This document shows positions 1 to 64,000 of a DNA stretch of 64,000 bases, in pieces. The position numbers and the translations under genes are program-made. The notes below the pieces were generated by a model. It saw only the letters and a list, made by a program, of their open reading frames with translations, did not search any database and was not told where the DNA came from. Each line of letters begins with the position of its first letter. Position 1 is the stretch's first letter. Source of the stretch: a virus; the IMG/VR virus record IMGVR_UViG_3300020472_000012, positions 32,001 through 96,000 of that record. One strand, given 5' to 3'.

Positions 1-1332
1 GTGAATGTTTCCAGAGAATGGGAATTCGCAACTTACTTCGACACAGCTCCAGGCACTTCACCAAATGCAACCGATAAGGGTGCATCTAACGATGAAATGC
101 ATGTGGTAGTTGTAGACGAAGATGGGGATATCACTGGACAAGTTGGAGAAATCTTAGAGACTTTCTCTAATGTATCCAAAGCAACTGATGCAAAAGATTC
201 TTTTGGTGCTTCAAACTATTACAAGAATGTAGTCAGAGACCAATCTGGTTACCTTTGGTGGTTAGACCACAACTCTAACTTAACTACAGTTGGTGTAACA
301 TTACAAAATGCTGGTACAGGTCGTACTTTCAGTACATACAGTCTACCAGTAACAAATAGTTTATCTAATGGTGCTGATGGAGAACAACCTACTTCTGCTC
401 AGAAAAATACTGGTTACTCAACTTACTTGGGTGATGCAGAAACAGTAGATGTAGACTTCCTAATTGCAGGGCCAAACTCTGCTGACAATGGAAGTGGAAC
501 CGAAGTCGCAACAGTTGCCGAAGCTACAACACATATCAACAATCTAATCACAATTGCCGAGTCAAGGAAAGATTGCGTGGTAGTTTGTAGCCCAAGACGA
601 GCAGATGTTGTTAACAATGTAGGTTCTGAACAGAGTTCAGTCACAACATTAGCAGACACACTTACATCAAGTTCATATGCAGTTATGGATAGTAACTGGT
701 TGTACATGTACGATAAGTACAACGACCAATACTGTTATGTACCTGCTTGTGGTTCTACAGCTGGTCTTATGGCAAGAACAGATTTAGTAAGAGACGCATG
801 GTATTCACCTGCTGGTTTCAATAGAGGTCAGTATCTTGGTGTAACCAAACTTGCATTCAATCCTAATCAAGCAGAAAGGGATGAACTTTACAAGAAGAGA
901 GTTAACCCAGTAGTAACTTTCCCAGGCGAGGGAACAATACTATTTGGAGATAAAACTCTATTAAGTAATCCAAGTGCATTTGATAGAATCAATGTACGAA
1001 GATTATTCATCGTATTAGAGAAAGCAATATCAACTGCTGCTAAGTTCCAACTCTTTGAATTCAATGATGCATTCACAAGAGCAAACTTTAGAGCAACAGT
1101 AGAACCTTTCTTAAGGGCGGTGCAAGGAAGACGAGGTATCGTAGATTTCCAAGTTATTTGTGACGAAACAAATAACCCACAGGCAGTCGTAGATGCTAAC
1201 CAATTCCAAGCATCAATTTTCGTTAAACCTAATAAGAGTATCAACTTTATCACTCTTAACTTCGTGGCTGCAAGGTCTGGAGTTGAATTTGAAGAAGTAT
1301 ATGGTGCTACTAACACACTAGCTGGAAGTTAA
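1..1332 (+). CDS. gp18: Tail sheath protein (C-terminal part; truncated at window edge)
   Basis: Sheath motifs WYSPAGFNRG, FDRINVRRLF, FEFNDAFTR; directly upstream of tail tube and portal. Confidence 0.97.
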   Translation: MNVSREWEFATYFDTAPGTSPNATDKGASNDEMHVVVVDEDGDITGQVGEILETFSNVSKATDAKDSFGASNYYKNVVRDQSGYLWWLDHNSNLTTVGVTLQNAGTGRTFSTYSLPVTNSLSNGADGEQPTSAQKNTGYSTYLGDAETVDVDFLIAGPNSADNGSGTEVATVAEATTHINNLITIAESRKDCVVVCSPRRADVVNNVGSEQSSVTTLADTLTSSSYAVMDSNWLYMYDKYNDQYCYVPACGSTAGLMARTDLVRDAWYSPAGFNRGQYLGVTKLAFNPNQAERDELYKKRVNPVVTFPGEGTILFGDKTLLSNPSAFDRINVRRLFIVLEKAISTAAKFQLFEFNDAFTRANFRATVEPFLRAVQGRRGIVDFQVICDETNNPQAVVDANQFQASIFVKPNKSINFITLNFVAARSGVEFEEVYGATNTLAGS

Positions 1333-1342
1333 GGAGTAAAAA

Positions 1343-1840
1343 ATGGCAACAATAGACCAATTTAAAGCACAATTAACATCTGGTGGTGTTCGTTCAAACA
1401 GGTTTCAAGTTTTCATTCCAAGAGCGGGTGAAAGAGTTGAATTTTTAGTTAAAGCTGCACAGATTCCTGCCGAAACTTTCGGTGGGCCTATCGAAGTAAA
1501 CTTTAGGGGTGCAAAACTAAAACTTCCAGGCGAAAGAACTTATGAAGATTGGACAGTTACAGTTCTAAACGATGTTGATTTTAGTATCAGAACAGGAATG
1601 GAAAATTGGATGGGTGAAATACAAGAAAGGGATAGTGGCGTTGGTGCAACTGACCTAGACTATCTTGTATCTCGTGCTTTTGTATCTCAGTTGCATAGGG
1701 ACGAATCAGTTCTAGCAACTTATGAGTTCTTTAACATGTATCCTTCATCTATAGGGTCAATCTCTTTAGATATGGATACCGAAGAAGTACAAACATACGA
1801 CATCACATTCACATACAGTCACTTTGAAAGAACAGTCTAA
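1343..1840 (+). CDS. gp19: Tail tube protein
   Basis: RSNRFQV, LPGERTYEDWTVTVLND, FFNMYP motifs; synteny; AGGAG RBS. Confidence 0.95.
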   Translation: MATIDQFKAQLTSGGVRSNRFQVFIPRAGERVEFLVKAAQIPAETFGGPIEVNFRGAKLKLPGERTYEDWTVTVLNDVDFSIRTGMENWMGEIQERDSGVGATDLDYLVSRAFVSQLHRDESVLATYEFFNMYPSSIGSISLDMDTEEVQTYDITFTYSHFERTV

Positions 1841-1858
1841 TTAAGACTGTTACTTTCT
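1831..1858 (+). terminator. Hairpin at end of gp19 (possible terminator/processing site)
   Basis: AACAGTCT-aatta-AGACTGTT followed by a short T-rich tract. Confidence 0.45.
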
Positions 1859-1864
1859 TAGTGC

Positions 1865-1872
1865 TATAAATA
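1865..1872 (+). promoter_or_regulatory. T4-type late promoter TATAAATA
   Basis: Exact gp55 consensus 9 nt before portal ATG. Confidence 0.85.
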
Positions 1873-1881
1873 TATTTTATT

Positions 1882-3429
1882 ATGGAATTATTTGGATTTG
1901 AAATAAATCGAAAGAAGAGGGAAGCAGAACAAAGGAATGCACCATCCTTTGTTGCACCTGTAAATGACGATGGGGCTCAAGTTATTGAGTCCTCACCTAT
2001 GGGGTCGAATTTTGCTGGTGGACAATACCTCTCTTCTTATATTGATATGGAAGGTGCTATCAAGAGTGAGATTGACCTCATTCAAAGATATCGTTCCATG
2101 TCATTGATACCAGAGTGTGATGCAGCTGTTGACGATATCGTACAGGAAGCAATTGCAACCAACGATTTAGACAACACAGTAAGTATCAATTTGGATGGAA
2201 TCAAAAATGGTGACTTATCTGATAATATCAAAGATACAGTCAGAAAAGAATTTGAACACATCCTATCTCTGTTAAGATTTAGAAATACAGGCCCAGACTT
2301 ATTCAGAAAATGGTATATAGATGGTCGTGCATACTTCCACCTATTAACCGAAAAGGGTTCTCCTAAGAAGGGAATTCAAGGGTTAAGATATATTGACCCT
2401 ATGAAAATCAAGAAGATTAGGGAAATCCATAAGAAGAAAGATGAGAAGACTGGTGTTGAGGTAATTGATAGGATTGAAGAATACTATCATTTCTCAGATG
2501 CTGGATTTGATAAAACTGGTACAAACAACAGTGGTCAAGTCCTAAAAATAAGTCCAGATGCAGTTATAATGGCATCGTCTGGAATGATGGATGCAACTAG
2601 AACTCAAGTAATAGGTTACCTACATAAAGCATTAAAAGCTGGTAATCAATTACGAATGATGGAAGATGCACTTGTAATTTATAGGATTGCAAGAGCCCCA
2701 GAGAGAAGAATTTTCTATATAGATGTAGGAAACCTTCCAAAAGTGAAGGCAGAACAGTATCTTGCAGATACGATGACTAGATATAAAAATAAACTAGTCT
2801 ATAATGCTGACACTGGAGAAATCAGAGACGACAGAAGACATATGTCAATGTTGGAAGATTTCTGGTTACCAAGAAGAGAAGGTGGTAGAGGAACAGAAAT
2901 AACTACTCTGCCAGGCGGACAGAACTTAGGTGAGATAGAAGATATAATCTATTTCCAAAAGAAACTGTATAAGGCACTTAATGTACCTATCAGTAGATTG
3001 GAAGCAGATGCACAATTCTCACTAGGTCGTGCAAGTGAAATTACAAGGGATGAGGTTAAGTTCTCACGATTTGTAGATAAACTAAGACATAAGTTTTCAG
3101 TTCTCTTCTTAGATTTGTTGAAGACTCAACTTATCTTAAAAGGTACGATGTCTGCCGAAGAGTTTGATAAAGCTCGAGAGTATATAACTTTCGACTTTCA
3201 AAAGGACTCACACTTTGTAGAAATGAAGGAAGCTGAAATCTACAGAGAAAGAGTTAACACACTCAGAGAAATGGATGAGTTTGTAGGTAAATACTACTCT
3301 CAGAACTGGGTAAGAAAGAACATCTTGCGTCAATCAGAAGATGAAATCGAAATTATTGATGGTGAGATTGAAAAAGATAAAGACAGTGGTGATGGGGAAG
3401 GAGAGGATGACTCTTTTGACCAATATTAA
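1882..3429 (+). CDS. gp20: Portal vertex protein
   Basis: YRIARAPERRIFYIDVGNLP, EDFWLPRREGGRGTEITTLPGG. Confidence 0.98.
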   Translation: MELFGFEINRKKREAEQRNAPSFVAPVNDDGAQVIESSPMGSNFAGGQYLSSYIDMEGAIKSEIDLIQRYRSMSLIPECDAAVDDIVQEAIATNDLDNTVSINLDGIKNGDLSDNIKDTVRKEFEHILSLLRFRNTGPDLFRKWYIDGRAYFHLLTEKGSPKKGIQGLRYIDPMKIKKIREIHKKKDEKTGVEVIDRIEEYYHFSDAGFDKTGTNNSGQVLKISPDAVIMASSGMMDATRTQVIGYLHKALKAGNQLRMMEDALVIYRIARAPERRIFYIDVGNLPKVKAEQYLADTMTRYKNKLVYNADTGEIRDDRRHMSMLEDFWLPRREGGRGTEITTLPGGQNLGEIEDIIYFQKKLYKALNVPISRLEADAQFSLGRASEITRDEVKFSRFVDKLRHKFSVLFLDLLKTQLILKGTMSAEEFDKAREYITFDFQKDSHFVEMKEAEIYRERVNTLREMDEFVGKYYSQNWVRKNILRQSEDEIEIIDGEIEKDKDSGDGEGEDDSFDQY

Positions 3430-3438
3430 GAGGAATAA

Positions 3439-3627
3439 ATGATGAGTAAAGAAAATATCAAAGACTTAGTTAATGCAATCGAGACTGGAGATAATGTCAA
3501 GGCAACTGATGCATTTCAGGCTGCAATGATAAATAAACAGGCAGATGCAATTGACTCTAAGAGACTTGATGTTCAGATGAATTGGATGGAAAAGGAATCT
3601 GGAGAATCAGAGAGTGAAGAAGTTTAA
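3439..3627 (+). CDS. Small prohead core protein (gp67-like)
   Basis: Small acidic protein between portal and protease; synteny only. Confidence 0.6.
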   Translation: MMSKENIKDLVNAIETGDNVKATDAFQAAMINKQADAIDSKRLDVQMNWMEKESGESESEEV

Positions 3628-3970
3628 AGAACTAGTAAAAGACTTAAACGAAAAGAAGTTTAAACTACCTCGTGGAGAACAAGAGGTGGATTCATACTTC
3701 GAGAAAGGTCAAAGAGGCAAGAAAGTTGCCGTTATCATTGCAAAGAAGTCAAATAAATTTAAAGTTTATGTTGATGGACAAGAACTTGCTATCTATAAGA
3801 GTGAAAAGGAAGCAAGAAAGAATGCAAAACAATTAATTGCATTATTGGGTGAAGACTTAGATGACTTCATCGAACAGTTTTCAATTGAGGATTCATTTGG
3901 ATTCTCAGATGGATTGGTGGGAAATCAATCCTATAGTGAACAAGAAGAAAAGGTTCACGAAATAAAATAA
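3614..3970 (+). CDS. Prohead core protein (gp68-like position)
   Basis: Synteny; N-terminus MKKFKELVKDLNE resembles a capsid-targeting sequence. Confidence 0.55.
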   Translation: MKKFKELVKDLNEKKFKLPRGEQEVDSYFEKGQRGKKVAVIIAKKSNKFKVYVDGQELAIYKSEKEARKNAKQLIALLGEDLDDFIEQFSIEDSFGFSDGLVGNQSYSEQEEKVHEIK

Positions 3971-3983
3971 AGGAAAGAGAGAC

Positions 3984-4634
3984 ATGTTTTTAATATCAGA
4001 ACAAATATCAGATAATGTGAATTTGATAACAGAAACCAATAAAGATGGTAAGAAAGAACAATATATTGAAGGTGTCTTTCTTCAAGCAGGAATAAAGAAC
4101 AGAAATGGTCGTATTTACCCAATCGAAACGATGAAAAAAGAGGTAAATCGATACATCAAGGAATTCGTAAATAAGAAGCGTGCATATGGGGAACTGGGTC
4201 ATCCAGAAGGCCCTACCATTAACTTAGAGAGGGTATCACACTTGATAACTGATTTAAGGGAAGATGGAAAGAATTTTATAGGTAAAGCTAAAATTCTCAG
4301 CACTCCAATGGGTAATATAGTTAAAGGACTGTTAAATGATGGTGCTAAACTAGGCGTGTCCAGTAGGGGTATGGGTTCAGTAGAACAAAGAGGAAATGCA
4401 CAATATGTCCAAGACGATTTCATGCTAGCAACCGCTGCTGATATCGTTGCAGACCCTTCTGCACCAGATGCTTTCGTTGAAGGTATCATGGAAGGTGTAG
4501 AATGGGTTCAAGAGGGTGGAATCTTCAAAGCGAAAGAGATTGAATCTTGGAAAAGTCAGATTCAACAAACCAAACAACGCCATTTAGAAGAGAAGAAGTT
4601 AGAAATCATGAAAAACTTCTTCTCAAAATTATAA
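3984..4634 (+). CDS. gp21: Prohead protease
   Basis: NRNGRIYP, GELGHP, GVSSRGMGS, DIVADPSAPDAFV. Confidence 0.97.
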   Translation: MFLISEQISDNVNLITETNKDGKKEQYIEGVFLQAGIKNRNGRIYPIETMKKEVNRYIKEFVNKKRAYGELGHPEGPTINLERVSHLITDLREDGKNFIGKAKILSTPMGNIVKGLLNDGAKLGVSSRGMGSVEQRGNAQYVQDDFMLATAADIVADPSAPDAFVEGIMEGVEWVQEGGIFKAKEIESWKSQIQQTKQRHLEEKKLEIMKNFFSKL

Positions 4635-4638
4635 AATT

Positions 4639-4646
4639 TATAAATA
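4639..4646 (+). promoter_or_regulatory. T4-type late promoter TATAAATA
   Basis: Exact consensus upstream of scaffold/capsid genes. Confidence 0.85.
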
Positions 4647-4714
4647 CTACACAGAGAAACAATTATGTTCTCGTTTTTTAATTAGTAAGTATTTAAAACT
4701 AGGGGATAAGTAAA

Positions 4715-6040
4715 ATGTCTGAACAAGATATACAAAACCAAGAAACCGAAGTAGTCGAAGGTGCAGCTGTACCACAGGCGAAAGGTGCCGTTACCCCAGA
4801 CCCAGATGCTCCTAAGAAAGCAGTTGCTGCAGTTGATAAAGCCGGAGATGCCACTAAACCTTCTAAAAAAAGGAAAGGTGACCAAGAAGGTGGAGACAAA
4901 GCAGCTCCTAAGCAGGAAGAGGTAGAGTCTGATAGTGATGAAGTCGTTGTAGAAGATTTGACCAAAATGGAAGCTCTTCGTGCAATTATTGAAGAACTAA
5001 AGGGTTTGGAAAAAGACGAAATTAAATCCCTCTATGCTGAAATGGTTAAGAAAGAAGAAGATGAAGATGATGAAGACGAAGATGACGATGAAGAAGTCGA
5101 TGAGTCTACAAAAGCTGACCTTCTTAGAAAAATTGCTGAACATTTCAAGACAGAGGACGAAGATACTGTAAAAGAAGCATACGCTGCTATTACAGAGAAG
5201 AAAGAAGAAGTCGAAGATGACGAAGACGATTCAGAAGATGACGATGAGTCAGATGATGATGAAGATGAAGTCAAAGAGAAAACTAAGAAAGAAGAAGTAG
5301 AAATTGATATGTCTGATGACATTGAAGCTTTAATTTCTGGTGAAGACGAACTTTCAGAAGAATTCCAAAACAAAGCAAAAGTAGTTTTTGAAGCTGCTGT
5401 ATCTGCAAAAGTAAACCAAATTCGAGAAGAACTTGAAAAAGAATCTCTTGAAAGAGTTGTTGAAACAACTGGTGAAATCAAAGAAGAACTTGTTACTAAA
5501 GTTGATTCTTTCCTTTCATATGTTGCAGAAGAGTGGGTTAAAGATAACGAACTTGCAATCGAGAGAGGACTTAAGTCCGAACTCACAGAGAATTTTATAA
5601 CAGGTCTTAAAGACTTGTTTGAAGACCATTATGTTGAAGTTCCATCTGACAAACTAGATGTTGTCGATGAACTTGCTGGTAAAGTTGAAGAAGTTGAACA
5701 GAGACTTAACGAAGAAGTTTCTAAGAACATTGATTTAACTGCTTCCAATGAAGAACTAGTTAAAGACAAAGTGGTTCGAGAAGTTTCACAAGACTTAACT
5801 GAACAAGAAGTTGAGAAACTTGGTAAATTAATCGAAGACATAGATTTTAACGATGAGTTTGAATCAAATGTCAAAACCATCAAAGAGTCTTATTTTGACA
5901 ACTCTGCTAAAGAGACTGTCCAATTAGACGAACAGATGGTGGCAAGTGAAGGAGAAGAAAGTGGTTCGACTGACGACAAAATCGTTGACCCAACCATGGC
6001 TGCCTACTCTGCCGCAATAAAGAGGGTTAACCCACTATAA
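4715..6040 (+). CDS. gp22: Prohead core scaffold protein
   Basis: Highly acidic coiled coil; FEAAV, YVAEEWVKDNELAIERG; synteny. Confidence 0.93.
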   Translation: MSEQDIQNQETEVVEGAAVPQAKGAVTPDPDAPKKAVAAVDKAGDATKPSKKRKGDQEGGDKAAPKQEEVESDSDEVVVEDLTKMEALRAIIEELKGLEKDEIKSLYAEMVKKEEDEDDEDEDDDEEVDESTKADLLRKIAEHFKTEDEDTVKEAYAAITEKKEEVEDDEDDSEDDDESDDDEDEVKEKTKKEEVEIDMSDDIEALISGEDELSEEFQNKAKVVFEAAVSAKVNQIREELEKESLERVVETTGEIKEELVTKVDSFLSYVAEEWVKDNELAIERGLKSELTENFITGLKDLFEDHYVEVPSDKLDVVDELAGKVEEVEQRLNEEVSKNIDLTASNEELVKDKVVREVSQDLTEQEVEKLGKLIEDIDFNDEFESNVKTIKESYFDNSAKETVQLDEQMVASEGEESGSTDDKIVDPTMAAYSAAIKRVNPL

Positions 6041-6102
6041 TGAATGGTGGTGTTAATTTAATATTAACTTTTCATTAGTAAAAATTTAAGGGGAAAACTA
6101 TT

Positions 6103-7410
6103 ATGTTTATGTCAGAATCTTTACAAGAAAAGTGGCAGCCGGTATTAGAACATCCTGATTTGCCTAAAATCGATGATTCATACAAAAGAGCAGTCACTTC
6201 TGTAGTTCTTGAAAACCAAGAAAGAGCCTTAAACGAAGACAGAGGAATGATATCTGAAGCATCACCAGTTAACGCTGCTGTTGGTTCCGATGGGTCTGGT
6301 ATCTCAAACTGGGATCCAATCCTAATTTCTTTGGTTCGTAGGTCTCTACCTAACTTGGTTGCATACGACATTTGTGGTGTCCAACCTATGACTGGCCCAA
6401 CTGGGTTAGTATTTGCAATGAAAGCTCGTTATAACGATAACACTTCAAGGTTAGCAATGACCGAGGCGTTATTTGACGAAGCAGATTCAGATTTCGCTGG
6501 TGCGGGAACACAAGCTGGAACAGACCCATTTGGGGATGCAGCCACTTATGCTTCTGGTACTGGTATGACTACTGCAGCAGGGGAGGCATTGGGTGACAGT
6601 GCTTCAAATCCTTTTGCTAGTATGGCTTTCACAATTGAGAAAGCAACTGTAACTGCAAAAACTAGAGCTCTCAAAGCAGAATACACTATTGAACTTGCAC
6701 AAGACCTTAAAGCAATTCATGGTCTTGACGCAGAAACAGAACTTGCAAACATATTGTCTGCTGAAATCCTTGCGGAAATCAACAGAGAAGTTGTAAGAAC
6801 TGTTAATGTTCAAGCTAAAACTGGTGCTCAGTCTGGTACTGCTAATGCTGGTCGATTTGACCTAGATGTTGATTCATCTGGTCGTTGGTCAGTTGAGAAA
6901 TTTAAAGGCATGCTCTTCCATGTAGAAAGAGAAGCTAACACAATTGCAAGAGAATCAAGACGAGGAAAGGGTAACTTTATCCTTTGTTCTTCTGATGTAG
7001 CATCTGCACTAGCTATGGCTGGTGTACTTGACTACGCTCCTGCTCTCTCAACTAACCTAAATGTTGACGATGCTGGTAATACTTTTGCTGGTGTTCTTAA
7101 TGGTAAGTATAAAGTCTATATTGACCCATACTACACATTAGACCCAGTAAGTGGTCACAGTAACGAAGGTTACATGACTGTTGGATATAGAGGTTCCAAT
7201 CCTTATGATGCTGGTATATTCTACTGCCCATATGTTCCATTACAAATGGTTCGTGCGGTTGGTGAAAATACTTTCCAACCAAAAATTGGTTTCAAAACTC
7301 GATATGGAATGATTTCAAATCCATTCGTAGGTTCGTCTCCAAGTGATGGTCTTGCATCAGCAGGAAGTAACTTCTACTACAGAAAGGTCGAAGTAGAAAA
7401 TATTCTATAA
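6103..7410 (+). CDS. gp23: Major capsid protein
   Basis: GVQPMTGPTGL, ELAQDLKAIHGLDAETEL, FQPKIGFKTRYG. Confidence 0.99.
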   Translation: MFMSESLQEKWQPVLEHPDLPKIDDSYKRAVTSVVLENQERALNEDRGMISEASPVNAAVGSDGSGISNWDPILISLVRRSLPNLVAYDICGVQPMTGPTGLVFAMKARYNDNTSRLAMTEALFDEADSDFAGAGTQAGTDPFGDAATYASGTGMTTAAGEALGDSASNPFASMAFTIEKATVTAKTRALKAEYTIELAQDLKAIHGLDAETELANILSAEILAEINREVVRTVNVQAKTGAQSGTANAGRFDLDVDSSGRWSVEKFKGMLFHVEREANTIARESRRGKGNFILCSSDVASALAMAGVLDYAPALSTNLNVDDAGNTFAGVLNGKYKVYIDPYYTLDPVSGHSNEGYMTVGYRGSNPYDAGIFYCPYVPLQMVRAVGENTFQPKIGFKTRYGMISNPFVGSSPSDGLASAGSNFYYRKVEVENIL

Positions 7411-7433
7411 GAACTTTTCAAGTCAGAACGATT

Positions 7434-7460
7434 AAAGGGTCTCTTCGGAGACCCTTTTTT
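7434..7460 (+). terminator. Rho-independent terminator with C(UUCG)G tetraloop
   Basis: AAAGGGTCTC-TTCG-GAGACCCTTT then T run, after gp23. Confidence 0.93.
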
Positions 7461-7482
7461 TATATACCTGCTTTTTTAATCT

Positions 7483-7490
7483 TATAAATA
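7483..7490 (+). promoter_or_regulatory. T4-type late promoter TATAAATA
   Basis: Exact consensus 9 nt before ATG at 7500. Confidence 0.8.
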
Positions 7491-7499
7491 ATAGTGTAT

Positions 7500-7667
7500 A
7501 TGATGAAATGGTTAGATAAAATAATAACAAAAAGAAGTGGTGGGAAGACCGAAGAAGATATCTACAAAGCTAGATGGGTCTGGTATCATACAATACTTGC
7601 ATTCGAGATATTCTTAACGAATATATTACTCATTGCAATCCTACTTGCCATTTTATTAAAGGGGTAA
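7500..7667 (+). CDS. Small membrane protein, 55 aa (not in ORF track)
   Basis: MMKWLDKI...ILAFEIFLTNILLIAILLAILLKG; C-terminal TM helix; follows late promoter. Confidence 0.7.
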   Translation: MMKWLDKIITKRSGGKTEEDIYKARWVWYHTILAFEIFLTNILLIAILLAILLKG

Positions 7668-7673
7668 TTAATT

Positions 7674-7979
7674 ATGATTAAAGAAATAATCAAAGGTGCC
7701 GTGTACATGATAAGTGGTGCAGTTATACTTGCAGCTATTTGGAGTGCAGACACTATGAGTGAAAGGAAAGCTCATTTTGATTCTAAGATGCAAGGTAAAC
7801 AGAATATTAGAATCAATATTGGAGACGATGTTAAACATGGTTTACTGCAACACCATTTACATGGTGAAGATGGTAAGATAATCTGGCAGAAACAAGCCGA
7901 CACTATATCTCTACCAGTAATTCCACAAGAAGAAATCGAAGTGGAAGTACCAGAAGCTATAGAAGAAGTTAGAGGATAA
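7674..7979 (+). CDS. Hypothetical protein with N-terminal TM/signal segment
   Basis: Hydrophobic N-terminus; tightly packed in operon. Confidence 0.7.
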
Positions 7980-7981
7980 TA

Positions 7982-8206
7982 ATGTCACAAGTAAAAGATT
8001 TGGTCATTAAGATAGTAAATGACCACCTTGATGTAGATTCTAAACTAGAATCTAACTTTATGGATGATTTAGGTTCAGATTCATTAGATACTGTTGAACT
8101 AGTTTTACAGTTTGAAGAAGAATTTGAAATAGATATTCCAGATGAAGACGCAGAGAATTTAACAACTGTAGGTGCTGTTGTTGAATATATAGAAAACAAT
8201 GGATAG
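7982..8206 (+). CDS. acpP: Acyl carrier protein
   Basis: [13 protein letters not shown] phosphopantetheine motif, [14 protein letters not shown]; 74 aa, acidic. Confidence 0.95.
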
Positions 8207-8333
8207 GGACACATACAAATATGTGGAATCTAAAATTCCTTTATCAGAACATAAGTATAGGGGGTGGTTTTATCACTATCCAACTAAGAAGTTCTATAGA
8301 TGGAATGATATCCCATATGAGGGAAGTAAATGA
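8199..8333 (+). CDS. Small hypothetical protein, 44 aa (not in ORF track)
   Basis: MDRDTYKY...[19 protein letters not shown]; overlaps ACP end and has ATGA overlap with gp3. Confidence 0.6.
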
Positions 8334-8908
8334 CAACTAGAAGTATAGATGTAGCAACTTGGGCTGGTGATTTACCAGATAATCTTTCATACTTATCACC
8401 TACACAATTTGAGTTGGTAATTGCAAAGTTACCCTCAACAAAGTATTTTGCAACTGGTGCGAATATACCATCAGTTAGTTTAAATGCACTTGCACAGTCA
8501 ACTAGGTTAGGAATACAACCACAGATGCCTGGCGATAGAGTTGCATTTTCAGAGTTCAATGTTAATTTCATCGTAGATGAAAACCTTGAAAACTGGAGAG
8601 AACTATACACTTGGATGATTCAAATAGCTCCTGGCTATGATTCCAATGAGTATAGAAAATTAATAGGGGCAAACGATAGAGTTGGACAAAAGTTCGATGA
8701 TTCTGGAGACCCTAAGAAAATGTATTCCGATATGACAATGGTAGTAACAACTGCAGCCAATAATCCTAATCGTTATGTTAGAATATATGATTGTTTTCCG
8801 ACAACACTTGCAGAGGTTACTATGGATACAACAACAACAGACAATCCTTATGTAGTTTGTAATGCTACTTTTGCATTTACCTACTTTGAGATTGCTACAA
8901 CATCTTAA
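8330..8908 (+). CDS. gp3: Tail completion / sheath stabiliser protein
   Basis: YLSPTQF, ANIPSVSL, FIVDENLENW, FPTTL; position between gp23 and uvsY. Confidence 0.85.
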   Translation: MTTRSIDVATWAGDLPDNLSYLSPTQFELVIAKLPSTKYFATGANIPSVSLNALAQSTRLGIQPQMPGDRVAFSEFNVNFIVDENLENWRELYTWMIQIAPGYDSNEYRKLIGANDRVGQKFDDSGDPKKMYSDMTMVVTTAANNPNRYVRIYDCFPTTLAEVTMDTTTTDNPYVVCNATFAFTYFEIATTS

Positions 8909-8916
8909 TATGAACA

Positions 8917-9030
8917 GTGAAAGAATATTGGAAAGAAGTGTGGGAGTTTTGCAAAGCTGAACCAGTTTGGGCAGCGGTCTTTTTCTTTTGTGGATATCTA
9001 ATAGGTATAGTGATAACTAACCCTTTTTAG
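8917..9030 (+). CDS. Small membrane protein, 37 aa, GTG start (not in ORF track)
   Basis: MKEYWKEVWEFCKAEPVWAAVFFFCGYLIGIVITNPF fills intergenic gap. Confidence 0.5.
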   Translation: MKEYWKEVWEFCKAEPVWAAVFFFCGYLIGIVITNPF

Positions 9031-9031
9031 G

Positions 9032-9059
9032 TAGACAAATTACCATTTTGTGGTATAAT
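9032..9059 (+). promoter_or_regulatory. Sigma70-type promoter (16-bp spacer, extended -10), leaderless
   Basis: TAGACA-N16-TATAAT with TGn; ATG 6 nt downstream. Confidence 0.75.
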
Positions 9060-9065
9060 TATAGT

Positions 9066-9512
9066 ATGAATTTAGAAAAAATCCGAGAAGAGTGGGCAAA
9101 AGATAGTGTCATCGATAAGATAGACATGGATAAAGTCTCGCTTGAAACTCCAAAATTACACTCAAAATACTTAGATGAACTCTCATCTAAAAGACTCAAC
9201 TATAAAAAATACGAAGTAGAATATAACATTCTTCTCAAGAAGAAGTGGTTGTGGTATACTGATAAGTTATCTAAAGAAGAAATAGATGAACTGGGATGGT
9301 CTTATGACCCATTTGAAGGACATAAGGTCTTAAAGGCAGATTATAACTACTATTTCAATGCAGATAAAGACTTAACAGACCTTAAACTTAAGTTGGAATA
9401 TCTTACTGAGTGTATTGATGTTTTGAAAGACATACTAAATATCCTTACATGGAGACATCAATCTATTAAAAATGCAATTGACTGGTTAAAATTCACTAAC
9501 CCAGCAGGATAA
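9066..9512 (+). CDS. uvsY: Recombination mediator UvsY
   Basis: W..DSVID, PKLHSKYL, IKNAIDWLKF; start moved from GTG 9048 to ATG 9066. Confidence 0.92.
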   Translation: MNLEKIREEWAKDSVIDKIDMDKVSLETPKLHSKYLDELSSKRLNYKKYEVEYNILLKKKWLWYTDKLSKEEIDELGWSYDPFEGHKVLKADYNYYFNADKDLTDLKLKLEYLTECIDVLKDILNILTWRHQSIKNAIDWLKFTNPAG

Positions 9513-9515
9513 ATT

Positions 9516-10178
9516 ATGCCATCTTTTTTACGAGAACCCTTAGTTATTATAGAAGACGCACTTTCAGTTGATGTGTGTGAAGAACTAAAGTATATTGGAA
9601 CCCATTCAGAAAACCAGTATGGACAAATTGGTGATGGTGGTGAACATGTTGATATACGAAAATCTGGGGTTTCGTGGTTACCTAGAGATATGAAAATAGG
9701 TGATGGTAGGGAACTACAGAAAGATATCATTTGGCCGATGATAGTTAAAACTAATGAAGAATGGTTTGGGTTTGATTTAAACTACCATGAAGCAAGTCAA
9801 TTCACTACTTACAAAGCACCAGATGAACACTATAACTGGCATGCAGATGGTGGGCCAGACTTATATCAGAATATAAGTGAAGAAGAACCACTATTTACAA
9901 ACGATGAACTTCAAGTGGGTACATATCGTAAACTATCATATGTTATACAATTATGTCATCCAGATGAATATGATGGTGGGAAATTCCAATATATAGACCC
10001 TACAAGGAATATTGCACAGACAGATTGGGGTTTAATTGAAGAGACGATACCATTTAGAGCAATGGAACAAGGAAGTGCAATCTTTTTTAGTTCTATATTA
10101 CATCATAGAGTTATGCCTGTTACCAAAGGTATAAGACATTCACTAGTAGGTTGGGTATGCGGGCCACCATTCAAATAG
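9516..10178 (+). CDS. 2OG-Fe(II) oxygenase (PKHD-type)
   Basis: YNWHAD, RKLSYVIQL, YDGG, HRVMPVTKGIRHSLVGW. Confidence 0.92.
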   Translation: MPSFLREPLVIIEDALSVDVCEELKYIGTHSENQYGQIGDGGEHVDIRKSGVSWLPRDMKIGDGRELQKDIIWPMIVKTNEEWFGFDLNYHEASQFTTYKAPDEHYNWHADGGPDLYQNISEEEPLFTNDELQVGTYRKLSYVIQLCHPDEYDGGKFQYIDPTRNIAQTDWGLIEETIPFRAMEQGSAIFFSSILHHRVMPVTKGIRHSLVGWVCGPPFK

Positions 10179-11578
10179 ACAAAATTGATGAAACTCATAT
10201 AAGAGTTACATCAGACGAGTCAGTTCAAAGAGAAATTTCAGAATATTTTACATTTCCAGTGCCGGGGGCAAAGTTTATGCCTTCTGTTAGGAACAGGTAT
10301 TGGGATGGTAATATTCGTTTATACAATAATGAGAAACTATATACAGGATTGTATTATGCATTATATCAATTTGCTAAGGATAGGGAATATGACATTGAAG
10401 GATATAATTGGGAAACTGATGTTCAAGAAGCGGGATTTATTGAAAACTTACAACTACCCTTCGAGGTTCGAGATTATCAAAGTGAAGCTATATCGCATGC
10501 TATTAAGTACAGACGCTCTCTTTTGGTGTCACCTACTGCTAGCGGTAAGTCTCTTATTATCTATTGCATCGCACGACATTTCTTAAAAGTTCACAAGAAA
10601 CCAGTATTAGTTATAGTACCCACAACCTCTCTGGTAGAACAGATGGCAACTGATTTCGAGGGATATGGGTATAATAAACCTATCGATAAAATGTATGGTG
10701 GTAATAAGGTAGGTGATACTGAGATAGTAGTTACTACTTGGCAGACCCTTAGCAGGATGCCTAGGGCCTTCTACAGCCATTTTGGATGTGTGTTTGGTGA
10801 TGAGGCACATTTATTCAAAGCAAAGGTACTTACAGGTATCTTAGAGAAGATGAAAGACATCACACATAGATATGGAACAACAGGTACATTAGATGATTCA
10901 CAAACACATAAACTCGTTCTTGAAGGACTATTCGGGCCCACTCGTTATGTTACTACTTCTAGTGACCTTATCGATGATGGAGTTCTTGCAGACTTAAATG
11001 TCCAATGTTTGGTACTTCAATACCCAAAAACTACATCCAAAGAGGTAGTTCAGATGGATTATCAACGAGAAATGGAATTTTTGGTAGATAATAACAAAAG
11101 AAATCGTTTTATTCGTAATTTAGTACAAGATAGGGGTGGCAATACCCTTATTCTCTTCCAATATGTAGAAAAACATGGAAAGGGGTTATATAATGACTTC
11201 CTACAACTAGGTGGTAACTTATTCTTCATATATGGTAAGACTGACACTATTGCACGAGAAGAGGCCAGAGCAATAGTAGAGAAGTCAGATAATGCCATTA
11301 TTATTGCATCATATGGTACTTTCTCTACTGGAATTAATATAGAAAACCTAGATAATATAGTATTTGCAAGTCCTTCTAAGTCAAAAATAAGGATTTTACA
11401 GTCAATTGGAAGAGTTTTAAGGAAAGGAAAGACTGGAAAAGCAACTGTATATGATATTGCAGACGATTTATCTTTTGGAAAAAAAGAAAATTATACTCTA
11501 AAACACTTTAAAGAAAGGATAAATACTTACAATAGGGAGAAATTCCCATACACAATACACAACATTAAATTCAAATGA
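10157..11578 (+). CDS. uvsW: SF2 RNA-DNA/DNA helicase UvsW
   Basis: SPTASGKS, DEAH, QSIGRVLR. Confidence 0.96.
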   Translation: MRATIQIDKIDETHIRVTSDESVQREISEYFTFPVPGAKFMPSVRNRYWDGNIRLYNNEKLYTGLYYALYQFAKDREYDIEGYNWETDVQEAGFIENLQLPFEVRDYQSEAISHAIKYRRSLLVSPTASGKSLIIYCIARHFLKVHKKPVLVIVPTTSLVEQMATDFEGYGYNKPIDKMYGGNKVGDTEIVVTTWQTLSRMPRAFYSHFGCVFGDEAHLFKAKVLTGILEKMKDITHRYGTTGTLDDSQTHKLVLEGLFGPTRYVTTSSDLIDDGVLADLNVQCLVLQYPKTTSKEVVQMDYQREMEFLVDNNKRNRFIRNLVQDRGGNTLILFQYVEKHGKGLYNDFLQLGGNLFFIYGKTDTIAREEARAIVEKSDNAIIIASYGTFSTGINIENLDNIVFASPSKSKIRILQSIGRVLRKGKTGKATVYDIADDLSFGKKENYTLKHFKERINTYNREKFPYTIHNIKFK

Positions 11579-12045
11579 ATTACAAATATCTAAGATTAAA
11601 CACTGGTGAACACATCATTTCTGTTGTGGAACCAATTAAAGCAAACCAAGAGGTGAAGTTAATCATGCCTATGATTGCAGATATTGTTCCTTCCATGTTA
11701 GGACAAGGAACAATAATGAAACTATCACCTTTAATACCATATACAAGTGAAGACCACATTATAATGAGACTGACAGACATATCCTACTTTAGTAGTATTA
11801 CACAACAATTTGTGGATTTTTATAAGAAAGGGGTAGATGACTGGGTACAGATACGAGACCATGTGGGTCTACAGGTAAGAACACCAAAGGAAGAACTTGC
11901 AGAAGGAAAGGCATTTCGCAGACTTATGGAACAACAAGTCAAACAATATGTCGATAACGAACTAGGGGATGTCCAGTTTGATATAGAAGAAGAACTGCAA
12001 GATATGATAATAGATGATGAAGACAATAAAAGGACTATTCATTAA
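11575..12045 (+). CDS. Conserved T4-like hypothetical protein (Sm-like N-terminus)
   Basis: YLRLNTGEHIIS; usual position between uvsW and gp55. Confidence 0.7.
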   Translation: MNYKYLRLNTGEHIISVVEPIKANQEVKLIMPMIADIVPSMLGQGTIMKLSPLIPYTSEDHIIMRLTDISYFSSITQQFVDFYKKGVDDWVQIRDHVGLQVRTPKEELAEGKAFRRLMEQQVKQYVDNELGDVQFDIEEELQDMIIDDEDNKRTIH

Positions 12046-12088
12046 CATCCCTTTATAGTAATATATCCTTCCCTTTGGGACACAATTT

Positions 12089-12117
12089 ATTTTATCATCG
12101 AACTTAAAAGCTGTCAA
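12089..12117 (-). promoter_or_regulatory. Antisense sigma70-type promoter, back-to-back with gp55 promoter
   Basis: Minus strand TTGACA-N17-TAAAAT with TGn extension; no ORF downstream. Confidence 0.6.
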
Positions 12118-12150
12118 GTCTTTTTTTCTACTATTAGATGAAAATAACTA

Positions 12151-12178
12151 TTGACAGATATGCATTATGGAGTATAAT
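12151..12178 (+). promoter_or_regulatory. Sigma70-type promoter for gp55, leaderless
   Basis: TTGACA-N16-TATAAT; ATG 8 nt downstream. Confidence 0.8.
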
Positions 12179-12186
12179 AGATACAT

Positions 12187-12741
12187 ATGGCACAAAAAGC
12201 AAAACCAGAACACTATGTAAATAACAAAGAGTTCACAGCAGCGATTACAGAACATAACCTTGCAGTTAGGAAAGCAGTCAAAGATGGAAAGGAACCACCT
12301 AGAGTTTCCGAGTATATTGGTGAGTGCATTTATAAAATTGCAACAAGGTTATCGACTAAACCAAATTTTATCAACTATTCTTATAGGGATGAAATGATTT
12401 GTGATGGAATTGAAAACTGTTTACAATATATAAACAACTTCAACCCAGAGAAATCTCAAAATGCGTTCGCATATATCACACAAATTATTTACTATGCATT
12501 CCTAAGAAGAATCCAGAAAGAAAAGAAACAGTCTGCAATTAAACAGAAGGCAATTATGAATTCTGGAATATTAACAGACATGGTAGACACTATGGATGGT
12601 GACACCAATCAGTATTCAAATTCGTATGTTGAGTTTTTACAAGACAATATGAATGAAATAACCTATAAACCTAGAGGTAAAAAGAAAAAAACCCAATCTA
12701 ATAAAGGCGTTGAAAACTTTTATCAGTCCACAAAAAAATAA
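12187..12741 (+). CDS. gp55: Late transcription sigma factor
   Basis: HYVNNKEF, PNFINYSYRDEMICDGIENC, AFAYITQIIYYAFLRRI. Confidence 0.97.
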   Translation: MAQKAKPEHYVNNKEFTAAITEHNLAVRKAVKDGKEPPRVSEYIGECIYKIATRLSTKPNFINYSYRDEMICDGIENCLQYINNFNPEKSQNAFAYITQIIYYAFLRRIQKEKKQSAIKQKAIMNSGILTDMVDTMDGDTNQYSNSYVEFLQDNMNEITYKPRGKKKKTQSNKGVENFYQSTKK

Positions 12742-13802
12742 TGAAGTTTGCTATTCTTAACGACACACATTGTGGTGTTCGTAACGATAACATACAATTT
12801 CACGAACTACAAAGAAAGTTTTATGAAGATGTATTTTTCCCTTATCTGTTAGAACACGACATCAAACATATAGTTCATCTTGGTGATTACTTTGACAAGA
12901 GAACTGGTATTAATTTCTTATCATTACAGAAAAACAAAGAACACTTTGTTGACCATCTTGATGAGTATGGTATTACTATGGATTTAATTCTTGGTAATCA
13001 TGACTTGTATTATAAGAATACATCCGAAGTCAATTCACCACAAGCACTATTAAACCATCCTAATATAAAAATCTATGGTGATGTAATTACTAAAGATTAT
13101 GATGGGTGTAAAGTATGTTTAGTGCCTTGGATTCATAGAACAAACATCGATGACACAGTAGAACACCTAGACACAACCAATGCTACTATTGCAATGGGTC
13201 ATCTAGAAATCGAAGGTGCAATGATGATGCCAGGCTATTATTCAACTCATGGTTTGAGTCTGGATACCTTCAAAAGATTTGATAAAGTTTATAGTGGACA
13301 TTTCCACACCAAATCAGAAATGAACAACCTAAGATATTTGGGTTCTCAAATGGAATTCACTTGGTCAGATTATGGAGATAAAAAATATTTTCATATATTT
13401 GATACAGAAACAAGAGAGGTACTTCCAGTTGCAAACCCTATTAGGATGTTTGAAAAAGTATTCTATGATGATTCCAAAGAAACAATGGAGTCAATTCAAG
13501 AAAAAGATTTCTCACATTTAAAAGATATGTTTGTCAAAGTGGTTGTTATGAGTAAAGACCAACCATATTGGTTTGACATGTTTATTGAAAAGATTACAAA
13601 AGCAGATGTAATCGACTTTAAAGTTGTAGAAGACCACGGCAACCTCGATATGATGGATGACGATGATGCACTATCAGATGCAGAAGATACACTTACAATT
13701 TTAACTAAACATATAGAAGGGATGGAAATCTCTGGAGAAAAATCTAAACTAGAACATTTGATGAGGTCTCTTTATTCAGAGGCTCTGGATGTTAATATTT
13801 GA
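12741..13802 (+). CDS. gp47: Recombination endonuclease, Mre11/SbcD-like
   Basis: DTHCG, GDYFD, GNHD, SGHFH. Confidence 0.96.
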   Translation: MKFAILNDTHCGVRNDNIQFHELQRKFYEDVFFPYLLEHDIKHIVHLGDYFDKRTGINFLSLQKNKEHFVDHLDEYGITMDLILGNHDLYYKNTSEVNSPQALLNHPNIKIYGDVITKDYDGCKVCLVPWIHRTNIDDTVEHLDTTNATIAMGHLEIEGAMMMPGYYSTHGLSLDTFKRFDKVYSGHFHTKSEMNNLRYLGSQMEFTWSDYGDKKYFHIFDTETREVLPVANPIRMFEKVFYDDSKETMESIQEKDFSHLKDMFVKVVVMSKDQPYWFDMFIEKITKADVIDFKVVEDHGNLDMMDDDDALSDAEDTLTILTKHIEGMEISGEKSKLEHLMRSLYSEALDVNI

Positions 13803-14035
13803 AACGAGTAATATATAATATGAATGGAATAGTATACAGTGGTTCCTATACATGTGAAGGACATACAGTACATTTTAGAATCTTAGAAGATGATGTAGTA
13901 GACATCACTGAGGTAACTCAAATGCACAGTGCTCCAATAGGTAGAACATACACATCAACAAAAACAGTTGAATTAGATGAAGCAATCAAGATACAATCTG
14001 AATTTATAAAGTTGGGATATGATAAGATTTCATAG
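13799..14035 (+). CDS. Hypothetical protein
   Basis: ORF fills gap between gp47 and gp46. Confidence 0.6.
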   Translation: MKRVIYNMNGIVYSGSYTCEGHTVHFRILEDDVVDITEVTQMHSAPIGRTYTSTKTVELDEAIKIQSEFIKLGYDKIS

Positions 14036-15731
14036 TGTAAAGTACAAAAACTTTCTTTCCACAGGCAACAAATTTACAGAAGTTTTTCTAGACAAAAGAA
14101 AAGCCTGTCTAGTTGTGGGTGAGAATGGAAGTGGTAAATCTACAATGTTAGATGCATTATGCTTTGGACTATTTGGAAAAGGATTTAGAAAAGTTTCAAA
14201 AAACATGTTAGTTAATACTATTAATGGTAGGCACATGGTAGTTGAGATTGAATTCTCAGTTGGACAGAAGAGATACAAAGTTGTTCGTGGTGCAAAACCA
14301 AATATCTTTGAAGTGTATCTACATGGTAAGTTACTTAATCAAGATGCAAACATGAGAGACTATCAAGAGTATCTCGAAAAACAAATTCTAAAATTAAACT
14401 ACAAGGCATTTACTCAAGTAGTAATACTTGGTAGTTCAACCTTTACACCTTTCATGCAAATGGGTACTAATGATAGACGAGGTATTATTGAGGATATACT
14501 TGATATCAACATATTCTCTATTATGAATGATATCTTAAAGATTAGACAAGGTGCAATGAAGACTGAGTTACAAGAGATTGAATATGATATTAAATTATCA
14601 CAAGATAGAATTGATACATACAAAGGTCATATTAAAGCATTAGGTGAAAATCGTAGACAAAAGGTTGCAGACTTTAGAGATAGTATTGCAAATTCTGAAT
14701 CCCATGTAGAAGACCTACAAGTAGAAATAGATTCTTTTTTACAAGAAGTAGAAGATAATCTAAACCCTAAGATAAAAGATTTTGAAAAGTTAAAAGATAG
14801 ACTACAACATACAGTAGAAATTGAAAGGAAACTACACGATGCATTTACTAAAGGTGAGGAACAACTAGACTTTTATGAGCATACAAAGACTTGTCCCACA
14901 TGTAAACATGACTTGGAAGACGACTTCAAGGAAAAGAAACTCGAAGAGATTGCAGGCACGAACACAGAAATCACGAGGGGAATCAAAGAACTCGAACAGA
15001 AGGTTGCATCACTCGAAAAACAACTCGAAGATATCCAAGAGGTGCAAGAACAAATCAATGATATCAACAGAAAGGTATCTAAGAAACAGAATGAGATTAG
15101 TGCATCGCAACAATATATCACGAAAATCAACAAAGAGATTGATAAACTTGTATCAGAAAAACAGTCTGATGATTCCAAGAAGTTGGGAATAGAAACAAAA
15201 GCTTTAAAGAAACACGACACTAGAAAAGAAGAACTTGTAGATAAGAGACATTATTATGACCTTGCAGCTTTCTTATTGAAGGATAGTGGTATTAAGACCA
15301 AAATTGTTAAACAATATCTTCCAGTAATGAATAAGTTGATTAATAAATATCTTGCTTCAATGGACTTCTTTGTTCAGTTTGAGTTAGATGAGAACTTTAA
15401 TGAGAATATAAAGTCTAGATATAGAGACGATTTTTCTTATGCAAACTTTAGTGAAGGGGAGAAAATGAGAATTGACCTTGCATTGTTATTCACTTGGAGA
15501 GCAATTGCAAAGTTAAAGAATAGTGTGAATACAAACCTATTGATGTTAGATGAAGTCTTTGACAGTTCACTGGATGAGGGTGGTACTGATGAGTTCATGA
15601 AAATACTAACAACATTAGGAAACGATACCAATGTCTTTATTATTTCACACAAAGGGGACATTCTAAATGAGAAGTTTAGACATGTCATGAAATTTGAGAA
15701 GGTTAAAAACTTTAGTAGGATAGCAGAATAA
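14019..15731 (+). CDS. gp46: Recombination ATPase, Rad50/SbcC-like
   Basis: GENGSGKST, zinc hook CPTC, FSEGE, LDEVFD. Confidence 0.97.
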   Translation: MIRFHSVKYKNFLSTGNKFTEVFLDKRKACLVVGENGSGKSTMLDALCFGLFGKGFRKVSKNMLVNTINGRHMVVEIEFSVGQKRYKVVRGAKPNIFEVYLHGKLLNQDANMRDYQEYLEKQILKLNYKAFTQVVILGSSTFTPFMQMGTNDRRGIIEDILDINIFSIMNDILKIRQGAMKTELQEIEYDIKLSQDRIDTYKGHIKALGENRRQKVADFRDSIANSESHVEDLQVEIDSFLQEVEDNLNPKIKDFEKLKDRLQHTVEIERKLHDAFTKGEEQLDFYEHTKTCPTCKHDLEDDFKEKKLEEIAGTNTEITRGIKELEQKVASLEKQLEDIQEVQEQINDINRKVSKKQNEISASQQYITKINKEIDKLVSEKQSDDSKKLGIETKALKKHDTRKEELVDKRHYYDLAAFLLKDSGIKTKIVKQYLPVMNKLINKYLASMDFFVQFELDENFNENIKSRYRDDFSYANFSEGEKMRIDLALLFTWRAIAKLKNSVNTNLLMLDEVFDSSLDEGGTDEFMKILTTLGNDTNVFIISHKGDILNEKFRHVMKFEKVKNFSRIAE

Positions 15732-16675
15732 TGGGTGAACTTTGGGATGTAGGAAAGAGTACCAAGAAGGGAATTATTCTTAATAGTCATGCAAGAACTG
15801 GATTGTATAAGTCATGGCAAATAATTGTGGATAATTATATTAAACAAGATAAATCATGGAATGATTATAGAAAATCTAGTGGTCTTTCTCAAGACCCTAG
15901 GCCTTGGCAAGGATATAAGGATGCAGTTGAAGAACAAATAATTTCAGTAATGTCAACTGGAGAGGGTGTAGAGGATTCACCATATTTTAAACATATAAGA
16001 AATCCAATAGAACCATTTGTTGGAATTGCATTAGATGTGTATGGAATGCCACATCCATTTGGTGGAGACTCAGAAAAGATATACAAAGAGTTAATGTTTG
16101 TAAGAAACGAACTTAATGAACTACCACCTTTTGGTGTCTTTGGTGCATGGAATGAATGGAGAACAGATTTATTACATTGGAAAACTTTAAAGAAGATGGG
16201 GTATAAGATAGTTAATCTTCATAGAAGAGAACTTAAAGATTGGTTTATATCATGTACCATTGCTATGATTGGTGGTGCAGAGGTAAACAAAAATGGTTTT
16301 CATGCATGGAACAAAGAGAGTGCAGACTACATACTAGGGGTTAGAAAGAAACTAAAAGGTAATCTTGAAATTTCTAAAACACAAGTATTACTCTTCCTAG
16401 AGTCTGTTAATCGATATCTTCAAGCATCACAAGAAATATGTACAGATGCATATTGTGTTTACGAATCATTAGAGGATGCTCCAGAAGTATTCATGAAGGA
16501 ATGTGAATTAGATTTAACTCAAGACCAATGCAAAGATTGGTTTACTGAGATAGTTCCACATCCAGTAGAAGATATGAAAGAGTATATTAAGGATGAAGGT
16601 GCATTTGAAGATATGTGGAATAAATTACAAACAACAGATTTTAAGGAAGAATATAAAATTGATATAGTACAATGA
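15731..16675 (+). CDS. Putative sulfotransferase-fold protein
   Basis: N-terminal SHARTG, LHRRELKDWFIS, VYESL resemble PAPS-binding motifs; divergent. Confidence 0.45.
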   Translation: MGELWDVGKSTKKGIILNSHARTGLYKSWQIIVDNYIKQDKSWNDYRKSSGLSQDPRPWQGYKDAVEEQIISVMSTGEGVEDSPYFKHIRNPIEPFVGIALDVYGMPHPFGGDSEKIYKELMFVRNELNELPPFGVFGAWNEWRTDLLHWKTLKKMGYKIVNLHRRELKDWFISCTIAMIGGAEVNKNGFHAWNKESADYILGVRKKLKGNLEISKTQVLLFLESVNRYLQASQEICTDAYCVYESLEDAPEVFMKECELDLTQDQCKDWFTEIVPHPVEDMKEYIKDEGAFEDMWNKLQTTDFKEEYKIDIVQ

Positions 16676-17334
16676 TAGAACCAAAACGCATAGATTTTAT
16701 TGATTCAGAAGGTATATTACTATATGAGAATGTAGTTTCTAATGACCAGTTGTTTGATTGGTTTAATAAGATGAATAGTCATGCATACTTTAGACAATGT
16801 GCATCTTCTGAAAAGACAACAGATGGTAAAGTTATTGAACAAGCAAAAGCATGGCAAGCCAACTTTAATAAACCAGATGTTATAGAACAGATAAATGCAG
16901 ACCCAAATATAAGTTCTAAGATTTCAGATGTAGATAATCAATCACCATTAGGATTTGACTTAATGGAAGAGATTTGGAATACTATTAATGACCAGTGTGG
17001 GTTTCATCATTTAGAACCAATACAACAATACATAAATGCATTTAATCATGGTGATAATACATGGGGTCATACTGATTGGTATGATTATACAATAATAGTT
17101 TATATCAATCCAGAATGGGATAACCAAATAATGGGTGGAGAAACTTTGTTCTTTGATGACGACTATCAGTTCATTAGATGTGCAGTTGCATGTACGCCAG
17201 GAAATGTAGTATGTTTTAAAGGACAAATACCACATAAAGGTGGTTTAGTGTCAAGAGATACTACTGTAGCAAGATACTCAGTGGTATTTCAATGTAAAGA
17301 GTTTGGTAGTGAAACAGGTCTAGAGGGAAAATGA
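16672..17334 (+). CDS. 2OG-Fe(II) oxygenase
   Basis: GHTD, YINPEW..GGETLF, IPH, RYSVVF. Confidence 0.9.
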   Translation: MIEPKRIDFIDSEGILLYENVVSNDQLFDWFNKMNSHAYFRQCASSEKTTDGKVIEQAKAWQANFNKPDVIEQINADPNISSKISDVDNQSPLGFDLMEEIWNTINDQCGFHHLEPIQQYINAFNHGDNTWGHTDWYDYTIIVYINPEWDNQIMGGETLFFDDDYQFIRCAVACTPGNVVCFKGQIPHKGGLVSRDTTVARYSVVFQCKEFGSETGLEGK

Positions 17335-17948
17335 AATTAGTAGCAAAAAATGAAAAAGTCCTTAGAGAAAAGGCAAAAGTATACGACTTTGAGAATCCAC
17401 CTATGGATACAATGGAACTCAAAGATAAGTTAATCAATACCATGATGGAAGAAAATGGTATAGGGTTGGCTGCACCACAAGTTGGTGTTCCTTACAGAGT
17501 GTTCGTGATGAGAGGTAAGGATAAGGACGAGTGCATGTTTATTGCAAACCCAGAGATAATAGAGTTCTCTGAGGAAACTGTTGTGATAGAAGAAGGATGC
17601 CTCACTGGTGGACTGGAAGGTATTTTCTGTCACTTAACTCGTCCTGCAGCCATAACTGCTAGGTGGCAAAATGAAGATGGTGATGTTAGAGAACTAATGT
17701 TTGATGGTTATAGTGCAAGATGTTTTCAACATGAACTTGACCATTTAGATGGTGTTCTCTTTATTGACCACGCAAGTCAAATAAAATTAGAAAGAGCAGT
17801 TAAGAAAAAGAATAAAAGAATTAAACAATATGAACGATTCAAAAAACAAATTAGGGAACTTGAATCCAGAGGTTATTTTAATACACAGTTGTCTGACTCC
17901 GAAGGAGTGCAACCTACTGATAAAGTACCACAAAGCAAATCAGAATAA
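17331..17948 (+). CDS. def: Peptide deformylase
   Basis: GIGLAAPQ, EGCL, QHELDHL. Confidence 0.96.
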   Translation: MKLVAKNEKVLREKAKVYDFENPPMDTMELKDKLINTMMEENGIGLAAPQVGVPYRVFVMRGKDKDECMFIANPEIIEFSEETVVIEEGCLTGGLEGIFCHLTRPAAITARWQNEDGDVRELMFDGYSARCFQHELDHLDGVLFIDHASQIKLERAVKKKNKRIKQYERFKKQIRELESRGYFNTQLSDSEGVQPTDKVPQSKSE

Positions 17949-18534
17949 AGTAACACATTCAGACCCTACAACTGTATATAATGGCAGAAGAATACCTTAT
18001 GAGTTTATAAATAACTTAGAGGTTAAAAGAACAATTGCAAAATATCAATACGATGTTGTTGCAAAAGTCTGGTCTCATTTCAATAAAAGTTGTTATCCAG
18101 AACAGACTGAAATCATGAGGTGGCCGATAGGTGTTCCACAGGAAACACATATTGACACTATGGGTTCAGATAAAGAAGATGAAATGTGTATAATCCCATT
18201 TACAGATTATGCATCCATCCTTTATTTGAACGATGACTTTGACGATGGGTTAACCATATTCGAGGGCGGGTACGAAATAAAACCCAAACAAGGAATGGTT
18301 GCCATTTTTGAAGGAATGAAGTATTGGCATGAGGTAAGTGCATGTAAAGGTAAAGACCGATACACCTTACCATGTTGGTACACTACAGAATGGAGAAACA
18401 TGGAACTTCAATCTCAAGGTGGTGAAGGAAGAGCGGGACTCTATAGAGGAACCCTTCCAGCATCTGGAGATAGTGAGAAGGACATGGAAACTCTTCGTCA
18501 TTGGTGGAAAGAGACCTACTTTCCACAAAGTTAG
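17830..18534 (+). CDS. 2OG-Fe(II) oxygenase (prolyl-hydroxylase-like)
   Basis: HID, LYLNDDFDDG, WHEV, RYT; overlaps the 3' end of def. Confidence 0.88.
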   Translation: MNDSKNKLGNLNPEVILIHSCLTPKECNLLIKYHKANQNKVTHSDPTTVYNGRRIPYEFINNLEVKRTIAKYQYDVVAKVWSHFNKSCYPEQTEIMRWPIGVPQETHIDTMGSDKEDEMCIIPFTDYASILYLNDDFDDGLTIFEGGYEIKPKQGMVAIFEGMKYWHEVSACKGKDRYTLPCWYTTEWRNMELQSQGGEGRAGLYRGTLPASGDSEKDMETLRHWWKETYFPQS

Positions 18535-18562
18535 TAACTAATTAGGTCATGGAGAAACTTTT

Positions 18563-19168
18563 ATGAGAAAGTTATTATTAATACTATTAATGAGTATGAC
18601 ACCATTCGTTTGGAGTGATGTTAGTGGCTCAGTTGGTATAAGTTCCGACTACATTTGGAGAGGTGTATCACAATCAGCTGGTAATCCCTCATACAACCTA
18701 AATCTTGAAGCAAATTCAAAAGGATTTTATGGTGGAGTATGGGCTGGACAAGTTGATTTTGATAACGAAGCCGATTGGGAATACGATTTATATGGTGGAT
18801 ATGCAATAGCATTATCTGAAAATATAAATGTAGATGTTGGATTTGTACAATACCGATATGATGAAGTTATCGACACATCAGAAGAAATCTATGTGAAAGC
18901 AACTGTAGGTGATTTTGGTATTAAATATTTTAGAGATACAGAAGACAGTGGGAACCAATTTATTGTTGGAACCTACGATGCTTGGTTTGTACCAGTAGTT
19001 GATGTAAATCTAGAATATGGTAGGATAGACAGTAACAACGATTACAAAGCATTAAACATAACATATTTGTTTAATAACAATGTATCAGTTGGGGCTCATG
19101 TTTTATCAAGTGCATTCAGAGGTGAAGCATTAGATAACATATCTGTATCATTAGGTTATAACTTTTAA
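18563..19168 (+). CDS. Outer-membrane beta-barrel, TorF/TIGR02001-like putative porin
   Basis: Signal peptide, SDYIWRGVSQS, EYDLYGGY, C-terminal YNF. Confidence 0.85.
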   Translation: MRKLLLILLMSMTPFVWSDVSGSVGISSDYIWRGVSQSAGNPSYNLNLEANSKGFYGGVWAGQVDFDNEADWEYDLYGGYAIALSENINVDVGFVQYRYDEVIDTSEEIYVKATVGDFGIKYFRDTEDSGNQFIVGTYDAWFVPVVDVNLEYGRIDSNNDYKALNITYLFNNNVSVGAHVLSSAFRGEALDNISVSLGYNF

Positions 19169-19185
19169 TTAAGTAATTACATGGA

Positions 19186-19216
19186 GTGTGGGGATGAAAG
19201 TCCCCGCACCACTTTT
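19186..19216 (+). terminator. GC-rich hairpin, probable terminator
   Basis: GTGTGGGGA-tgaaag-TCCCCGCAC then CACTTTT. Confidence 0.55.
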
Positions 19217-19348
19217 ATGGAAACATTCTGGTTTATAATAGAAATGCCTTTTCTATTCTTTAAGTGGGGACTAATTTTCTCAGCGTGGGTAACGCTTTTA
19301 TGGATGATTGGGAACATTTGGGAAAATAGAAAGGATGATATATCTTAA
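19217..19348 (+). CDS. Small membrane protein, 43 aa (not in ORF track)
   Basis: METFWFIIEMPFLFFKWGLIFSAWVTLLWMIGNIW... Confidence 0.55.
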   Translation: METFWFIIEMPFLFFKWGLIFSAWVTLLWMIGNIWENRKDDIS

Positions 19349-20024
19349 GAGAGTAAAACCCTTAAGGGGCATTAAAGCACTCTTACAACTTGCCAAATCT
19401 AAGCAGAACATTCAGTCTTATTTGGATGTGAATCATGCGTTCAATGGAAACTCTCCAGACAATACTATTTCTAAGTGGGCATCAAGTTCACAAGGTATTA
19501 GATATTCTAGAGGCGAACGATTACCTTTATTAAAAGAATATCCAAAGAACTCTGTTGGTTGGCATTTAAACAAAATGCAACTTGACCCTAAGTATGCAGA
19601 TTTCAATTTTCTACAATCAAACAAATACATTAACCCACAAAAAGCATTCTCAAACTGGATAGTTGATACTCATGATATTGGACATATTGTGAGTGGATAT
19701 GGTGATGATGGTTTTGGAGAACTTCTCAGAGTTGAATATGAGATAGGTGGAACTTACATGCAAGGATGGAAGGTTATATCTCTAATGTTCCAATCTAAAG
19801 TATTTTTGTTGAATCCTATGTTGTATTTTAAACTAAGACCAATGATTAAAGAAGCATCCCAGAGAGGAAAAGATTCTAATCCATATGTTATGGTAGATTG
19901 GTTTGAATATCTTGACCAACCATTAAATTTTGTGCGAGAGAGAATATTGAGACTTCAACCTACCACCTTATATCAGTATAAAGACCCTCGTTGGCATTCA
20001 TTCGTAGAAAGTAATTTTAATTAG
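19335..20024 (+). CDS. Coq4-family protein
   Basis: YPKNSVG, HDIGHIVSGYGDDGFGE matches HDxxH(x)11E; ATG at 19335. Confidence 0.75.
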   Translation: MIYLKRVKPLRGIKALLQLAKSKQNIQSYLDVNHAFNGNSPDNTISKWASSSQGIRYSRGERLPLLKEYPKNSVGWHLNKMQLDPKYADFNFLQSNKYINPQKAFSNWIVDTHDIGHIVSGYGDDGFGELLRVEYEIGGTYMQGWKVISLMFQSKVFLLNPMLYFKLRPMIKEASQRGKDSNPYVMVDWFEYLDQPLNFVRERILRLQPTTLYQYKDPRWHSFVESNFN

Positions 20025-20166
20025 ACGCTTGTTTTAATTGTTTATCTAGTGGATGTACATGTTTTTCATATGTCATAACACCCGCTGCTCTTGCAACCTT
20101 ATGTAACCTTCCAGATTTCATCAACTTATGAAATCTATTTATTTTCTTTTTCAATTCCTTTTTCAT
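20017..20166 (-). CDS. Small basic protein, 49 aa; only convincing minus-strand gene
   Basis: MKKELKKKINRFHKLMKSGRLHKVARAAG... in otherwise empty gap; preceded by CATATATAATAGT. Confidence 0.65.
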   Translation of the reverse strand: MKKELKKKINRFHKLMKSGRLHKVARAAGVMTYEKHVHPLDKQLKQASN

Positions 20167-20184
20167 ACTATTATATATGCACAG

Positions 20185-20213
20185 TTGTCACAGTATTGTC
20201 ACAAAACTGTAAT
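20185..20213 (+). promoter_or_regulatory. Pho-box-like direct repeats, 11-bp period
   Basis: TTGTCAC-agta-TTGTCAC-aaaa-CTGTAAT. Confidence 0.55.
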
Positions 20214-20234
20214 ATTTCCATTATCTCTCCAGAA

Positions 20235-20264
20235 TTGACACAGGGGTGCCCTTTTTAGTATAAT
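20235..20264 (+). promoter_or_regulatory. Sigma70-type promoter, GGGT-spacer class
   Basis: TTGACA-caggggtgccctttttag-TATAAT, 8 nt before tRNA. Confidence 0.85.
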
Positions 20265-20272
20265 AGCTAAAT

Positions 20273-20347
20273 GGTCTGTTAGTTCATCGGTAAGAATACT
20301 GCCCTGTCACGGCAGAGAGAAGGGTTCGATTCCCTTACAGACCGCCA
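20273..20347 (+). tRNA. trnD: tRNA-Asp(GTC)
   Basis: Cloverleaf; anticodon arm CTGCC-ctGTCac-GGCAG; TTCGA; encoded CCA. Confidence 0.95.
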
Positions 20348-20355
20348 GATAACAA

Positions 20356-20385
20356 TTGACACATGGGTGCATAATTTTGTATAAT
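20356..20385 (+). promoter_or_regulatory. Sigma70-type promoter, GGGT-spacer class, leaderless
   Basis: TTGACA-catgggtgcataattttg-TATAAT; ATG 6 nt downstream. Confidence 0.85.
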
Positions 20386-20391
20386 AGCAGT

Positions 20392-22746
20392 ATGGAAATG
20401 GGAAATTTTACAAGACATCAAAAAGACTCTTTGGCAAGATTACTTGCTACTGAGGATTTAGTTATAGAACATAGGAAAACACCTACTGCATATTTTGACC
20501 TTAAAGCAAGGAAATTAGTATGCCCAATTCTTAAAGATGATATGTCTGCAAATCTTTATGACCTCTTTATGGGTCATGAAGTATCACATGCATTACATAC
20601 TCCAGAAGAAGGATGGCACGATGCAATATTTGATAATGGTACATACAAAGGTGCAAAATTTAAAGGTTATCTTAATGTCCTAGAAGATGTTAGGATTGAA
20701 AAAGCAATCAAAGAAAAATATGCTGGATTAAGAAGAGCATTCTTTGATGCATATAAAGAATTACACAATGACCTTGATTTCTTTGGGGTCTCAAAAAAGG
20801 ATGTAAATAAACTTGCATTCATCGATAGAATCAATCTTTACTTTAAAGTAGGTCATACTTTAATGATTGATTTCTCAGATAAAGAATTAAAAATCATCAC
20901 TGCAATTAATACCAAGATGGATACTTGGGATAAAGTTGTTAAGATGGCAGAATACCTATTTGAACTTTCTAAGGATGAAGTGGTAGAACCACAAGAAGAC
21001 CCTAGTCAACAATTGGTTCCACAATTTAAAGATGAAGATGGTCTAGAAGATATTGGTGATGAAGATAGTTCATCTTCAATGGATATGGAAAGTGATGAAG
21101 AAGCAGAAGAAGAAATGGATTCTTTTGGTTCACCAGTTTCCGATGATATTTTCAATGAAGAAGAAAAAGAAACTAAAGAAGAAAATGAAACTGATGGTTC
21201 TAGTGATGAAGGTGAAAAAGAAGAATCAGAAAAAGAAAAAGAAATAAAAACAGAACAAGATTTAGGTGGAAGTGGTGCTGGTGAATACAGTGAATCAATG
21301 ACTGATAAAGTTTCAAGACAAAATGAAGAACACTTCCTTCATGATGATAATGAAGAAAAAGAATGGCACAATAAAGACAATTCTTATGTTTCATTACAAA
21401 CTAAAGATATTAAATTTGATGATTATAGAATCACTTACAAAAAAGTTCTTGAGGAATTAAAAGAAGGTCAAGAGAAAAATTTTGGTAAAGAAACTTGGGA
21501 TAATGCCAAAGATGAATATGTTACATGTGACAACTACGATGATGTTTGGAGATATGTCAATGAGTTTTTAGACCATAACAAAAACATCGTCAACTACATG
21601 GCAAAAGAATTTGATATGAGAAAGGCTGCATCAAACTACAAAAAAGCAATGACTGCTAAAAGTGGTGAGATTGATATGCAGAAAATCCAAAACTACCTAA
21701 TCAAAGATGATATCTTTAAAAAGGTTACAGTTGTGCCAGATGGTAAAAATCATGGTCTACTTATGTTAGTAGACTGGAGTGGTTCAATGGCTGATTGTAT
21801 TGCAGAGACTTTAGAACAATGTATAGTTCTTACAATGTTTGCCAGAAGAGTTGGTATCCCTCATAGAGTATATGCATTCTCTGATGGTTACAGAGCAGAT
21901 GATGAATCAAACTACGAAGAAGAAAGAGAAAAAACTCAAGGAGCCATTGATAGGAAAGAAGTTTACATTGGTAAAATTAAATTATTTGAGTTCTTCTCAG
22001 ATAAAATGAATCAAAGAGATTTCAAAGAAATGGTAATGAGACTTATGATTCAAGTTGATTCAATGTTTTACTGGAGAGCAAGTTCTGATAAATTTAATAA
22101 TCCTTGTTATGGTGCTCAGAACTATAACTTAAGTGGTACACCACTTGATGAGTCTTTAGTAATCATGAGAGACTACATTATAGATTTCAAAAATAACTAC
22201 AACATTGATAAACTACAATTTGTTACTTTAACAGATGGTGAAAGTTTCCAGTGTAATGGTCTTAGACAAGGTTATGCTAGAAAACAATTTTTCCACGATA
22301 GAAAAACTTTAGGTACTTTCGAGTATGCTGGAAGAAATTATGAACAAAGTGGAACTGATACTCTATTAAAGTGGTTGGAAAAAACTACTGGAGTTGATAC
22401 TGTTGGGTTCTTCCTATGCAAACAAGGTCATAGAGCTTTTGATAATGCAGTAAGTCAGTTTGGAAAATCTGAACTTGGTTACTACGACCAAAGTGTAAAG
22501 AACAAAGAAGATTATAAAGTATTCAGAAAAGATGGTGGATTCAAAGTTCCTTGCTCAGACAAGTCTGGCTACAAAGAATTCTACCTTCTAAACATCAAAA
22601 AGATGCAGATTGTATCAGAAGATGATACTTTAGATGTAGATGCTGGTGCAAGTAAACAAGCATTGAAGGGTGCAATGAAGAGAATGGGAAATAACAAACT
22701 ATCTCAGAGAAAAATCCTTCAACATTTCATCAAAAAGGTTGCATAA
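20392..22746 (+). CDS. CobT-like protein: HExxH domain + acidic linker + VWA domain
   Basis: GHEVSH, NVLEDVRIE, MIDAS DWSGS...GTP...LTDGE; partner of downstream AAA ATPase. Confidence 0.88.
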   Translation: MEMGNFTRHQKDSLARLLATEDLVIEHRKTPTAYFDLKARKLVCPILKDDMSANLYDLFMGHEVSHALHTPEEGWHDAIFDNGTYKGAKFKGYLNVLEDVRIEKAIKEKYAGLRRAFFDAYKELHNDLDFFGVSKKDVNKLAFIDRINLYFKVGHTLMIDFSDKELKIITAINTKMDTWDKVVKMAEYLFELSKDEVVEPQEDPSQQLVPQFKDEDGLEDIGDEDSSSSMDMESDEEAEEEMDSFGSPVSDDIFNEEEKETKEENETDGSSDEGEKEESEKEKEIKTEQDLGGSGAGEYSESMTDKVSRQNEEHFLHDDNEEKEWHNKDNSYVSLQTKDIKFDDYRITYKKVLEELKEGQEKNFGKETWDNAKDEYVTCDNYDDVWRYVNEFLDHNKNIVNYMAKEFDMRKAASNYKKAMTAKSGEIDMQKIQNYLIKDDIFKKVTVVPDGKNHGLLMLVDWSGSMADCIAETLEQCIVLTMFARRVGIPHRVYAFSDGYRADDESNYEEEREKTQGAIDRKEVYIGKIKLFEFFSDKMNQRDFKEMVMRLMIQVDSMFYWRASSDKFNNPCYGAQNYNLSGTPLDESLVIMRDYIIDFKNNYNIDKLQFVTLTDGESFQCNGLRQGYARKQFFHDRKTLGTFEYAGRNYEQSGTDTLLKWLEKTTGVDTVGFFLCKQGHRAFDNAVSQFGKSELGYYDQSVKNKEDYKVFRKDGGFKVPCSDKSGYKEFYLLNIKKMQIVSEDDTLDVDAGASKQALKGAMKRMGNNKLSQRKILQHFIKKVA

Positions 22747-22748
22747 AG

Positions 22749-22778
22749 TTGACACATGGGTACACTTTTTAGTATAAT
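22749..22778 (+). promoter_or_regulatory. Sigma70-type promoter, GGGT-spacer class, leaderless
   Basis: TTGACA-catgggtacactttttag-TATAAT; ATG 6 nt downstream. Confidence 0.85.
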
Positions 22779-22784
22779 AGCTAC

Positions 22785-22898
22785 ATGATAAAGAGATTAA
22801 ACATAACACCACTGATAGAGATTCCGATAGGTTTCAGAATTTATCAATCTTTGGTTTTGGGATTAATAACAATCCCAGTAATATTTGGAATTTTATAG
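22785..22898 (+). CDS. Small hydrophobic protein, 37 aa (not in ORF track)
   Basis: MIKRLNITPLIEIPIGFRIYQSLVLGLITIPVIFGIL at leaderless position. Confidence 0.55.
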   Translation: MIKRLNITPLIEIPIGFRIYQSLVLGLITIPVIFGIL

Positions 22899-22908
22899 GA
22901 GAGAAAAT

Positions 22909-24075
22909 ATGAATTTGAATGCAAATCATTATAGGTTTTTGGATGCTTGCTCAGAGCAGTTTCCAGGCCAAGTCGAGTTTTCAAAATCGACAGTAAGGAA
23001 AGTTTGTGATACAGCAAATATTCCTTTCCCATCGTGGTTAATTAGAAAACCACAATTTAAAGCTGGATATGGAACTTATTCAATTGAGTCCATAGTGCCA
23101 GAGAATTATGGTGCAGTTGCTGAAGTAGCAAATACACCATCTGTTGAAGTAGTTAACATTCCTTCAACTGGAGTTGGTATGAATGTACTGGACGATAATG
23201 TTTCAGTGATTCCTTCTCAGATTGAGAACTATGTTCCTTTTGGTCACTTTACTGACCTTAAGAAAATTCTTCAATCTGGCATTTTCTTTCCAGTGTTCAT
23301 AACTGGATTGAGTGGTAATGGTAAAACCTTAATGGTGGAACAGATTTGTGCCAAACTTAAAAAAGAATTATTTAGAGTTAACATCACAATTGAAACTGAT
23401 GAAGATGATTTAATTGGTTCCAACACTTTAGTGAATGGAAACATCATGTTCAGAGAAGGCCCTGTCCTTAAAGCAATGAGGAAAGGTGCTGTTCTTTTGA
23501 TTGATGAAGTTGACCTTGCATCAAACAAGATTATGTGTCTACAATCCATCTTGGAAGGTAAAGGATACTTAATCAAGAAAACTGGTGAGTATGTAGAACC
23601 AGCAGATGGTTTCACAATTTGTGCCACTGCAAATACAAAAGGTAAAGGTTCTGAGGATGGAAGGTTCATAGGAACTAACATCTTGAATGAAGCATTCCTT
23701 GAAAGGTTTGCAATTACTTTGGAACAAAGTTATCCACCAGTGAGAACTGAACAAAAAATCATCAAGAAAGATTTTGAACTTCTTGGAGTCAGTGATGATG
23801 AGTTTGCAGAGAAACTAGTTGACTGGGCTGATGTTATCAGAAAGTCCTTCTACGAAGGTGCAGTTGATGAAGTGATTTCAACTAGAAGGTTGGTTCACAT
23901 TGCAAAAGCATTCTCAATGTTCACTGATAAGTTGAAGTCTATCGAGGTTTGTCTTGCAAGGTTCGATGATGATACAAAAGCAGCCTTCCTTGACCTCTAC
24001 ACTAAAGTTGATGAAGGTGTGTTAGGTCAAGAAGAAGAGATTGAGGAATCAGAGGAAAATGACATCCCAATATAA
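22909..24075 (+). CDS. CobS/MoxR-like AAA+ ATPase
   Basis: GLSGNGKT, LLIDEVD, ATANTKGKG, NEAFLERF; AGGAG RBS before ATG 22909. Confidence 0.93.
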   Translation: MNLNANHYRFLDACSEQFPGQVEFSKSTVRKVCDTANIPFPSWLIRKPQFKAGYGTYSIESIVPENYGAVAEVANTPSVEVVNIPSTGVGMNVLDDNVSVIPSQIENYVPFGHFTDLKKILQSGIFFPVFITGLSGNGKTLMVEQICAKLKKELFRVNITIETDEDDLIGSNTLVNGNIMFREGPVLKAMRKGAVLLIDEVDLASNKIMCLQSILEGKGYLIKKTGEYVEPADGFTICATANTKGKGSEDGRFIGTNILNEAFLERFAITLEQSYPPVRTEQKIIKKDFELLGVSDDEFAEKLVDWADVIRKSFYEGAVDEVISTRRLVHIAKAFSMFTDKLKSIEVCLARFDDDTKAAFLDLYTKVDEGVLGQEEEIEESEENDIPI

Positions 24076-24286
24076 AAAGAACTCTCCTAAAGGAAAGGGG
24101 CAAGGGTTAAACCTTGCCCTAATTTCCGAAATGAACATAAAACAATTGATTGTATATGTTTATGGTGAAGATAAAGGATGGAAGATTACATCGAATGGTG
24201 CAACTTCCCATTATGGAGTTGAAGTATCTAAGGATAGATTACTCAACATGGCAGTAACAAAACTTAACAATCCTTACGCAGAATGA
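24059..24286 (+). CDS. Hypothetical protein
   Basis: ORF with GAGG RBS; contains GGGCAAGG/CCTTGCCC hairpin. Confidence 0.5.
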   Translation: MTSQYKKNSPKGKGQGLNLALISEMNIKQLIVYVYGEDKGWKITSNGATSHYGVEVSKDRLLNMAVTKLNNPYAE

Positions 24287-24378
24287 AATGGATAACAAAA
24301 TTGTTTTTAGACCCAGTGTGGTTATATGTATTTTTCCTTGCAACAGTTTTAGTAAAGGATATAAGGAATAACTTTTGA
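24283..24378 (+). CDS. Small membrane protein, 31 aa (not in ORF track)
   Basis: MKWITKLFLDPVWLYVFFLATVLVKDIRNNF; ATGA-coupled. Confidence 0.5.
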   Translation: MKWITKLFLDPVWLYVFFLATVLVKDIRNNF

Positions 24379-24383
24379 ATACA

Positions 24384-24626
24384 ATGACAGAATTTTCAGA
24401 TGTGGTACAAAACCAAATAGAACTCTTAAAAGCAGAAGAGTGGGGCAAACAAGTTAAAATGATTATTGGTGAAGGTGGATATGTAGTCTACCATTTCAAT
24501 AATGGAGATAAACAGATTATAGAATCCAAGACAGGTAAATCCACTTGGGAATATGCTAGTGAAGAGAAAAAACTAAGCATGTTGGAAAGGTTTCAGCGTT
24601 GGAGAGCAGACAACAATGATTCCTAG
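24384..24626 (+). CDS. Hypothetical protein
   Basis: ORF track; ATG at 24384. Confidence 0.65.
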   Translation: MTEFSDVVQNQIELLKAEEWGKQVKMIIGEGGYVVYHFNNGDKQIIESKTGKSTWEYASEEKKLSMLERFQRWRADNNDS

Positions 24627-24654
24627 TTATTTAATAATAGGGGCGTTAAGCTCG

Positions 24655-24737
24655 GGCAGGGACAGGGAACTGACCATATACAAAGAGGACACTTATAATA
24701 CTAGCTCTTGTAGTATTGACGAGTTCCCATCCCGCCA
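24655..24737 (+). ncRNA. Candidate structured RNA
   Basis: GGC-GGGA-GGGAACT pairs with AGTTCCC-TCCC-GCC; internal AATACTA/TAGTATT hairpin. Confidence 0.4.
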
Positions 24738-24758
24738 GATTTTATTTATGAATATACC

Positions 24759-26009
24759 ATGTCTATAGAAGCAAAATTATATAAGATAACAATTGATAAA
24801 CCAGAGCCACCTTTCTATTATGTAGGATGGACAGCACAAGTTGGTAAAGGTGATAGTTATCTACACTCATCGTTGAATAAACAACTTAAAGAAGATATGA
24901 GTAGGTATCCATATGACCATGAAGAAATGGAAGTTGGAACTAAAGAAGACATGGCAACACAAGAATATAGAATACTACATTCAGTAGATGCAATTAATAA
25001 TGACGATTGGTACAACAATAATAATGGTGGTGGAAAGTATGTAAGGAAACATGGTAACTTAGATGCAATGGATTCCTTCACTGAGAAACTAAGGAATAAA
25101 GAATTCCTACTTGGAGATAGTATCTTGCTTGCAGATGTTGAGAAGATGAGAAGATTCCAAGTTAGACATAAAGTTATAAACAGGAAACACAAATTAAAAC
25201 TTCAAGATAATATCAATACCAATAAAGGTGATATGAGAAATTGGGAACCAATTATCGTTCTTGAAGATTTCGATGGTGAAGGTGAACATCTTCTTTTTCA
25301 AGGTAATCACACAACCCAAGCTTCAATAGACTCTGGAAAAGTTCATGAACTTCCACACCAGTTAGTTCCTAAAGAAGAGTGGAGTAAACTTACTGATGAT
25401 GAATTAGAGACAGTTTGTAGAAGATTAAACCCACAACACGAGAAACCAAGTTTACCAACAGATGATGATGAAGCAATTGCATGGATTGTTGATAAACATT
25501 TTGAGAAAAATATCTCACCTAGTTCAGATATTATCTACGAAGAAATGGAAAAATGGGGATATCAGAAATCCTATGTTCAGAGAAGTCTTGTCTATCATGC
25601 AGAGAAAAAGATTAAGTCACAAAAAGGTATTCCATCTGGGCATATAATAATAGATTATACTCAAGGTTCAGATAAAAATAGATTAGAGAAAAAACTAAGA
25701 AAAGCAAGAACCGATAATTCTGATGCATATTCTATCAGTAGTGGTTATTTTAAGTTAGATAACTTTCTTGACGATTTCTTAGATAATGCAGACCAAAAGA
25801 AAAAAGATAGATTAGAATTGATTAAGATTTTTGTATATCATGTAGATTATGCAAAGAAAGAAGAGTGGGATAATAAGTATTATCCAATTGTGAAAACTTG
25901 GATTGATGGACTAAATAAAATCAGTCAAGAAGAATATCGAGTTCAAGTAGAATTTGAGGTTCTACCTTTTACTCGACCAAACCCAATAAAACAGACTAAG
26001 GAGTCTTAA
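24759..26009 (+). CDS. GIY-YIG-like N-terminal domain fused to ParB/Srx-like domain
   Basis: LYKIT...YYVG...YLHSS...E...WYN..GG; then QVR...PIIVL...LFQGNHT. Confidence 0.55.
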   Translation: MSIEAKLYKITIDKPEPPFYYVGWTAQVGKGDSYLHSSLNKQLKEDMSRYPYDHEEMEVGTKEDMATQEYRILHSVDAINNDDWYNNNNGGGKYVRKHGNLDAMDSFTEKLRNKEFLLGDSILLADVEKMRRFQVRHKVINRKHKLKLQDNINTNKGDMRNWEPIIVLEDFDGEGEHLLFQGNHTTQASIDSGKVHELPHQLVPKEEWSKLTDDELETVCRRLNPQHEKPSLPTDDDEAIAWIVDKHFEKNISPSSDIIYEEMEKWGYQKSYVQRSLVYHAEKKIKSQKGIPSGHIIIDYTQGSDKNRLEKKLRKARTDNSDAYSISSGYFKLDNFLDDFLDNADQKKKDRLELIKIFVYHVDYAKKEEWDNKYYPIVKTWIDGLNKISQEEYRVQVEFEVLPFTRPNPIKQTKES

Positions 26010-26011
26010 AC

Positions 26012-26155
26012 ATGGCACAACCACAATCTCAACAAGACCTATTGAAGTTTCAAGGTAAGAGAATTAAAGACCAATCAGAATCAATTGCAGAACAAAGCAA
26101 GAAGATTGCTGAATGGATTACACAACAACAAGACCCAAGACATAACCAAGAGTGA
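26012..26155 (+). CDS. Small Gln-rich protein, 47 aa (not in ORF track)
   Basis: AGGAG RBS; MAQPQSQQDLLK... Confidence 0.65.
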   Translation: MAQPQSQQDLLKFQGKRIKDQSESIAEQSKKIAEWITQQQDPRHNQE

Positions 26156-26368
26156 ATGAATAGAAAACAACACAAAGCACTTAAAGAAACATTCGTTACA
26201 GTCTTTACTGGATTGGTCATTAATTGGCCAATCAGTTTAGGATTGTTATACTTATGTTGGGATGTAATTGGACTTAACACTCTTGAGACTTCTATCGTTA
26301 TGACATTAGGTATGACTTTAGTTGCTCTCTTGAGGGTCTTTACTATTAGGATGTATTACGAAGAATGA
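26156..26368 (+). CDS. Small two-TM membrane protein
   Basis: Two hydrophobic helices. Confidence 0.75.
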   Translation: MNRKQHKALKETFVTVFTGLVINWPISLGLLYLCWDVIGLNTLETSIVMTLGMTLVALLRVFTIRMYYEE

Positions 26369-26691
26369 ATAAACAATTAGAATTAGACTTCCAGTTAAGT
26401 AAACCTATTCCTAGAGGTCAAATAGACCAACAGGAATATGCAAGGGTATTGAATTCTGTAGGAGTCTTTGTGGACTATGTTCATGGGACTTATGAAGAAG
26501 TAGAAAATTACTGTGACATCAACAATTATTGGGTAGATAGGTATCTAGACCATGTTGACCCTATGACAGTACAAAGACATTTTAAATATATTGGTTCTGG
26601 GCAGAATCCATGTTCAGTTGCTAGACCAATTTACCAGTACGATAAGGATGGTAAGTTTATTGGTTACACTGAATTTAAAGAGAAATGGTAA
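26365..26691 (+). CDS. Hypothetical protein
   Basis: ORF with ATGA-type coupling. Confidence 0.7.
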   Translation: MNKQLELDFQLSKPIPRGQIDQQEYARVLNSVGVFVDYVHGTYEEVENYCDINNYWVDRYLDHVDPMTVQRHFKYIGSGQNPCSVARPIYQYDKDGKFIGYTEFKEKW

Positions 26692-26692
26692 C

Positions 26693-26720
26693 TTGACAAA
26701 TCCAGAATCTATGAGATAAT
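26693..26720 (+). promoter_or_regulatory. Sigma70-type promoter (16-bp spacer, extended -10), leaderless
   Basis: TTGACA-N16-GATAAT with TGn; ATG 6 nt downstream. Confidence 0.75.
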
Positions 26721-26726
26721 AATTAT

Positions 26727-27023
26727 ATGAGTGATATAAAGTATAAATTTAACGAACCCAAACTATTGAAAGAAATAGCAGATTATGTAACTACTACCTA
26801 TGAACAACATTATGGTGGTGGTAAATATCAGGCAACTGATATGATAATTGACTCTGGACATGGTGAGGGTTTTTCAGTAGGTAATATTATGAAGTATGCA
26901 ATGAGATATGGTAAGAAAGGTGGTAAGAATCGTCAAGACTTGCTTAAGATTGTACATTATTCTCTTATTGCTTTATATAATCATGATGAAACATCAAGTA
27001 GTGAGGTAAAAAATGAATCTTAG
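26727..27023 (+). CDS. DUF3310-like protein
   Basis: QHY, GFSVGNIMKYAMRYGKK, DLLK. Confidence 0.8.
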   Translation: MSDIKYKFNEPKLLKEIADYVTTTYEQHYGGGKYQATDMIIDSGHGEGFSVGNIMKYAMRYGKKGGKNRQDLLKIVHYSLIALYNHDETSSSEVKNES

Positions 27024-27681
27024 TGATGATACTCTTGAAGTCCTAGACAATTTTTCAGATATTAACTCTGGAATTACTGTTAGGGTGGGGCAAGAGTTAA
27101 AAACAATTTCCCCAATGAAAAACATTTTTGGTACAGCCAAAATATCTGAGAACTTTGATAAAGAGTTTTCGATATATGACTTATCAGAATTTCTTGCAAC
27201 TTTATCGTTGTTCGATGCACCAACTTATGAGTTTGGTGAGAAAGAAGTTGTAGTTAGTGAAGGTGGTAATAAAGCAAGGTATGTGTATGCAGACCCTTCA
27301 ATGATTATTACTCCAGAGAAAGATATAACAATGCCTAATCCAGAGATTGTATTTGAATTAGATAGTAATACTCTAAGTAAAGTACAAAAGGCTGCAAATG
27401 TTCTATCGTTGCCAGACTTAGTTTTGGAATCAGATGGTACAATTGTTCTTCTTGCAGTAAGAGATAGGAAACTAACTGACTCAAGTAATGAGTTTGGTGA
27501 GAAGATTGCAGATGGTGATGGTAGTGTCTATTCAATGAACTTCAAGATAGAGAACTTGAAAGTATTGGATGATGATTATACAGTGTATGTATCATCAAAA
27601 GGTATTTCACACTTTGTTTCAAAGAATAAAGGTGTAGAATATTTCATTGCATTAGAACCAGATTCAAAATATGGGGCATAA
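27013..27681 (+). CDS. gp45: Sliding clamp
   Basis: LDNFSDINSG, IYDLSEFL, YFIALE. Confidence 0.95.
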   Translation: MNLSDDTLEVLDNFSDINSGITVRVGQELKTISPMKNIFGTAKISENFDKEFSIYDLSEFLATLSLFDAPTYEFGEKEVVVSEGGNKARYVYADPSMIITPEKDITMPNPEIVFELDSNTLSKVQKAANVLSLPDLVLESDGTIVLLAVRDRKLTDSSNEFGEKIADGDGSVYSMNFKIENLKVLDDDYTVYVSSKGISHFVSKNKGVEYFIALEPDSKYGA

Positions 27682-27693
27682 CTCATATAAATA

Positions 27694-27813
27694 ATGAATG
27701 TAGATACTAAGACATTGGTATTAAGGGCTGCAAGACCAACTCTCTCATCTAGGGGTTTTGTTCAGTTTGATAAGGTGGGTTATCAGACTTCTTTAATTCG
27801 AGATATATTATGA
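27694..27813 (+). CDS. Possible 39-aa uORF coupled to gp44 (region also forms a hairpin)
   Basis: MNVDTKTLVLRAARP...; ATGA overlap with gp44; TATAAATA at 27686. Confidence 0.35.
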   Translation: MNVDTKTLVLRAARPTLSSRGFVQFDKVGYQTSLIRDIL

Positions 27814-28742
27814 CAGAAGAATTTTTATGGGTAGAGAAGTATCGTCCAAAAACTATTGAGGATTGTGTACTTCCATCACAAATCAAACAAACCTTTTTTG
27901 ACTTAAAAGGTGAAATTCCAAATATGATTCTTAGTGGTTCTGCTGGAACTGGTAAGACTACTGTTGCACGAGCATTGTGTGAACAAGTTGGTGCAGATTG
28001 GATTATCATTAATGGTTCAGAAGAGAGTGGTATTGATGTTCTTAGAACAAAGATTAAAAACTTTGCTTCTACTGTGTCGTTGGGTGGTGGAAACAAAGTT
28101 GTTATTCTCGATGAAGCAGATTATCTAAATCCACAATCAACCCAACCAGCATTGAGAGGATTCATCGAAGAGTTCCATAAGAACTGTAGATTTATCCTAA
28201 CATGCAACTTCAAGAACAGAATAATACAACCTTTGCATTCAAGATGCACTGTAATAGACTTTAGAATACCAGCTAATGAAAGACCAAGACTCGCATCTGT
28301 ATTCATGGCAAGATTAATGACAATCTTAACTGAGGAAGGTGTGAAGTGGAATACAGAAGTATTACAAGAACTGGTAATGAAATACTTTCCAGACTTTAGA
28401 AGAACTATAAATGAACTACAGAGATATGGAACTAGTGGTGAGATTGATGTAGGTATCTTAACTAATGTCCAAGAAGAAAGTTTAAAAGAACTAATGTCTC
28501 ATCTTAAAACCAAAAGGTTTACTGATATGAGACGATGGGTTGCAATGAATGTTGATAACGACCCAGTAATGCTATATAGAAAGTTGTATGATAGTTTATA
28601 TGAAACTGTCGATAAATCAACAATCCCACAAGCAGTTTTAATTATTGCAGATTATAGTTATAAGTCTGCATTTGTAGCCGACCAAGAAATTAACTTGGTT
28701 GCATGTTTAACCGAACTAATGATGGAGTGTAAATTTTCATGA
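27810..28742 (+). CDS. gp44: Clamp loader large subunit
   Basis: LWVEKYRP, GSAGTGKT, DEAD, SRC. Confidence 0.97.
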   Translation: MTEEFLWVEKYRPKTIEDCVLPSQIKQTFFDLKGEIPNMILSGSAGTGKTTVARALCEQVGADWIIINGSEESGIDVLRTKIKNFASTVSLGGGNKVVILDEADYLNPQSTQPALRGFIEEFHKNCRFILTCNFKNRIIQPLHSRCTVIDFRIPANERPRLASVFMARLMTILTEEGVKWNTEVLQELVMKYFPDFRRTINELQRYGTSGEIDVGILTNVQEESLKELMSHLKTKRFTDMRRWVAMNVDNDPVMLYRKLYDSLYETVDKSTIPQAVLIIADYSYKSAFVADQEINLVACLTELMMECKFS

Positions 28743-28906
28743 AACAATTTAAAGAATGGATAAACAGGGACAACAACAAATTTACTTTTGTTGGTGCCTT
28801 CTGTCTATTGGGTATGACAGTTACATGGGGTGATGGTATGGCTGAGTTTGCAACATTTTCAGCAATATTTGTTTTTTGTGTAATTAGAAAAGTGCTAAAT
28901 ATATAA
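28739..28906 (+). CDS. Small two-TM protein, 55 aa (not in ORF track)
   Basis: MKQFKEWINR...FTFVGAFCLLG...; ATGA overlap with gp44. Confidence 0.6.
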   Translation: MKQFKEWINRDNNKFTFVGAFCLLGMTVTWGDGMAEFATFSAIFVFCVIRKVLNI

Positions 28907-28907
28907 T

Positions 28908-29102
28908 ATGGAATACGAACTAGTACATTATATACTTTTAGGTCTCCTTGTTGGACTCGCATATTGGCATGGTCATAAGACTGGAGTCAATGCTGGTGCA
29001 GAAGGAATGTATGAACATTTATATAATAGTGGGACAAGAAAAGAAGATAAGGTTATTGTTGCATTAGAATATGAAGATAGACATTATAAAAAGGATTTTT
29101 AA
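28908..29102 (+). CDS. Small membrane-anchored protein
   Basis: N-terminal TM helix. Confidence 0.7.
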   Translation: MEYELVHYILLGLLVGLAYWHGHKTGVNAGAEGMYEHLYNSGTRKEDKVIVALEYEDRHYKKDF

Positions 29103-29866
29103 TGGAACAACCAACACTATCAAAAGATTTATTTAGAATCAAACTCAATGTTGGGTTAGACTATAGATTTATTGCTGATTGGTGTATAGAACATGAACAT
29201 CATCCATACTTCTCACATGATGAAGATGGGGTTGCAACACCAAATCAATTTAGTGATAATCTAAGGTCATATGTTAGAGGTTCCAAAGAAGGTATAGATT
29301 TTGGTGAAGATGGTGTAGCAGATTTAGAAGAGAAGACTAAAGACATAGAATATTATCATACCTATAATCCATTTTCATTTGGATTAAGACCATTTGCAGA
29401 TTTATACTGGAAGTTAAATGAGTTCTTCTATTCAGACCCACAAGTTAACGAGGCTGGTGAACCATATTACATTCATGGATGGTTTAATGTATATACAAAG
29501 AAAGATGAAGACAATAAAGGGTATGACCACATCCCTTGGCACAAACATATGGAAGTTTATCATCCACATATCTATCATGGATTTTATTGTGCAAATGTAC
29601 AACCTTCTCAAACTTGGTACAGAGAGGGCCCAGAATCTACAGAGGAATCGTGGTTAAAACATACAGACTATGATGATATGATAATATATTCACCATCATC
29701 ATTTGAACATGCATCAACGCCATGGCTTGAAGACAAACCTAGAGTGACGATTGCATTTGACATTATTCCAGAGAGTGTTTATCTCTCAGAACATAATATT
29801 GGTAACTATCAATGGGGATTAGAACCAAGACAATATCAATCAATACCATTTCCTAAATGCATATGA
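29102..29866 (+). CDS. Putative 2OG-Fe(II) oxygenase (HxH type)
   Basis: WHKH, HGFYC, FEHAS, RVTIAFDI. Confidence 0.75.
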   Translation: MEQPTLSKDLFRIKLNVGLDYRFIADWCIEHEHHPYFSHDEDGVATPNQFSDNLRSYVRGSKEGIDFGEDGVADLEEKTKDIEYYHTYNPFSFGLRPFADLYWKLNEFFYSDPQVNEAGEPYYIHGWFNVYTKKDEDNKGYDHIPWHKHMEVYHPHIYHGFYCANVQPSQTWYREGPESTEESWLKHTDYDDMIIYSPSSFEHASTPWLEDKPRVTIAFDIIPESVYLSEHNIGNYQWGLEPRQYQSIPFPKCI

Positions 29867-31128
29867 ACTATTTTCAATACACATTAAATGATTTAGAACA
29901 CAATTCTGCAAAGAAAGAATTCAATTACATTACCTTCTTTGCTGGTGGTGGTGGAAGTTCTTGTGCATATAAACTTGCTGGTGGTGATGTAAGATACATG
30001 AATGAGTTTCAACAGATTCATGTAGATACTTACCTTGCAAACTTTCCTAATACAGTTCATGAATGTAAAGATATAAAACAAGTCACTGGTAAAGATATTT
30101 TAGAAATGACAGGATTACAAAAAGGTGAACTTGATATTATGGATGGTTCTCCACCATGTCCACCATTCTCTATGGCTGGAAAGAAAAGAGAAGGTTGGGG
30201 TAAAGAGAAAGTTGCATATGGAATGAAACAACAGAACATAGAAGACCTTACTTGGGAAATGATTAGAATCGCAGAGGAAGTCATGCCCAAAGTTATAGTA
30301 TGTGAAAATGTGAAAGGTCTTTCTATGGACTATGCAAGAGACCATCTTATTAAGATGATAACAGATTTTGAAAAACTTGGGTATTCAGTTACATGGAAAA
30401 TCATGAAGGGTCATGAACATGGAGTACCACAAAAAAGAGAAAGAGTATTCTTAGTTGGTGTTCGTGATGATGTATTAGATGCAATAGGAATGCCATTTAT
30501 GTGTTTAAGTGGATTGTTTCCAGAGACAACTCCAGAAAGAATATCGATTGGAGAAGCAATTGATGACTTAATAGATGATGAAGAGAATAAGAAGGATGCA
30601 GAATATCTAGTTAATTCAATGAATAATTCATCAAAGTCACATTGGATTAATGGATTTGAGACACATCCAGACCCAGACTATGCACACTGTGGCCCATGTA
30701 AAGGGTTAGATGGTGTTGCAGATATGATGGGAAATCGTCCTTACATATCAATAGGTGATGATATTGTTGGGCCTTGGTTTGAAGAACAAATAGAAAATGG
30801 ACACTTAAAAGAAGAGGATGCAAAACATTCTTATTATATGTCAAGAATTGTTCCAAAACATCTTCCAGCACATTCACTAACTGAACAAGGATGTCAAGAA
30901 AAATTTATGGGTGGTAATCACTTCCACTATAGTGGTAAGAGGATATACACACCAAAAGAAATGGTCAGACTTATGACATTACCAAATGATTATAAGATGA
31001 CTGGGGACTATAACGATAAAGGTGCAAGAATAGGTTTAATGGTTGCACCACTATGTTTGTACTACTTAGTAGAACAAATAAAGGAACAGGTATTAAAGCC
31101 ATGGAATTCACTGCACCAAAAGACTTAG
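29857..31128 (+). CDS. DNA (cytosine-5) methyltransferase
   Basis: Motif I FFAGGGG, IV GSPPCPPFS, VI ENVKG, VIII QKRER. Confidence 0.95.
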   Translation: MHMNYFQYTLNDLEHNSAKKEFNYITFFAGGGGSSCAYKLAGGDVRYMNEFQQIHVDTYLANFPNTVHECKDIKQVTGKDILEMTGLQKGELDIMDGSPPCPPFSMAGKKREGWGKEKVAYGMKQQNIEDLTWEMIRIAEEVMPKVIVCENVKGLSMDYARDHLIKMITDFEKLGYSVTWKIMKGHEHGVPQKRERVFLVGVRDDVLDAIGMPFMCLSGLFPETTPERISIGEAIDDLIDDEENKKDAEYLVNSMNNSSKSHWINGFETHPDPDYAHCGPCKGLDGVADMMGNRPYISIGDDIVGPWFEEQIENGHLKEEDAKHSYYMSRIVPKHLPAHSLTEQGCQEKFMGGNHFHYSGKRIYTPKEMVRLMTLPNDYKMTGDYNDKGARIGLMVAPLCLYYLVEQIKEQVLKPWNSLHQKT

Positions 31129-32102
31129 GTTTTGACGAAACCTTTGAACGATTTAATGGGAAGTTCCTAGATGAAACTTCTTATGATACTGTTGTATCTT
31201 CTATTGGAGTAGAAGAAGATATTATCAAAATCTACAAACCAACTGGTTCATTGTTTGATAAACCATTACTTGCATGTATAGTAAAGAATACCTATCAAGG
31301 TGACACTTACCATCAAGTTAAAGACACTTTGTATTCTATAGATGATACTTCTACCATGAGAGCAAACGCTGCCGGCCCTATCGACCACGAAGAAATGAAA
31401 GCAAAAGGATTGATAGAAGGTAAAGATTATGTTCTAAGAACACCAAATTCATATTATCCATTAAAGAAGAATGGTGAATTCAATCGTATTGCAGAAGCAA
31501 ATGCAATTCATTCTGTCTTTGCTGGATATAAGAGAGGTAGATTTACTGGTATGATAGGATTATCAAACTGGTGTGAAAAGAAATCTAATATAGATAAATG
31601 GAATACAATGAAAAAGATTGCAGTTGTTAACGAACAAGCACTTAAGAAAGGTTGTCCAGATATCTGGAAACTACAAAGAACATATGCAGATGAATGTATA
31701 GAAGAGAAGTATCATTTAGGTGGTGCTCCAATTACTACATTATCTGCAAACAAATATACCAGTGAAGGGACTGCAAAGATGTCTGCACATATTGATGGTA
31801 AAGACCTAGAGTTTGGTATGACTACAATGTGTGTATTCAGATTAGGTAACTTTGGTGGTGCATATCTAACATTCCCAAGATATGGAATTGCAATTGAGGC
31901 TGATGATGGGGATGTATTGATTGCAGATTCAAACGAATTACATGGAGTCACCAAGATAGAAGGTGATGGAATAAGATTATCGTGTGTTGCATACTGTTCA
32001 ACTGATGTTGCTACTAAAGGACAAGGTGGTAAATCAGAGAAGGCAATAGGACAACATGCAAGTAAGTATCAAGAAAAAGGTAGTCTTGACTCATTCTTAT
32101 GA
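31101..32102 (+). CDS. TET/JBP-family 5-methylpyrimidine dioxygenase
   Basis: SAHIDGKD (HxD), GGAYLTFPRYG, LHGVT, RLSCVAY; overlaps C5-MTase; ends GSLDSFL. Confidence 0.85.
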   Translation: MEFTAPKDLGFDETFERFNGKFLDETSYDTVVSSIGVEEDIIKIYKPTGSLFDKPLLACIVKNTYQGDTYHQVKDTLYSIDDTSTMRANAAGPIDHEEMKAKGLIEGKDYVLRTPNSYYPLKKNGEFNRIAEANAIHSVFAGYKRGRFTGMIGLSNWCEKKSNIDKWNTMKKIAVVNEQALKKGCPDIWKLQRTYADECIEEKYHLGGAPITTLSANKYTSEGTAKMSAHIDGKDLEFGMTTMCVFRLGNFGGAYLTFPRYGIAIEADDGDVLIADSNELHGVTKIEGDGIRLSCVAYCSTDVATKGQGGKSEKAIGQHASKYQEKGSLDSFL

Positions 32103-32260
32103 AGAAGATTTGGACTATATGGAAGTATGCAATAGGTAGTTTTTCAGATGAGAAAACAGAAGACTACGATAACCATGTTGCAATAATAAGAACATTTGTT
32201 GTTGGTATTAATGTGATATGTGCATTTTTTATTATGGCAAACATAATACACAATTGGTGA
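32099..32260 (+). CDS. Small membrane protein, 53 aa (not in ORF track)
   Basis: MKKIWTIWKYAIGSFSD...AIIRTFVV...IIHNW; ATGA-coupled to TET. Confidence 0.65.
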   Translation: MKKIWTIWKYAIGSFSDEKTEDYDNHVAIIRTFVVGINVICAFFIMANIIHNW

Positions 32261-32263
32261 TTA

Positions 32264-33058
32264 ATGGATAGATTATACATTCCAACATATGACAGAGTTG
32301 GTAAACAACTTGCATTTGATAGTCTTCCAAATAAATGGAAGGACAAAGCAATATTAGTTGTACATCCAGACGAAGTACATGAGGGTTATCCTACATTATC
32401 ATGTCCAGTTCAAGGGACTGGTATTGCACCAGTTAGAGAATGGATTGCACAACATGGTCAAGGAACTAGATATGGTGTCATAGATGATGACATAGAATTT
32501 GTATATACTAGAAAAGAAGACGAAGAAGGCCCAAGTAATATCAAACTAGATGATAACATGTTTGACTCTATGATTAATATCTTCAATGACTGGATGGATA
32601 TGGGGTATATGCACTGTGGAGCAGATGCATCTTGGAATCCACCTACAAGAGATAAAGACCACAAAGAGTGTGGTAGAATATGTGGTAATGTATTCTATGA
32701 TGGAGAAAGACTACCAGTTGATGATATAGACTGGACTGGATTACCAATTGCAGAAGACTATTATGTCACCTTACAGTTATTAACTATGGGGTTTCCTAAT
32801 ATGATATCTTATAGGGCTAGAGTTAATCCAAATGAAACCCAAGCAAAAGGTGGTTGTTCCACCTTTAGAAGTTTAGAGATTCATAATGAATCTATGAGAG
32901 AATTACAGAGAAGGTTCCCACAATTTGTAAAACTAAGAGAAAAGATTGCAAAGAATAGTGGAGAATGGTCTAATAAAGTGAAACTGGCTGCAACCATTTC
33001 ATGGAAAGAGGCATATAAGTCTTCTCAAGTATCGACAATAACAGATTTTATGGTATAA
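32264..33058 (+). CDS. TET-associated GT-A glycosyltransferase (GREB1/TAGT-like)
   Basis: IPTYDR, VIDDD, EDYYVTLQLL, GGCS; adjacent to TET and C5-MTase. Confidence 0.82.
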   Translation: MDRLYIPTYDRVGKQLAFDSLPNKWKDKAILVVHPDEVHEGYPTLSCPVQGTGIAPVREWIAQHGQGTRYGVIDDDIEFVYTRKEDEEGPSNIKLDDNMFDSMINIFNDWMDMGYMHCGADASWNPPTRDKDHKECGRICGNVFYDGERLPVDDIDWTGLPIAEDYYVTLQLLTMGFPNMISYRARVNPNETQAKGGCSTFRSLEIHNESMRELQRRFPQFVKLREKIAKNSGEWSNKVKLAATISWKEAYKSSQVSTITDFMV

Positions 33059-33059
33059 T
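33032..33059 (+). promoter_or_regulatory. Sigma70-type promoter (16-bp spacer, extended -10), leaderless
   Basis: TCGACA-N16-TATAAT with TGn; ATG 6 nt downstream. Confidence 0.7.
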
Positions 33060-33065
33060 ATTAAT

Positions 33066-33245
33066 ATGAGTGAAAATATAATAGAAATAATTAGAATGTT
33101 CCGAACTCTGGAAACAGAAGATATGGATGTAGTCCTATCTGCACTGAAAGAGATTAAAGACAAGAGGGATGGTGAAATTACTGTGTCGTCTAAGTCTAAT
33201 CGAAATGAGTTTGGAGTACCATTTATAGTGCCACCAAAAGAATGA
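33066..33245 (+). CDS. Small hypothetical protein, 59 aa (not in ORF track)
   Basis: MSENIIEIIRMFR...; ATGA overlap with gp62. Confidence 0.65.
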   Translation: MSENIIEIIRMFRTLETEDMDVVLSALKEIKDKRDGEITVSSKSNRNEFGVPFIVPPKE

Positions 33246-33619
33246 ACCCTTTCGACTTTGTTAATTCAGTAACATTTACAAAGGAAGATATCATGGTAGA
33301 TGATATCTCAGAGAAAGAATACGCTCCTTATATCACAAATAGGACATTATCCTACCATCAAGATTGCATACTCTATGCTAACGAAATGAATCGTAGACAC
33401 CACCTAAATAGTCGTCTTCAATTTCATTATTTCCTAAATACTCTTAGAAAAAGAAAAAGGTTTGCTAAATGGGCAAAACCGAATGTCTTGGACGATATGA
33501 AAGTCATCCAAGAGTATTATGGAGTCTCAAAATCTAAAGCGGAAGATTATATGAAACTTCTTTCTGCAAAAGAAATTGAGGAATTGAAAAACAGAATGAA
33601 AAAAGGTGGGAGACAATAA
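33242..33619 (+). CDS. gp62: Clamp loader small subunit
   Basis: PYITNRTLS, ANEMN, RKRKRFAKW, YYGVS. Confidence 0.93.
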   Translation: MNPFDFVNSVTFTKEDIMVDDISEKEYAPYITNRTLSYHQDCILYANEMNRRHHLNSRLQFHYFLNTLRKRKRFAKWAKPNVLDDMKVIQEYYGVSKSKAEDYMKLLSAKEIEELKNRMKKGGRQ

Positions 33620-33622
33620 ACA

Positions 33623-34021
33623 ATGAGCTACGACCTCTCCGATATGGTAGAGGTAGAGTTGAAAGAATCCGATGACTTTCTAAAGGTCAAAGAGACGCTG
33701 ACACGAATTGGTGTGGCATCTCGTAAAGAAAAGATACTCTATCAATCGTGTCATATCTTACATAAACGAGGAAGATACTATCTTGTACACTTCAAAGAAC
33801 TCTTTGCATTAGATGGAAAAGAGTCTTCTATAGTGGAATCAGATATTGGAAGACGAAATGCAATTGCCAGACTTCTTGAAGAATGGGGATTGATTAAAAT
33901 CATTTCCAACAATGCTGAAACACCACTTGCACCAATGAGTCAGATTAAGGTTTTACCCTATAAAGAAAAAACAGAGTGGGAACTTATTCCGAAATACAAC
34001 ATTGGTGTGGTGAGTAAATGA
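33623..34021 (+). CDS. regA: Translational repressor RegA
   Basis: DDFLKVKETLTRIGV, LYQSCHILHK, VHFKELF. Confidence 0.97.
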   Translation: MSYDLSDMVEVELKESDDFLKVKETLTRIGVASRKEKILYQSCHILHKRGRYYLVHFKELFALDGKESSIVESDIGRRNAIARLLEEWGLIKIISNNAETPLAPMSQIKVLPYKEKTEWELIPKYNIGVVSK

Positions 34022-34887
34022 ATGAACAAGTAAGAGTCATCAAGTTTACTGGAAAGAACAAAAACAAAGACAATGTTCCCAACATGGAGTTAAGGAACAG
34101 AGTCATGAGTAAAGTTTTTAACAGAACAGAAAAAGAAAGAAGAATTCTATTTGCAAAGTGTGCTCAAGCTGCATACTGGAATAAAGCAGATGGAAAAGAA
34201 TTTGGTAAACAGTTTGGATGGAAAGCACATCAGTATATCGATATTGAAGGTGCTCAAGTTCATATTTGGCATGATGCAGAAGACTTAATCATTGCAGCGA
34301 GAGGTACAGAACCTACTCAGATGAATGATATCTATGCAGATTTAGAAATATTCAAATCCGACTCATTCACTGGAGTTGGTCAAATCCATCAAGGATTTAG
34401 AGAAGAAGTAGATAAAGTTTGGGACTCAATTCTTTCCAGAGTAGAAAAGTATGGAAGGAAAGGTAGAGTTGCAAAGAAAATTTGGGTAACAGGACACTCG
34501 CTCGGTGGTGCAATGGCAACACTTATTGCATCTCGTCTTGAGTATGTGAATAAATATGATGTAGATACACTCTACACTTATGGTTCACCTAGAGCGGGTG
34601 GCCCTAAGTTTGCCAAATGGTGCAATACTCATTTGAACCACCAAAGGTTTGTAAACAACAATGATGTTGTACCTTGTGTTCCTTCTGTATTCAGATGGAG
34701 ACACAATGGAAGATGCAAGTACATCAAGTCTGATGGAACAGTAACAGACTTAGGAAGATGGTCGATGGAAAGAATCAAGGACAAAGGGTGGGGACTATTA
34801 ACAACAATAATAAAAGGAAGATTAGACTTTGTTGCAGACCATAATATAGTTGACTATATTAAACATCTGGAAAAGGATAATGCATGA
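34018..34887 (+). CDS. Class 3 lipase (alternative start 34105)
   Basis: RGT, TGHSLGG, YTYGSPR, NNDVVP, DH. Confidence 0.92.
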   Translation: MNEQVRVIKFTGKNKNKDNVPNMELRNRVMSKVFNRTEKERRILFAKCAQAAYWNKADGKEFGKQFGWKAHQYIDIEGAQVHIWHDAEDLIIAARGTEPTQMNDIYADLEIFKSDSFTGVGQIHQGFREEVDKVWDSILSRVEKYGRKGRVAKKIWVTGHSLGGAMATLIASRLEYVNKYDVDTLYTYGSPRAGGPKFAKWCNTHLNHQRFVNNNDVVPCVPSVFRWRHNGRCKYIKSDGTVTDLGRWSMERIKDKGWGLLTTIIKGRLDFVADHNIVDYIKHLEKDNA

Positions 34888-34890
34888 TAA

Positions 34891-35265
34891 ATGAAGTGGT
34901 TATTGACAGTTTTATTTTTTATGTCAGCTGCGGGCTCGTGTGATGCAGCCATAAAAGAGTGGACTGAAAAAGAAAGAAAACTCTATCATTCATACCTAAC
35001 ATTATCAGCAATCGACACATATCAAACATTTAAAATGATTGATTGTCAGAAACAACCATCTTGTCCTTTTGTAGAAATGAATCCTATAATAGGCAGTCAT
35101 CCATCTAAAGAAAGATTATTGGCTGTTAAGTTTATAGGTAATGCAGTAATCTATAAACTGTTAGACAACAATGCTAACGACAGAGAATTTGCATTAAAGT
35201 TAATGAATGGTCTACAAGGATTCGTAGTAACTCACAATGGTATTTACTACATGAGAAGGTTTTAA
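34891..35265 (+). CDS. Hypothetical exported/membrane protein
   Basis: Signal peptide; D..T...EMNPIIG. Confidence 0.7.
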   Translation: MKWLLTVLFFMSAAGSCDAAIKEWTEKERKLYHSYLTLSAIDTYQTFKMIDCQKQPSCPFVEMNPIIGSHPSKERLLAVKFIGNAVIYKLLDNNANDREFALKLMNGLQGFVVTHNGIYYMRRF

Positions 35266-35532
35266 ATGTATACATTATTAATACTAACACTTAAATCAAT
35301 CCTATCATCAGTTATAGGAAGTTCTTTCTATAGGTGGTTTCAAACAACAAATTTTGGTATATGGTTCCAAGTTAAACTCGAACAATTCATGTCTTATTTG
35401 TCCGATAAATATGATATAGAACTTGCAAAAAAAGAAGCAAAGTGGAGACAGGATTATCCATTACTTTCTGCAAGAATTGATAAGATGGATAAACGAATTA
35501 AGGAACTAGAAAATGGCAAAAAAACCAGTTGA
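35266..35532 (+). CDS. Hypothetical membrane-anchored protein
   Basis: Hydrophobic N-terminus, C-terminal coiled coil. Confidence 0.7.
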   Translation: MYTLLILTLKSILSSVIGSSFYRWFQTTNFGIWFQVKLEQFMSYLSDKYDIELAKKEAKWRQDYPLLSARIDKMDKRIKELENGKKTS

Positions 35533-36517
35533 CCACTTCAACACTGGGATGTGGACATCCCCTTGGCAACAAGTAAAATCTCTTTGGAACATATCAACCT
35601 CACGAACAAGACCAGACTACAGTCTGGAAGTATTTGGTGATGTTGCATCACAATTCTTTGGTGTTGGTGCATTAGAAAGTAGAAAGTTAGTATACAAATG
35701 GGCAACTAATCCAGAAACAAGACCTATAACAGATGGACATTGGTTACACTCAGAACTATTATGTGACCCAGATTTCCTACAATCTTGTCCAGAAGGTTCT
35801 CTAGGACATGGGTATATGCAGTTTATGGAGTTCTGGCAACCCATCTATGCAAAGGAAGGAGTTGAAGGTGCATATGGTAAGCCTTGGTATAGTGCAAGAC
35901 ACTTTGCAGATGTATCCCACAATCAAGTTAAGAAACGCAAACAAAACAAATTCAGTCCAGACCTTTCAAAACATATTGCAAAAAAAGAACTAAACTACTA
36001 TCTTAGTAACCCTAGAGTACATCCAGATATGAAAAGGGATGTAGAAAATCTAGGAATGTCAAAGGCTTTGAGAATCAGAGTTGGAGATAGACTGATGGGG
36101 ATGCATGACATGTATCATATTTTACTAGGATTTGGTAGAGACCAATTAGGTGAAATGTTAATTCTATGTTGGAATGCAGTGCATTCTGGATATACTGGAT
36201 TACATGTAATCACTTGGTTAACTGCATTTAGAGAATCAATTAAACATAGAACATGGGAACCTCTTAGAATGAGAACCGAAGCATATGAAAATGCAAAAAA
36301 ATCTAAGAACTTATTAGAAGTAAACTATGAAGAAGCACTTCTAACAGACCTAACAAAGTTAAGAAGAAAGTTGGGTATTAAGATGAATAAGTCCTATCAA
36401 AAATTTACTGGTGTAAGACATTATAATACTATTCCATCTAAACAATATAAGATGGAGAGTTGGGAAGAAGGAACTAGACTATATCAGTGTAGTCAAGAGG
36501 GCGATTCGTATAAATAA
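35513..36517 (+). CDS. Coq4-family protein (second copy)
   Basis: CPEGSLGHGYMQFM, HDMYHILLGFGRDQLGE, LRRKLGI. Confidence 0.82.
   Translation: MAKKPVDHFNTGMWTSPWQQVKSLWNISTSRTRPDYSLEVFGDVASQFFGVGALESRKLVYKWATNPETRPITDGHWLHSELLCDPDFLQSCPEGSLGHGYMQFMEFWQPIYAKEGVEGAYGKPWYSARHFADVSHNQVKKRKQNKFSPDLSKHIAKKELNYYLSNPRVHPDMKRDVENLGMSKALRIRVGDRLMGMHDMYHILLGFGRDQLGEMLILCWNAVHSGYTGLHVITWLTAFRESIKHRTWEPLRMRTEAYENAKKSKNLLEVNYEEALLTDLTKLRRKLGIKMNKSYQKFTGVRHYNTIPSKQYKMESWEEGTRLYQCSQEGDSYK
36509..36516 (+). promoter_or_regulatory. T4-type late promoter TATAAATA
   Basis: 9 nt before ATG 36526. Confidence 0.75.
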
Positions 36518-36525
36518 TACTTACG

Positions 36526-36765
36526 ATGCCAGTAAAGTATAAAACAGCACATAGAACGATAGATAGGATGACCAAAAGAGAGGTCATGAACTATTATCAT
36601 ATGAAGTGCCAGAGTTTGAATGAGTTGTTGAAATGTTTTAATGATGAAAACACAAAACCAAAACTCAGACAAAAAGTGAAGAATGAATTAGTGAGAAGAC
36701 AAAAAATTGGTCTTATCAGATTACAGATGAGAAACAGTGAAGGCGTCGTCTCTGAGTTCAAATAA
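36526..36765 (+). CDS. Small basic hypothetical protein
   Basis: ORF after late promoter. Confidence 0.7.
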   Translation: MPVKYKTAHRTIDRMTKREVMNYYHMKCQSLNELLKCFNDENTKPKLRQKVKNELVRRQKIGLIRLQMRNSEGVVSEFK

Positions 36766-36778
36766 TCGAGGTAGATAT

Positions 36779-36937
36779 ATGGACTGGTTAAAAAGCAGAT
36801 TGTCAGAAGCTTCCACTTTAGATGGTGGAGTTATCTTGGCATTATCACTTGGTATCCTGTTCTTAGGCCCAATCCTTAAATACTTAGCATATGCTGGAGT
36901 ATTATATGGTGGTTGGAAAATGCTTAAGAAAGGGTAA
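36779..36937 (+). CDS. Small two-TM, holin-like protein
   Basis: MDWLKSRLSEASTLDG, two TM helices, basic C-terminus; GAGG RBS. Confidence 0.6.
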   Translation: MDWLKSRLSEASTLDGGVILALSLGILFLGPILKYLAYAGVLYGGWKMLKKG

Positions 36938-36971
36938 CCCAATGCTCTAAACGAGAGAAGAATCGTAACGA

Positions 36972-36999
36972 AAGACCCACCTATAAGGTGGGTTTTTTT
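36972..36999 (+). terminator. Rho-independent terminator
   Basis: ACCCACC-tataa-GGTGGGT then T run. Confidence 0.88.
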
Positions 37000-37006
37000 A
37001 TAAATA
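36999..37006 (+). promoter_or_regulatory. T4-type late promoter TATAAATA
   Basis: 10 nt before iscA ATG. Confidence 0.75.
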
Positions 37007-37016
37007 TCTCATGTAG

Positions 37017-37346
37017 ATGAACATCGAACTTACCGATAAAGCAATCCAAAAACTTATGGAAAAGACCTGTGATATGGGACTTTCGCATGCTGTACGCATC
37101 GGTATTACTGGTGGTGGATGTGGTGGATTTGAATATATATTCGATTTTTTAGAACACCAACCAGCAAAGGATGATGATATTGTATTAGATTATGGAAAGT
37201 TTTTTATACATATTGACCCTGTATCTGCACCTTATCTAGATGGTCTTACTCTAGACCATACACGAAATGGACTTAATGAAGGATTCGAGTTTTTTAATCC
37301 AAATGTGAAAAACACATGTGGATGTGGCGTTTCTGTCACATTCTAA
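37017..37346 (+). CDS. iscA: Fe-S cluster A-type carrier (IscA/SufA/HesB)
   Basis: GGCGG, FFNPN, CGCGVS. Confidence 0.93.
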   Translation: MNIELTDKAIQKLMEKTCDMGLSHAVRIGITGGGCGGFEYIFDFLEHQPAKDDDIVLDYGKFFIHIDPVSAPYLDGLTLDHTRNGLNEGFEFFNPNVKNTCGCGVSVTF

Positions 37347-37357
37347 GACCCCTTTTG

Positions 37358-37365
37358 TATAAATA
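37358..37365 (+). promoter_or_regulatory. T4-type late promoter TATAAATA heading the curli-like operon
   Basis: Exact consensus, AGGAG RBS downstream. Confidence 0.8.
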
Positions 37366-37390
37366 CTAATGATATATTGAAGGAGAGATT

Positions 37391-37705
37391 ATGTCTTTTA
37401 TTGAATTTGTGACCGATGTGGGCGTCCCCATTGGGGGTGCTGTAGTCATGGGATTTTTTATCTTCATGGTACTTAAACAAATATTTGAGGGTATCATAGA
37501 TGATATAAGGACTCTAACTGGATTTTGTAAGATGTTAGAGGACAGAGCAAGAGTTGGTTGTAATGAACTGGTGAAGATAGACCTATTGGTAAGTAGTGCA
37601 TTAGATTTAACACCACCAGTCGATAGAGTGGCTAGAGCAGAAAATTTCAGAACTGATGACAAAGGTAATCCACAAAATGTTAAACTTGATGTGAGGAGAG
37701 ACTAA
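37391..37705 (+). CDS. TM + coiled-coil protein
   Basis: DVGVPIGGAVVMGFFIF TM; paralogous to next gene. Confidence 0.8.
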   Translation: MSFIEFVTDVGVPIGGAVVMGFFIFMVLKQIFEGIIDDIRTLTGFCKMLEDRARVGCNELVKIDLLVSSALDLTPPVDRVARAENFRTDDKGNPQNVKLDVRRD

Positions 37706-38016
37706 TGGAAACATTGGCAGATGCTATCTCACAATTTGGGTTCCCTGTTGTTATGGCTGCGGGAATGGGTTACTTTATCTATTTTATCTGGAGATTTGTA
37801 ACAGATAAGATAGAACCAGAACTTGAAAAGATGCATTTTGCATTAATCAAGTGCATCGATGCAAATAGAATGTTAGATAATGATATGATTCGTCTTCAAC
37901 AAAAAGTAAATGTTGTACTTGAGTACAGAGAAAGGCAAGATGTTCTTGCAGACGCAGAAGAAAAAGAAGCACTTGCAGAGGTAAAGAAGAATGAAAGAGG
38001 GAAAAGTAAGAAGTAG
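37705..38016 (+). CDS. TM + coiled-coil protein
   Basis: QFGFPVVMAAGMGYFIYFIW TM; RMLDNDMIRL. Confidence 0.8.
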   Translation: METLADAISQFGFPVVMAAGMGYFIYFIWRFVTDKIEPELEKMHFALIKCIDANRMLDNDMIRLQQKVNVVLEYRERQDVLADAEEKEALAEVKKNERGKSKK

Positions 38017-38521
38017 AATAGAATTAATAACCTTACTGGGCATATTTGTAATATCATTATTTGGATTGACACCAAAAGCATATGGTGATGAACTTACACA
38101 AAAGTTTAAAAATCCTAGCTTTAGTGGGATAGGAACATCGGCACACTATCTTACAATTGACAATCAAGAAAAAGCAAGAAGAGATAAGATAAAAGAAGAC
38201 ATCGAGGCTGCACTTCTGGCTGCTGAAAGAGCAGAAGATAATACAGTCCTTGCAAAATTCATCAGAAATTTAGAAAGCAGAATTTATTCACAATTAAGTA
38301 AACAGTTGGTAGAGTCATTATTCAGTAATGAAGATGGTGCATCATTTGGTAGTTTCACTTTAGAAGATTCGGTTATAACATACGAAAGAAGAACATGTAT
38401 CGTAGGTGTTGATGCTGGTTGTACAGAAGGTCAAGAAATAATTGTTCTAAACATAACTAATTCTGATGGTTCAACAACAACTATCTCAATTCCTATTGGA
38501 GTAGGAAACTGGGGTGGATAA
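37991..38521 (+). CDS. csgF: Curli assembly protein CsgF-like
   Basis: Signal peptide then ELTQKFKNPSFSG; F..NLESRIYSQLS. Confidence 0.85.
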   Translation: MKEGKVRSRIELITLLGIFVISLFGLTPKAYGDELTQKFKNPSFSGIGTSAHYLTIDNQEKARRDKIKEDIEAALLAAERAEDNTVLAKFIRNLESRIYSQLSKQLVESLFSNEDGASFGSFTLEDSVITYERRTCIVGVDAGCTEGQEIIVLNITNSDGSTTTISIPIGVGNWGG

Positions 38522-39443
38522 TCAAAGAAAAAATCTTTTAATAGCATTATCTGGACTTTTATTAATGTCTGGATGTGCATCTATGGTATCTCCTGGCGGG
38601 TTGTCAGACAGTAATTGTATAGAATTTATCGAATGTGTTGAAGAACCAGAAATAGTGGAACTTCCTACACATGAACAATTATTAAGTCTACCACCAGCAG
38701 ATAAGAAACCAATAGTTGCAGTATACTCTTTCCCAGATAAGACTGGACAAAGAAAACAAAAAGATTCTGCAGCCTTATTCTCCACAGCAGTAACTCAAGG
38801 TGGTGAGACAATGTTAATAGATGCATTGAAAACTGCTGGTAATGGAACATGGTTTAGGGTTGTAGAAAGAGTTGGGGTTGACCACTTAACTCGTGAAAGG
38901 CAAATAGTAAGAACAACAAGAGAGCAATACAATGAAGACAAGACTGGTCTTGCACCATTGTTATTTGCTGGAATGATTTTAGAGGGTGGTATCATAGGCT
39001 ATGACACCAATCTCGAAACTGGCGGTTGGGGTGCGAGGACATTAGGCATCGGCAGTCAGCAGCAATATCGAAGGGATATAGTTACCATTTCGTTAAGAGC
39101 GGTATCTGTATTAACTGGAGAGATATTACTCAATGTCCAGACTTCAAAAACCATTTTATCTGTCGCAGGTGGTTTCGATGTCTTTAAATTTATTGATATG
39201 GATACTCAACTTGTAGAAGTTGAGAATGGAATGACAGAAAATGAATCAATAACTCGTTCAGTTAGAAGTGCCATTGAGAAAGCAGTTTTAGAACTAATTT
39301 ATCAAGGGGATGAAAAGGGTTATTGGAAAATAAATTGGCCTACAAATAAGATAATCGAAGGCAAAGTTGAAGAGTTAGTAGACGATGCAGAGATTATTGT
39401 AGTAGGTGAAGAAGAGGAAAATACAAATGAAAATGATAAATAA
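38514..39443 (+). CDS. csgG: Curli secretion channel CsgG (lipoprotein)
   Basis: Lipobox LMSGC, VAVYSFPDKTGQRK, FSTAVTQG, WFRVVER. Confidence 0.93.
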   Translation: MDNQRKNLLIALSGLLLMSGCASMVSPGGLSDSNCIEFIECVEEPEIVELPTHEQLLSLPPADKKPIVAVYSFPDKTGQRKQKDSAALFSTAVTQGGETMLIDALKTAGNGTWFRVVERVGVDHLTRERQIVRTTREQYNEDKTGLAPLLFAGMILEGGIIGYDTNLETGGWGARTLGIGSQQQYRRDIVTISLRAVSVLTGEILLNVQTSKTILSVAGGFDVFKFIDMDTQLVEVENGMTENESITRSVRSAIEKAVLELIYQGDEKGYWKINWPTNKIIEGKVEELVDDAEIIVVGEEEENTNENDK

Positions 39444-40164
39444 ATTTTTATTATCTTTTACATTATTATTTAGTACATCTGTGGTTATGGGTGCAGTATC
39501 CTCATCTGACAATGAAATCTCATTAGAGCAAACTGGTGATACACTAACATTAACCATTGACCAAATTGGTTATGGCAATAAGTTGTGTGGTACTTTAGGT
39601 TCTAATGTTTGTGCAAGTGATTGGACTATTGCTGGCACCACGCTGACGATTAACATCGACCAGATTGGTAACAGCAACAAAGTGATTGGTAACATCGACT
39701 TAGATACATCAGATATAGATTTAACATTTACTGGTGATACTAATAGTTGGACTTGGGATATAGGTGAAAGCGGAAGTTCAGATGACTCAGATTTGTTAGT
39801 TGACTTTACAGGTTCATCAAACACTGTTGATTTTAAACAGGGTTATAGTGCAGCTGCTGAAAGATTGGATTTCGATTTTGATGTTATTGGAGATTCTAAT
39901 GTATTCGATATTGATATTGATGCAGATGATATGACATGGGATGTAGATATTACTGGAGACAGTAATAATGTAGTAACTACAATTTCTGATGGTTCAGACC
40001 ATGAATTGAAGTTAGACCACACTGGAGATGGTGGAGACATTGATATAGTTATGTCTTCTGGAACATGTCCACAAGGAGTAAGTTCATGTTATTCAACCAT
40101 AGATTTGGATATTACAAGTGATAATGCAACGATTACAATTAATCAAAAAGATACTGGGGATTAA
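39427..40164 (+). CDS. Secreted curlin-like repeat protein
   Basis: Signal peptide; repeats IDQIGYGN, IDQIGNSN, FTGDTN, FTGSSN, VIGDSN, ITGDSN. Confidence 0.78.
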   Translation: MKMINKFLLSFTLLFSTSVVMGAVSSSDNEISLEQTGDTLTLTIDQIGYGNKLCGTLGSNVCASDWTIAGTTLTINIDQIGNSNKVIGNIDLDTSDIDLTFTGDTNSWTWDIGESGSSDDSDLLVDFTGSSNTVDFKQGYSAAAERLDFDFDVIGDSNVFDIDIDADDMTWDVDITGDSNNVVTTISDGSDHELKLDHTGDGGDIDIVMSSGTCPQGVSSCYSTIDLDITSDNATITINQKDTGD

Positions 40165-41266
40165 TCTCCTACTCTTTAGTTTAGTATCGTATGCTGACAG
40201 TATTGGGGACATTACTGAACATAAGGGTAGTGCGGGATTAACCAGACAATCTGGGGAGTCCTTACCTACCGATGTGGGGATTGACATTATGTCCTTAGAC
40301 CATATAGTTACTGCTAATGGTCGAATGAAAATCCAATTTGTAGATGACACAAAACTTTCATTGACAGAACAGTCTGAGGTTACAATAGACGAATACTATT
40401 TTGACCCAGACCCATCTAAGAGTAAGATGGCAATGAGTTTTGTATCTGGTACTGCAAGGTTTGCTACTGGTAAACTAGGACTTGTTCCTAGAGAGAATAT
40501 AATAATTCAAACACCAACTGCGACCATTGGTATTAGAGGCACCGATTTCACTACAAGCGTAGATGAACTGGGAAGAAGCCTTGTAATATTGCTACCAGAA
40601 ACAGAATGTACTATTGATGGAGATTGTTCTCCATCTGGTGAAATAACAGTTACGAATGATGGTGGGACTGTAACTCTATCCGAAGCATACCAAGCAACAA
40701 TGGTATCATCGTTTGACCAGAGTCCAGTTCAACCTGTAACTTTAGAAAATATAAATGTCAATATGATTGACAATATGTTCATCGTCTCACCACCAGAAAA
40801 GATTGTAGAAGCGGTTGAGGATGAACAAGGGGAAGCTGATAATACAGACCCAGCAAGTATATTGGATTTTACTGATTTAGATGTAAATGAGTTAGATGAA
40901 GATAAACTTAAAGAAGAAGATATGGAGTTCACAGAGCTCGATATGGATTTATTAAATGTTGACTTTCTTCAAGATTTATTAACTACGATTGAAGAAGTAG
41001 ATGTTTTAAAAAAGAGAACTGGTGCAGATGACACTGGTAATATTGTAGGAACAGTATTAGGTTTTGATAAAGATACTCAGTACAATACTATCATTGATAA
41101 GGGTGCTGGAACAATATGGTTTTATAGAGAAGTAAATGGAATCATATCAGTTAAAGTACCTATTAGTGCCAATTTAACATTGGAGTCAGAAAATGAAGGG
41201 AAGAGGAATCTTATTACTGTTAACGATGGTGAGTCTATCGTTATCATCATTCGTCAGGGCGGGTGA
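40124..41266 (+). CDS. Periplasmic FecR-domain protein
   Basis: Signal peptide, IQFVDDT.L.L.EQS, GTARF, TPTATIGIRGT. Confidence 0.88.
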   Translation: MQRLQLIKKILGINLLLFSLVSYADSIGDITEHKGSAGLTRQSGESLPTDVGIDIMSLDHIVTANGRMKIQFVDDTKLSLTEQSEVTIDEYYFDPDPSKSKMAMSFVSGTARFATGKLGLVPRENIIIQTPTATIGIRGTDFTTSVDELGRSLVILLPETECTIDGDCSPSGEITVTNDGGTVTLSEAYQATMVSSFDQSPVQPVTLENINVNMIDNMFIVSPPEKIVEAVEDEQGEADNTDPASILDFTDLDVNELDEDKLKEEDMEFTELDMDLLNVDFLQDLLTTIEEVDVLKKRTGADDTGNIVGTVLGFDKDTQYNTIIDKGAGTIWFYREVNGIISVKVPISANLTLESENEGKRNLITVNDGESIVIIIRQGG

Positions 41267-42002
41267 TGAACACAATCACATACATATAGACCAAGTACAA
41301 AGTGGAGATAACTTTGAACTAGGTATTGACCAAATTGGTTATGAGAACTTAATTAAGTTCTCTTTTAACCATGATGATAATACAGTAAACATACTACAAT
41401 CTGGAAACAACATGTATATTGGATATACAGATGCATGGGGTTCTGGTTATAGTTGGGGTGGAGATTTAGATGGATTGAGAAATGATGTTGATATTCGTCA
41501 AAAGTGTTCACTTACATCCTGTAATGAAACAGATTTTCAATTTCATATCTGGGGTGATGACAACGAAGTTGTCTTTGGTCAAGGATATGAAAACAATAAT
41601 AGTTTAACACCAAATTGGAATTACGATGGTAATGAGCCTGGTGGAAACTTTGTCAGACTAGACATACATGGTGATGATAACAAATTCAAAGGAAGTCAGA
41701 AACAAGATTCAAGTTCAGTTAGTCATACTGCAACAGTAAACATATATGCAGACAATAATGATGTATTTTTAAAGCAAATGCAAAATGGAAACAAAACTTT
41801 CACGATGACTATCTATAATGACTACAATGAAGTTGCAGTTACACAAAAAAACAATGGGGCTCATACTGCAACTATTACATTAAGAGGAACCCAACCAACA
41901 GATTTAAACTTATCACAATCTGGAAACACAACACAAACTTATTCATTAAACCAGAATTGTGTAACAGCAGGTGGATGTTCAGTCACAGTAAATCAGAACT
42001 AA
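41193..42002 (+). CDS. Second secreted curlin-like repeat protein
   Basis: Signal peptide; IDQIGYEN, LQSGNN, WGDDNE, HGDDNK, QNGNK, QSGN repeats; C-terminal CxxxxxC. Confidence 0.78.
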   Translation: MKGRGILLLLTMVSLSLSSFVRAGDEHNHIHIDQVQSGDNFELGIDQIGYENLIKFSFNHDDNTVNILQSGNNMYIGYTDAWGSGYSWGGDLDGLRNDVDIRQKCSLTSCNETDFQFHIWGDDNEVVFGQGYENNNSLTPNWNYDGNEPGGNFVRLDIHGDDNKFKGSQKQDSSSVSHTATVNIYADNNDVFLKQMQNGNKTFTMTIYNDYNEVAVTQKNNGAHTATITLRGTQPTDLNLSQSGNTTQTYSLNQNCVTAGGCSVTVNQN

Positions 42003-42016
42003 ACAATATATGAACA

Positions 42017-42226
42017 GTGAAAGACAAGACCGAAAAATATACGACCCTAGTAAGAATGCCGTACAAGGATGCTATTCGTATAATCCTACGCACAATTGAT
42101 TATCATAATCATATGATGGTAGTAGACAAAGACAATTATTACTTTCACGAAAAACAGATGAGACGATTAAAAGTATGGATGATAGATATGAAAGATTTCA
42201 TCCACGAAGAAGAAAATAATGGGTAA
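42017..42226 (+). CDS. Hypothetical protein
   Basis: GTG-start ORF overlapping cyclase start. Confidence 0.6.
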   Translation: MKDKTEKYTTLVRMPYKDAIRIILRTIDYHNHMMVVDKDNYYFHEKQMRRLKVWMIDMKDFIHEEENNG

Positions 42227-44114
42227 ATTTTTAACATCCACTTGGATGGTTGGATTAGTTCTAATTGGACTAATAGGGATAAGAACACTAGACCCAGAAC
42301 CAGTAGAAAGGATTAGGAACATTCAGTTCGATTCTTTCCTAACATCATACGAACCTACCATTTCAGATAACATTATCCTACTAGATGTAGGAGAAAACTC
42401 TCTAGAAGAATTTGGCCAATGGCCGTTTCCCAGACAACAGTTTGCCCAAATGATTTCTGATTTAAGGAATGCAAATGCTGGAATGATAGGTATGACTGTT
42501 ATGTTTCCAGAACCAGATAGGTTTGGTGGAGACCAAATACTTGCATCTTGGATAAATGGTAATGGAATAATATTAGGACAAACATCTTCACCTAAAGGTA
42601 GAAGTGATGTTGCACCATTTGTAGGAACTGCAACATTAGGTGAAGGTAGTGCATATGATTTTGCATATGAATACAAGGGTATTGTAACTAATCTACCAGA
42701 GTTTGAATCTGCATCTTGGGGTGTAGGTATGATGAACTCATCACCAGAAGTGGATGGTATTACCAGAAGAGTTCCATTAGTTACTCAAGTATCTGGTCAA
42801 CTATATCCAAGTTTCCCAATAGAAGTAGTTCGTGCAAATGCAGATAAGAAATCCTACACTATGAAAGTAGAAACTACAGGTATAGAGAACTTTAGAATAC
42901 CACCATACGAACCAATAGTAACAGATTATGCTGGAAGCATCTGGTTAGATTGGTCAAAAGATTTTATTCGATATGAATATGGGGAGACTCTTCCGAATCT
43001 TCAAGGGAAGACAGTGATTGTTGGGGTGACAGCAGAGGGCATTGTTCCCATTGTTTCGACTCCGAAGGGTTCAGTTTATCCACACGAAATTCAGGCTTCT
43101 GCGATTGAGACAATAATGGGTGGGGTTTCCATTTCTCGTCCAAATTGGGGTTCCCTTCTGGAAATAAGTTTAATTCTAATTGCTTCTCTGATGATGATGT
43201 TGTCTTTTGGTCGTCTTGGTTTCGCATTAACCACTCTCTTCTCTTTGACTGCTGTCTCTGGAGTTGTTTATTCCTCATTCTACTTCTGGAATTCATCGAT
43301 GTTCCTTATAGATTTTACATTTCCCATTATAACATTGATACTCATATTTAGTCAATTAAGTTTTAATAACTTCTATAAACAGTTTAAATTAAGACAACAA
43401 ATTAAAGGACAGTTTGGTACTTACCTATCACCAGATATGGTTGATATGTTAGTTAAAGACCCATCATTGATGAGACTAGGTGGTGATAGGAAAGAAATGA
43501 CCTTCTTGTTCGCAGATATTGTAGGGTTTACTCCAATAAGTGAAAAATATATGCAAAAAGATGACCCAGAAGGGCTGGTAGAACTTATAAATATGTTCTT
43601 AGATAGGTTAACTAAAATTATCCTTAAGAATGGCGGAACAGTCGATAAATATATGGGCGACTGTATAATGGCCTTCTGGAATGCTCCTTTACCATGTGAA
43701 AACCATGCAGAGATGGCAGTTAGGACTGCAATTGAGATGGAATTAGTATGTGAGGAGTTAAACCAAGAGTTACAAGAAAAAGGATTAGATTTACCACTAG
43801 TTAAAATAGGCACTGGAGTAAATACAGGGCCTTGTATAGTGGGGAATATGGGAAGTGAGTCTCGATTTGATTATTCTGTTGTTGGAGATGCTGTTAACTT
43901 GGGTGCAAGACTTGAAGTACAAACTAGAGAGTATGATACACCTATCCTACTATCTGAATATACTTATATGCAGACAGAAGGTATTTCATGCAAAGATTTG
44001 GGTGAAATAAAAGTTAAGGGTAAAGATGAACCTGTAACCATATATGCACCATTGTTTGATGCAAAAAGTGGTAATAGAAAAGAAATTAGGAAATTATATA
44101 AAGATGGCATATAG
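42219..44114 (+). CDS. CHASE2-domain class III adenylate cyclase
   Basis: GQWPFPR, DGITRRVP (CHASE2), 3 TM, FADIVGFT, DKYMGDC, DYSVVGDAVNLGARLE. Confidence 0.94.
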   Translation: MGKFLTSTWMVGLVLIGLIGIRTLDPEPVERIRNIQFDSFLTSYEPTISDNIILLDVGENSLEEFGQWPFPRQQFAQMISDLRNANAGMIGMTVMFPEPDRFGGDQILASWINGNGIILGQTSSPKGRSDVAPFVGTATLGEGSAYDFAYEYKGIVTNLPEFESASWGVGMMNSSPEVDGITRRVPLVTQVSGQLYPSFPIEVVRANADKKSYTMKVETTGIENFRIPPYEPIVTDYAGSIWLDWSKDFIRYEYGETLPNLQGKTVIVGVTAEGIVPIVSTPKGSVYPHEIQASAIETIMGGVSISRPNWGSLLEISLILIASLMMMLSFGRLGFALTTLFSLTAVSGVVYSSFYFWNSSMFLIDFTFPIITLILIFSQLSFNNFYKQFKLRQQIKGQFGTYLSPDMVDMLVKDPSLMRLGGDRKEMTFLFADIVGFTPISEKYMQKDDPEGLVELINMFLDRLTKIILKNGGTVDKYMGDCIMAFWNAPLPCENHAEMAVRTAIEMELVCEELNQELQEKGLDLPLVKIGTGVNTGPCIVGNMGSESRFDYSVVGDAVNLGARLEVQTREYDTPILLSEYTYMQTEGISCKDLGEIKVKGKDEPVTIYAPLFDAKSGNRKEIRKLYKDGI

Positions 44115-44535
44115 TAAAAAAGTAGTAGATAGATTCAATAATGTTTTAAACAATCCTCAAAAACATTCAGTTGGAAGGTTTGACCCAACAGACCCTAATG
44201 TTGCAACTGGAATGGTTGGTGCTCCAGCATGTGGAGATGTAATGAAACTAGACCTAAAACTAGATATTGATGGGTTAATAGAAGATGTCAAATTTAAAAC
44301 ATATGGGTGTGGAAGTGCAATTGCATCATCTAGTCTATTTGTTGATATGTTAATAGGTAAAACTATTGAACAGGCTAAACTCATTAAAGATAAAGAGATT
44401 GCAGAGATATTAGAATTGCCACCAATTAAACTACATTGTAGTGTACTTGCAGAGGACTGTATTAGACAAGCAGTGGAACACTGGGAAGAGAAGTCTGCAC
44501 ATAGAAAACACAATGAACTAGGTGGACATGCATAA
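44104..44535 (+). CDS. iscU: Fe-S scaffold IscU
   Basis: GAPACGD, KTYGCGSAIAS, LPPIKLHC; start MAYSKKV. Confidence 0.96.
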   Translation: MAYSKKVVDRFNNVLNNPQKHSVGRFDPTDPNVATGMVGAPACGDVMKLDLKLDIDGLIEDVKFKTYGCGSAIASSSLFVDMLIGKTIEQAKLIKDKEIAEILELPPIKLHCSVLAEDCIRQAVEHWEEKSAHRKHNELGGHA

Positions 44536-44614
44536 AATCCCAGTTTGGATGGTTGCTACACTAGTATATGGGATAGGTGGGGGATTGTTCTTCTTAATCC
44601 TATTTTATACTTGA
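44528..44614 (+). CDS. Hydrophobic micro-protein, 28 aa (not in ORF track)
   Basis: MHKIPVWMVATLVYGIGGGLFFLILFYT. Confidence 0.4.
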   Translation: MHKIPVWMVATLVYGIGGGLFFLILFYT

Positions 44615-44638
44615 CAAATAACAAATCCATGAGATAAT
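44611..44638 (+). promoter_or_regulatory. Sigma70-type promoter (16-bp spacer, extended -10), leaderless
   Basis: TTGACA-N16-GATAAT; ATG 6 nt downstream. Confidence 0.75.
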
Positions 44639-44644
44639 AGAAAT

Positions 44645-44782
44645 ATGGTAGTAAAAGTAGTAGATACTTTGAAACAGCACAGATTAAACTGTTTGAAAAT
44701 GGCAGAGAAAAGGGCAAAAAACCTAGAGTTTAAAAAACTTTGGAGTGATATGCACGAAAAACTGTCAAAGTCAAAATCTTAA
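44645..44782 (+). CDS. Small basic protein, 45 aa (not in ORF track)
   Basis: MVVKVVDTLKQHRL...AKNLEFKKLW. Confidence 0.6.
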   Translation: MVVKVVDTLKQHRLNCLKMAEKRAKNLEFKKLWSDMHEKLSKSKS

Positions 44783-44794
44783 TTTGTATATATA

Positions 44795-44891
44795 ATAATG
44801 TAGTGTCCGAAAGGAAACTATATTATATAAAGAGATGCCCATAATGGGGTCTCGTATTTAAACCTTGCTTATTAAAAGGAGGCCAAAAATG
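44795..44891 (+). promoter_or_regulatory. ROSE-like RNA thermometer in hsp20 5' UTR
   Basis: Three hairpins; the last pairs CCTTGCTT with AAGGAGG (UUGCU opposite SD). Confidence 0.7.
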
Positions 44892-45347
44892 GTTAAACTA
44901 AGCACGAATGATATATTCGACCAAATGTGGGGAAGATACTCTCCATTCACAATAGGAACAGATAGACTGTTCCATCAACTAGAGACACTTTCGTCTCAAC
45001 AACAACAAAGTTACCCACCTTACAACATCGTTAAGAAGGATGATGAGAACTTTGCTATTGAAATTGCAGTAGCAGGTTTTGGTGAGGAAGACCTAAAGGT
45101 AGAAAAAATCAAAAATGAACTAGTAGTTTCTGGAGAAATTAAAGGTTCTGATGATGAAACTATCCATAAAGGCATTGCAACTCGTAAGTTCAAAAGAACT
45201 TGGGTACTTGCAGACGATGTTGAAGTATCAAATCCTAGTGTCCGAAATGGAATACTATATATACCTATGGTAAAAGTAATACCAGAGGAAGACAAACCTC
45301 AAGTATTGGAGTTTGTAGATACTAAAGAATTTCTTTCAGAAAGTTAA
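44889..45347 (+). CDS. hsp20: Small heat shock protein (IbpA/Hsp20)
   Basis: YPPYNI, EIAVAGF, HKGIATRKF, NGIL. Confidence 0.96.
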   Translation: MVKLSTNDIFDQMWGRYSPFTIGTDRLFHQLETLSSQQQQSYPPYNIVKKDDENFAIEIAVAGFGEEDLKVEKIKNELVVSGEIKGSDDETIHKGIATRKFKRTWVLADDVEVSNPSVRNGILYIPMVKVIPEEDKPQVLEFVDTKEFLSES

Positions 45348-45356
45348 ATTCTTTAC

Positions 45357-45384
45357 TTGACAGATTGTACTTCTGTGGTATTAT
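45357..45384 (+). promoter_or_regulatory. Sigma70-type promoter (16-bp spacer, extended -10)
   Basis: TTGACA-N16-TATTAT; ATG of 13-codon uORF 6 nt downstream. Confidence 0.7.
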
Positions 45385-45428
45385 AGCTATATGAATAAAA
45401 TAATTATATTATCGCAGGAGTCCGATTC

Positions 45429-46013
45429 ATGAGTAATTCAGTAGTAAGAGGTCAAGTTCCCTATGACTTGTCTTTTGTTAATGTGGGAGACACATTAGAA
45501 AGCATAGGTTCAGCAACTGCATTTGGTGAAAGAAATGTAGTTTTATTTGGTTTGCCTGGAGCATTTACACCAACTTGTTCCACACAACAACTGCCAGGCT
45601 ATGAAGAGTTGTATGACCAGTTTAGTGAAGCTGGTGTTGATGAAATTTACTGTACATCTGTAAACGATGGTTTCACAATGAAAGCATGGTTCGATTCATT
45701 AGGAATTGAAAAAGTTAAAGCACTTTCAGATGGTAATGGTAAATTTGCAAGATTTATGGGTATGTTAGTATCCAAAGAGAACTTAGGTTTTGGTAACAGG
45801 TCATGGAGATATGCAGCTGTTATTAGAAATGGTGAAGTAGTAAAACTATTTGAGGAAGAAGGAATAAGAGATAACTATGAAGGTGACCCTTATGAAGCTT
45901 CCACACCACAAAATGTTCTTGAATATGTTCAAGAACATCCAATGACACCTATTCCAATAACAGAACATGATGTTGAGAAAGAAGGTGAAGCACCTACCCC
46001 AGCGGGTAGTTAA
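45429..46013 (+). CDS. Peroxiredoxin (Prx5/Redoxin)
   Basis: PGAFTPTCS, SVNDGF, RSWRYA. Confidence 0.94.
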   Translation: MSNSVVRGQVPYDLSFVNVGDTLESIGSATAFGERNVVLFGLPGAFTPTCSTQQLPGYEELYDQFSEAGVDEIYCTSVNDGFTMKAWFDSLGIEKVKALSDGNGKFARFMGMLVSKENLGFGNRSWRYAAVIRNGEVVKLFEEEGIRDNYEGDPYEASTPQNVLEYVQEHPMTPIPITEHDVEKEGEAPTPAGS

Positions 46014-46034
46014 TTATAAATCTATGGAGTTGTT

Positions 46035-46265
46035 ATGGATTTTTTGAGAAAGCTTTGGGATTCAATTGTAGAATTCTTTTTAGGCACTACTAGTGGCCAA
46101 TTAGATGTTCCAGTTGAAACACCAAAAGTTCAAAAAGTGTCTAAAGCAAAACTAGGTAAACTTACCAAAGCACAATTAAGTGAAAAAGGTAAAGAACTTG
46201 GTGTTGATGTAGACTCAAGACAGTTAAAGTCTAAAATCGTAAACGAAGTTTACAAAGCCCAATAA
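46035..46265 (+). CDS. Hypothetical protein, Rho-N/HeH-like C-terminus
   Basis: LTKAQL...G.ELGV.VD.R..K..IV. Confidence 0.65.
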   Translation: MDFLRKLWDSIVEFFLGTTSGQLDVPVETPKVQKVSKAKLGKLTKAQLSEKGKELGVDVDSRQLKSKIVNEVYKAQ

Positions 46266-46266
46266 C

Positions 46267-46572
46267 ATGATTGATTATAAACTTGTCGAAAACGCGAGTG
46301 GAGAACAAGGAATTCAAATATGTGAAGGGAAGTATACTGGGGTTGTCTACACTTATGGGGAAGTACAATTACTTCCAGTTAAGGAAGGTGAACAACCTCA
46401 GATAAACTTTACTAGAGCTGTTCGTGCATGTCCAGATGAACTCCGAGATAGTATTTCAGAGGATAAGGAATTCAACCAAATTATGGGTGATATCCTTGTA
46501 GAACTTTTAGAAGAAGAAGGCGAAAAGGCCGTGGAGTTATTGAAAGATGATAAAAAATCCGAACAAACTTAA
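46267..46572 (+). CDS. Conserved T4-like hypothetical protein
   Basis: GKYTGVVYTYGEV, IMGDILV. Confidence 0.7.
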   Translation: MIDYKLVENASGEQGIQICEGKYTGVVYTYGEVQLLPVKEGEQPQINFTRAVRACPDELRDSISEDKEFNQIMGDILVELLEEEGEKAVELLKDDKKSEQT

Positions 46573-46993
46573 AGAAGAGATTATAAGGGACGAAGGTGTC
46601 GTTTATGAGATTTACAATGACCATCTTGGTCTTGCCACATTTGGTATAGGACATTTGGTTAAAGATGGTGACCCAGAACAAGGTCAACCAGTGGGAACAG
46701 AGGTTTCCAAAGAACGAGTGGATGAAGTATGGGAACATGACTTTACAGAACATGTAGAGGAATGTGGAAAACTTTATCCAGATTTAGAACATTACCCAGA
46801 TGAAGTTCAAAGGGTTTTAGTCAATATGACATTTAATATGGGTATGACTAGACTCAGTAAGTTCAAGAACTTTAAATCTGCAATTGAAAGAAATGATTGG
46901 AAACAGGCAGCTGTTGAAGGTCGTGATTCAAGATGGTATAACCAAGTCACCAATCGAGCAGAAAGATTGATGACAATGCTAGAAGAAGTATGA
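46547..46993 (+). CDS. Lysozyme (GH24, T4 e-like)
   Basis: DEG...YNDHLG..TFGIGH, NMTFNMG, DSRWYNQVTNRAER. Confidence 0.93.
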   Translation: MIKNPNKLKEEIIRDEGVVYEIYNDHLGLATFGIGHLVKDGDPEQGQPVGTEVSKERVDEVWEHDFTEHVEECGKLYPDLEHYPDEVQRVLVNMTFNMGMTRLSKFKNFKSAIERNDWKQAAVEGRDSRWYNQVTNRAERLMTMLEEV

Positions 46994-47301
46994 TTAAATT
47001 ATTCCAATTAGTAACTGGAGAAACTATTATAGGTGAAGTGGATTCAAAAGATTTCTCTTCATCTGCACAATTCAATATCAATCAACCTTTGTTTGTATTC
47101 GCACAACCAGAGGAAGATGACCCAAAGAAGATTAGAATTCAATTGATGCCTTATGCACAATTGTCTGATAATCAATGTGTTAATATTAACTTTAAGAATG
47201 TAGTCTGGAGTTCAGACCCAGAGACAGGTTTAAAGAATCAATATCAAACAATAATGGGTAAGATAGTTACTCCACCAGAAACACAAAAGATTATCACATG
47301 A
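46990..47301 (+). CDS. Conserved hypothetical protein (Sm-like)
   Basis: LVTGETIIG; typical upstream of gp43. Confidence 0.7.
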   Translation: MIKLFQLVTGETIIGEVDSKDFSSSAQFNINQPLFVFAQPEEDDPKKIRIQLMPYAQLSDNQCVNINFKNVVWSSDPETGLKNQYQTIMGKIVTPPETQKIIT

Positions 47302-47513
47302 AAGAAGTAATTTTAAAAGCCCTTCGTCTCAAGTACGAAGGACAGATTGCCGAGGCAAAAGCAAATATAGATATTTACTTAACAAGTTCAGTGGGTATTG
47401 GAGAACATCCAGAAATTCTGGAAGCAATTGATACACAAGTAAATAAGATTGCAGAAGCAGAAGATAGACTTATGGTCTTGGATGGGCATTTCACTACACC
47501 AAAAATACCTTGA
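47298..47513 (+). CDS. Conserved hypothetical protein
   Basis: ANIDIYL..VGIGEHP. Confidence 0.75.
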   Translation: MKEVILKALRLKYEGQIAEAKANIDIYLTSSVGIGEHPEILEAIDTQVNKIAEAEDRLMVLDGHFTTPKIP

Positions 47514-47537
47514 CAAATATAAGTATCGTAGTATACT
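47510..47537 (+). promoter_or_regulatory. Sigma70-type promoter for DNA polymerase, leaderless
   Basis: TTGACA-N16-TATACT; ATG 6 nt downstream. Confidence 0.75.
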
Positions 47538-47543
47538 TAATAT

Positions 47544-50033
47544 ATGCACTTTTATACTAATGTCCAGAGATACAGGAATTGGATTCTTGTAAGAGAATTT
47601 AAGGATGGGGTTAATAAGCCCAGACGAATTCCATATAAACCGACATTATATCTTCCGACCAATAAAGATAGTTCATTCAGAAGTATCAATGGCAAAAACT
47701 TAGAACCCAAGAAATTTACCAACATGAGTGGTGTTAGACCATTCATGGATAAGTATAAGGATGTTGAAGGGTTTGATATCTATGGTTTAGATAGATATGA
47801 ATATGCATGGGTAACAGAAACATTTCCACAAGATATTGAGTGGAGTTTTAGAAATATCAAAGTTATGAACATTGATATTGAGTGTGAATGTGAACATGGA
47901 TTTCCAGAACCTATCGTTGCCCCAGAACCAATCAATGCAATAACATTTAAACTATTTGGTGAACCTACCAAATATGTTTTTGGAACTCAGCCTTGGAATC
48001 ATGGTGATAAGAACATTCGTTACTTTGAATGTAAGAATGAGGTACATCTACTTAAAACATTCCTAGATGAATATCGTAAGGTTATGCCAGATATCATTAC
48101 TGGTTGGAATGTTGAAACATTTGATATTACATATCTGATGAATCGTATTACCAGAATGATTGATAGTAGACATGCAGATATGTTATCGCCTTGGAATATA
48201 ACTTCTTCTAGAGAATGGGAAAGTTTTGGTTTAGGTGGTAATAAACAACAAACTTATGACCTTATGGGTGTAGAAGTTATAGATTACCTACAACTTTATA
48301 AGAAGTTTACATTCAAGAACAGAGATAGTTATCGATTAGAAAACATTGCACAAATTGAACTTGGTGAAGGTAAGTTAGATTATTCAGAGTTTGGTGCAAT
48401 GCATTTGTTCTATAAACAGAACTATCAGAAGTTTTTAGAGTATAATGTTCGTGATGTGGACTTAGTAGAAAGACTTGATGATAAGTTAGGTCTAATGACT
48501 TTAATGATTCAGATGGCTTATACTGCAAAGTGTAACTATAGTGATACTTTTGGACAAGTGAAGTATTGGGATTTACTTATCTGGAATCGATTACGAAAAC
48601 AAAACATTATTATTCCACCAAGACCACATGGAACCAAATCACAAAAGTTTGTTGGTGCATATGTAAAAGAACCACAAGTAGGATTGCATAATTGGGTGGT
48701 ATCATTTGATTTGAATAGTCTATATCCACATTTGATTATGCAGTATAATATCAGTCCAGAGCAATTGGATAAAACTGGTACTCAACATGATATTGATGAA
48801 TTACTTGAAAAGAAAGTAGACTTTGATTATAGTAATCATCTTGCAGTTTGTCCTAATGGTGCAAGATTCAGAAAGAATAGACAGGGATTTCTTCCAGAGA
48901 TTCTTGAATCTCTATATGATGAGAGAGTCATGTGGAAGAACAAGATGATTGAATTGCAAAGAGAATATGAAGATACTGATGATGCAGAACAGAAGAAGTT
49001 TTTAAACAGAGAGATTGCAATTGCACACAACAACCAAATGGTTCGTAAGATTTCTTTGAACAGTGCTTATGGTGCATTGGGTAATCAGTGGTTTAGGTAC
49101 TACGATTTGATGATGGCAGAAGCAGTTACAACTAGTGGTCAACTCGCAATTAAATGGGTTGAACAAGCAGTTAACTCCTATCTAAATGAAGTTCTAGGTA
49201 CAGAGGATGATTATGTTGTTGCAATTGATACTGACTCAATCTATGTACGATTTGATGAATTAGTTAATAGGGTTAATCCAAAGAACCCTATTGATTTCTT
49301 AGACAAGGTTTCTAATGGTAAGATGCAAGAAGTGATTAACCATTGTTATGATGACCTTGCACAATATACAAATGCATTTCAGAATAAGATGGTAATGGGT
49401 AGAGAGGTAATTGCAGATAAAGGTATCTGGACTGCCAAGAAAAGATACATTCTTAATGTACATGACAATGAGGGTGTAAGATTACATGAACCTAAACTTA
49501 AGATGATGGGTATTGAAACTGCAAAGTCTTCTACACCAGCATGGGTTCGTGGTAGATTAGAAGATGCATTGACAGTTGTTATGAAGGGTGATGAAAAACT
49601 TGTACATGAGTTTGTAGAGAATGCAAGAGAAGAATTTAAGAAACAACCAATAGAAGATATTGGTTTCCCTAGAGGAGTGAATGGTGTTGTTGAATATGCA
49701 AATCCAAAAACAATTTACAAGAAAGGAACACCTATTCATGTTCGTGCATCATTATTGTATAACCACCATGTAAAAAAACATGGAAAGGAATTGGTATACC
49801 AGTTAATTAATAATGGTGAGAAAATGAAATTTGTTTACCTTAAAATACCAAATCCTACTGCTGAGAATGTCATTGGTTTTATAAATACTTTACCGAAGGA
49901 GTTTGAATTGGCAAAATACATAGACTATGACTTACAGTTCGAGAAATCATTTGTAGAACCTTTTAAACTTATTCTGGAGAAGATTGGGTGGTCAACAGAA
50001 CCGACATCTTCTTTAGAGGAATTTTTTGGGTAA
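47544..50033 (+). CDS. gp43: Family B DNA polymerase
   Basis: DIE exo, SFDLNSLYP, KISLNSAYG, IDTDS, KKRY; clamp-binding tail SLEEFFG. Confidence 0.98.
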   Translation: MHFYTNVQRYRNWILVREFKDGVNKPRRIPYKPTLYLPTNKDSSFRSINGKNLEPKKFTNMSGVRPFMDKYKDVEGFDIYGLDRYEYAWVTETFPQDIEWSFRNIKVMNIDIECECEHGFPEPIVAPEPINAITFKLFGEPTKYVFGTQPWNHGDKNIRYFECKNEVHLLKTFLDEYRKVMPDIITGWNVETFDITYLMNRITRMIDSRHADMLSPWNITSSREWESFGLGGNKQQTYDLMGVEVIDYLQLYKKFTFKNRDSYRLENIAQIELGEGKLDYSEFGAMHLFYKQNYQKFLEYNVRDVDLVERLDDKLGLMTLMIQMAYTAKCNYSDTFGQVKYWDLLIWNRLRKQNIIIPPRPHGTKSQKFVGAYVKEPQVGLHNWVVSFDLNSLYPHLIMQYNISPEQLDKTGTQHDIDELLEKKVDFDYSNHLAVCPNGARFRKNRQGFLPEILESLYDERVMWKNKMIELQREYEDTDDAEQKKFLNREIAIAHNNQMVRKISLNSAYGALGNQWFRYYDLMMAEAVTTSGQLAIKWVEQAVNSYLNEVLGTEDDYVVAIDTDSIYVRFDELVNRVNPKNPIDFLDKVSNGKMQEVINHCYDDLAQYTNAFQNKMVMGREVIADKGIWTAKKRYILNVHDNEGVRLHEPKLKMMGIETAKSSTPAWVRGRLEDALTVVMKGDEKLVHEFVENAREEFKKQPIEDIGFPRGVNGVVEYANPKTIYKKGTPIHVRASLLYNHHVKKHGKELVYQLINNGEKMKFVYLKIPNPTAENVIGFINTLPKEFELAKYIDYDLQFEKSFVEPFKLILEKIGWSTEPTSSLEEFFG

Positions 50034-50066
50034 CTGATTCTCTCCTTCTTAATTAAGGAGAGAAAA

Positions 50067-50483
50067 ATGAACCCACACATTTATAGAGCAGACATAACGA
50101 GAGTTGTAGATGGCGATACATGTGATGTGACACTTCATTTAGGATTTGATATATTATATAAAGGTAGAGTAAGGCTGACTGGAATTGATACACCAGAATC
50201 TAGAACCAGAGACCTTGAAGAAAAGAAATTTGGACTTGCATCCAAAGAATACTTCAAGGAATGGGTTGCAAGATTTGATTCTGTATTAGTTGAGTCAACT
50301 GAGAAAGGTAAGTTTGGTAGAATACTTGGTAGGATTTATAACCCAGATATGTCTGAATGTTATAACGACAAGAGTATAGAAGACCATCATGCAGTACCTT
50401 ATAATGGTGAAAACAAAGACCTAGTAGAGTCACAACATATGGCCAACAGAGAATGGTTGACAGAACAAGGACTCGTGGTATAA
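50067..50483 (+). CDS. Thermonuclease (SNase-like)
   Basis: RVVDGDT, RLTGIDTPE, GKFGRILG. Confidence 0.92.
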   Translation: MNPHIYRADITRVVDGDTCDVTLHLGFDILYKGRVRLTGIDTPESRTRDLEEKKFGLASKEYFKEWVARFDSVLVESTEKGKFGRILGRIYNPDMSECYNDKSIEDHHAVPYNGENKDLVESQHMANREWLTEQGLVV

Positions 50484-50510
50484 TAGTATTATATTTGAGG
50501 ATTTTATATT

Positions 50511-51557
50511 ATGGATTTATTGAAAGACCTTGCAAAGGCAAGTGGTAATGACCTTGCATCAGTAGTAGACGATGGTATCGTTGCTGGTGATGTGGATGGT
50601 TATTTAGACACTGGTTCATATATATTGAATGCACTTTTAAGTGGTTCAATATATGGTGGACTAGCATCAAACAAGATTACAGCATTAGCGGGAGAGTCTT
50701 CCACTGGAAAGACTTTCTTTGCGTTAGGAATTTGTCAAAAGTTCCTAGAAGACAACCCAGATAGTGCAGTCATTTACTTTGAAAGTGAATCTGCACTAAC
50801 TAAAGATATTATAGTCGAAAGGGGTATTGACCCTAAAAGGATTATGATTGTCCCAGTAGTTACGATTGAACAGTTTAGAACTGAAGCAGTTCGTATACTA
50901 GACCAATACGATAAGACACGAAAAGAAGACCAGAAAATATTATTTGTTCTGGACTCATTAGGTATGTTATCAACTGAAAAAGAGGTAACAGATGTAGAGT
51001 CTGGAAAGATGGTTCGTGATATGACAAAGGCACAAGTAACCAAAGGTGCATTCAGAGTATTAACTTTGAAACTAGGAAAGGTAGGTGTCCCTATGATTGT
51101 TACGAACCATACCTACGATAAGATTGGTTCCTTATACCCAGAGAAAGAAATGGGTGGTGGAAGTGGTCTTAAGTATGCAGCTTCTAGTGTAGTATTCTTA
51201 TCGAAGAGAAAAGAAAAAGAAGGTACAGAAGTTATAGGTAATATCATTCATTGTAGGAACTGGAAATCTAGACTTACAGTAGAAAACAAAATGGTCGATG
51301 TTCGATTGACTTATGATAAAGGTTTATCTAGACATTATGGACTTCTTGAACTTGCAATTAAGTATGGTATCTTTAAACAAGTATCAACAAGGATTGAACT
51401 TCCAGATGGGAAAACTCAGTTTGGAAAAACTATTAACAACAATCCAGAAACTTATTTCACACCAGAAATCTTAGAACAATTAGATGAGTGTGCCAAGAAA
51501 GAGTTTAGATATGGTGCAGAAGTAGAAGAAATTGAAAGTGAAGTAGATGCAGAATAG
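50511..51557 (+). CDS. uvsX: RecA-like recombinase UvsX
   Basis: [19 protein letters not shown]. Confidence 0.95.
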
Positions 51558-52932
51558 GTTAGAATTATTAATACTTAAGAATCTCTTTACGAGTGATGAA
51601 TACATTCGTAAGGTGATTCCATATGTTAGGGATGAATTCTTTTCTGAGAGAGAAGAGAGATTAATCTTTGTTAATATTAAAGAATACTTTGAGAAGTATA
51701 ATAAGAATCCAACTCATGAAGCATTAACAATTCAAATGAATGAGGCAAGTGGTCTCAATCAAGATGAACTATCCAGTGCATTACACATTGTATCTCAATG
51801 TAAATCATCAATAGAAGAAACACCACACGAATTTCTATTAGATGAAACAGAGAAATGGTGTAAAGACAGAGCAGTTTATAATGCAGTAATGGATTCTATT
51901 ACCATCTTAGATAAGAATTCAAAAAGAGATAAGGGTGAGATTCCAGAGTTACTTAAGGATGCACTTTCAGTATCTTTTGACCAACATATTGGTCATGATT
52001 GGATGGAAAATGCAGATGCAAGGTATGAATTTTATCATACAGAAGAAGAAAAGATTCCATTTGATTTAGATTTACTTAATAAGATTACAAAGGGTGGAAT
52101 GCCCAACAAGACTTTGAATATTATAATGGCTGGAACTGGGGTAGGTAAATCCTTGTTCATGTGTCATTGTGCAGCCAACAATCTCATGATGGGTAAGAAT
52201 GTACTTTACATATCTATGGAAATGAGTGAGGAAAAGATTGCAGAAAGAATTGATGCAAACTTAATGAATATTCCATTACAAGAACTTTCAGATTTACCTA
52301 AACCGATGTATGATAAGAAGATTAAATCTATTAGGGATAAGACAGTTGGAAGGTTAGTGGTTAAGGAATACCCAACAGCAGCTGCACATACTGGACATTT
52401 TAGACATCTATTACAAGAGTTAAATCTTAAGAAAGACTTTGTTCCAGATGTAATCTATATTGATTATCTAAACATATGTGCATCATCAAGAATCAAGCCT
52501 GGAAGTAATGCAAACACATATACTTATGTTAAGAGTATTGCAGAAGAGGTTAGAGGTCTTGCAGTAGAATACGATATTCCAGTTATGAGTGCAACTCAAA
52601 CAAATAGAACTGGATTTGTTTCTACAGATGTAGGATTAGAAGATACATCAGAATCCTTTGGATTACCAGCAACTGCTGATTTGATGATTGCATTGATATC
52701 AACAGAAGAACTGGAAGACCTTGACCAGATAATGGTTAAACAATTAAAGAACAGATATAATGACCCATCATACTACAGAAGGTTTGTAGTTGGTGTAGAT
52801 AGAAGTCGTATGAAGTTGTATGATTGTGAACAATCTGCACAAGATGAGTTACATGATTCTGGGCCAGCTTTCGACAACTCTGATACTGGAAAAAGGATAT
52901 CAGAAGAGAAAACAGATGGTTGGAACATATAA
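51547..52932 (+). CDS. gp41: Replicative DnaB-like helicase
   Basis: [27 protein letters not shown]. Confidence 0.97.
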
Positions 52933-53800
52933 TAAGGTCTTACCTTTTAAAGACGATGAACGAGTAATTGACCAATTTGGTTGGACACTAACATCAGTCA
53001 TTAAACCTACTAAAGCATCCAAAAAGAAATGGAAGGATGCATATCTAGAAAATACAGAACAGAGAAGAAGTGATGATGCTGAATACCTAAGTGGATTAAA
53101 ATTCAGTGAGTTCCATGCTGGACTATGTGAAGACATTGTACATTATTGGAGTATGGTTGGTGGTAAAATTGTAGACCCATTTGCTGGAAGATTAACAAGG
53201 GCATTCGTTTCTGCATCATTAGGAAGGTCATACGAAGGTTATGATGTATCACCTACAACAGTAAAGAATGTTAATGAACATTTAGATAAACATTCTATAT
53301 CTGATGCAATTGTTAAAGAGGGTGATGGTTGTATGATGCAACTCACTTATGATGAAAGTGCAGATTTAGTTATGACTTGTCCACCATATCATAGATTAGA
53401 AGCATATGAATCTGCAACAGGTCAGTTATCTGATGTAAAGGGGTATCACCATTTCTTAGAAAGAATTAATGAATGTGGAACGAACATAGAAAGAGTTTTA
53501 AAGCCTGGTGGGTTTTGTGTCTGGATATGTGGAGACTGGAGAGAAGATGGCAAGATGAGGTCTTTTCATTCAGATGTAATAAACATGTTTACATTTAATG
53601 CTGGTCTTAAACTCCACGACACAGTAATTATAGAAAACCAATCACCATTTGCAGCTTTGCAATTAGGTAAGGTTGCATCAAAAAGATATACAAGTAAAGT
53701 ACATGAATATATGTTAGTGTTTAGAAAAGAGGGTGAGATAGTTCCTACTTCAAATAAGATTAAGTTACACGAAGAAAGTAGTTTAGAGGATTTCTTCTAA
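52916..53800 (+). CDS. N6-adenine/N4-cytosine DNA methyltransferase
   Basis: DPFAG (motif I), TCPPY (motif IV variant), LKPGGF, HEYMLVFRK; ends SLEDFF. Confidence 0.88.
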   Translation: MVGTYNKVLPFKDDERVIDQFGWTLTSVIKPTKASKKKWKDAYLENTEQRRSDDAEYLSGLKFSEFHAGLCEDIVHYWSMVGGKIVDPFAGRLTRAFVSASLGRSYEGYDVSPTTVKNVNEHLDKHSISDAIVKEGDGCMMQLTYDESADLVMTCPPYHRLEAYESATGQLSDVKGYHHFLERINECGTNIERVLKPGGFCVWICGDWREDGKMRSFHSDVINMFTFNAGLKLHDTVIIENQSPFAALQLGKVASKRYTSKVHEYMLVFRKEGEIVPTSNKIKLHEESSLEDFF

Positions 53801-54444
53801 TGCAAATTTGGAATAATAGAGTAGACCATCATGTAGATATTACAGACCATCCATTGGTTCATGTAATTGAAGCACCAGATAATATCATGGATATAAATGG
53901 AGAACTATGTAAAACAATTGATGACTTGGATAACAAGGGTGTTGGTAGTTATGATTCTATTAATGCAAAGGTATCAACTTTTACTGGATGGAAAACTTTT
54001 GAACCAGAACCATTTCAAACATTAATGGATTGGGCTGGTGCAGTTGCATCAGAGATTAGTCTGGATAGGTTTGGTGTTAACTTTGTTGGGACATATACTC
54101 ATTGTTGGGGTATGAGATATAGTAAAGGAGATTTTTCTCCAGCACATGGTCATTTTCCAGCAGTTTGGAGTTGGGTATATTATCCACTTATTCATGGTGA
54201 AAATATTGCACCATTACAATTTCCCTACAGTTTAAAATCTATTATGGATGATGAAGGGGATAGAATTTCTGAAACTAGAATTATTGATGATGTTGCATTA
54301 AGTGTACCAGCACAAACTGGAAGATTAGTTTTATTTCAATCTCATATATATCATCAAGTACCTACAATTACAGATGATAATTTAAGGTATGTTATTGCTG
54401 GTAATATGGCACATGACTTTACCAGAGACGAAGCACCTTTTTAA
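53800..54444 (+). CDS. Putative 2OG-Fe(II) oxygenase (HxH type)
   Basis: PAHGH, SWVYY, LFQSHIYHQV, RYVIAGN. Confidence 0.85.
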   Translation: MQIWNNRVDHHVDITDHPLVHVIEAPDNIMDINGELCKTIDDLDNKGVGSYDSINAKVSTFTGWKTFEPEPFQTLMDWAGAVASEISLDRFGVNFVGTYTHCWGMRYSKGDFSPAHGHFPAVWSWVYYPLIHGENIAPLQFPYSLKSIMDDEGDRISETRIIDDVALSVPAQTGRLVLFQSHIYHQVPTITDDNLRYVIAGNMAHDFTRDEAPF

Positions 54445-54446
54445 TT

Positions 54447-54926
54447 ATGGAAATTATAGATAAATTTTTACCACAAAAAGATTTTAAATATCTTCAAGAC
54501 TTTATTATGGGCCCAGATATAACTTGGCACATTCAACAGGGTCTTGCATATAGAGATAAGGTAGGTAAAGATGTTTTATTAACCCATATGTTTTATCAAA
54601 ACGAAGAACCACATTCACCATTTGTTAATGAAATGGTTCCTTTATTAGAAAAACTTGATAGGAAAGTATTAATAAGGTTAAAAGCAAATGCATATCCTAT
54701 AACAGACGAAATAGTAGTTCATCCAAGACATACAGACTTAGATTATGAATGTAAAACTGCATTGTTTTATATAAACACTAATGATGGTTGGACAGAGTTT
54801 GATGATGGAACTAAGGTGGATAGTGTTGAAAATAGACTCGTAGTATTTGATTCTCAAGTACCACATTCTTCTACATCTTGTACTGATGCAAAAGTTAGGT
54901 ACAATATCAATATCAATTATTTTTAA
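54447..54926 (+). CDS. 2OG-Fe(II) oxygenase
   Basis: HTD, FYINTNDG, NRLVVFD..PH, RYNININY. Confidence 0.88.
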   Translation: MEIIDKFLPQKDFKYLQDFIMGPDITWHIQQGLAYRDKVGKDVLLTHMFYQNEEPHSPFVNEMVPLLEKLDRKVLIRLKANAYPITDEIVVHPRHTDLDYECKTALFYINTNDGWTEFDDGTKVDSVENRLVVFDSQVPHSSTSCTDAKVRYNININYF

Positions 54927-55002
54927 GGGGCGGTAGCTCAGTAGGGAGAGCGACTGGTTTGCATCCAGTAGGTCGTAGGTTCGATTCCTATTCGCTCCAC
55001 CA
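54927..55002 (+). tRNA. trnA: tRNA-Ala(TGC)
   Basis: Cloverleaf; ACTGG-ttTGCat-CCAGT; G3:U70; encoded CCA. Confidence 0.95.
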
Positions 55003-55021
55003 AATTAATGCACTCATGGGG

Positions 55022-55051
55022 TTGACTCATGGGTGCATTTTTTTGTATAAT
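55022..55051 (+). promoter_or_regulatory. Sigma70-type promoter, GGGT-spacer class
   Basis: TTGACT-N18 (catgggtgca plus T tract)-TATAAT. Confidence 0.85.
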
Positions 55052-55072
55052 ACTGTAATAGGAGAAATAAAT

Positions 55073-55297
55073 ATGAGTCATTTTTCAAAAGATTTAGCAA
55101 TTGATGGAATCGTTGATGATATTGGTGCAATGGGAGATATGGATGTAGTTAAAGCACTTAATCCTTCAAACCTCTCAAAAGTATCAAAATTTGTTGGTAA
55201 TAACATCAATGGTGCAAATATTATGGATTATGCAAGGGATGTTTTAGCAGACCAAATGTATGATGATTGGGCAAATATGCCTAGTCCACATGGGTAG
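55073..55297 (+). CDS. Hypothetical early protein
   Basis: AGGAG RBS, MSHFSKD start. Confidence 0.75.
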   Translation: MSHFSKDLAIDGIVDDIGAMGDMDVVKALNPSNLSKVSKFVGNNINGANIMDYARDVLADQMYDDWANMPSPHG

Positions 55298-55304
55298 AAA
55301 TCCC

Positions 55305-55334
55305 TTGACAGATGGGTGCCATTTTTAGTATAAT
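55305..55334 (+). promoter_or_regulatory. Sigma70-type promoter, GGGT-spacer class, leaderless
   Basis: TTGACA-gatgggtgccatttttag-TATAAT; ATG 7 nt downstream. Confidence 0.85.
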
Positions 55335-55341
55335 ATAGGTA

Positions 55342-55542
55342 ATGAATAAACAAGTAGTAGTATATAACTCACTCTGGAGACCGAAAGGTCTAGTCCTTAA
55401 AGGAACTGTTGCGGGTTATATGCTCTTTTTATTAGTTACAGGTTTGATTGGGACAATGCTACACGAGTCTAGTATAACAGATGGTTTCGTACCCATCGGC
55501 AGACCCAATCAAATCATTTTAAAATTAGGGGAAAATATATGA
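55342..55542 (+). CDS. Small membrane protein
   Basis: One TM; leaderless position. Confidence 0.55.
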   Translation: MNKQVVVYNSLWRPKGLVLKGTVAGYMLFLLVTGLIGTMLHESSITDGFVPIGRPNQIILKLGENI

Positions 55543-55889
55543 AAATAAGTAAAGAATTGGAAAGTGCAGTAGAAAAACTTTGTGAAGATATAAACAAAGC
55601 ACATTTTGACCAGTTTCCCAACTTGACAGAGTACAATACTTACCCATCTTATGCGGGTCAAAAATACATTAAAATTATCACTGATACTGGTAATCAAAAA
55701 TCAGTTTGGGGTTTTATTAATGCAAAAGAATTTAAGAAAGGTCTTGCTGGAATCACTTTTTTAGAAGGTGATATTCTAAAAGCTGCTGGATGGAAAACAC
55801 CAGCATTGAATGCACCAAGAGGTAACATTCTAAGGGCACCTTATCCTATTATTGGGATGAGACAATATGGGCCGGATTACCTAAGATGA
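55539..55889 (+). CDS. Conserved phage hypothetical protein
   Basis: KYIKI, SVWGFI, GDILKAAGWKTPA..RGNI. Confidence 0.8.
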   Translation: MKISKELESAVEKLCEDINKAHFDQFPNLTEYNTYPSYAGQKYIKIITDTGNQKSVWGFINAKEFKKGLAGITFLEGDILKAAGWKTPALNAPRGNILRAPYPIIGMRQYGPDYLR

Positions 55890-56092
55890 GTGTTGCAGTA
55901 AATATAGAGTTGTATGAATCTCAAGAGTTTGAAGCATTTTGTCAAACTATGTACATTGCAAATTGTTCAGAAAGAAGACAATACAACGAAGAAATTTATC
56001 CCTCAGTTGAGGATTATTTAACCAAATGTGGGGATTTTTTGAGGGCAGAGTTCGTAAAGAGCCTGAAACAATATGTCAGAAACGAAAGTTAA
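55886..56092 (+). CDS. Hypothetical protein
   Basis: ATGA-coupled ORF. Confidence 0.65.
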   Translation: MSVAVNIELYESQEFEAFCQTMYIANCSERRQYNEEIYPSVEDYLTKCGDFLRAEFVKSLKQYVRNES

Positions 56093-56585
56093 AAGAATTT
56101 TTATCGATATGGATGGAGTCTTAACAGACTTCCAACTTGGTGTCGAAGAAATGATTGGAATGAGATTAACATCAGATGATGTTGGTCATTCTGAATACGA
56201 TAAGAGAAAAGAGGAACTAACCAACAAAAGGTTGTTTAGAAATCTTCCACCTATGAAAGATATGTGGGAGTTAATGGGTTACCTAAAACATACTGGTTTA
56301 CCTTTAGAAATCCTAACTGCAGCTGGTGTTATTAACAGAGAGTTGGTAGTTTGGGATAAACATGAGTGGATTAAACAGTGGGTTGACCCTACAATGGTAG
56401 TTACATGCACAATGAGTGGTTCTCAAAAAGCAGCCTTTGCAGAGAAAGGTAATGTCTTGATTGACGACAGAGGTAAAAATATCGATGCTTGGGTTAAAGC
56501 TGGTGGTATTGGTATCAAACACAAGACTGCAAGAGACACTATAACTGAGTTAAAATTACTTAGAAATGGGATGAAAGTAATATGA
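56073..56585 (+). CDS. HAD-family 5'(3')-deoxyribonucleotidase-like protein
   Basis: IDMDGVL, ILTA, K..W, LIDD, W..AGGIGI.H. Confidence 0.9.
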   Translation: MSETKVKRIFIDMDGVLTDFQLGVEEMIGMRLTSDDVGHSEYDKRKEELTNKRLFRNLPPMKDMWELMGYLKHTGLPLEILTAAGVINRELVVWDKHEWIKQWVDPTMVVTCTMSGSQKAAFAEKGNVLIDDRGKNIDAWVKAGGIGIKHKTARDTITELKLLRNGMKVI

Positions 56586-56749
56586 AAAAACGATATAAAT
56601 ACTTTAGTAGACCACCTTTTCCAGAGATTGGTCGTGATGCATTGCCATACTTAGAGTGGTGTGACTATAGAGATAGGGTAAATGAGAGAATAGCATTTAC
56701 TCTAATAGGGATTATAATAAGTGGAGCATTAGTTTTAATGTTTTTATGA
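56582..56749 (+). CDS. Small membrane protein, 55 aa (not in ORF track)
   Basis: ATGA-coupled on both sides; C-terminal TM. Confidence 0.6.
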   Translation: MKKRYKYFSRPPFPEIGRDALPYLEWCDYRDRVNERIAFTLIGIIISGALVLMFL

Positions 56750-56949
56750 TGAGTACAGACAATCAGAGTTCAGATAAGGGTGTCCTAATAGGACATACTG
56801 TTATAGATATTCTTCAACAAAAAGTTAGATTGAAGAAGGAGCTCATTCACCTTAGAAAACTCAAACAGAACGAAAATCGTCAACAAATCTTAGAAGATAA
56901 GATTTCTGAATATGACGAATATCTCCATCAACACAGATTACAGAAATAA
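56746..56949 (+). CDS. Small coiled-coil hypothetical protein
   Basis: ORF track. Confidence 0.65.
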   Translation: MMSTDNQSSDKGVLIGHTVIDILQQKVRLKKELIHLRKLKQNENRQQILEDKISEYDEYLHQHRLQK

Positions 56950-57051
56950 CCCAGTGAAATCGTAGGGTAAATAATAGAGTCGATTGGCGTCCTTCCGCTC
57001 GGATAAAGTTAGGAAAAATTTCACAAATAACTAACAGAGTAAATTGCCACT

Positions 57052-57079
57052 AAGGGAACAATGCATTGTTCCCTTTTTT
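57052..57079 (+). terminator. Rho-independent terminator (perfect palindrome)
   Basis: AAGGGAACAATGCATTGTTCCCTT then T run. Confidence 0.88.
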
Positions 57080-57084
57080 ATTTG

Positions 57085-57092
57085 CATAAATA
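57085..57092 (+). promoter_or_regulatory. Late promoter variant CATAAATA
   Basis: One mismatch to TATAAATA, directly after terminator. Confidence 0.6.
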
Positions 57093-57113
57093 GTATTAAA
57101 CAGGAAATTATTT

Positions 57114-59270
57114 ATGCAAACATTTCAAAATTTTCAAGAAGACCTCAATAGTCTAGGACACAACAAACCACTTCCGCCTAAAAAACAAAAAAGGTTGGAG
57201 AGTGATAAGGGTGCATTTAAAGACTTTGAAATAGAAGAGTGGAAATCAAGACCATTCCCTAAAAACGATAGTGAAGAAGCAAGAAAAGAACTCTTGATTC
57301 TGCAATCTATGGTTGCAGATAGAGACATGGAAGTTGCACAAGAGTTCATGTTAGAGGTAGATAAGAAGATAAAGTTACCATTTAAAAGGTATTTTAAGAA
57401 GAACGACCTAGACCTAAGACTCATCGACCAAGCTAAAAAACTCGTAGATAACTCTTCTCCAATCATTTTAGAACTAAAACTACACTATAATAGAGTTAGA
57501 CCATACAAACTTGCATCTAGAATGAACTTTGAAAGACAACTTGCATTCACAATTGTTCCTTTAAAAACTGCAAACTCTCCATCATATCCATCTGGTCATG
57601 CAACACAAGGTAGACTCATGGCAAGATATCTTGCAGATAATGTTCCTATGAGACATCGGATGGAAATTATGAAGATAGGAGATTATGTTGGGCAGTCTAG
57701 AATGTTAGGTGGTGTTCACTATCCATCAGATACAGAATTTGGTCAAGAATTAGGGGATGCACTTTTTAAACATTTAACCCTTGACAAAGAAGTCTCAGAA
57801 AGTATAATATCAATTAATGATATTATATTGGAGGCAAAAATGAAAAAAGACGATTTATTTAAAAGAAAGAACAAATCTATTTTTATTGATAAAGCAGAAC
57901 GAGGTGATTTACTGGATACAGATGGTAACAAATTATCAGTAAAGGATAAGACCCAATGGTCAGAACTAAAAAAAGAATTACTGTCTGCATCGGATAAAGG
58001 TGAACTTCCCAACTGGACACCAAAAAATGTTAAGAGTACATTTGGTGTTTCTTTAGGTGGAATAGAAAAAACTGGTAATGGTATGGGAAGAGGTTCTTCT
58101 GGAAATCCAACTGGTGAAGACTGGGAAGCTGGTATTGCAGTTGCTCTATACTACAACGACAATGATGGGGAACTACCAGTTGACTCACCAGAGTGGGAAA
58201 GGTTTGGAAAGTATTGGAGTGATTGGTCAGAACAAGCAATCAAGACTGCACAACAATTTTCATCTAAATTAAAAGTAAACGAACTTGAACAAACTGGTGC
58301 AATGAAAGTTAAAGGATTAAGTAAAGAGTGGAAAGGTACTAACACAACACCTAAAACAGATTTAATGAGTGGTGCTAAAAGAATCTCATTAAAGAAATCT
58401 GGTGGTTCACAATTATTATCTGCTGGTAAAGACGAAGCAATTTCTACAGTAGAAGCTGCAATGAGAAGGTATTCTACATCAAAAGTTGGACAAACAAAGA
58501 TTGATACATTGTTAGATAATTTAGAAGAAAAGATGATAAAACTATCTACCAGTGATACCATTAGTTCAATTACAGATTTGAAAGACAAGTCAACATTAAC
58601 ACCACAAGACAAGAAGAAGATTGCAGAATATGAATTGGGTGATAAGTTTGCAAAAGAATTAACTAGTGAAATGGAAACTTTATTTAATAGTGAACAGAAA
58701 ATGAAGGATTATTTTTGTTGGGAAGCTGCAACTGGAGAAAGTAAGTTCGGTAAGGATACATGGCCGACTGCAAATGAAATGGTAACCTTTAAAGAGGCTG
58801 GTGGTATTGCAGACCATCTTCCATTGTATGATGCAGATAAAGCAGGTGCTAAACTTGCAAAAGGAAATGATTTCTATGTATCATTTAAGAGTTCATCTGG
58901 TTCACCACCATATCTTTCATTAAGAAGTAAGAAAGTAAGATTAAAGAATAGTTATGAACCAACCTTTGCAGATATCATTCAAGAAGAGTGTGGAAAAGAT
59001 AGAATTGGAATGAAAGTATTGCATGAGAGTAAAGTAGAAGACCTTAATGAGTTCCAGATATTAAACAAATTATGGAACAAAACTAAAGCAGTTGCAAAAT
59101 CTGTTGCAGATGGTGCTAAGAAGGTATTGGCTGCAATTCACAAAAGATTAAACGCTGCATTTAATTGGATTAAGAAACAAGGTAGAAGATTACTAGATGC
59201 AGTTCTAAGTTTCTTCGGATTAGATATTAAAACTGTTAAGGTTAAGAGTGGTGGAAAATATCCATTATGA
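57114..59270 (+). CDS. Multidomain protein: PAP2 phosphatase + PD-(D/E)xK-like domain + amphipathic tail
   Basis: KLHYNRVRP, YPSGH, SRMLGGVHYPSD; E...TPKTD...ISLKK. Confidence 0.8.
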   Translation: MQTFQNFQEDLNSLGHNKPLPPKKQKRLESDKGAFKDFEIEEWKSRPFPKNDSEEARKELLILQSMVADRDMEVAQEFMLEVDKKIKLPFKRYFKKNDLDLRLIDQAKKLVDNSSPIILELKLHYNRVRPYKLASRMNFERQLAFTIVPLKTANSPSYPSGHATQGRLMARYLADNVPMRHRMEIMKIGDYVGQSRMLGGVHYPSDTEFGQELGDALFKHLTLDKEVSESIISINDIILEAKMKKDDLFKRKNKSIFIDKAERGDLLDTDGNKLSVKDKTQWSELKKELLSASDKGELPNWTPKNVKSTFGVSLGGIEKTGNGMGRGSSGNPTGEDWEAGIAVALYYNDNDGELPVDSPEWERFGKYWSDWSEQAIKTAQQFSSKLKVNELEQTGAMKVKGLSKEWKGTNTTPKTDLMSGAKRISLKKSGGSQLLSAGKDEAISTVEAAMRRYSTSKVGQTKIDTLLDNLEEKMIKLSTSDTISSITDLKDKSTLTPQDKKKIAEYELGDKFAKELTSEMETLFNSEQKMKDYFCWEAATGESKFGKDTWPTANEMVTFKEAGGIADHLPLYDADKAGAKLAKGNDFYVSFKSSSGSPPYLSLRSKKVRLKNSYEPTFADIIQEECGKDRIGMKVLHESKVEDLNEFQILNKLWNKTKAVAKSVADGAKKVLAAIHKRLNAAFNWIKKQGRRLLDAVLSFFGLDIKTVKVKSGGKYPL

Positions 59271-59707
59271 AGAACTTTAAATCGTACATAACAGAAGCTG
59301 CAAAGAGTCCAAACTGGTACAAAAGTTTACACAGGGCTCAGAAAGGTATTTTCTATAGAGGTGAAAACCCAAAGACTAGAACTTCTGGTGCTGGATTAGG
59401 TGCATTAGGAACTGGAATCTATCTTACTTGGGAAGAAGGTATGGCAGGTGCATATGCAAAACTTTCTAACAAGGGTGTAGTTGTAAAGTTTAAAGTACCA
59501 GCTAATCTAAAGATTGCAGATGCACAAGGTAAAGACATGGAAACTGCAAAGAAGAAAATGGGTATAGATGGATATTCTGCTGACCCTATGTATGCAAAAG
59601 CATTGACTTTTGAATTAAAGAATTTAGGATATGATGGTGTAGTCAGTGATAAATCAGTTGAAGGGTTAGTAATTTTTGACCCAAAAAAAGTAAAGAAGGT
59701 GAAATAA
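59267..59707 (+). CDS. ADP-ribosyltransferase-fold protein
   Basis: FYRGE, GTGIYLT, AGAYA, GYDGV; N-terminus MKNFKSYITE. Confidence 0.7.
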   Translation: MKNFKSYITEAAKSPNWYKSLHRAQKGIFYRGENPKTRTSGAGLGALGTGIYLTWEEGMAGAYAKLSNKGVVVKFKVPANLKIADAQGKDMETAKKKMGIDGYSADPMYAKALTFELKNLGYDGVVSDKSVEGLVIFDPKKVKKVK

Positions 59708-60442
59708 ATGCCAGCAATAAAAAGAAAAGGGTTTTTGAGATTTATAACAGAAGGTAAAGGTGGTGCAGCTGCTGGTAAGTTAGAACTCATAAAAACAAGT
59801 TTTGTAAAAGCAAAACAGTATGTAGAAAAGAAATATCCAGATTTTGATATAGAAAAGGAAATACCTAACTTCCAAAAGAACTATGAGTATGCACAGAAAC
59901 TTGCAAGGGGTGGTTTTGCACAAAGAAAAGATATGCCTGTAATAGATAACAGAGACATTAAACTACTTCAAAAAAGATTAAAGAAAGGTGCAATTGACAT
60001 TGCAAGACCTTTTGCAGATAACGAAGTTCCAGATGACCCATTCCCTCAAGGACTAGATAAGACAACAGGAAAGAAATGGGCAACTCATGGTCTTTCAAAA
60101 TATGATGGTGATGCAAAAGATGATATTGTTGATGTTAAAATTAAAAGTGTTGCAGTTGGTAATTTAAAACCTATTCAAAGTCAAATCTATTTTGATAAGT
60201 CAATTAAAAATGTTGCATCATTTGGGGCTCAAGGAACTAAAGATTTTTCTGCATCAAAGAGTAATTTTTATGTTATATCATCGGATAACAGAATTATAGA
60301 TGGTCATCACAGATTCTTATCTGCTGTATTAGTTGACCCTAAGATGAAAGTAACTGCACTTGAGATAGATTTACCAATTAAAGATTTATTACCATTGACA
60401 CTTTCGTACACTGATGCAATAGGAAATACTAGGAATAAGTAA
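59708..60442 (+). CDS. ParB/Srx-like domain protein
   Basis: RKDMPVI, LKPIQSQIY, IIDGHHR. Confidence 0.75.
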   Translation: MPAIKRKGFLRFITEGKGGAAAGKLELIKTSFVKAKQYVEKKYPDFDIEKEIPNFQKNYEYAQKLARGGFAQRKDMPVIDNRDIKLLQKRLKKGAIDIARPFADNEVPDDPFPQGLDKTTGKKWATHGLSKYDGDAKDDIVDVKIKSVAVGNLKPIQSQIYFDKSIKNVASFGAQGTKDFSASKSNFYVISSDNRIIDGHHRFLSAVLVDPKMKVTALEIDLPIKDLLPLTLSYTDAIGNTRNK

Positions 60443-60786
60443 TGGCTAAATTAACTTTCAAAGAACATATAGATTACGAAAACGATTGTGAATGTTTTGA
60501 CCATACTATTACAGAGTCAGAATATCAAGGCAAAAAGGTTAAACTAAATGACCCTATCAGAACATCAGAGAACCCTAATAAGAAGTTCAAAGTATATGTT
60601 AAAAATGAGTCTGGTAAAGTTGTTGTAGTTAGATTTGGAGACCCAAAGATGTCAATCAAAAGAGATAGTGATGAAAGAAGAAAATCTTTCAGAGCAAGAC
60701 ACGATTGTGCAAATCCAGGCCCTAAATGGAAAGCAAGATACTGGTCATGCTACCAGTGGAGAGCAAGTGCAAAGGTAGATAACTAA
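60442..60786 (+). CDS. Conserved basic phage protein
   Basis: KKFKVYV, VRFGDP, RKSFRARHDC, RYWSC. Confidence 0.75.
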   Translation: MAKLTFKEHIDYENDCECFDHTITESEYQGKKVKLNDPIRTSENPNKKFKVYVKNESGKVVVVRFGDPKMSIKRDSDERRKSFRARHDCANPGPKWKARYWSCYQWRASAKVDN

Positions 60787-62000
60787 TGGCTGCAAAGAAT
60801 TTACATCTGGAACATATCGAAGACGAGATATTTAACACTGGAGTTGAAGGTGGTAGAGGTTCAATAAACTTTATACTATCTCTTAGCAAAATGTTATCAT
60901 CTGGCACGAAGAGTGCAACCAATGTCACAGTAAAATGGGATGGAGCACCAGCAATCTTTTGTGGTGAACATCCAGAGACAGGTGAATTTGTAGTTGCAAA
61001 GAAAAGTATATTTGCAAAGAAACAAGAATACTACACAACACATGCAGAGATAGATGATAAACTTTCTGGAGACCTTGCAACTAAATTTCATGTATGTTTA
61101 GATTACTTACCAAACCTTAATATTAAAGGTAAGATACTACAAGGTGATTTGATGTACACTAAAGATGATTTAAAGAAACAGAAGATAAACAAAGAAGATT
61201 ACTGGACATTCCAACCAAATACAATTCTATATGCAGTACCTTCTGCATCTACACTTGCAAGAACGATGAAGAAAGCAAAATTAGGAATAGTGTTTCATAC
61301 CACATACACAGGTGGCACTTTAGATGATATGAGTGCATCCTTTGGTGCAGACTTATCTGGATTAACTAAAACAAAAGATATATGGATGGATGATGCAGAA
61401 TACAACGATGTATCTGGAACTGCAACATTTACTCAGAAAGATAGTGCAGAGATAATCAGATTGATGTCCAGAACAGGTAAAGTTTTTTCTAAAATTAAAT
61501 CTACACAGCTCAACAAATTCTTGGAATATCAGCGAGCAATGGAACAAGGGGCTACATATAAGACATATCATAACAGTAAAGTGAGAGAAGGTAGTAACTT
61601 GTTAAAGTTAAACTACAAGAAACATGCAGAAGGTTACTATAAGTTTGCAGAAACGAAACTACAAGTTGCAGTCGATAAAATGAAGTCTGAGAAAGGTAAA
61701 AAAATTAAACAAAAAAATATGAATACATACTTAACGAGTATTAGAAAAGATAAAGTTATGTTACAAAATCTTGTAGAGTTCCAAGCATTAATTAACTATG
61801 CAAAAACTAAGATACTTTATAAAGTAAATAAAGCAAAACAACTTACATCTACATTTGTTAAAACAGACAATGGATTTGATGTTGTTGCACCAGAAGGATT
61901 TGTTGCAATTGATAACAACTTAGGTGGTGCAGTGAAACTGGTCGATAGAATGGAATTCAGTTTCAATAATTTCACTGCTGCAAAAGCATGGGATAAATAA
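60786..62000 (+). CDS. Conserved T4-like protein with ligase-like KxDG motif (DUF6267-like)
   Basis: HLEHIED, TVKWDG, QGDLMY, PEGFV, VKLVDR. Confidence 0.7.
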   Translation: MAAKNLHLEHIEDEIFNTGVEGGRGSINFILSLSKMLSSGTKSATNVTVKWDGAPAIFCGEHPETGEFVVAKKSIFAKKQEYYTTHAEIDDKLSGDLATKFHVCLDYLPNLNIKGKILQGDLMYTKDDLKKQKINKEDYWTFQPNTILYAVPSASTLARTMKKAKLGIVFHTTYTGGTLDDMSASFGADLSGLTKTKDIWMDDAEYNDVSGTATFTQKDSAEIIRLMSRTGKVFSKIKSTQLNKFLEYQRAMEQGATYKTYHNSKVREGSNLLKLNYKKHAEGYYKFAETKLQVAVDKMKSEKGKKIKQKNMNTYLTSIRKDKVMLQNLVEFQALINYAKTKILYKVNKAKQLTSTFVKTDNGFDVVAPEGFVAIDNNLGGAVKLVDRMEFSFNNFTAAKAWDK

Positions 62001-62016
62001 ATTATGAGGATATATT

Positions 62017-63174
62017 ATGAACAATGGGGATTCTTCCTTATCTGAATATAGTAAATTTAGAACTATTACTGGTGAAAAAAGATTCACAGACATAGAAAAC
62101 ATTCAATGGTCTGGTAGAACTGTATGGGAATACCAACATCCAACATTCGTTTCTCATTCGAGAAAAGCATTTTTAATTGCACCTAGAAAGACTGGTCATT
62201 CAACACTAAGATTTGCACTTGCAGAAGCAAATGAAAAATATGGTGATGATTGGGTCTGGTTAGAAGGTGGAAATAGACATCCAAAAAACTGGTTAAACGA
62301 TGACGACTTCTGGGAGTTTGCATGGGAAACTCATTATACAGACCCAGAAGAAGATAAACTTGCAAGTAATGTTACACTAATGCCAGATGATGAGCATGAA
62401 CTTAGGATTGTAGATAAACATTTTGCTTATAAAAAAGATACACTATACTCATATTCAGATAAAGCTGGTGATGATTTTTTAGGTAATGCAGTAGGAGTTT
62501 GGAAAAAGAAATATCCTATGGAAAAACATTTAACTAGTTGGTCTCCTTTTATAATGTCAGAATACTTTAAAGATTGGAAAGTTTATGTAATAATTAGAGA
62601 GCCTTGGGATAGATTTATATCTGGACTTATAACAGAATTAGATAATGGATTATATACGCCATGGTTTACTGATTATCAACACACATCAAAAGAATTGTGG
62701 GAAGAATCTTATATAAGAATGAAAAGATTATTGTTATGGAATGATGCAGAAAACATTCTATATGGAACTCGAAATGGCCCCCAAACAGACCATACACTTA
62801 TATTAAGTGCTTGGAAATGGGATGGATGGAGTATGTTTGATAGAGCAGACCATTTTATACCATGTATTCCACAAATAGATTGGGAAATGAGGGATGGTGA
62901 TTGGTCATTTGTTATGGACAAAATAAGAGATACAGGTTCTACATTTATCAATAAACTAAAAGAATGTGATATAATTCCAGAGGAAATTGAAGATGGTAGA
63001 GATGCTGTACCAGCAGATTGGCAATTTACTAATTTATCTCCACCAAATAGAAGACACATTCTAACAGAGGCAACTACAAACGATGAAGACTTAAAACCTT
63101 TCTTTGATAGATGTAAAGAAATAGTCAAAGAAGACCAAGATATCATAAAAAAACAGGAAGTTAAGTTTTTATAA
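62017..63174 (+). CDS. Sulfotransferase-family protein
   Basis: PRKTGHSTLR (5'-PSB), IREPWDRFISG (3'-PB). Confidence 0.7.
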   Translation: MNNGDSSLSEYSKFRTITGEKRFTDIENIQWSGRTVWEYQHPTFVSHSRKAFLIAPRKTGHSTLRFALAEANEKYGDDWVWLEGGNRHPKNWLNDDDFWEFAWETHYTDPEEDKLASNVTLMPDDEHELRIVDKHFAYKKDTLYSYSDKAGDDFLGNAVGVWKKKYPMEKHLTSWSPFIMSEYFKDWKVYVIIREPWDRFISGLITELDNGLYTPWFTDYQHTSKELWEESYIRMKRLLLWNDAENILYGTRNGPQTDHTLILSAWKWDGWSMFDRADHFIPCIPQIDWEMRDGDWSFVMDKIRDTGSTFINKLKECDIIPEEIEDGRDAVPADWQFTNLSPPNRRHILTEATTNDEDLKPFFDRCKEIVKEDQDIIKKQEVKFL

Positions 63175-63176
63175 AT

Positions 63177-63184
63177 CATAAATA
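63177..63184 (+). promoter_or_regulatory. Late promoter variant CATAAATA
   Basis: 6 nt before ATG 63191. Confidence 0.55.
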
Positions 63185-63190
63185 CTGGAT

Positions 63191-63847
63191 ATGAAGACCT
63201 TTAAAGATATTGCAGAAATAAATTCCCAAACAGCAGTCTTTGCATTTGGTAGGTTTAATCCACCAACAGTTGGACATCTTAAACTTGCAACTAGAGTTCA
63301 AAAGATTTCTGGTTCGGATGATGCATTTATTTTTACAGGTTTTACACAAGACCCTAAGAAAAATCCATTACCTTATAAAGATAAGATAAAATTTATGAGA
63401 CTAATGTTTAAACCAACTAAAGTTACAGTAAAGGATACTAATGCAAGAACAGTATTTGATGTAGTAGTTGATTTATATAATGATGGATATAGAAGTATTA
63501 AAATGGTTGCTGGGTCTGATAGAATTAGGGAGTTTGAAAACCTTTTAACAAAGTACAACAAAGTGAAAGGTAGACATGGATTCTACAACTTTAAATCTAT
63601 TGAGATTGTATCTGCTGGGGAGAGAGACCCAGATGCAGAAGGAATTGAAGGTATGAGTGCATCTAAGATGAGAGCACTTGCAGCTAATGGTGATGAAAAG
63701 ACTTTTGTTAAATCATTACCAAAAGGATTCAGACAGGGTAAACAACTATACAAGGCAGTAAGAAAAGGTATGGGTCTTAAAGAACATTGGGACTTTTTAC
63801 CATCTTATATGAGAGAAGATGTTGGAAGAGAAATACGAATTACTTAG
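63191..63847 (+). CDS. Cytidylyltransferase-like (HIGH-family) nucleotidyltransferase
   Basis: FGRFNPPTVGH, KNPL, GSDR, MSASKMR; N-terminus MKTFKDIAE. Confidence 0.9.
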   Translation: MKTFKDIAEINSQTAVFAFGRFNPPTVGHLKLATRVQKISGSDDAFIFTGFTQDPKKNPLPYKDKIKFMRLMFKPTKVTVKDTNARTVFDVVVDLYNDGYRSIKMVAGSDRIREFENLLTKYNKVKGRHGFYNFKSIEIVSAGERDPDAEGIEGMSASKMRALAANGDEKTFVKSLPKGFRQGKQLYKAVRKGMGLKEHWDFLPSYMREDVGREIRIT

Positions 63848-64000
63848 TGAAGGTATCAACGATGTTGGTATCTTTAAAGCAGTCTTCATGGCAGGTGGGC
63901 CAGGAAGTGGTAAGTCTTATGTTGCAAATAAGTTAGGACTTAAAGCACTTGGACTGAGACCAGTTAACTCAGATGATTTCTTCGAGGCTGGATTAAAGAA
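63819..64000 (+). CDS. P-loop kinase, N-terminal fragment (runs off window)
   Basis: MLEEKYELLSEGINDVGIFKAVFMAGGPGSGKS...VNSD. Confidence 0.8.
   Translation, partial: MLEEKYELLSEGINDVGIFKAVFMAGGPGSGKSYVANKLGLKALGLRPVNSDDFFEAGLK

Follow-up and report, generated by a model that had tools for sequence, protein, structure and literature searches.

A T8SS region has been described in the genomes of pelagiphages and methylophages, including HTVC023P-type podophages (PMC9599517, PMC7029224, PMC9004378). In pelagiphages, Wittmers et al. (2022) reported the T8SS genes together with FecR, a cyclase and two small ‘HK’ proteins; both the co-occurrence of cyclase and FecR with csgFG and the detection of metatranscripts of the viral block were already published in that work (PMC9599517). 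The stretch analysed here (64,000 nt, referred to as the window) belongs to an uncultured marine T4-like phage, whose source record covers 114 kb and is 63% complete. Judged by its genes, the window copy is an intact and ordinary member of this published ‘viral curli’ block. Its gene order is common with that of Pelagibacter phage HTVC008M (KC465899, 7181-13807), whose proteins are 28-49% identical to those of the window block, and with that of Methylophilales phage Melnitz (MZ577097). What is new here is the curlin identity of both substrates, the bacterial FecR/CHASE2 pairs and the presence of the core block in Caulobacterales.

On balance, and with moderate confidence, we propose a late-transcribed viral T8SS block in which fibre export is coupled to a FecR-to-CHASE2 cAMP sensor. 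The block would join two units, both probably alphaproteobacterial in origin. In the first, the lipoprotein CsgG and CsgF would form an outer-membrane channel, and two Sec-exported curlin-repeat beta-solenoids would be the channel substrates, assembling into a fibre at the surface of the host cell during infection. In the second, the periplasmic CHASE2 domain of an inner-membrane class IIIb cyclase would be the target of an exported protein with a FecR fold. Through cAMP, the cytoplasm would be informed of the state of channel or fibre, or of something bound there. Gene content and order, their conservation, the folds, the catalytic residues and the pairing of FecR and CHASE2 genes in bacteria are the features described below; from them we infer that a fibre is formed, that FecR contacts CHASE2, that cAMP is the output and that expression is late.

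Layout of the block and its late-type promoter motif

Positions 37391-44114 of the window (plus strand) are occupied by one co-directional, closely packed gene block composed, in this order, of two small membrane proteins, CsgF, CsgG, curlin-repeat protein A, FecR, curlin-repeat protein B, a 69-aa ORF and the CHASE2 cyclase. Every gene listed in an earlier note on this DNA was found in its place and, as that note had it, the operon lies behind a conserved TATAAATA (37358..37365, plus strand). This T4-type late-promoter-like motif is located 25 nt 5′ of the first ATG. With 11 copies in the window vs 7.6 expected, it is no more frequent than chance would allow (16/100 shuffles reach 11). Nevertheless, 43 of 56 related viral loci keep the motif within 90 nt 5′ of their first small gene, and it often stands directly 3′ of a hairpin and T-run. 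From its match to the T4 consensus, we infer that the block would be expressed late.

Gene order is constant across 62 viral loci. FecR is found 3′ of csgG in all loci with room for a FecR gene (50/50) and the cyclase is present, adjoining FecR, in all those with enough downstream DNA (31/31). The earlier note had made the co-conservation of cyclase and FecR with csgFG one of the points on which its proposal should stand or fall, and in these loci both genes are indeed co-conserved with csgFG.

Secretion channel and curlin-repeat substrates

The CsgF homolog (37991..38521, plus strand) matches PF10614 above the cut-off (4e-12) as well as phrog_35372, and carries a signal peptide and an N-terminal F-K-N-P-S-F-S-G motif which is kept across 51 family members. 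The CsgG outer-membrane lipoprotein channel (38514..39443, plus strand; PF03783, 1e-50) matches E. coli CsgG at 8e-44 over 224 residues, retains the F-S-T-A-V segment of the constriction loop and has an invariant Cys21 after a lipobox-like signal. No CsgE had been recognised previously and a search with PF10627 was likewise empty over the whole 114-kb record. According to Wittmers et al., CsgE is also missing from alphaproteobacterial curli operons (PMC9599517); it is therefore not a defining component of this curli subtype.

Curlin-repeat protein A (39406..40164, plus strand), which may in fact begin at a later ATG, has a signal peptide and Q-x-G-x-x-N repeats. Curlin-repeat protein B (41193..42002, plus strand) also has a signal peptide, with Q-x-G/N repeats and a conserved C-terminal Cys pair. 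Neither of them matched Pfam at threshold; below it, Curlin_rpt matches anywhere in the 114-kb record are confined to these two genes. The family alignment of A displays invariant Q, G and N positions at the repeat spacing, and its AF2 model (pLDDT 83.7) is all-beta, a beta-solenoid with Z scores of 12-16 to beta-helix proteins. When compared with the PDB, both family profiles matched curlin entries only (8C50 at 2.3e-6 and CsgA 8ENQ at 6e-4 for A, 8C50 at 2e-5 for B). In addition, the family HMMs detect Curlin_rpt proteins encoded next to csgFG in bacteria, with E values down to 2e-13 for B. The two proteins are genuine curlin-repeat beta-solenoids. Since both are also conserved and carry signal peptides, fibre export by the block appears likely from sequences and models, and the description of the block as ‘less a biofilm fibre’ in the earlier note finds no support. 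With CsgG, CsgF and curlin-type substrates all encoded, the predicted minimal T8SS is complete.

This gene content bears on published proposals of a repurposed, open CsgG/CsgF pore, which would trigger lysis or act in the manner of a pinholin (Buchholz 2022, PMC9004378), or else serve as a nutrient uptake channel, the other genes being accessory. An open pore would be consistent with the fact that the CsgE gate is not encoded. However, an outer-membrane pore alone cannot depolarise the inner membrane, the premise of missing csgA/B is wrong for the window block, and the same core block is retained in bacterial chromosomes (see below). We regard such a repurposed pore as highly improbable.

The FecR-domain protein and the CHASE2 cyclase

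The exported FecR-domain protein (40118..41266, plus strand; PF04773, 1e-12) is composed of a signal peptide, a FecR fold (residues ~27-210), an acidic disordered linker (~214-307) and a C-terminal beta domain (~308-380), with an invariant R-G-T-D-F at residues 140-144. Its AF2 model (pLDDT 62) superposes on the cell-surface-signalling domain of PupR (6OVK; Z 14.1, rmsd 2.6, 134 residues aligned), a fold which it thus shares with the FecR/FoxR/PupR anti-sigma factors, and the invariant G-T dipeptide resembles the FoxR self-cleavage site Gly191-Thr192. In contrast to these factors, the phage protein has neither a cytoplasmic anti-sigma domain nor a membrane anchor, its signal peptide running straight into the FecR fold. 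Within the block, Pfam revealed neither an ECF sigma factor nor a TonB-dependent transducer.

One may ask how far the block could be explained by a plain curli fibre, used for aggregation (‘sibling capture’) or as a surface shield, with FecR and cyclase only regulating host or T8SS expression instead of sensing at the channel (Zaragoza-Solas 2020, PMC7029224; Wittmers 2022, PMC9599517). Besides these published proposals, the completeness of the minimal T8SS, substrates included, argues for it. A FecR protein devoid of anti-sigma part and transmembrane anchor does not fit such a regulatory role, however. In addition, a phage late-type promoter drives the operon, which should then need no cAMP/CsgD-type control, and Melnitz cultures were without clumping according to the authors (PMC9004378). 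We consider this explanation rather unlikely.

The CHASE2 membrane adenylate cyclase (42219..44114, plus strand) matches PF05226 (2e-36, residues 15-325), Guanylate_cyc PF00211 (2e-20) and phrog_35576 (1e-194). It consists of a TM segment, a periplasmic CHASE2 domain, three TM helices and a class IIIb catalytic domain, the hydrophobic stretches being visible in both sequence and alignment. P. aeruginosa CyaB (3R5G, 1.8e-38) is the closest solved relative. Alignment to 3R5G and to Spirulina CyaC (1WC0) indicates an intact catalytic set, with the metal ligands Asp433 and Asp481, the specificity residues Lys477 and Ser553, and the transition-state residues Asn560 and Arg564. The earlier assignment as a CHASE2/3-TM class III cyclase holds, but not the proposed Lys/Asp specificity: the substrate-specifying pair is Lys477 and Ser553, of class IIIb type. 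Ser553 stands where cyclases of this class have Thr, and Asp551 is a conserved residue nearby. By these sequence features the enzyme belongs to class III, subclass IIIb, and is predicted to be active. Because no reader is encoded in the available 114 kb, where no cNMP-binding protein was found (record 63% complete), the cAMP would most likely be read by a host protein. Candidate benefits named for the phage are aggregation, a surface barrier and host reprogramming.

Residues 26-123 of the FecR protein also superpose on the RIN domain of MpIBP, the retention module of Lap-type RTX adhesins, with middling scores in both structure (5IX9; Z 7.1, rmsd 2.0, 74/76 residues aligned, 26% identity) and family profile (E 0.007). 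A more specific arrangement, which we think unlikely, can be drawn, in which the FecR protein would be a passenger retained by the T8SS, with a head that stays periplasmic under CsgG, an acidic linker of ~90 residues that runs through the pore and a C-terminal domain that lies outside, next to the curlin fibre. CHASE2 would read the load on this tether, its loss or its self-cleavage (G141-T142), cAMP reporting the state of the surface fibre. If true, the same logic would extend to bacterial FecR-headed giant adhesins beside CHASE2 cyclases and the orphan CHASE2 domain would gain a ligand. Lap-type adhesins use a TolC-like channel, whereas the pore of the phage block is CsgG; neither type I secretion genes nor a LapG-like protease (Peptidase_C93) are present in any viral locus, the window block included.

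Small membrane proteins, bacterial counterparts and known systems

The first small membrane protein (104 aa; 37391..37705, plus strand; phrog_18771, 9e-19, no Pfam family) corresponds to the ‘HK’ of Wittmers et al. and displays an acidic N-tip, a single TM helix and a helical C-terminal part. The second (103 aa; 37705..38016, plus strand) matches the same PHROG at 3.5e-25. This shared match and a BLASTP E value of 9e-6 (22% identity) bear out the earlier description of two paralogous membrane proteins. The pair has an N-out/C-in orientation and is restricted to phage versions of the block, where the gene or genes stand 5′ of csgF in 54 of 58 viral loci. No holin family was matched in Pfam or annotated PHROG. 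In the Atlas, protein 2 falls among viral clusters and its nearest named ones, YvrJ (0.87) and Holin_BhlA (0.86), are both below the lead threshold.

The core block, minus the two small proteins, is present in three Caulobacterales chromosomes amid housekeeping genes; the ~7-10 kb inspected on either side yielded no phage genes. In trees, the CsgG and the cyclase of these chromosomes nest within the viral clade (SH-aLRT 99-100). These copies contradict the published statement excluding FecR and cyclase from bacterial T8SS operons. The two small membrane proteins, absent from all three, are phage-specific additions to the core block.

These observations weigh on the main suggestion of the earlier note, that the block is chiefly a trans-envelope sensor (pore, FecR relay and cyclase) for superinfection or outside conditions, with an output to the timing of lysis comparable to T4 lysis inhibition; the two small proteins would provide this tie. 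Several features are in its favour, namely the bacterial FecR/CHASE2 gene pairing, the confinement of the N-out/C-in proteins to phage versions, their faintly BhlA-holin-like architecture, below the lead threshold as it is, and the position of the operon 3′ of a late-type promoter. Nevertheless, both curlin-repeat substrates are intact and conserved, the small proteins match no holin family, and in one viral locus (L062) their genes are 7 kb away on the opposite strand. The core block moreover occurs in the bacterial chromosomes without lysis context, and no endolysin or holin linked to the block was found in any locus examined. We judge this reading to be quite improbable, see nothing in the data that points to superinfection or lysis timing, and retain fibre export coupled to a cAMP sensor as the preferred reading.

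For the sensor part of this preferred reading, bacterial genomes offer a precedent. Of the 80 closest bacterial CHASE2 cyclases, 27 have a FecR-domain gene within 10 kb and none has csgG nearby (0/80). Among 74 non-module FecR homologs from bacteria, 15 adjoin a CHASE2 cyclase. This pairing is one of gene neighbourhood only, many pairs coming from one clade (Nitrobacteraceae). Loci of the Bradyrhizobium type encode, directly 5′ of the cyclase, a giant cadherin/Big/RTX adhesin headed by the FecR domain, accompanied by a LapG-like Peptidase_C93; such a protease is encoded in 16/80 of the bacterial CHASE2 cyclase loci. Pairs of a FecR gene and a CHASE2 cyclase gene are common among bacteria, where FecR often forms the head of a giant adhesin and a LapG-like protease is encoded as well. 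By analogy with these neighbouring genes, it is reasonable to suppose that FecR and the CHASE2 cyclase would act as a sensor pair in the phage as well.

In S. meliloti, NsrA is an outer-membrane beta-barrel that acts upstream of CHASE2 cyclases, and FecR-domain outer-membrane proteins cluster with such cyclases in Campylobacterota. These pairs (Campylobacterota, Bradyrhizobium and, presumably, NsrA with CyaD1/D2/K) have in common with the phage block an exported FecR-fold module next to a CHASE2 class III cyclase. In contrast to the phage block, they come without curli genes (0/80), and their FecR module either stands alone as a short protein or heads a giant adhesin, whereas the phage protein has just a 70-residue C-terminal domain after its acidic linker. 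Alphaproteobacterial curli operons, which are devoid of CsgC/D/E, combine, like the phage block, CsgF, CsgG and curlin-repeat substrates as neighbours. Ordinary ones carry neither FecR nor cyclase, however, and their CsgG forms a separate clade; among csgG loci of GC>0.5, no phage-type FecR or cyclase was found beside csgFG except in L152.

Compared with the viral T8SS region of pelagiphages and methylophages, the window copy adds the 69-aa ORF 5′ of the cyclase (42017..42226, plus strand), which overlaps the cyclase start by 8 nt, has no signal peptide or Pfam/PHROG match, and is kept only in the closest relatives (84% in L003, 50-53% in L008-L010 and L012, by tblastn). An IscU-like gene lies directly 3′ of the cyclase in the window copy, whereas it is located upstream in the pelagiphage and methylophage region.

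Organisation and conservation of the block

The parent IMG/VR viral record is 114 kb long and about 63% complete; GC of the window is ~35% and nearly all genes lie on the + strand. Nine + strand ORFs occupy positions 37391-44114, each abutting or overlapping the next, and no convincing internal terminator was found within the block. Pfam and PHROG searches assigned the first two ORFs, which encode small membrane proteins, to phrog_18771. They are followed by CsgF (PF10614, 4e-12), CsgG (PF03783, 1e-50), a 252-aa protein (CurA), a FecR-domain protein (40118-41266; PF04773, 1e-12), a 269-aa protein (CurB), a cytoplasmic-looking ORF of 69 aa (42017-42226, situated between the CurB and cyclase genes) and, as last gene, a 631-aa protein with CHASE2 (2e-36) and class III cyclase (2e-20) domains. 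Neither CurA nor CurB has a Pfam or PHROG family match, and the 69-aa ORF, without family match, is kept in the closest relatives only (L003, L008-L010, L012). The gene content and operon arrangement described in the earlier note are thus borne out. The block is flanked upstream by an IscA-like gene (37017-37346, PF01521) and downstream by a NifU/IscU-like Fe-S assembly gene (44044-44535) overlapping the end of the cyclase gene; the probable start of the latter ORF is an internal ATG near 44104. Since both Fe-S genes are located upstream of the block in most relatives, a local rearrangement is indicated in this phage and in the related locus L003.

A T4-type late-promoter-like motif, TATAAATA (at 37358), is located 25 nt upstream of the first ATG of the block. 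The motif occurs 11 times in the window, which is not above chance. In related viral loci, however, it was found no more than 90 nt ahead of the first small gene in 43 of 56 cases, often directly 3′ of a hairpin and T-run, and it is this conserved position, not the count, that argues for a promoter role. Judging from the T4 late-promoter consensus, the block would be expressed late. The motif often ends just 5-10 nt 5′ of an ATG (window positions 1865, 36509 and 36999; related loci L005-L041), so that late mRNAs would have little or no leader, provided that transcription begins where it does in T4.

Conservation was examined in 62 IMG/VR loci encoding relatives of the window's CsgG, a sample biased towards relatives of this phage. 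Wherever enough DNA followed csgG, a FecR gene (50/50 viral loci) and a cyclase gene (31/31) were present, the cyclase always on the csgG strand and about 3.3-5.1 kb downstream of the csgG start. This is the co-conservation with csgFG that the earlier note had proposed as a test. The small membrane genes precede csgF in 54 of 58 viral loci; in L062, a 264-kb viral contig, two such genes lie ~7 kb downstream on the opposite strand. The two proteins are paralogs and represent phage-specific additions to the block. Apart from their PHROG, no kinase domain and no family match were detected, and their nearest named Atlas neighbours, YvrJ and Holin_BhlA, were both below lead threshold.

Identical gene order is annotated in the Pelagibacter phage HTVC008M and the Methylophilales phage Melnitz. 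csgF/G of these phages were treated by Zaragoza-Solas et al. 2020 (PMC7029224) and Buchholz et al. 2022 (PMC9004378), neither of which ever mentions the cyclase or FecR. Wittmers et al. 2022 (PMC9599517) described the whole region in podo- and myo-pelagiphages, with one or two ‘histidine kinases’ ahead of CsgF, CsgG, CsgA/B-like repeats, FecR and adenylate cyclase. They further reported that its genes co-occur in GOV2.0, detected it in metatranscripts and assigned it an alphaproteobacterial origin. Ocean viromes are rich in the block: the same authors gave ~0.1% of assembled viral proteins, with presence at all 65 GOV2.0 stations. The hosts of cultured carriers are without curli components (PMC9599517; PMC9004378). 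The feature is therefore one more intact copy of a published block, and nothing new is at stake for the window itself.

Curlins, FecR protein and cyclase

CurA and CurB each begin with a signal peptide. In the CurA family alignment, invariant Q, G and N are spaced as Q-x-G-x-x-N repeats, and the AF2 model (pLDDT 83.7) is a beta-solenoid with Z of 12-16 to beta-helix proteins, a class seen by wide VIA search only, as Foldseek of the model against PDB gave no match at E<=0.001. The CurA profile retrieved only curlin entries from PDB (8C50, 2.3e-6; CsgA 8ENQ, 6e-4) and the CurB profile matched 8C50 at 2e-5. The phage-family HMMs match Pfam Curlin_rpt proteins adjoining bacterial csgFG, and sub-threshold Curlin_rpt matches in the 114-kb record fall within the CurA and CurB genes only. 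Both proteins are curlins. Consequently, the claim that phages lack csgA/B (PMC9004378) fails for this block, and the lysis-pore hypothesis is mistaken in its ‘missing csgA/B’ premise. CsgE, which the earlier note had not recognised, is indeed absent from the 114-kb record. A phmmer search of CsgF against PDB returned no match.

The FecR protein carries a signal peptide and has no room for a cytoplasmic anti-sigma domain. Its AF2 model (pLDDT 62 over the whole protein and about 80 within the FecR fold) comprises a beta-rich domain (~30-210), a disordered acidic linker (214-307) and a small beta domain (308-380). The FecR fold resembles the PupR cell-surface-signalling domain (Z 14.1, rmsd 2.6, 134 aligned), and residues 26-123 resemble the anchoring (retention) domain of MpIBP (5IX9; Z 7.1, rmsd 2.0, 74/76 aligned, 26% identity), which is also the sole PDB match of the FecR family profile below E 0.01 (E 0.007). 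A literature search yielded no paper that connects FecR domains with RTX retention modules. R140-G141-T142-D143-F144 are invariant or nearly so and recall the Gly-Thr self-cleavage site of FoxR (PMC11637429), a likeness at the level of the motif. A short amphipathic acidic motif, E-F-T-E-L-D ... D-V-D-F-L-Q-D, is conserved in the linker (residues about 262-295) and still recognisable, though weaker, in distant relatives; it could form a helix on which a partner docks. We also considered that the C-terminal domain ends in a curlin-like strand. This is unsupported, hhalign against the CurA family finding nothing, and an Atlas search with the C-terminal part gave no usable match. Complex prediction with the periplasmic part of CHASE2 (26-312) and the FecR fold (27-232) scored 0.00, which is no verdict either way.

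The best solved relative of the cyclase is P. aeruginosa CyaB (1.8e-38). The metal-binding Asp433 and Asp481 are conserved, as are Lys477, Asn560 and Arg564. The Lys/Asp specificity pair reported in the earlier note proved wrong: in alignment with CyaB and CyaC, the second specificity position is Ser553, aligned with their Thr; a few relatives have Thr or Asp there. This places the predicted enzyme among the Lys/Thr-type (IIIb) adenylate cyclases.

Copies of the block in bacterial chromosomes

We examined 80 bacterial csgG loci, taking those with GC above 0.5 as true bacterial. These ordinary loci contain csgF, csgG and Curlin_rpt genes and, in contrast to the phage block, neither FecR nor cyclase, with one exception on a 397-kb contig of a Henriciella MAG (L152). 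Two further copies, from Caulobacteraceae MAGs (L227 and L228), were found through FecR. All three keep the phage order, csgF-csgG-curlin(s)-FecR-cyclase, and lack the small membrane genes (core block at 6466-12489 in L152 and about 7050-13106 in L227 and L228), and they contradict the published statement that FecR and cyclase are absent from bacterial T8SS operons. Upstream of csgF in L228 is a gene (5797-6657) for a calcineurin-like phosphoesterase, a possible cAMP phosphodiesterase.

The three copies group with viral sequences in both the cyclase (SH-aLRT 100) and CsgG (SH-aLRT 99) trees, apart from ordinary bacterial homologs, among which is the ordinary CsgG found in other Henriciella, Hyphomonas and Brevundimonas. 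Within the viral clade they occupy different places in the two trees, so that the trees do not fix the direction of transfer. A recent phage insertion was considered as their origin and set aside: the flanks carry housekeeping genes such as those for TonB-dependent receptors, methylmalonyl-CoA mutase and acyl-CoA dehydrogenase, and the block is only a little lower in GC than its flanks.

Phage-type blocks, most with small membrane genes, were also found on low-GC contigs (0.32-0.42; L145-L151, L153-L155, L157, L160, L175, L218, L225, L226, L229 and L230) in MAGs assigned to Saprospirales, Sphingobacteriales, Flavobacteriales, Pirellulales, Polynucleobacter, Rhodobacteraceae Water_Bin34, Planctomycetaceae TMED10, Luteolibacter and Bacteroidetes. 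These contigs are most likely phage DNA mis-binned into bacterial genomes. On one of them (L229/L218, 103 kb) the cyclase is on the opposite strand, and the cyclases of the L062/L229/L218 subclade share a C-terminal extension of ~60 residues.

Proposed fibre export and cAMP signalling

The block is a complete minimal curli system joined to a recurrent bacterial FecR/CHASE2-cyclase pair. The curli-type system would export a fibre and the pair would send an envelope signal to the cytoplasm as cAMP; on balance, we lean towards a coupling of the two. The fibre, the FecR-CHASE2 contact and the cAMP output are all predicted. The available 114 kb encode no cNMP-binding protein, so any cAMP receptor would be that of the host. 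The earlier note had read the block as an envelope sensor that could inform lysis timing. The association of FecR and cyclase with csgFG stands, but a lysis-tied role is unlikely to be the basic function, because the core block also exists in bacterial chromosomes, with no phage genes detected in the ~7-10 kb examined on either side. The block is predicted to bring both a secretion system and a source of cAMP into infected cells. Should FecR/CHASE2 coupling prove real, the block would offer a compact model for activation of CHASE2 sensors and for reporting a surface fibre or adhesin to the cytoplasm. To the published description we add the chromosomal core block in Caulobacterales, the corrected csgA/B premise and the Lys/Ser (IIIb) cyclase type.

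Of the 80 closest bacterial CHASE2 cyclases, which are mostly alphaproteobacterial, 27 are encoded within 10 kb of a FecR-domain gene, these loci being phylogenetically clustered and thus reflecting few independent events; csgG or csgF was near none (0/80). Two kinds of FecR partner occur: short proteins consisting of FecR alone, and giant proteins with a FecR head and cadherin-like, Big_9, laminin-G or RTX repeats, whose genes immediately precede that of the cyclase. Bradyrhizobium has a LapG-like Peptidase_C93 gene next to those of the FecR-headed adhesin and cyclase, and homologs of this peptidase occur in 16 of the 80 bacterial loci and in no viral locus. In B. japonicum (L065, 3165-12172), Peptidase_C93, a FecR-headed cadherin/Big_9/laminin-G giant and the CHASE2 cyclase are side by side, a similar trio being found in 15 further loci of the 80. 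Such a protease-adhesin-cyclase arrangement suggests a cAMP-wired counterpart of Lap-type adhesin control.
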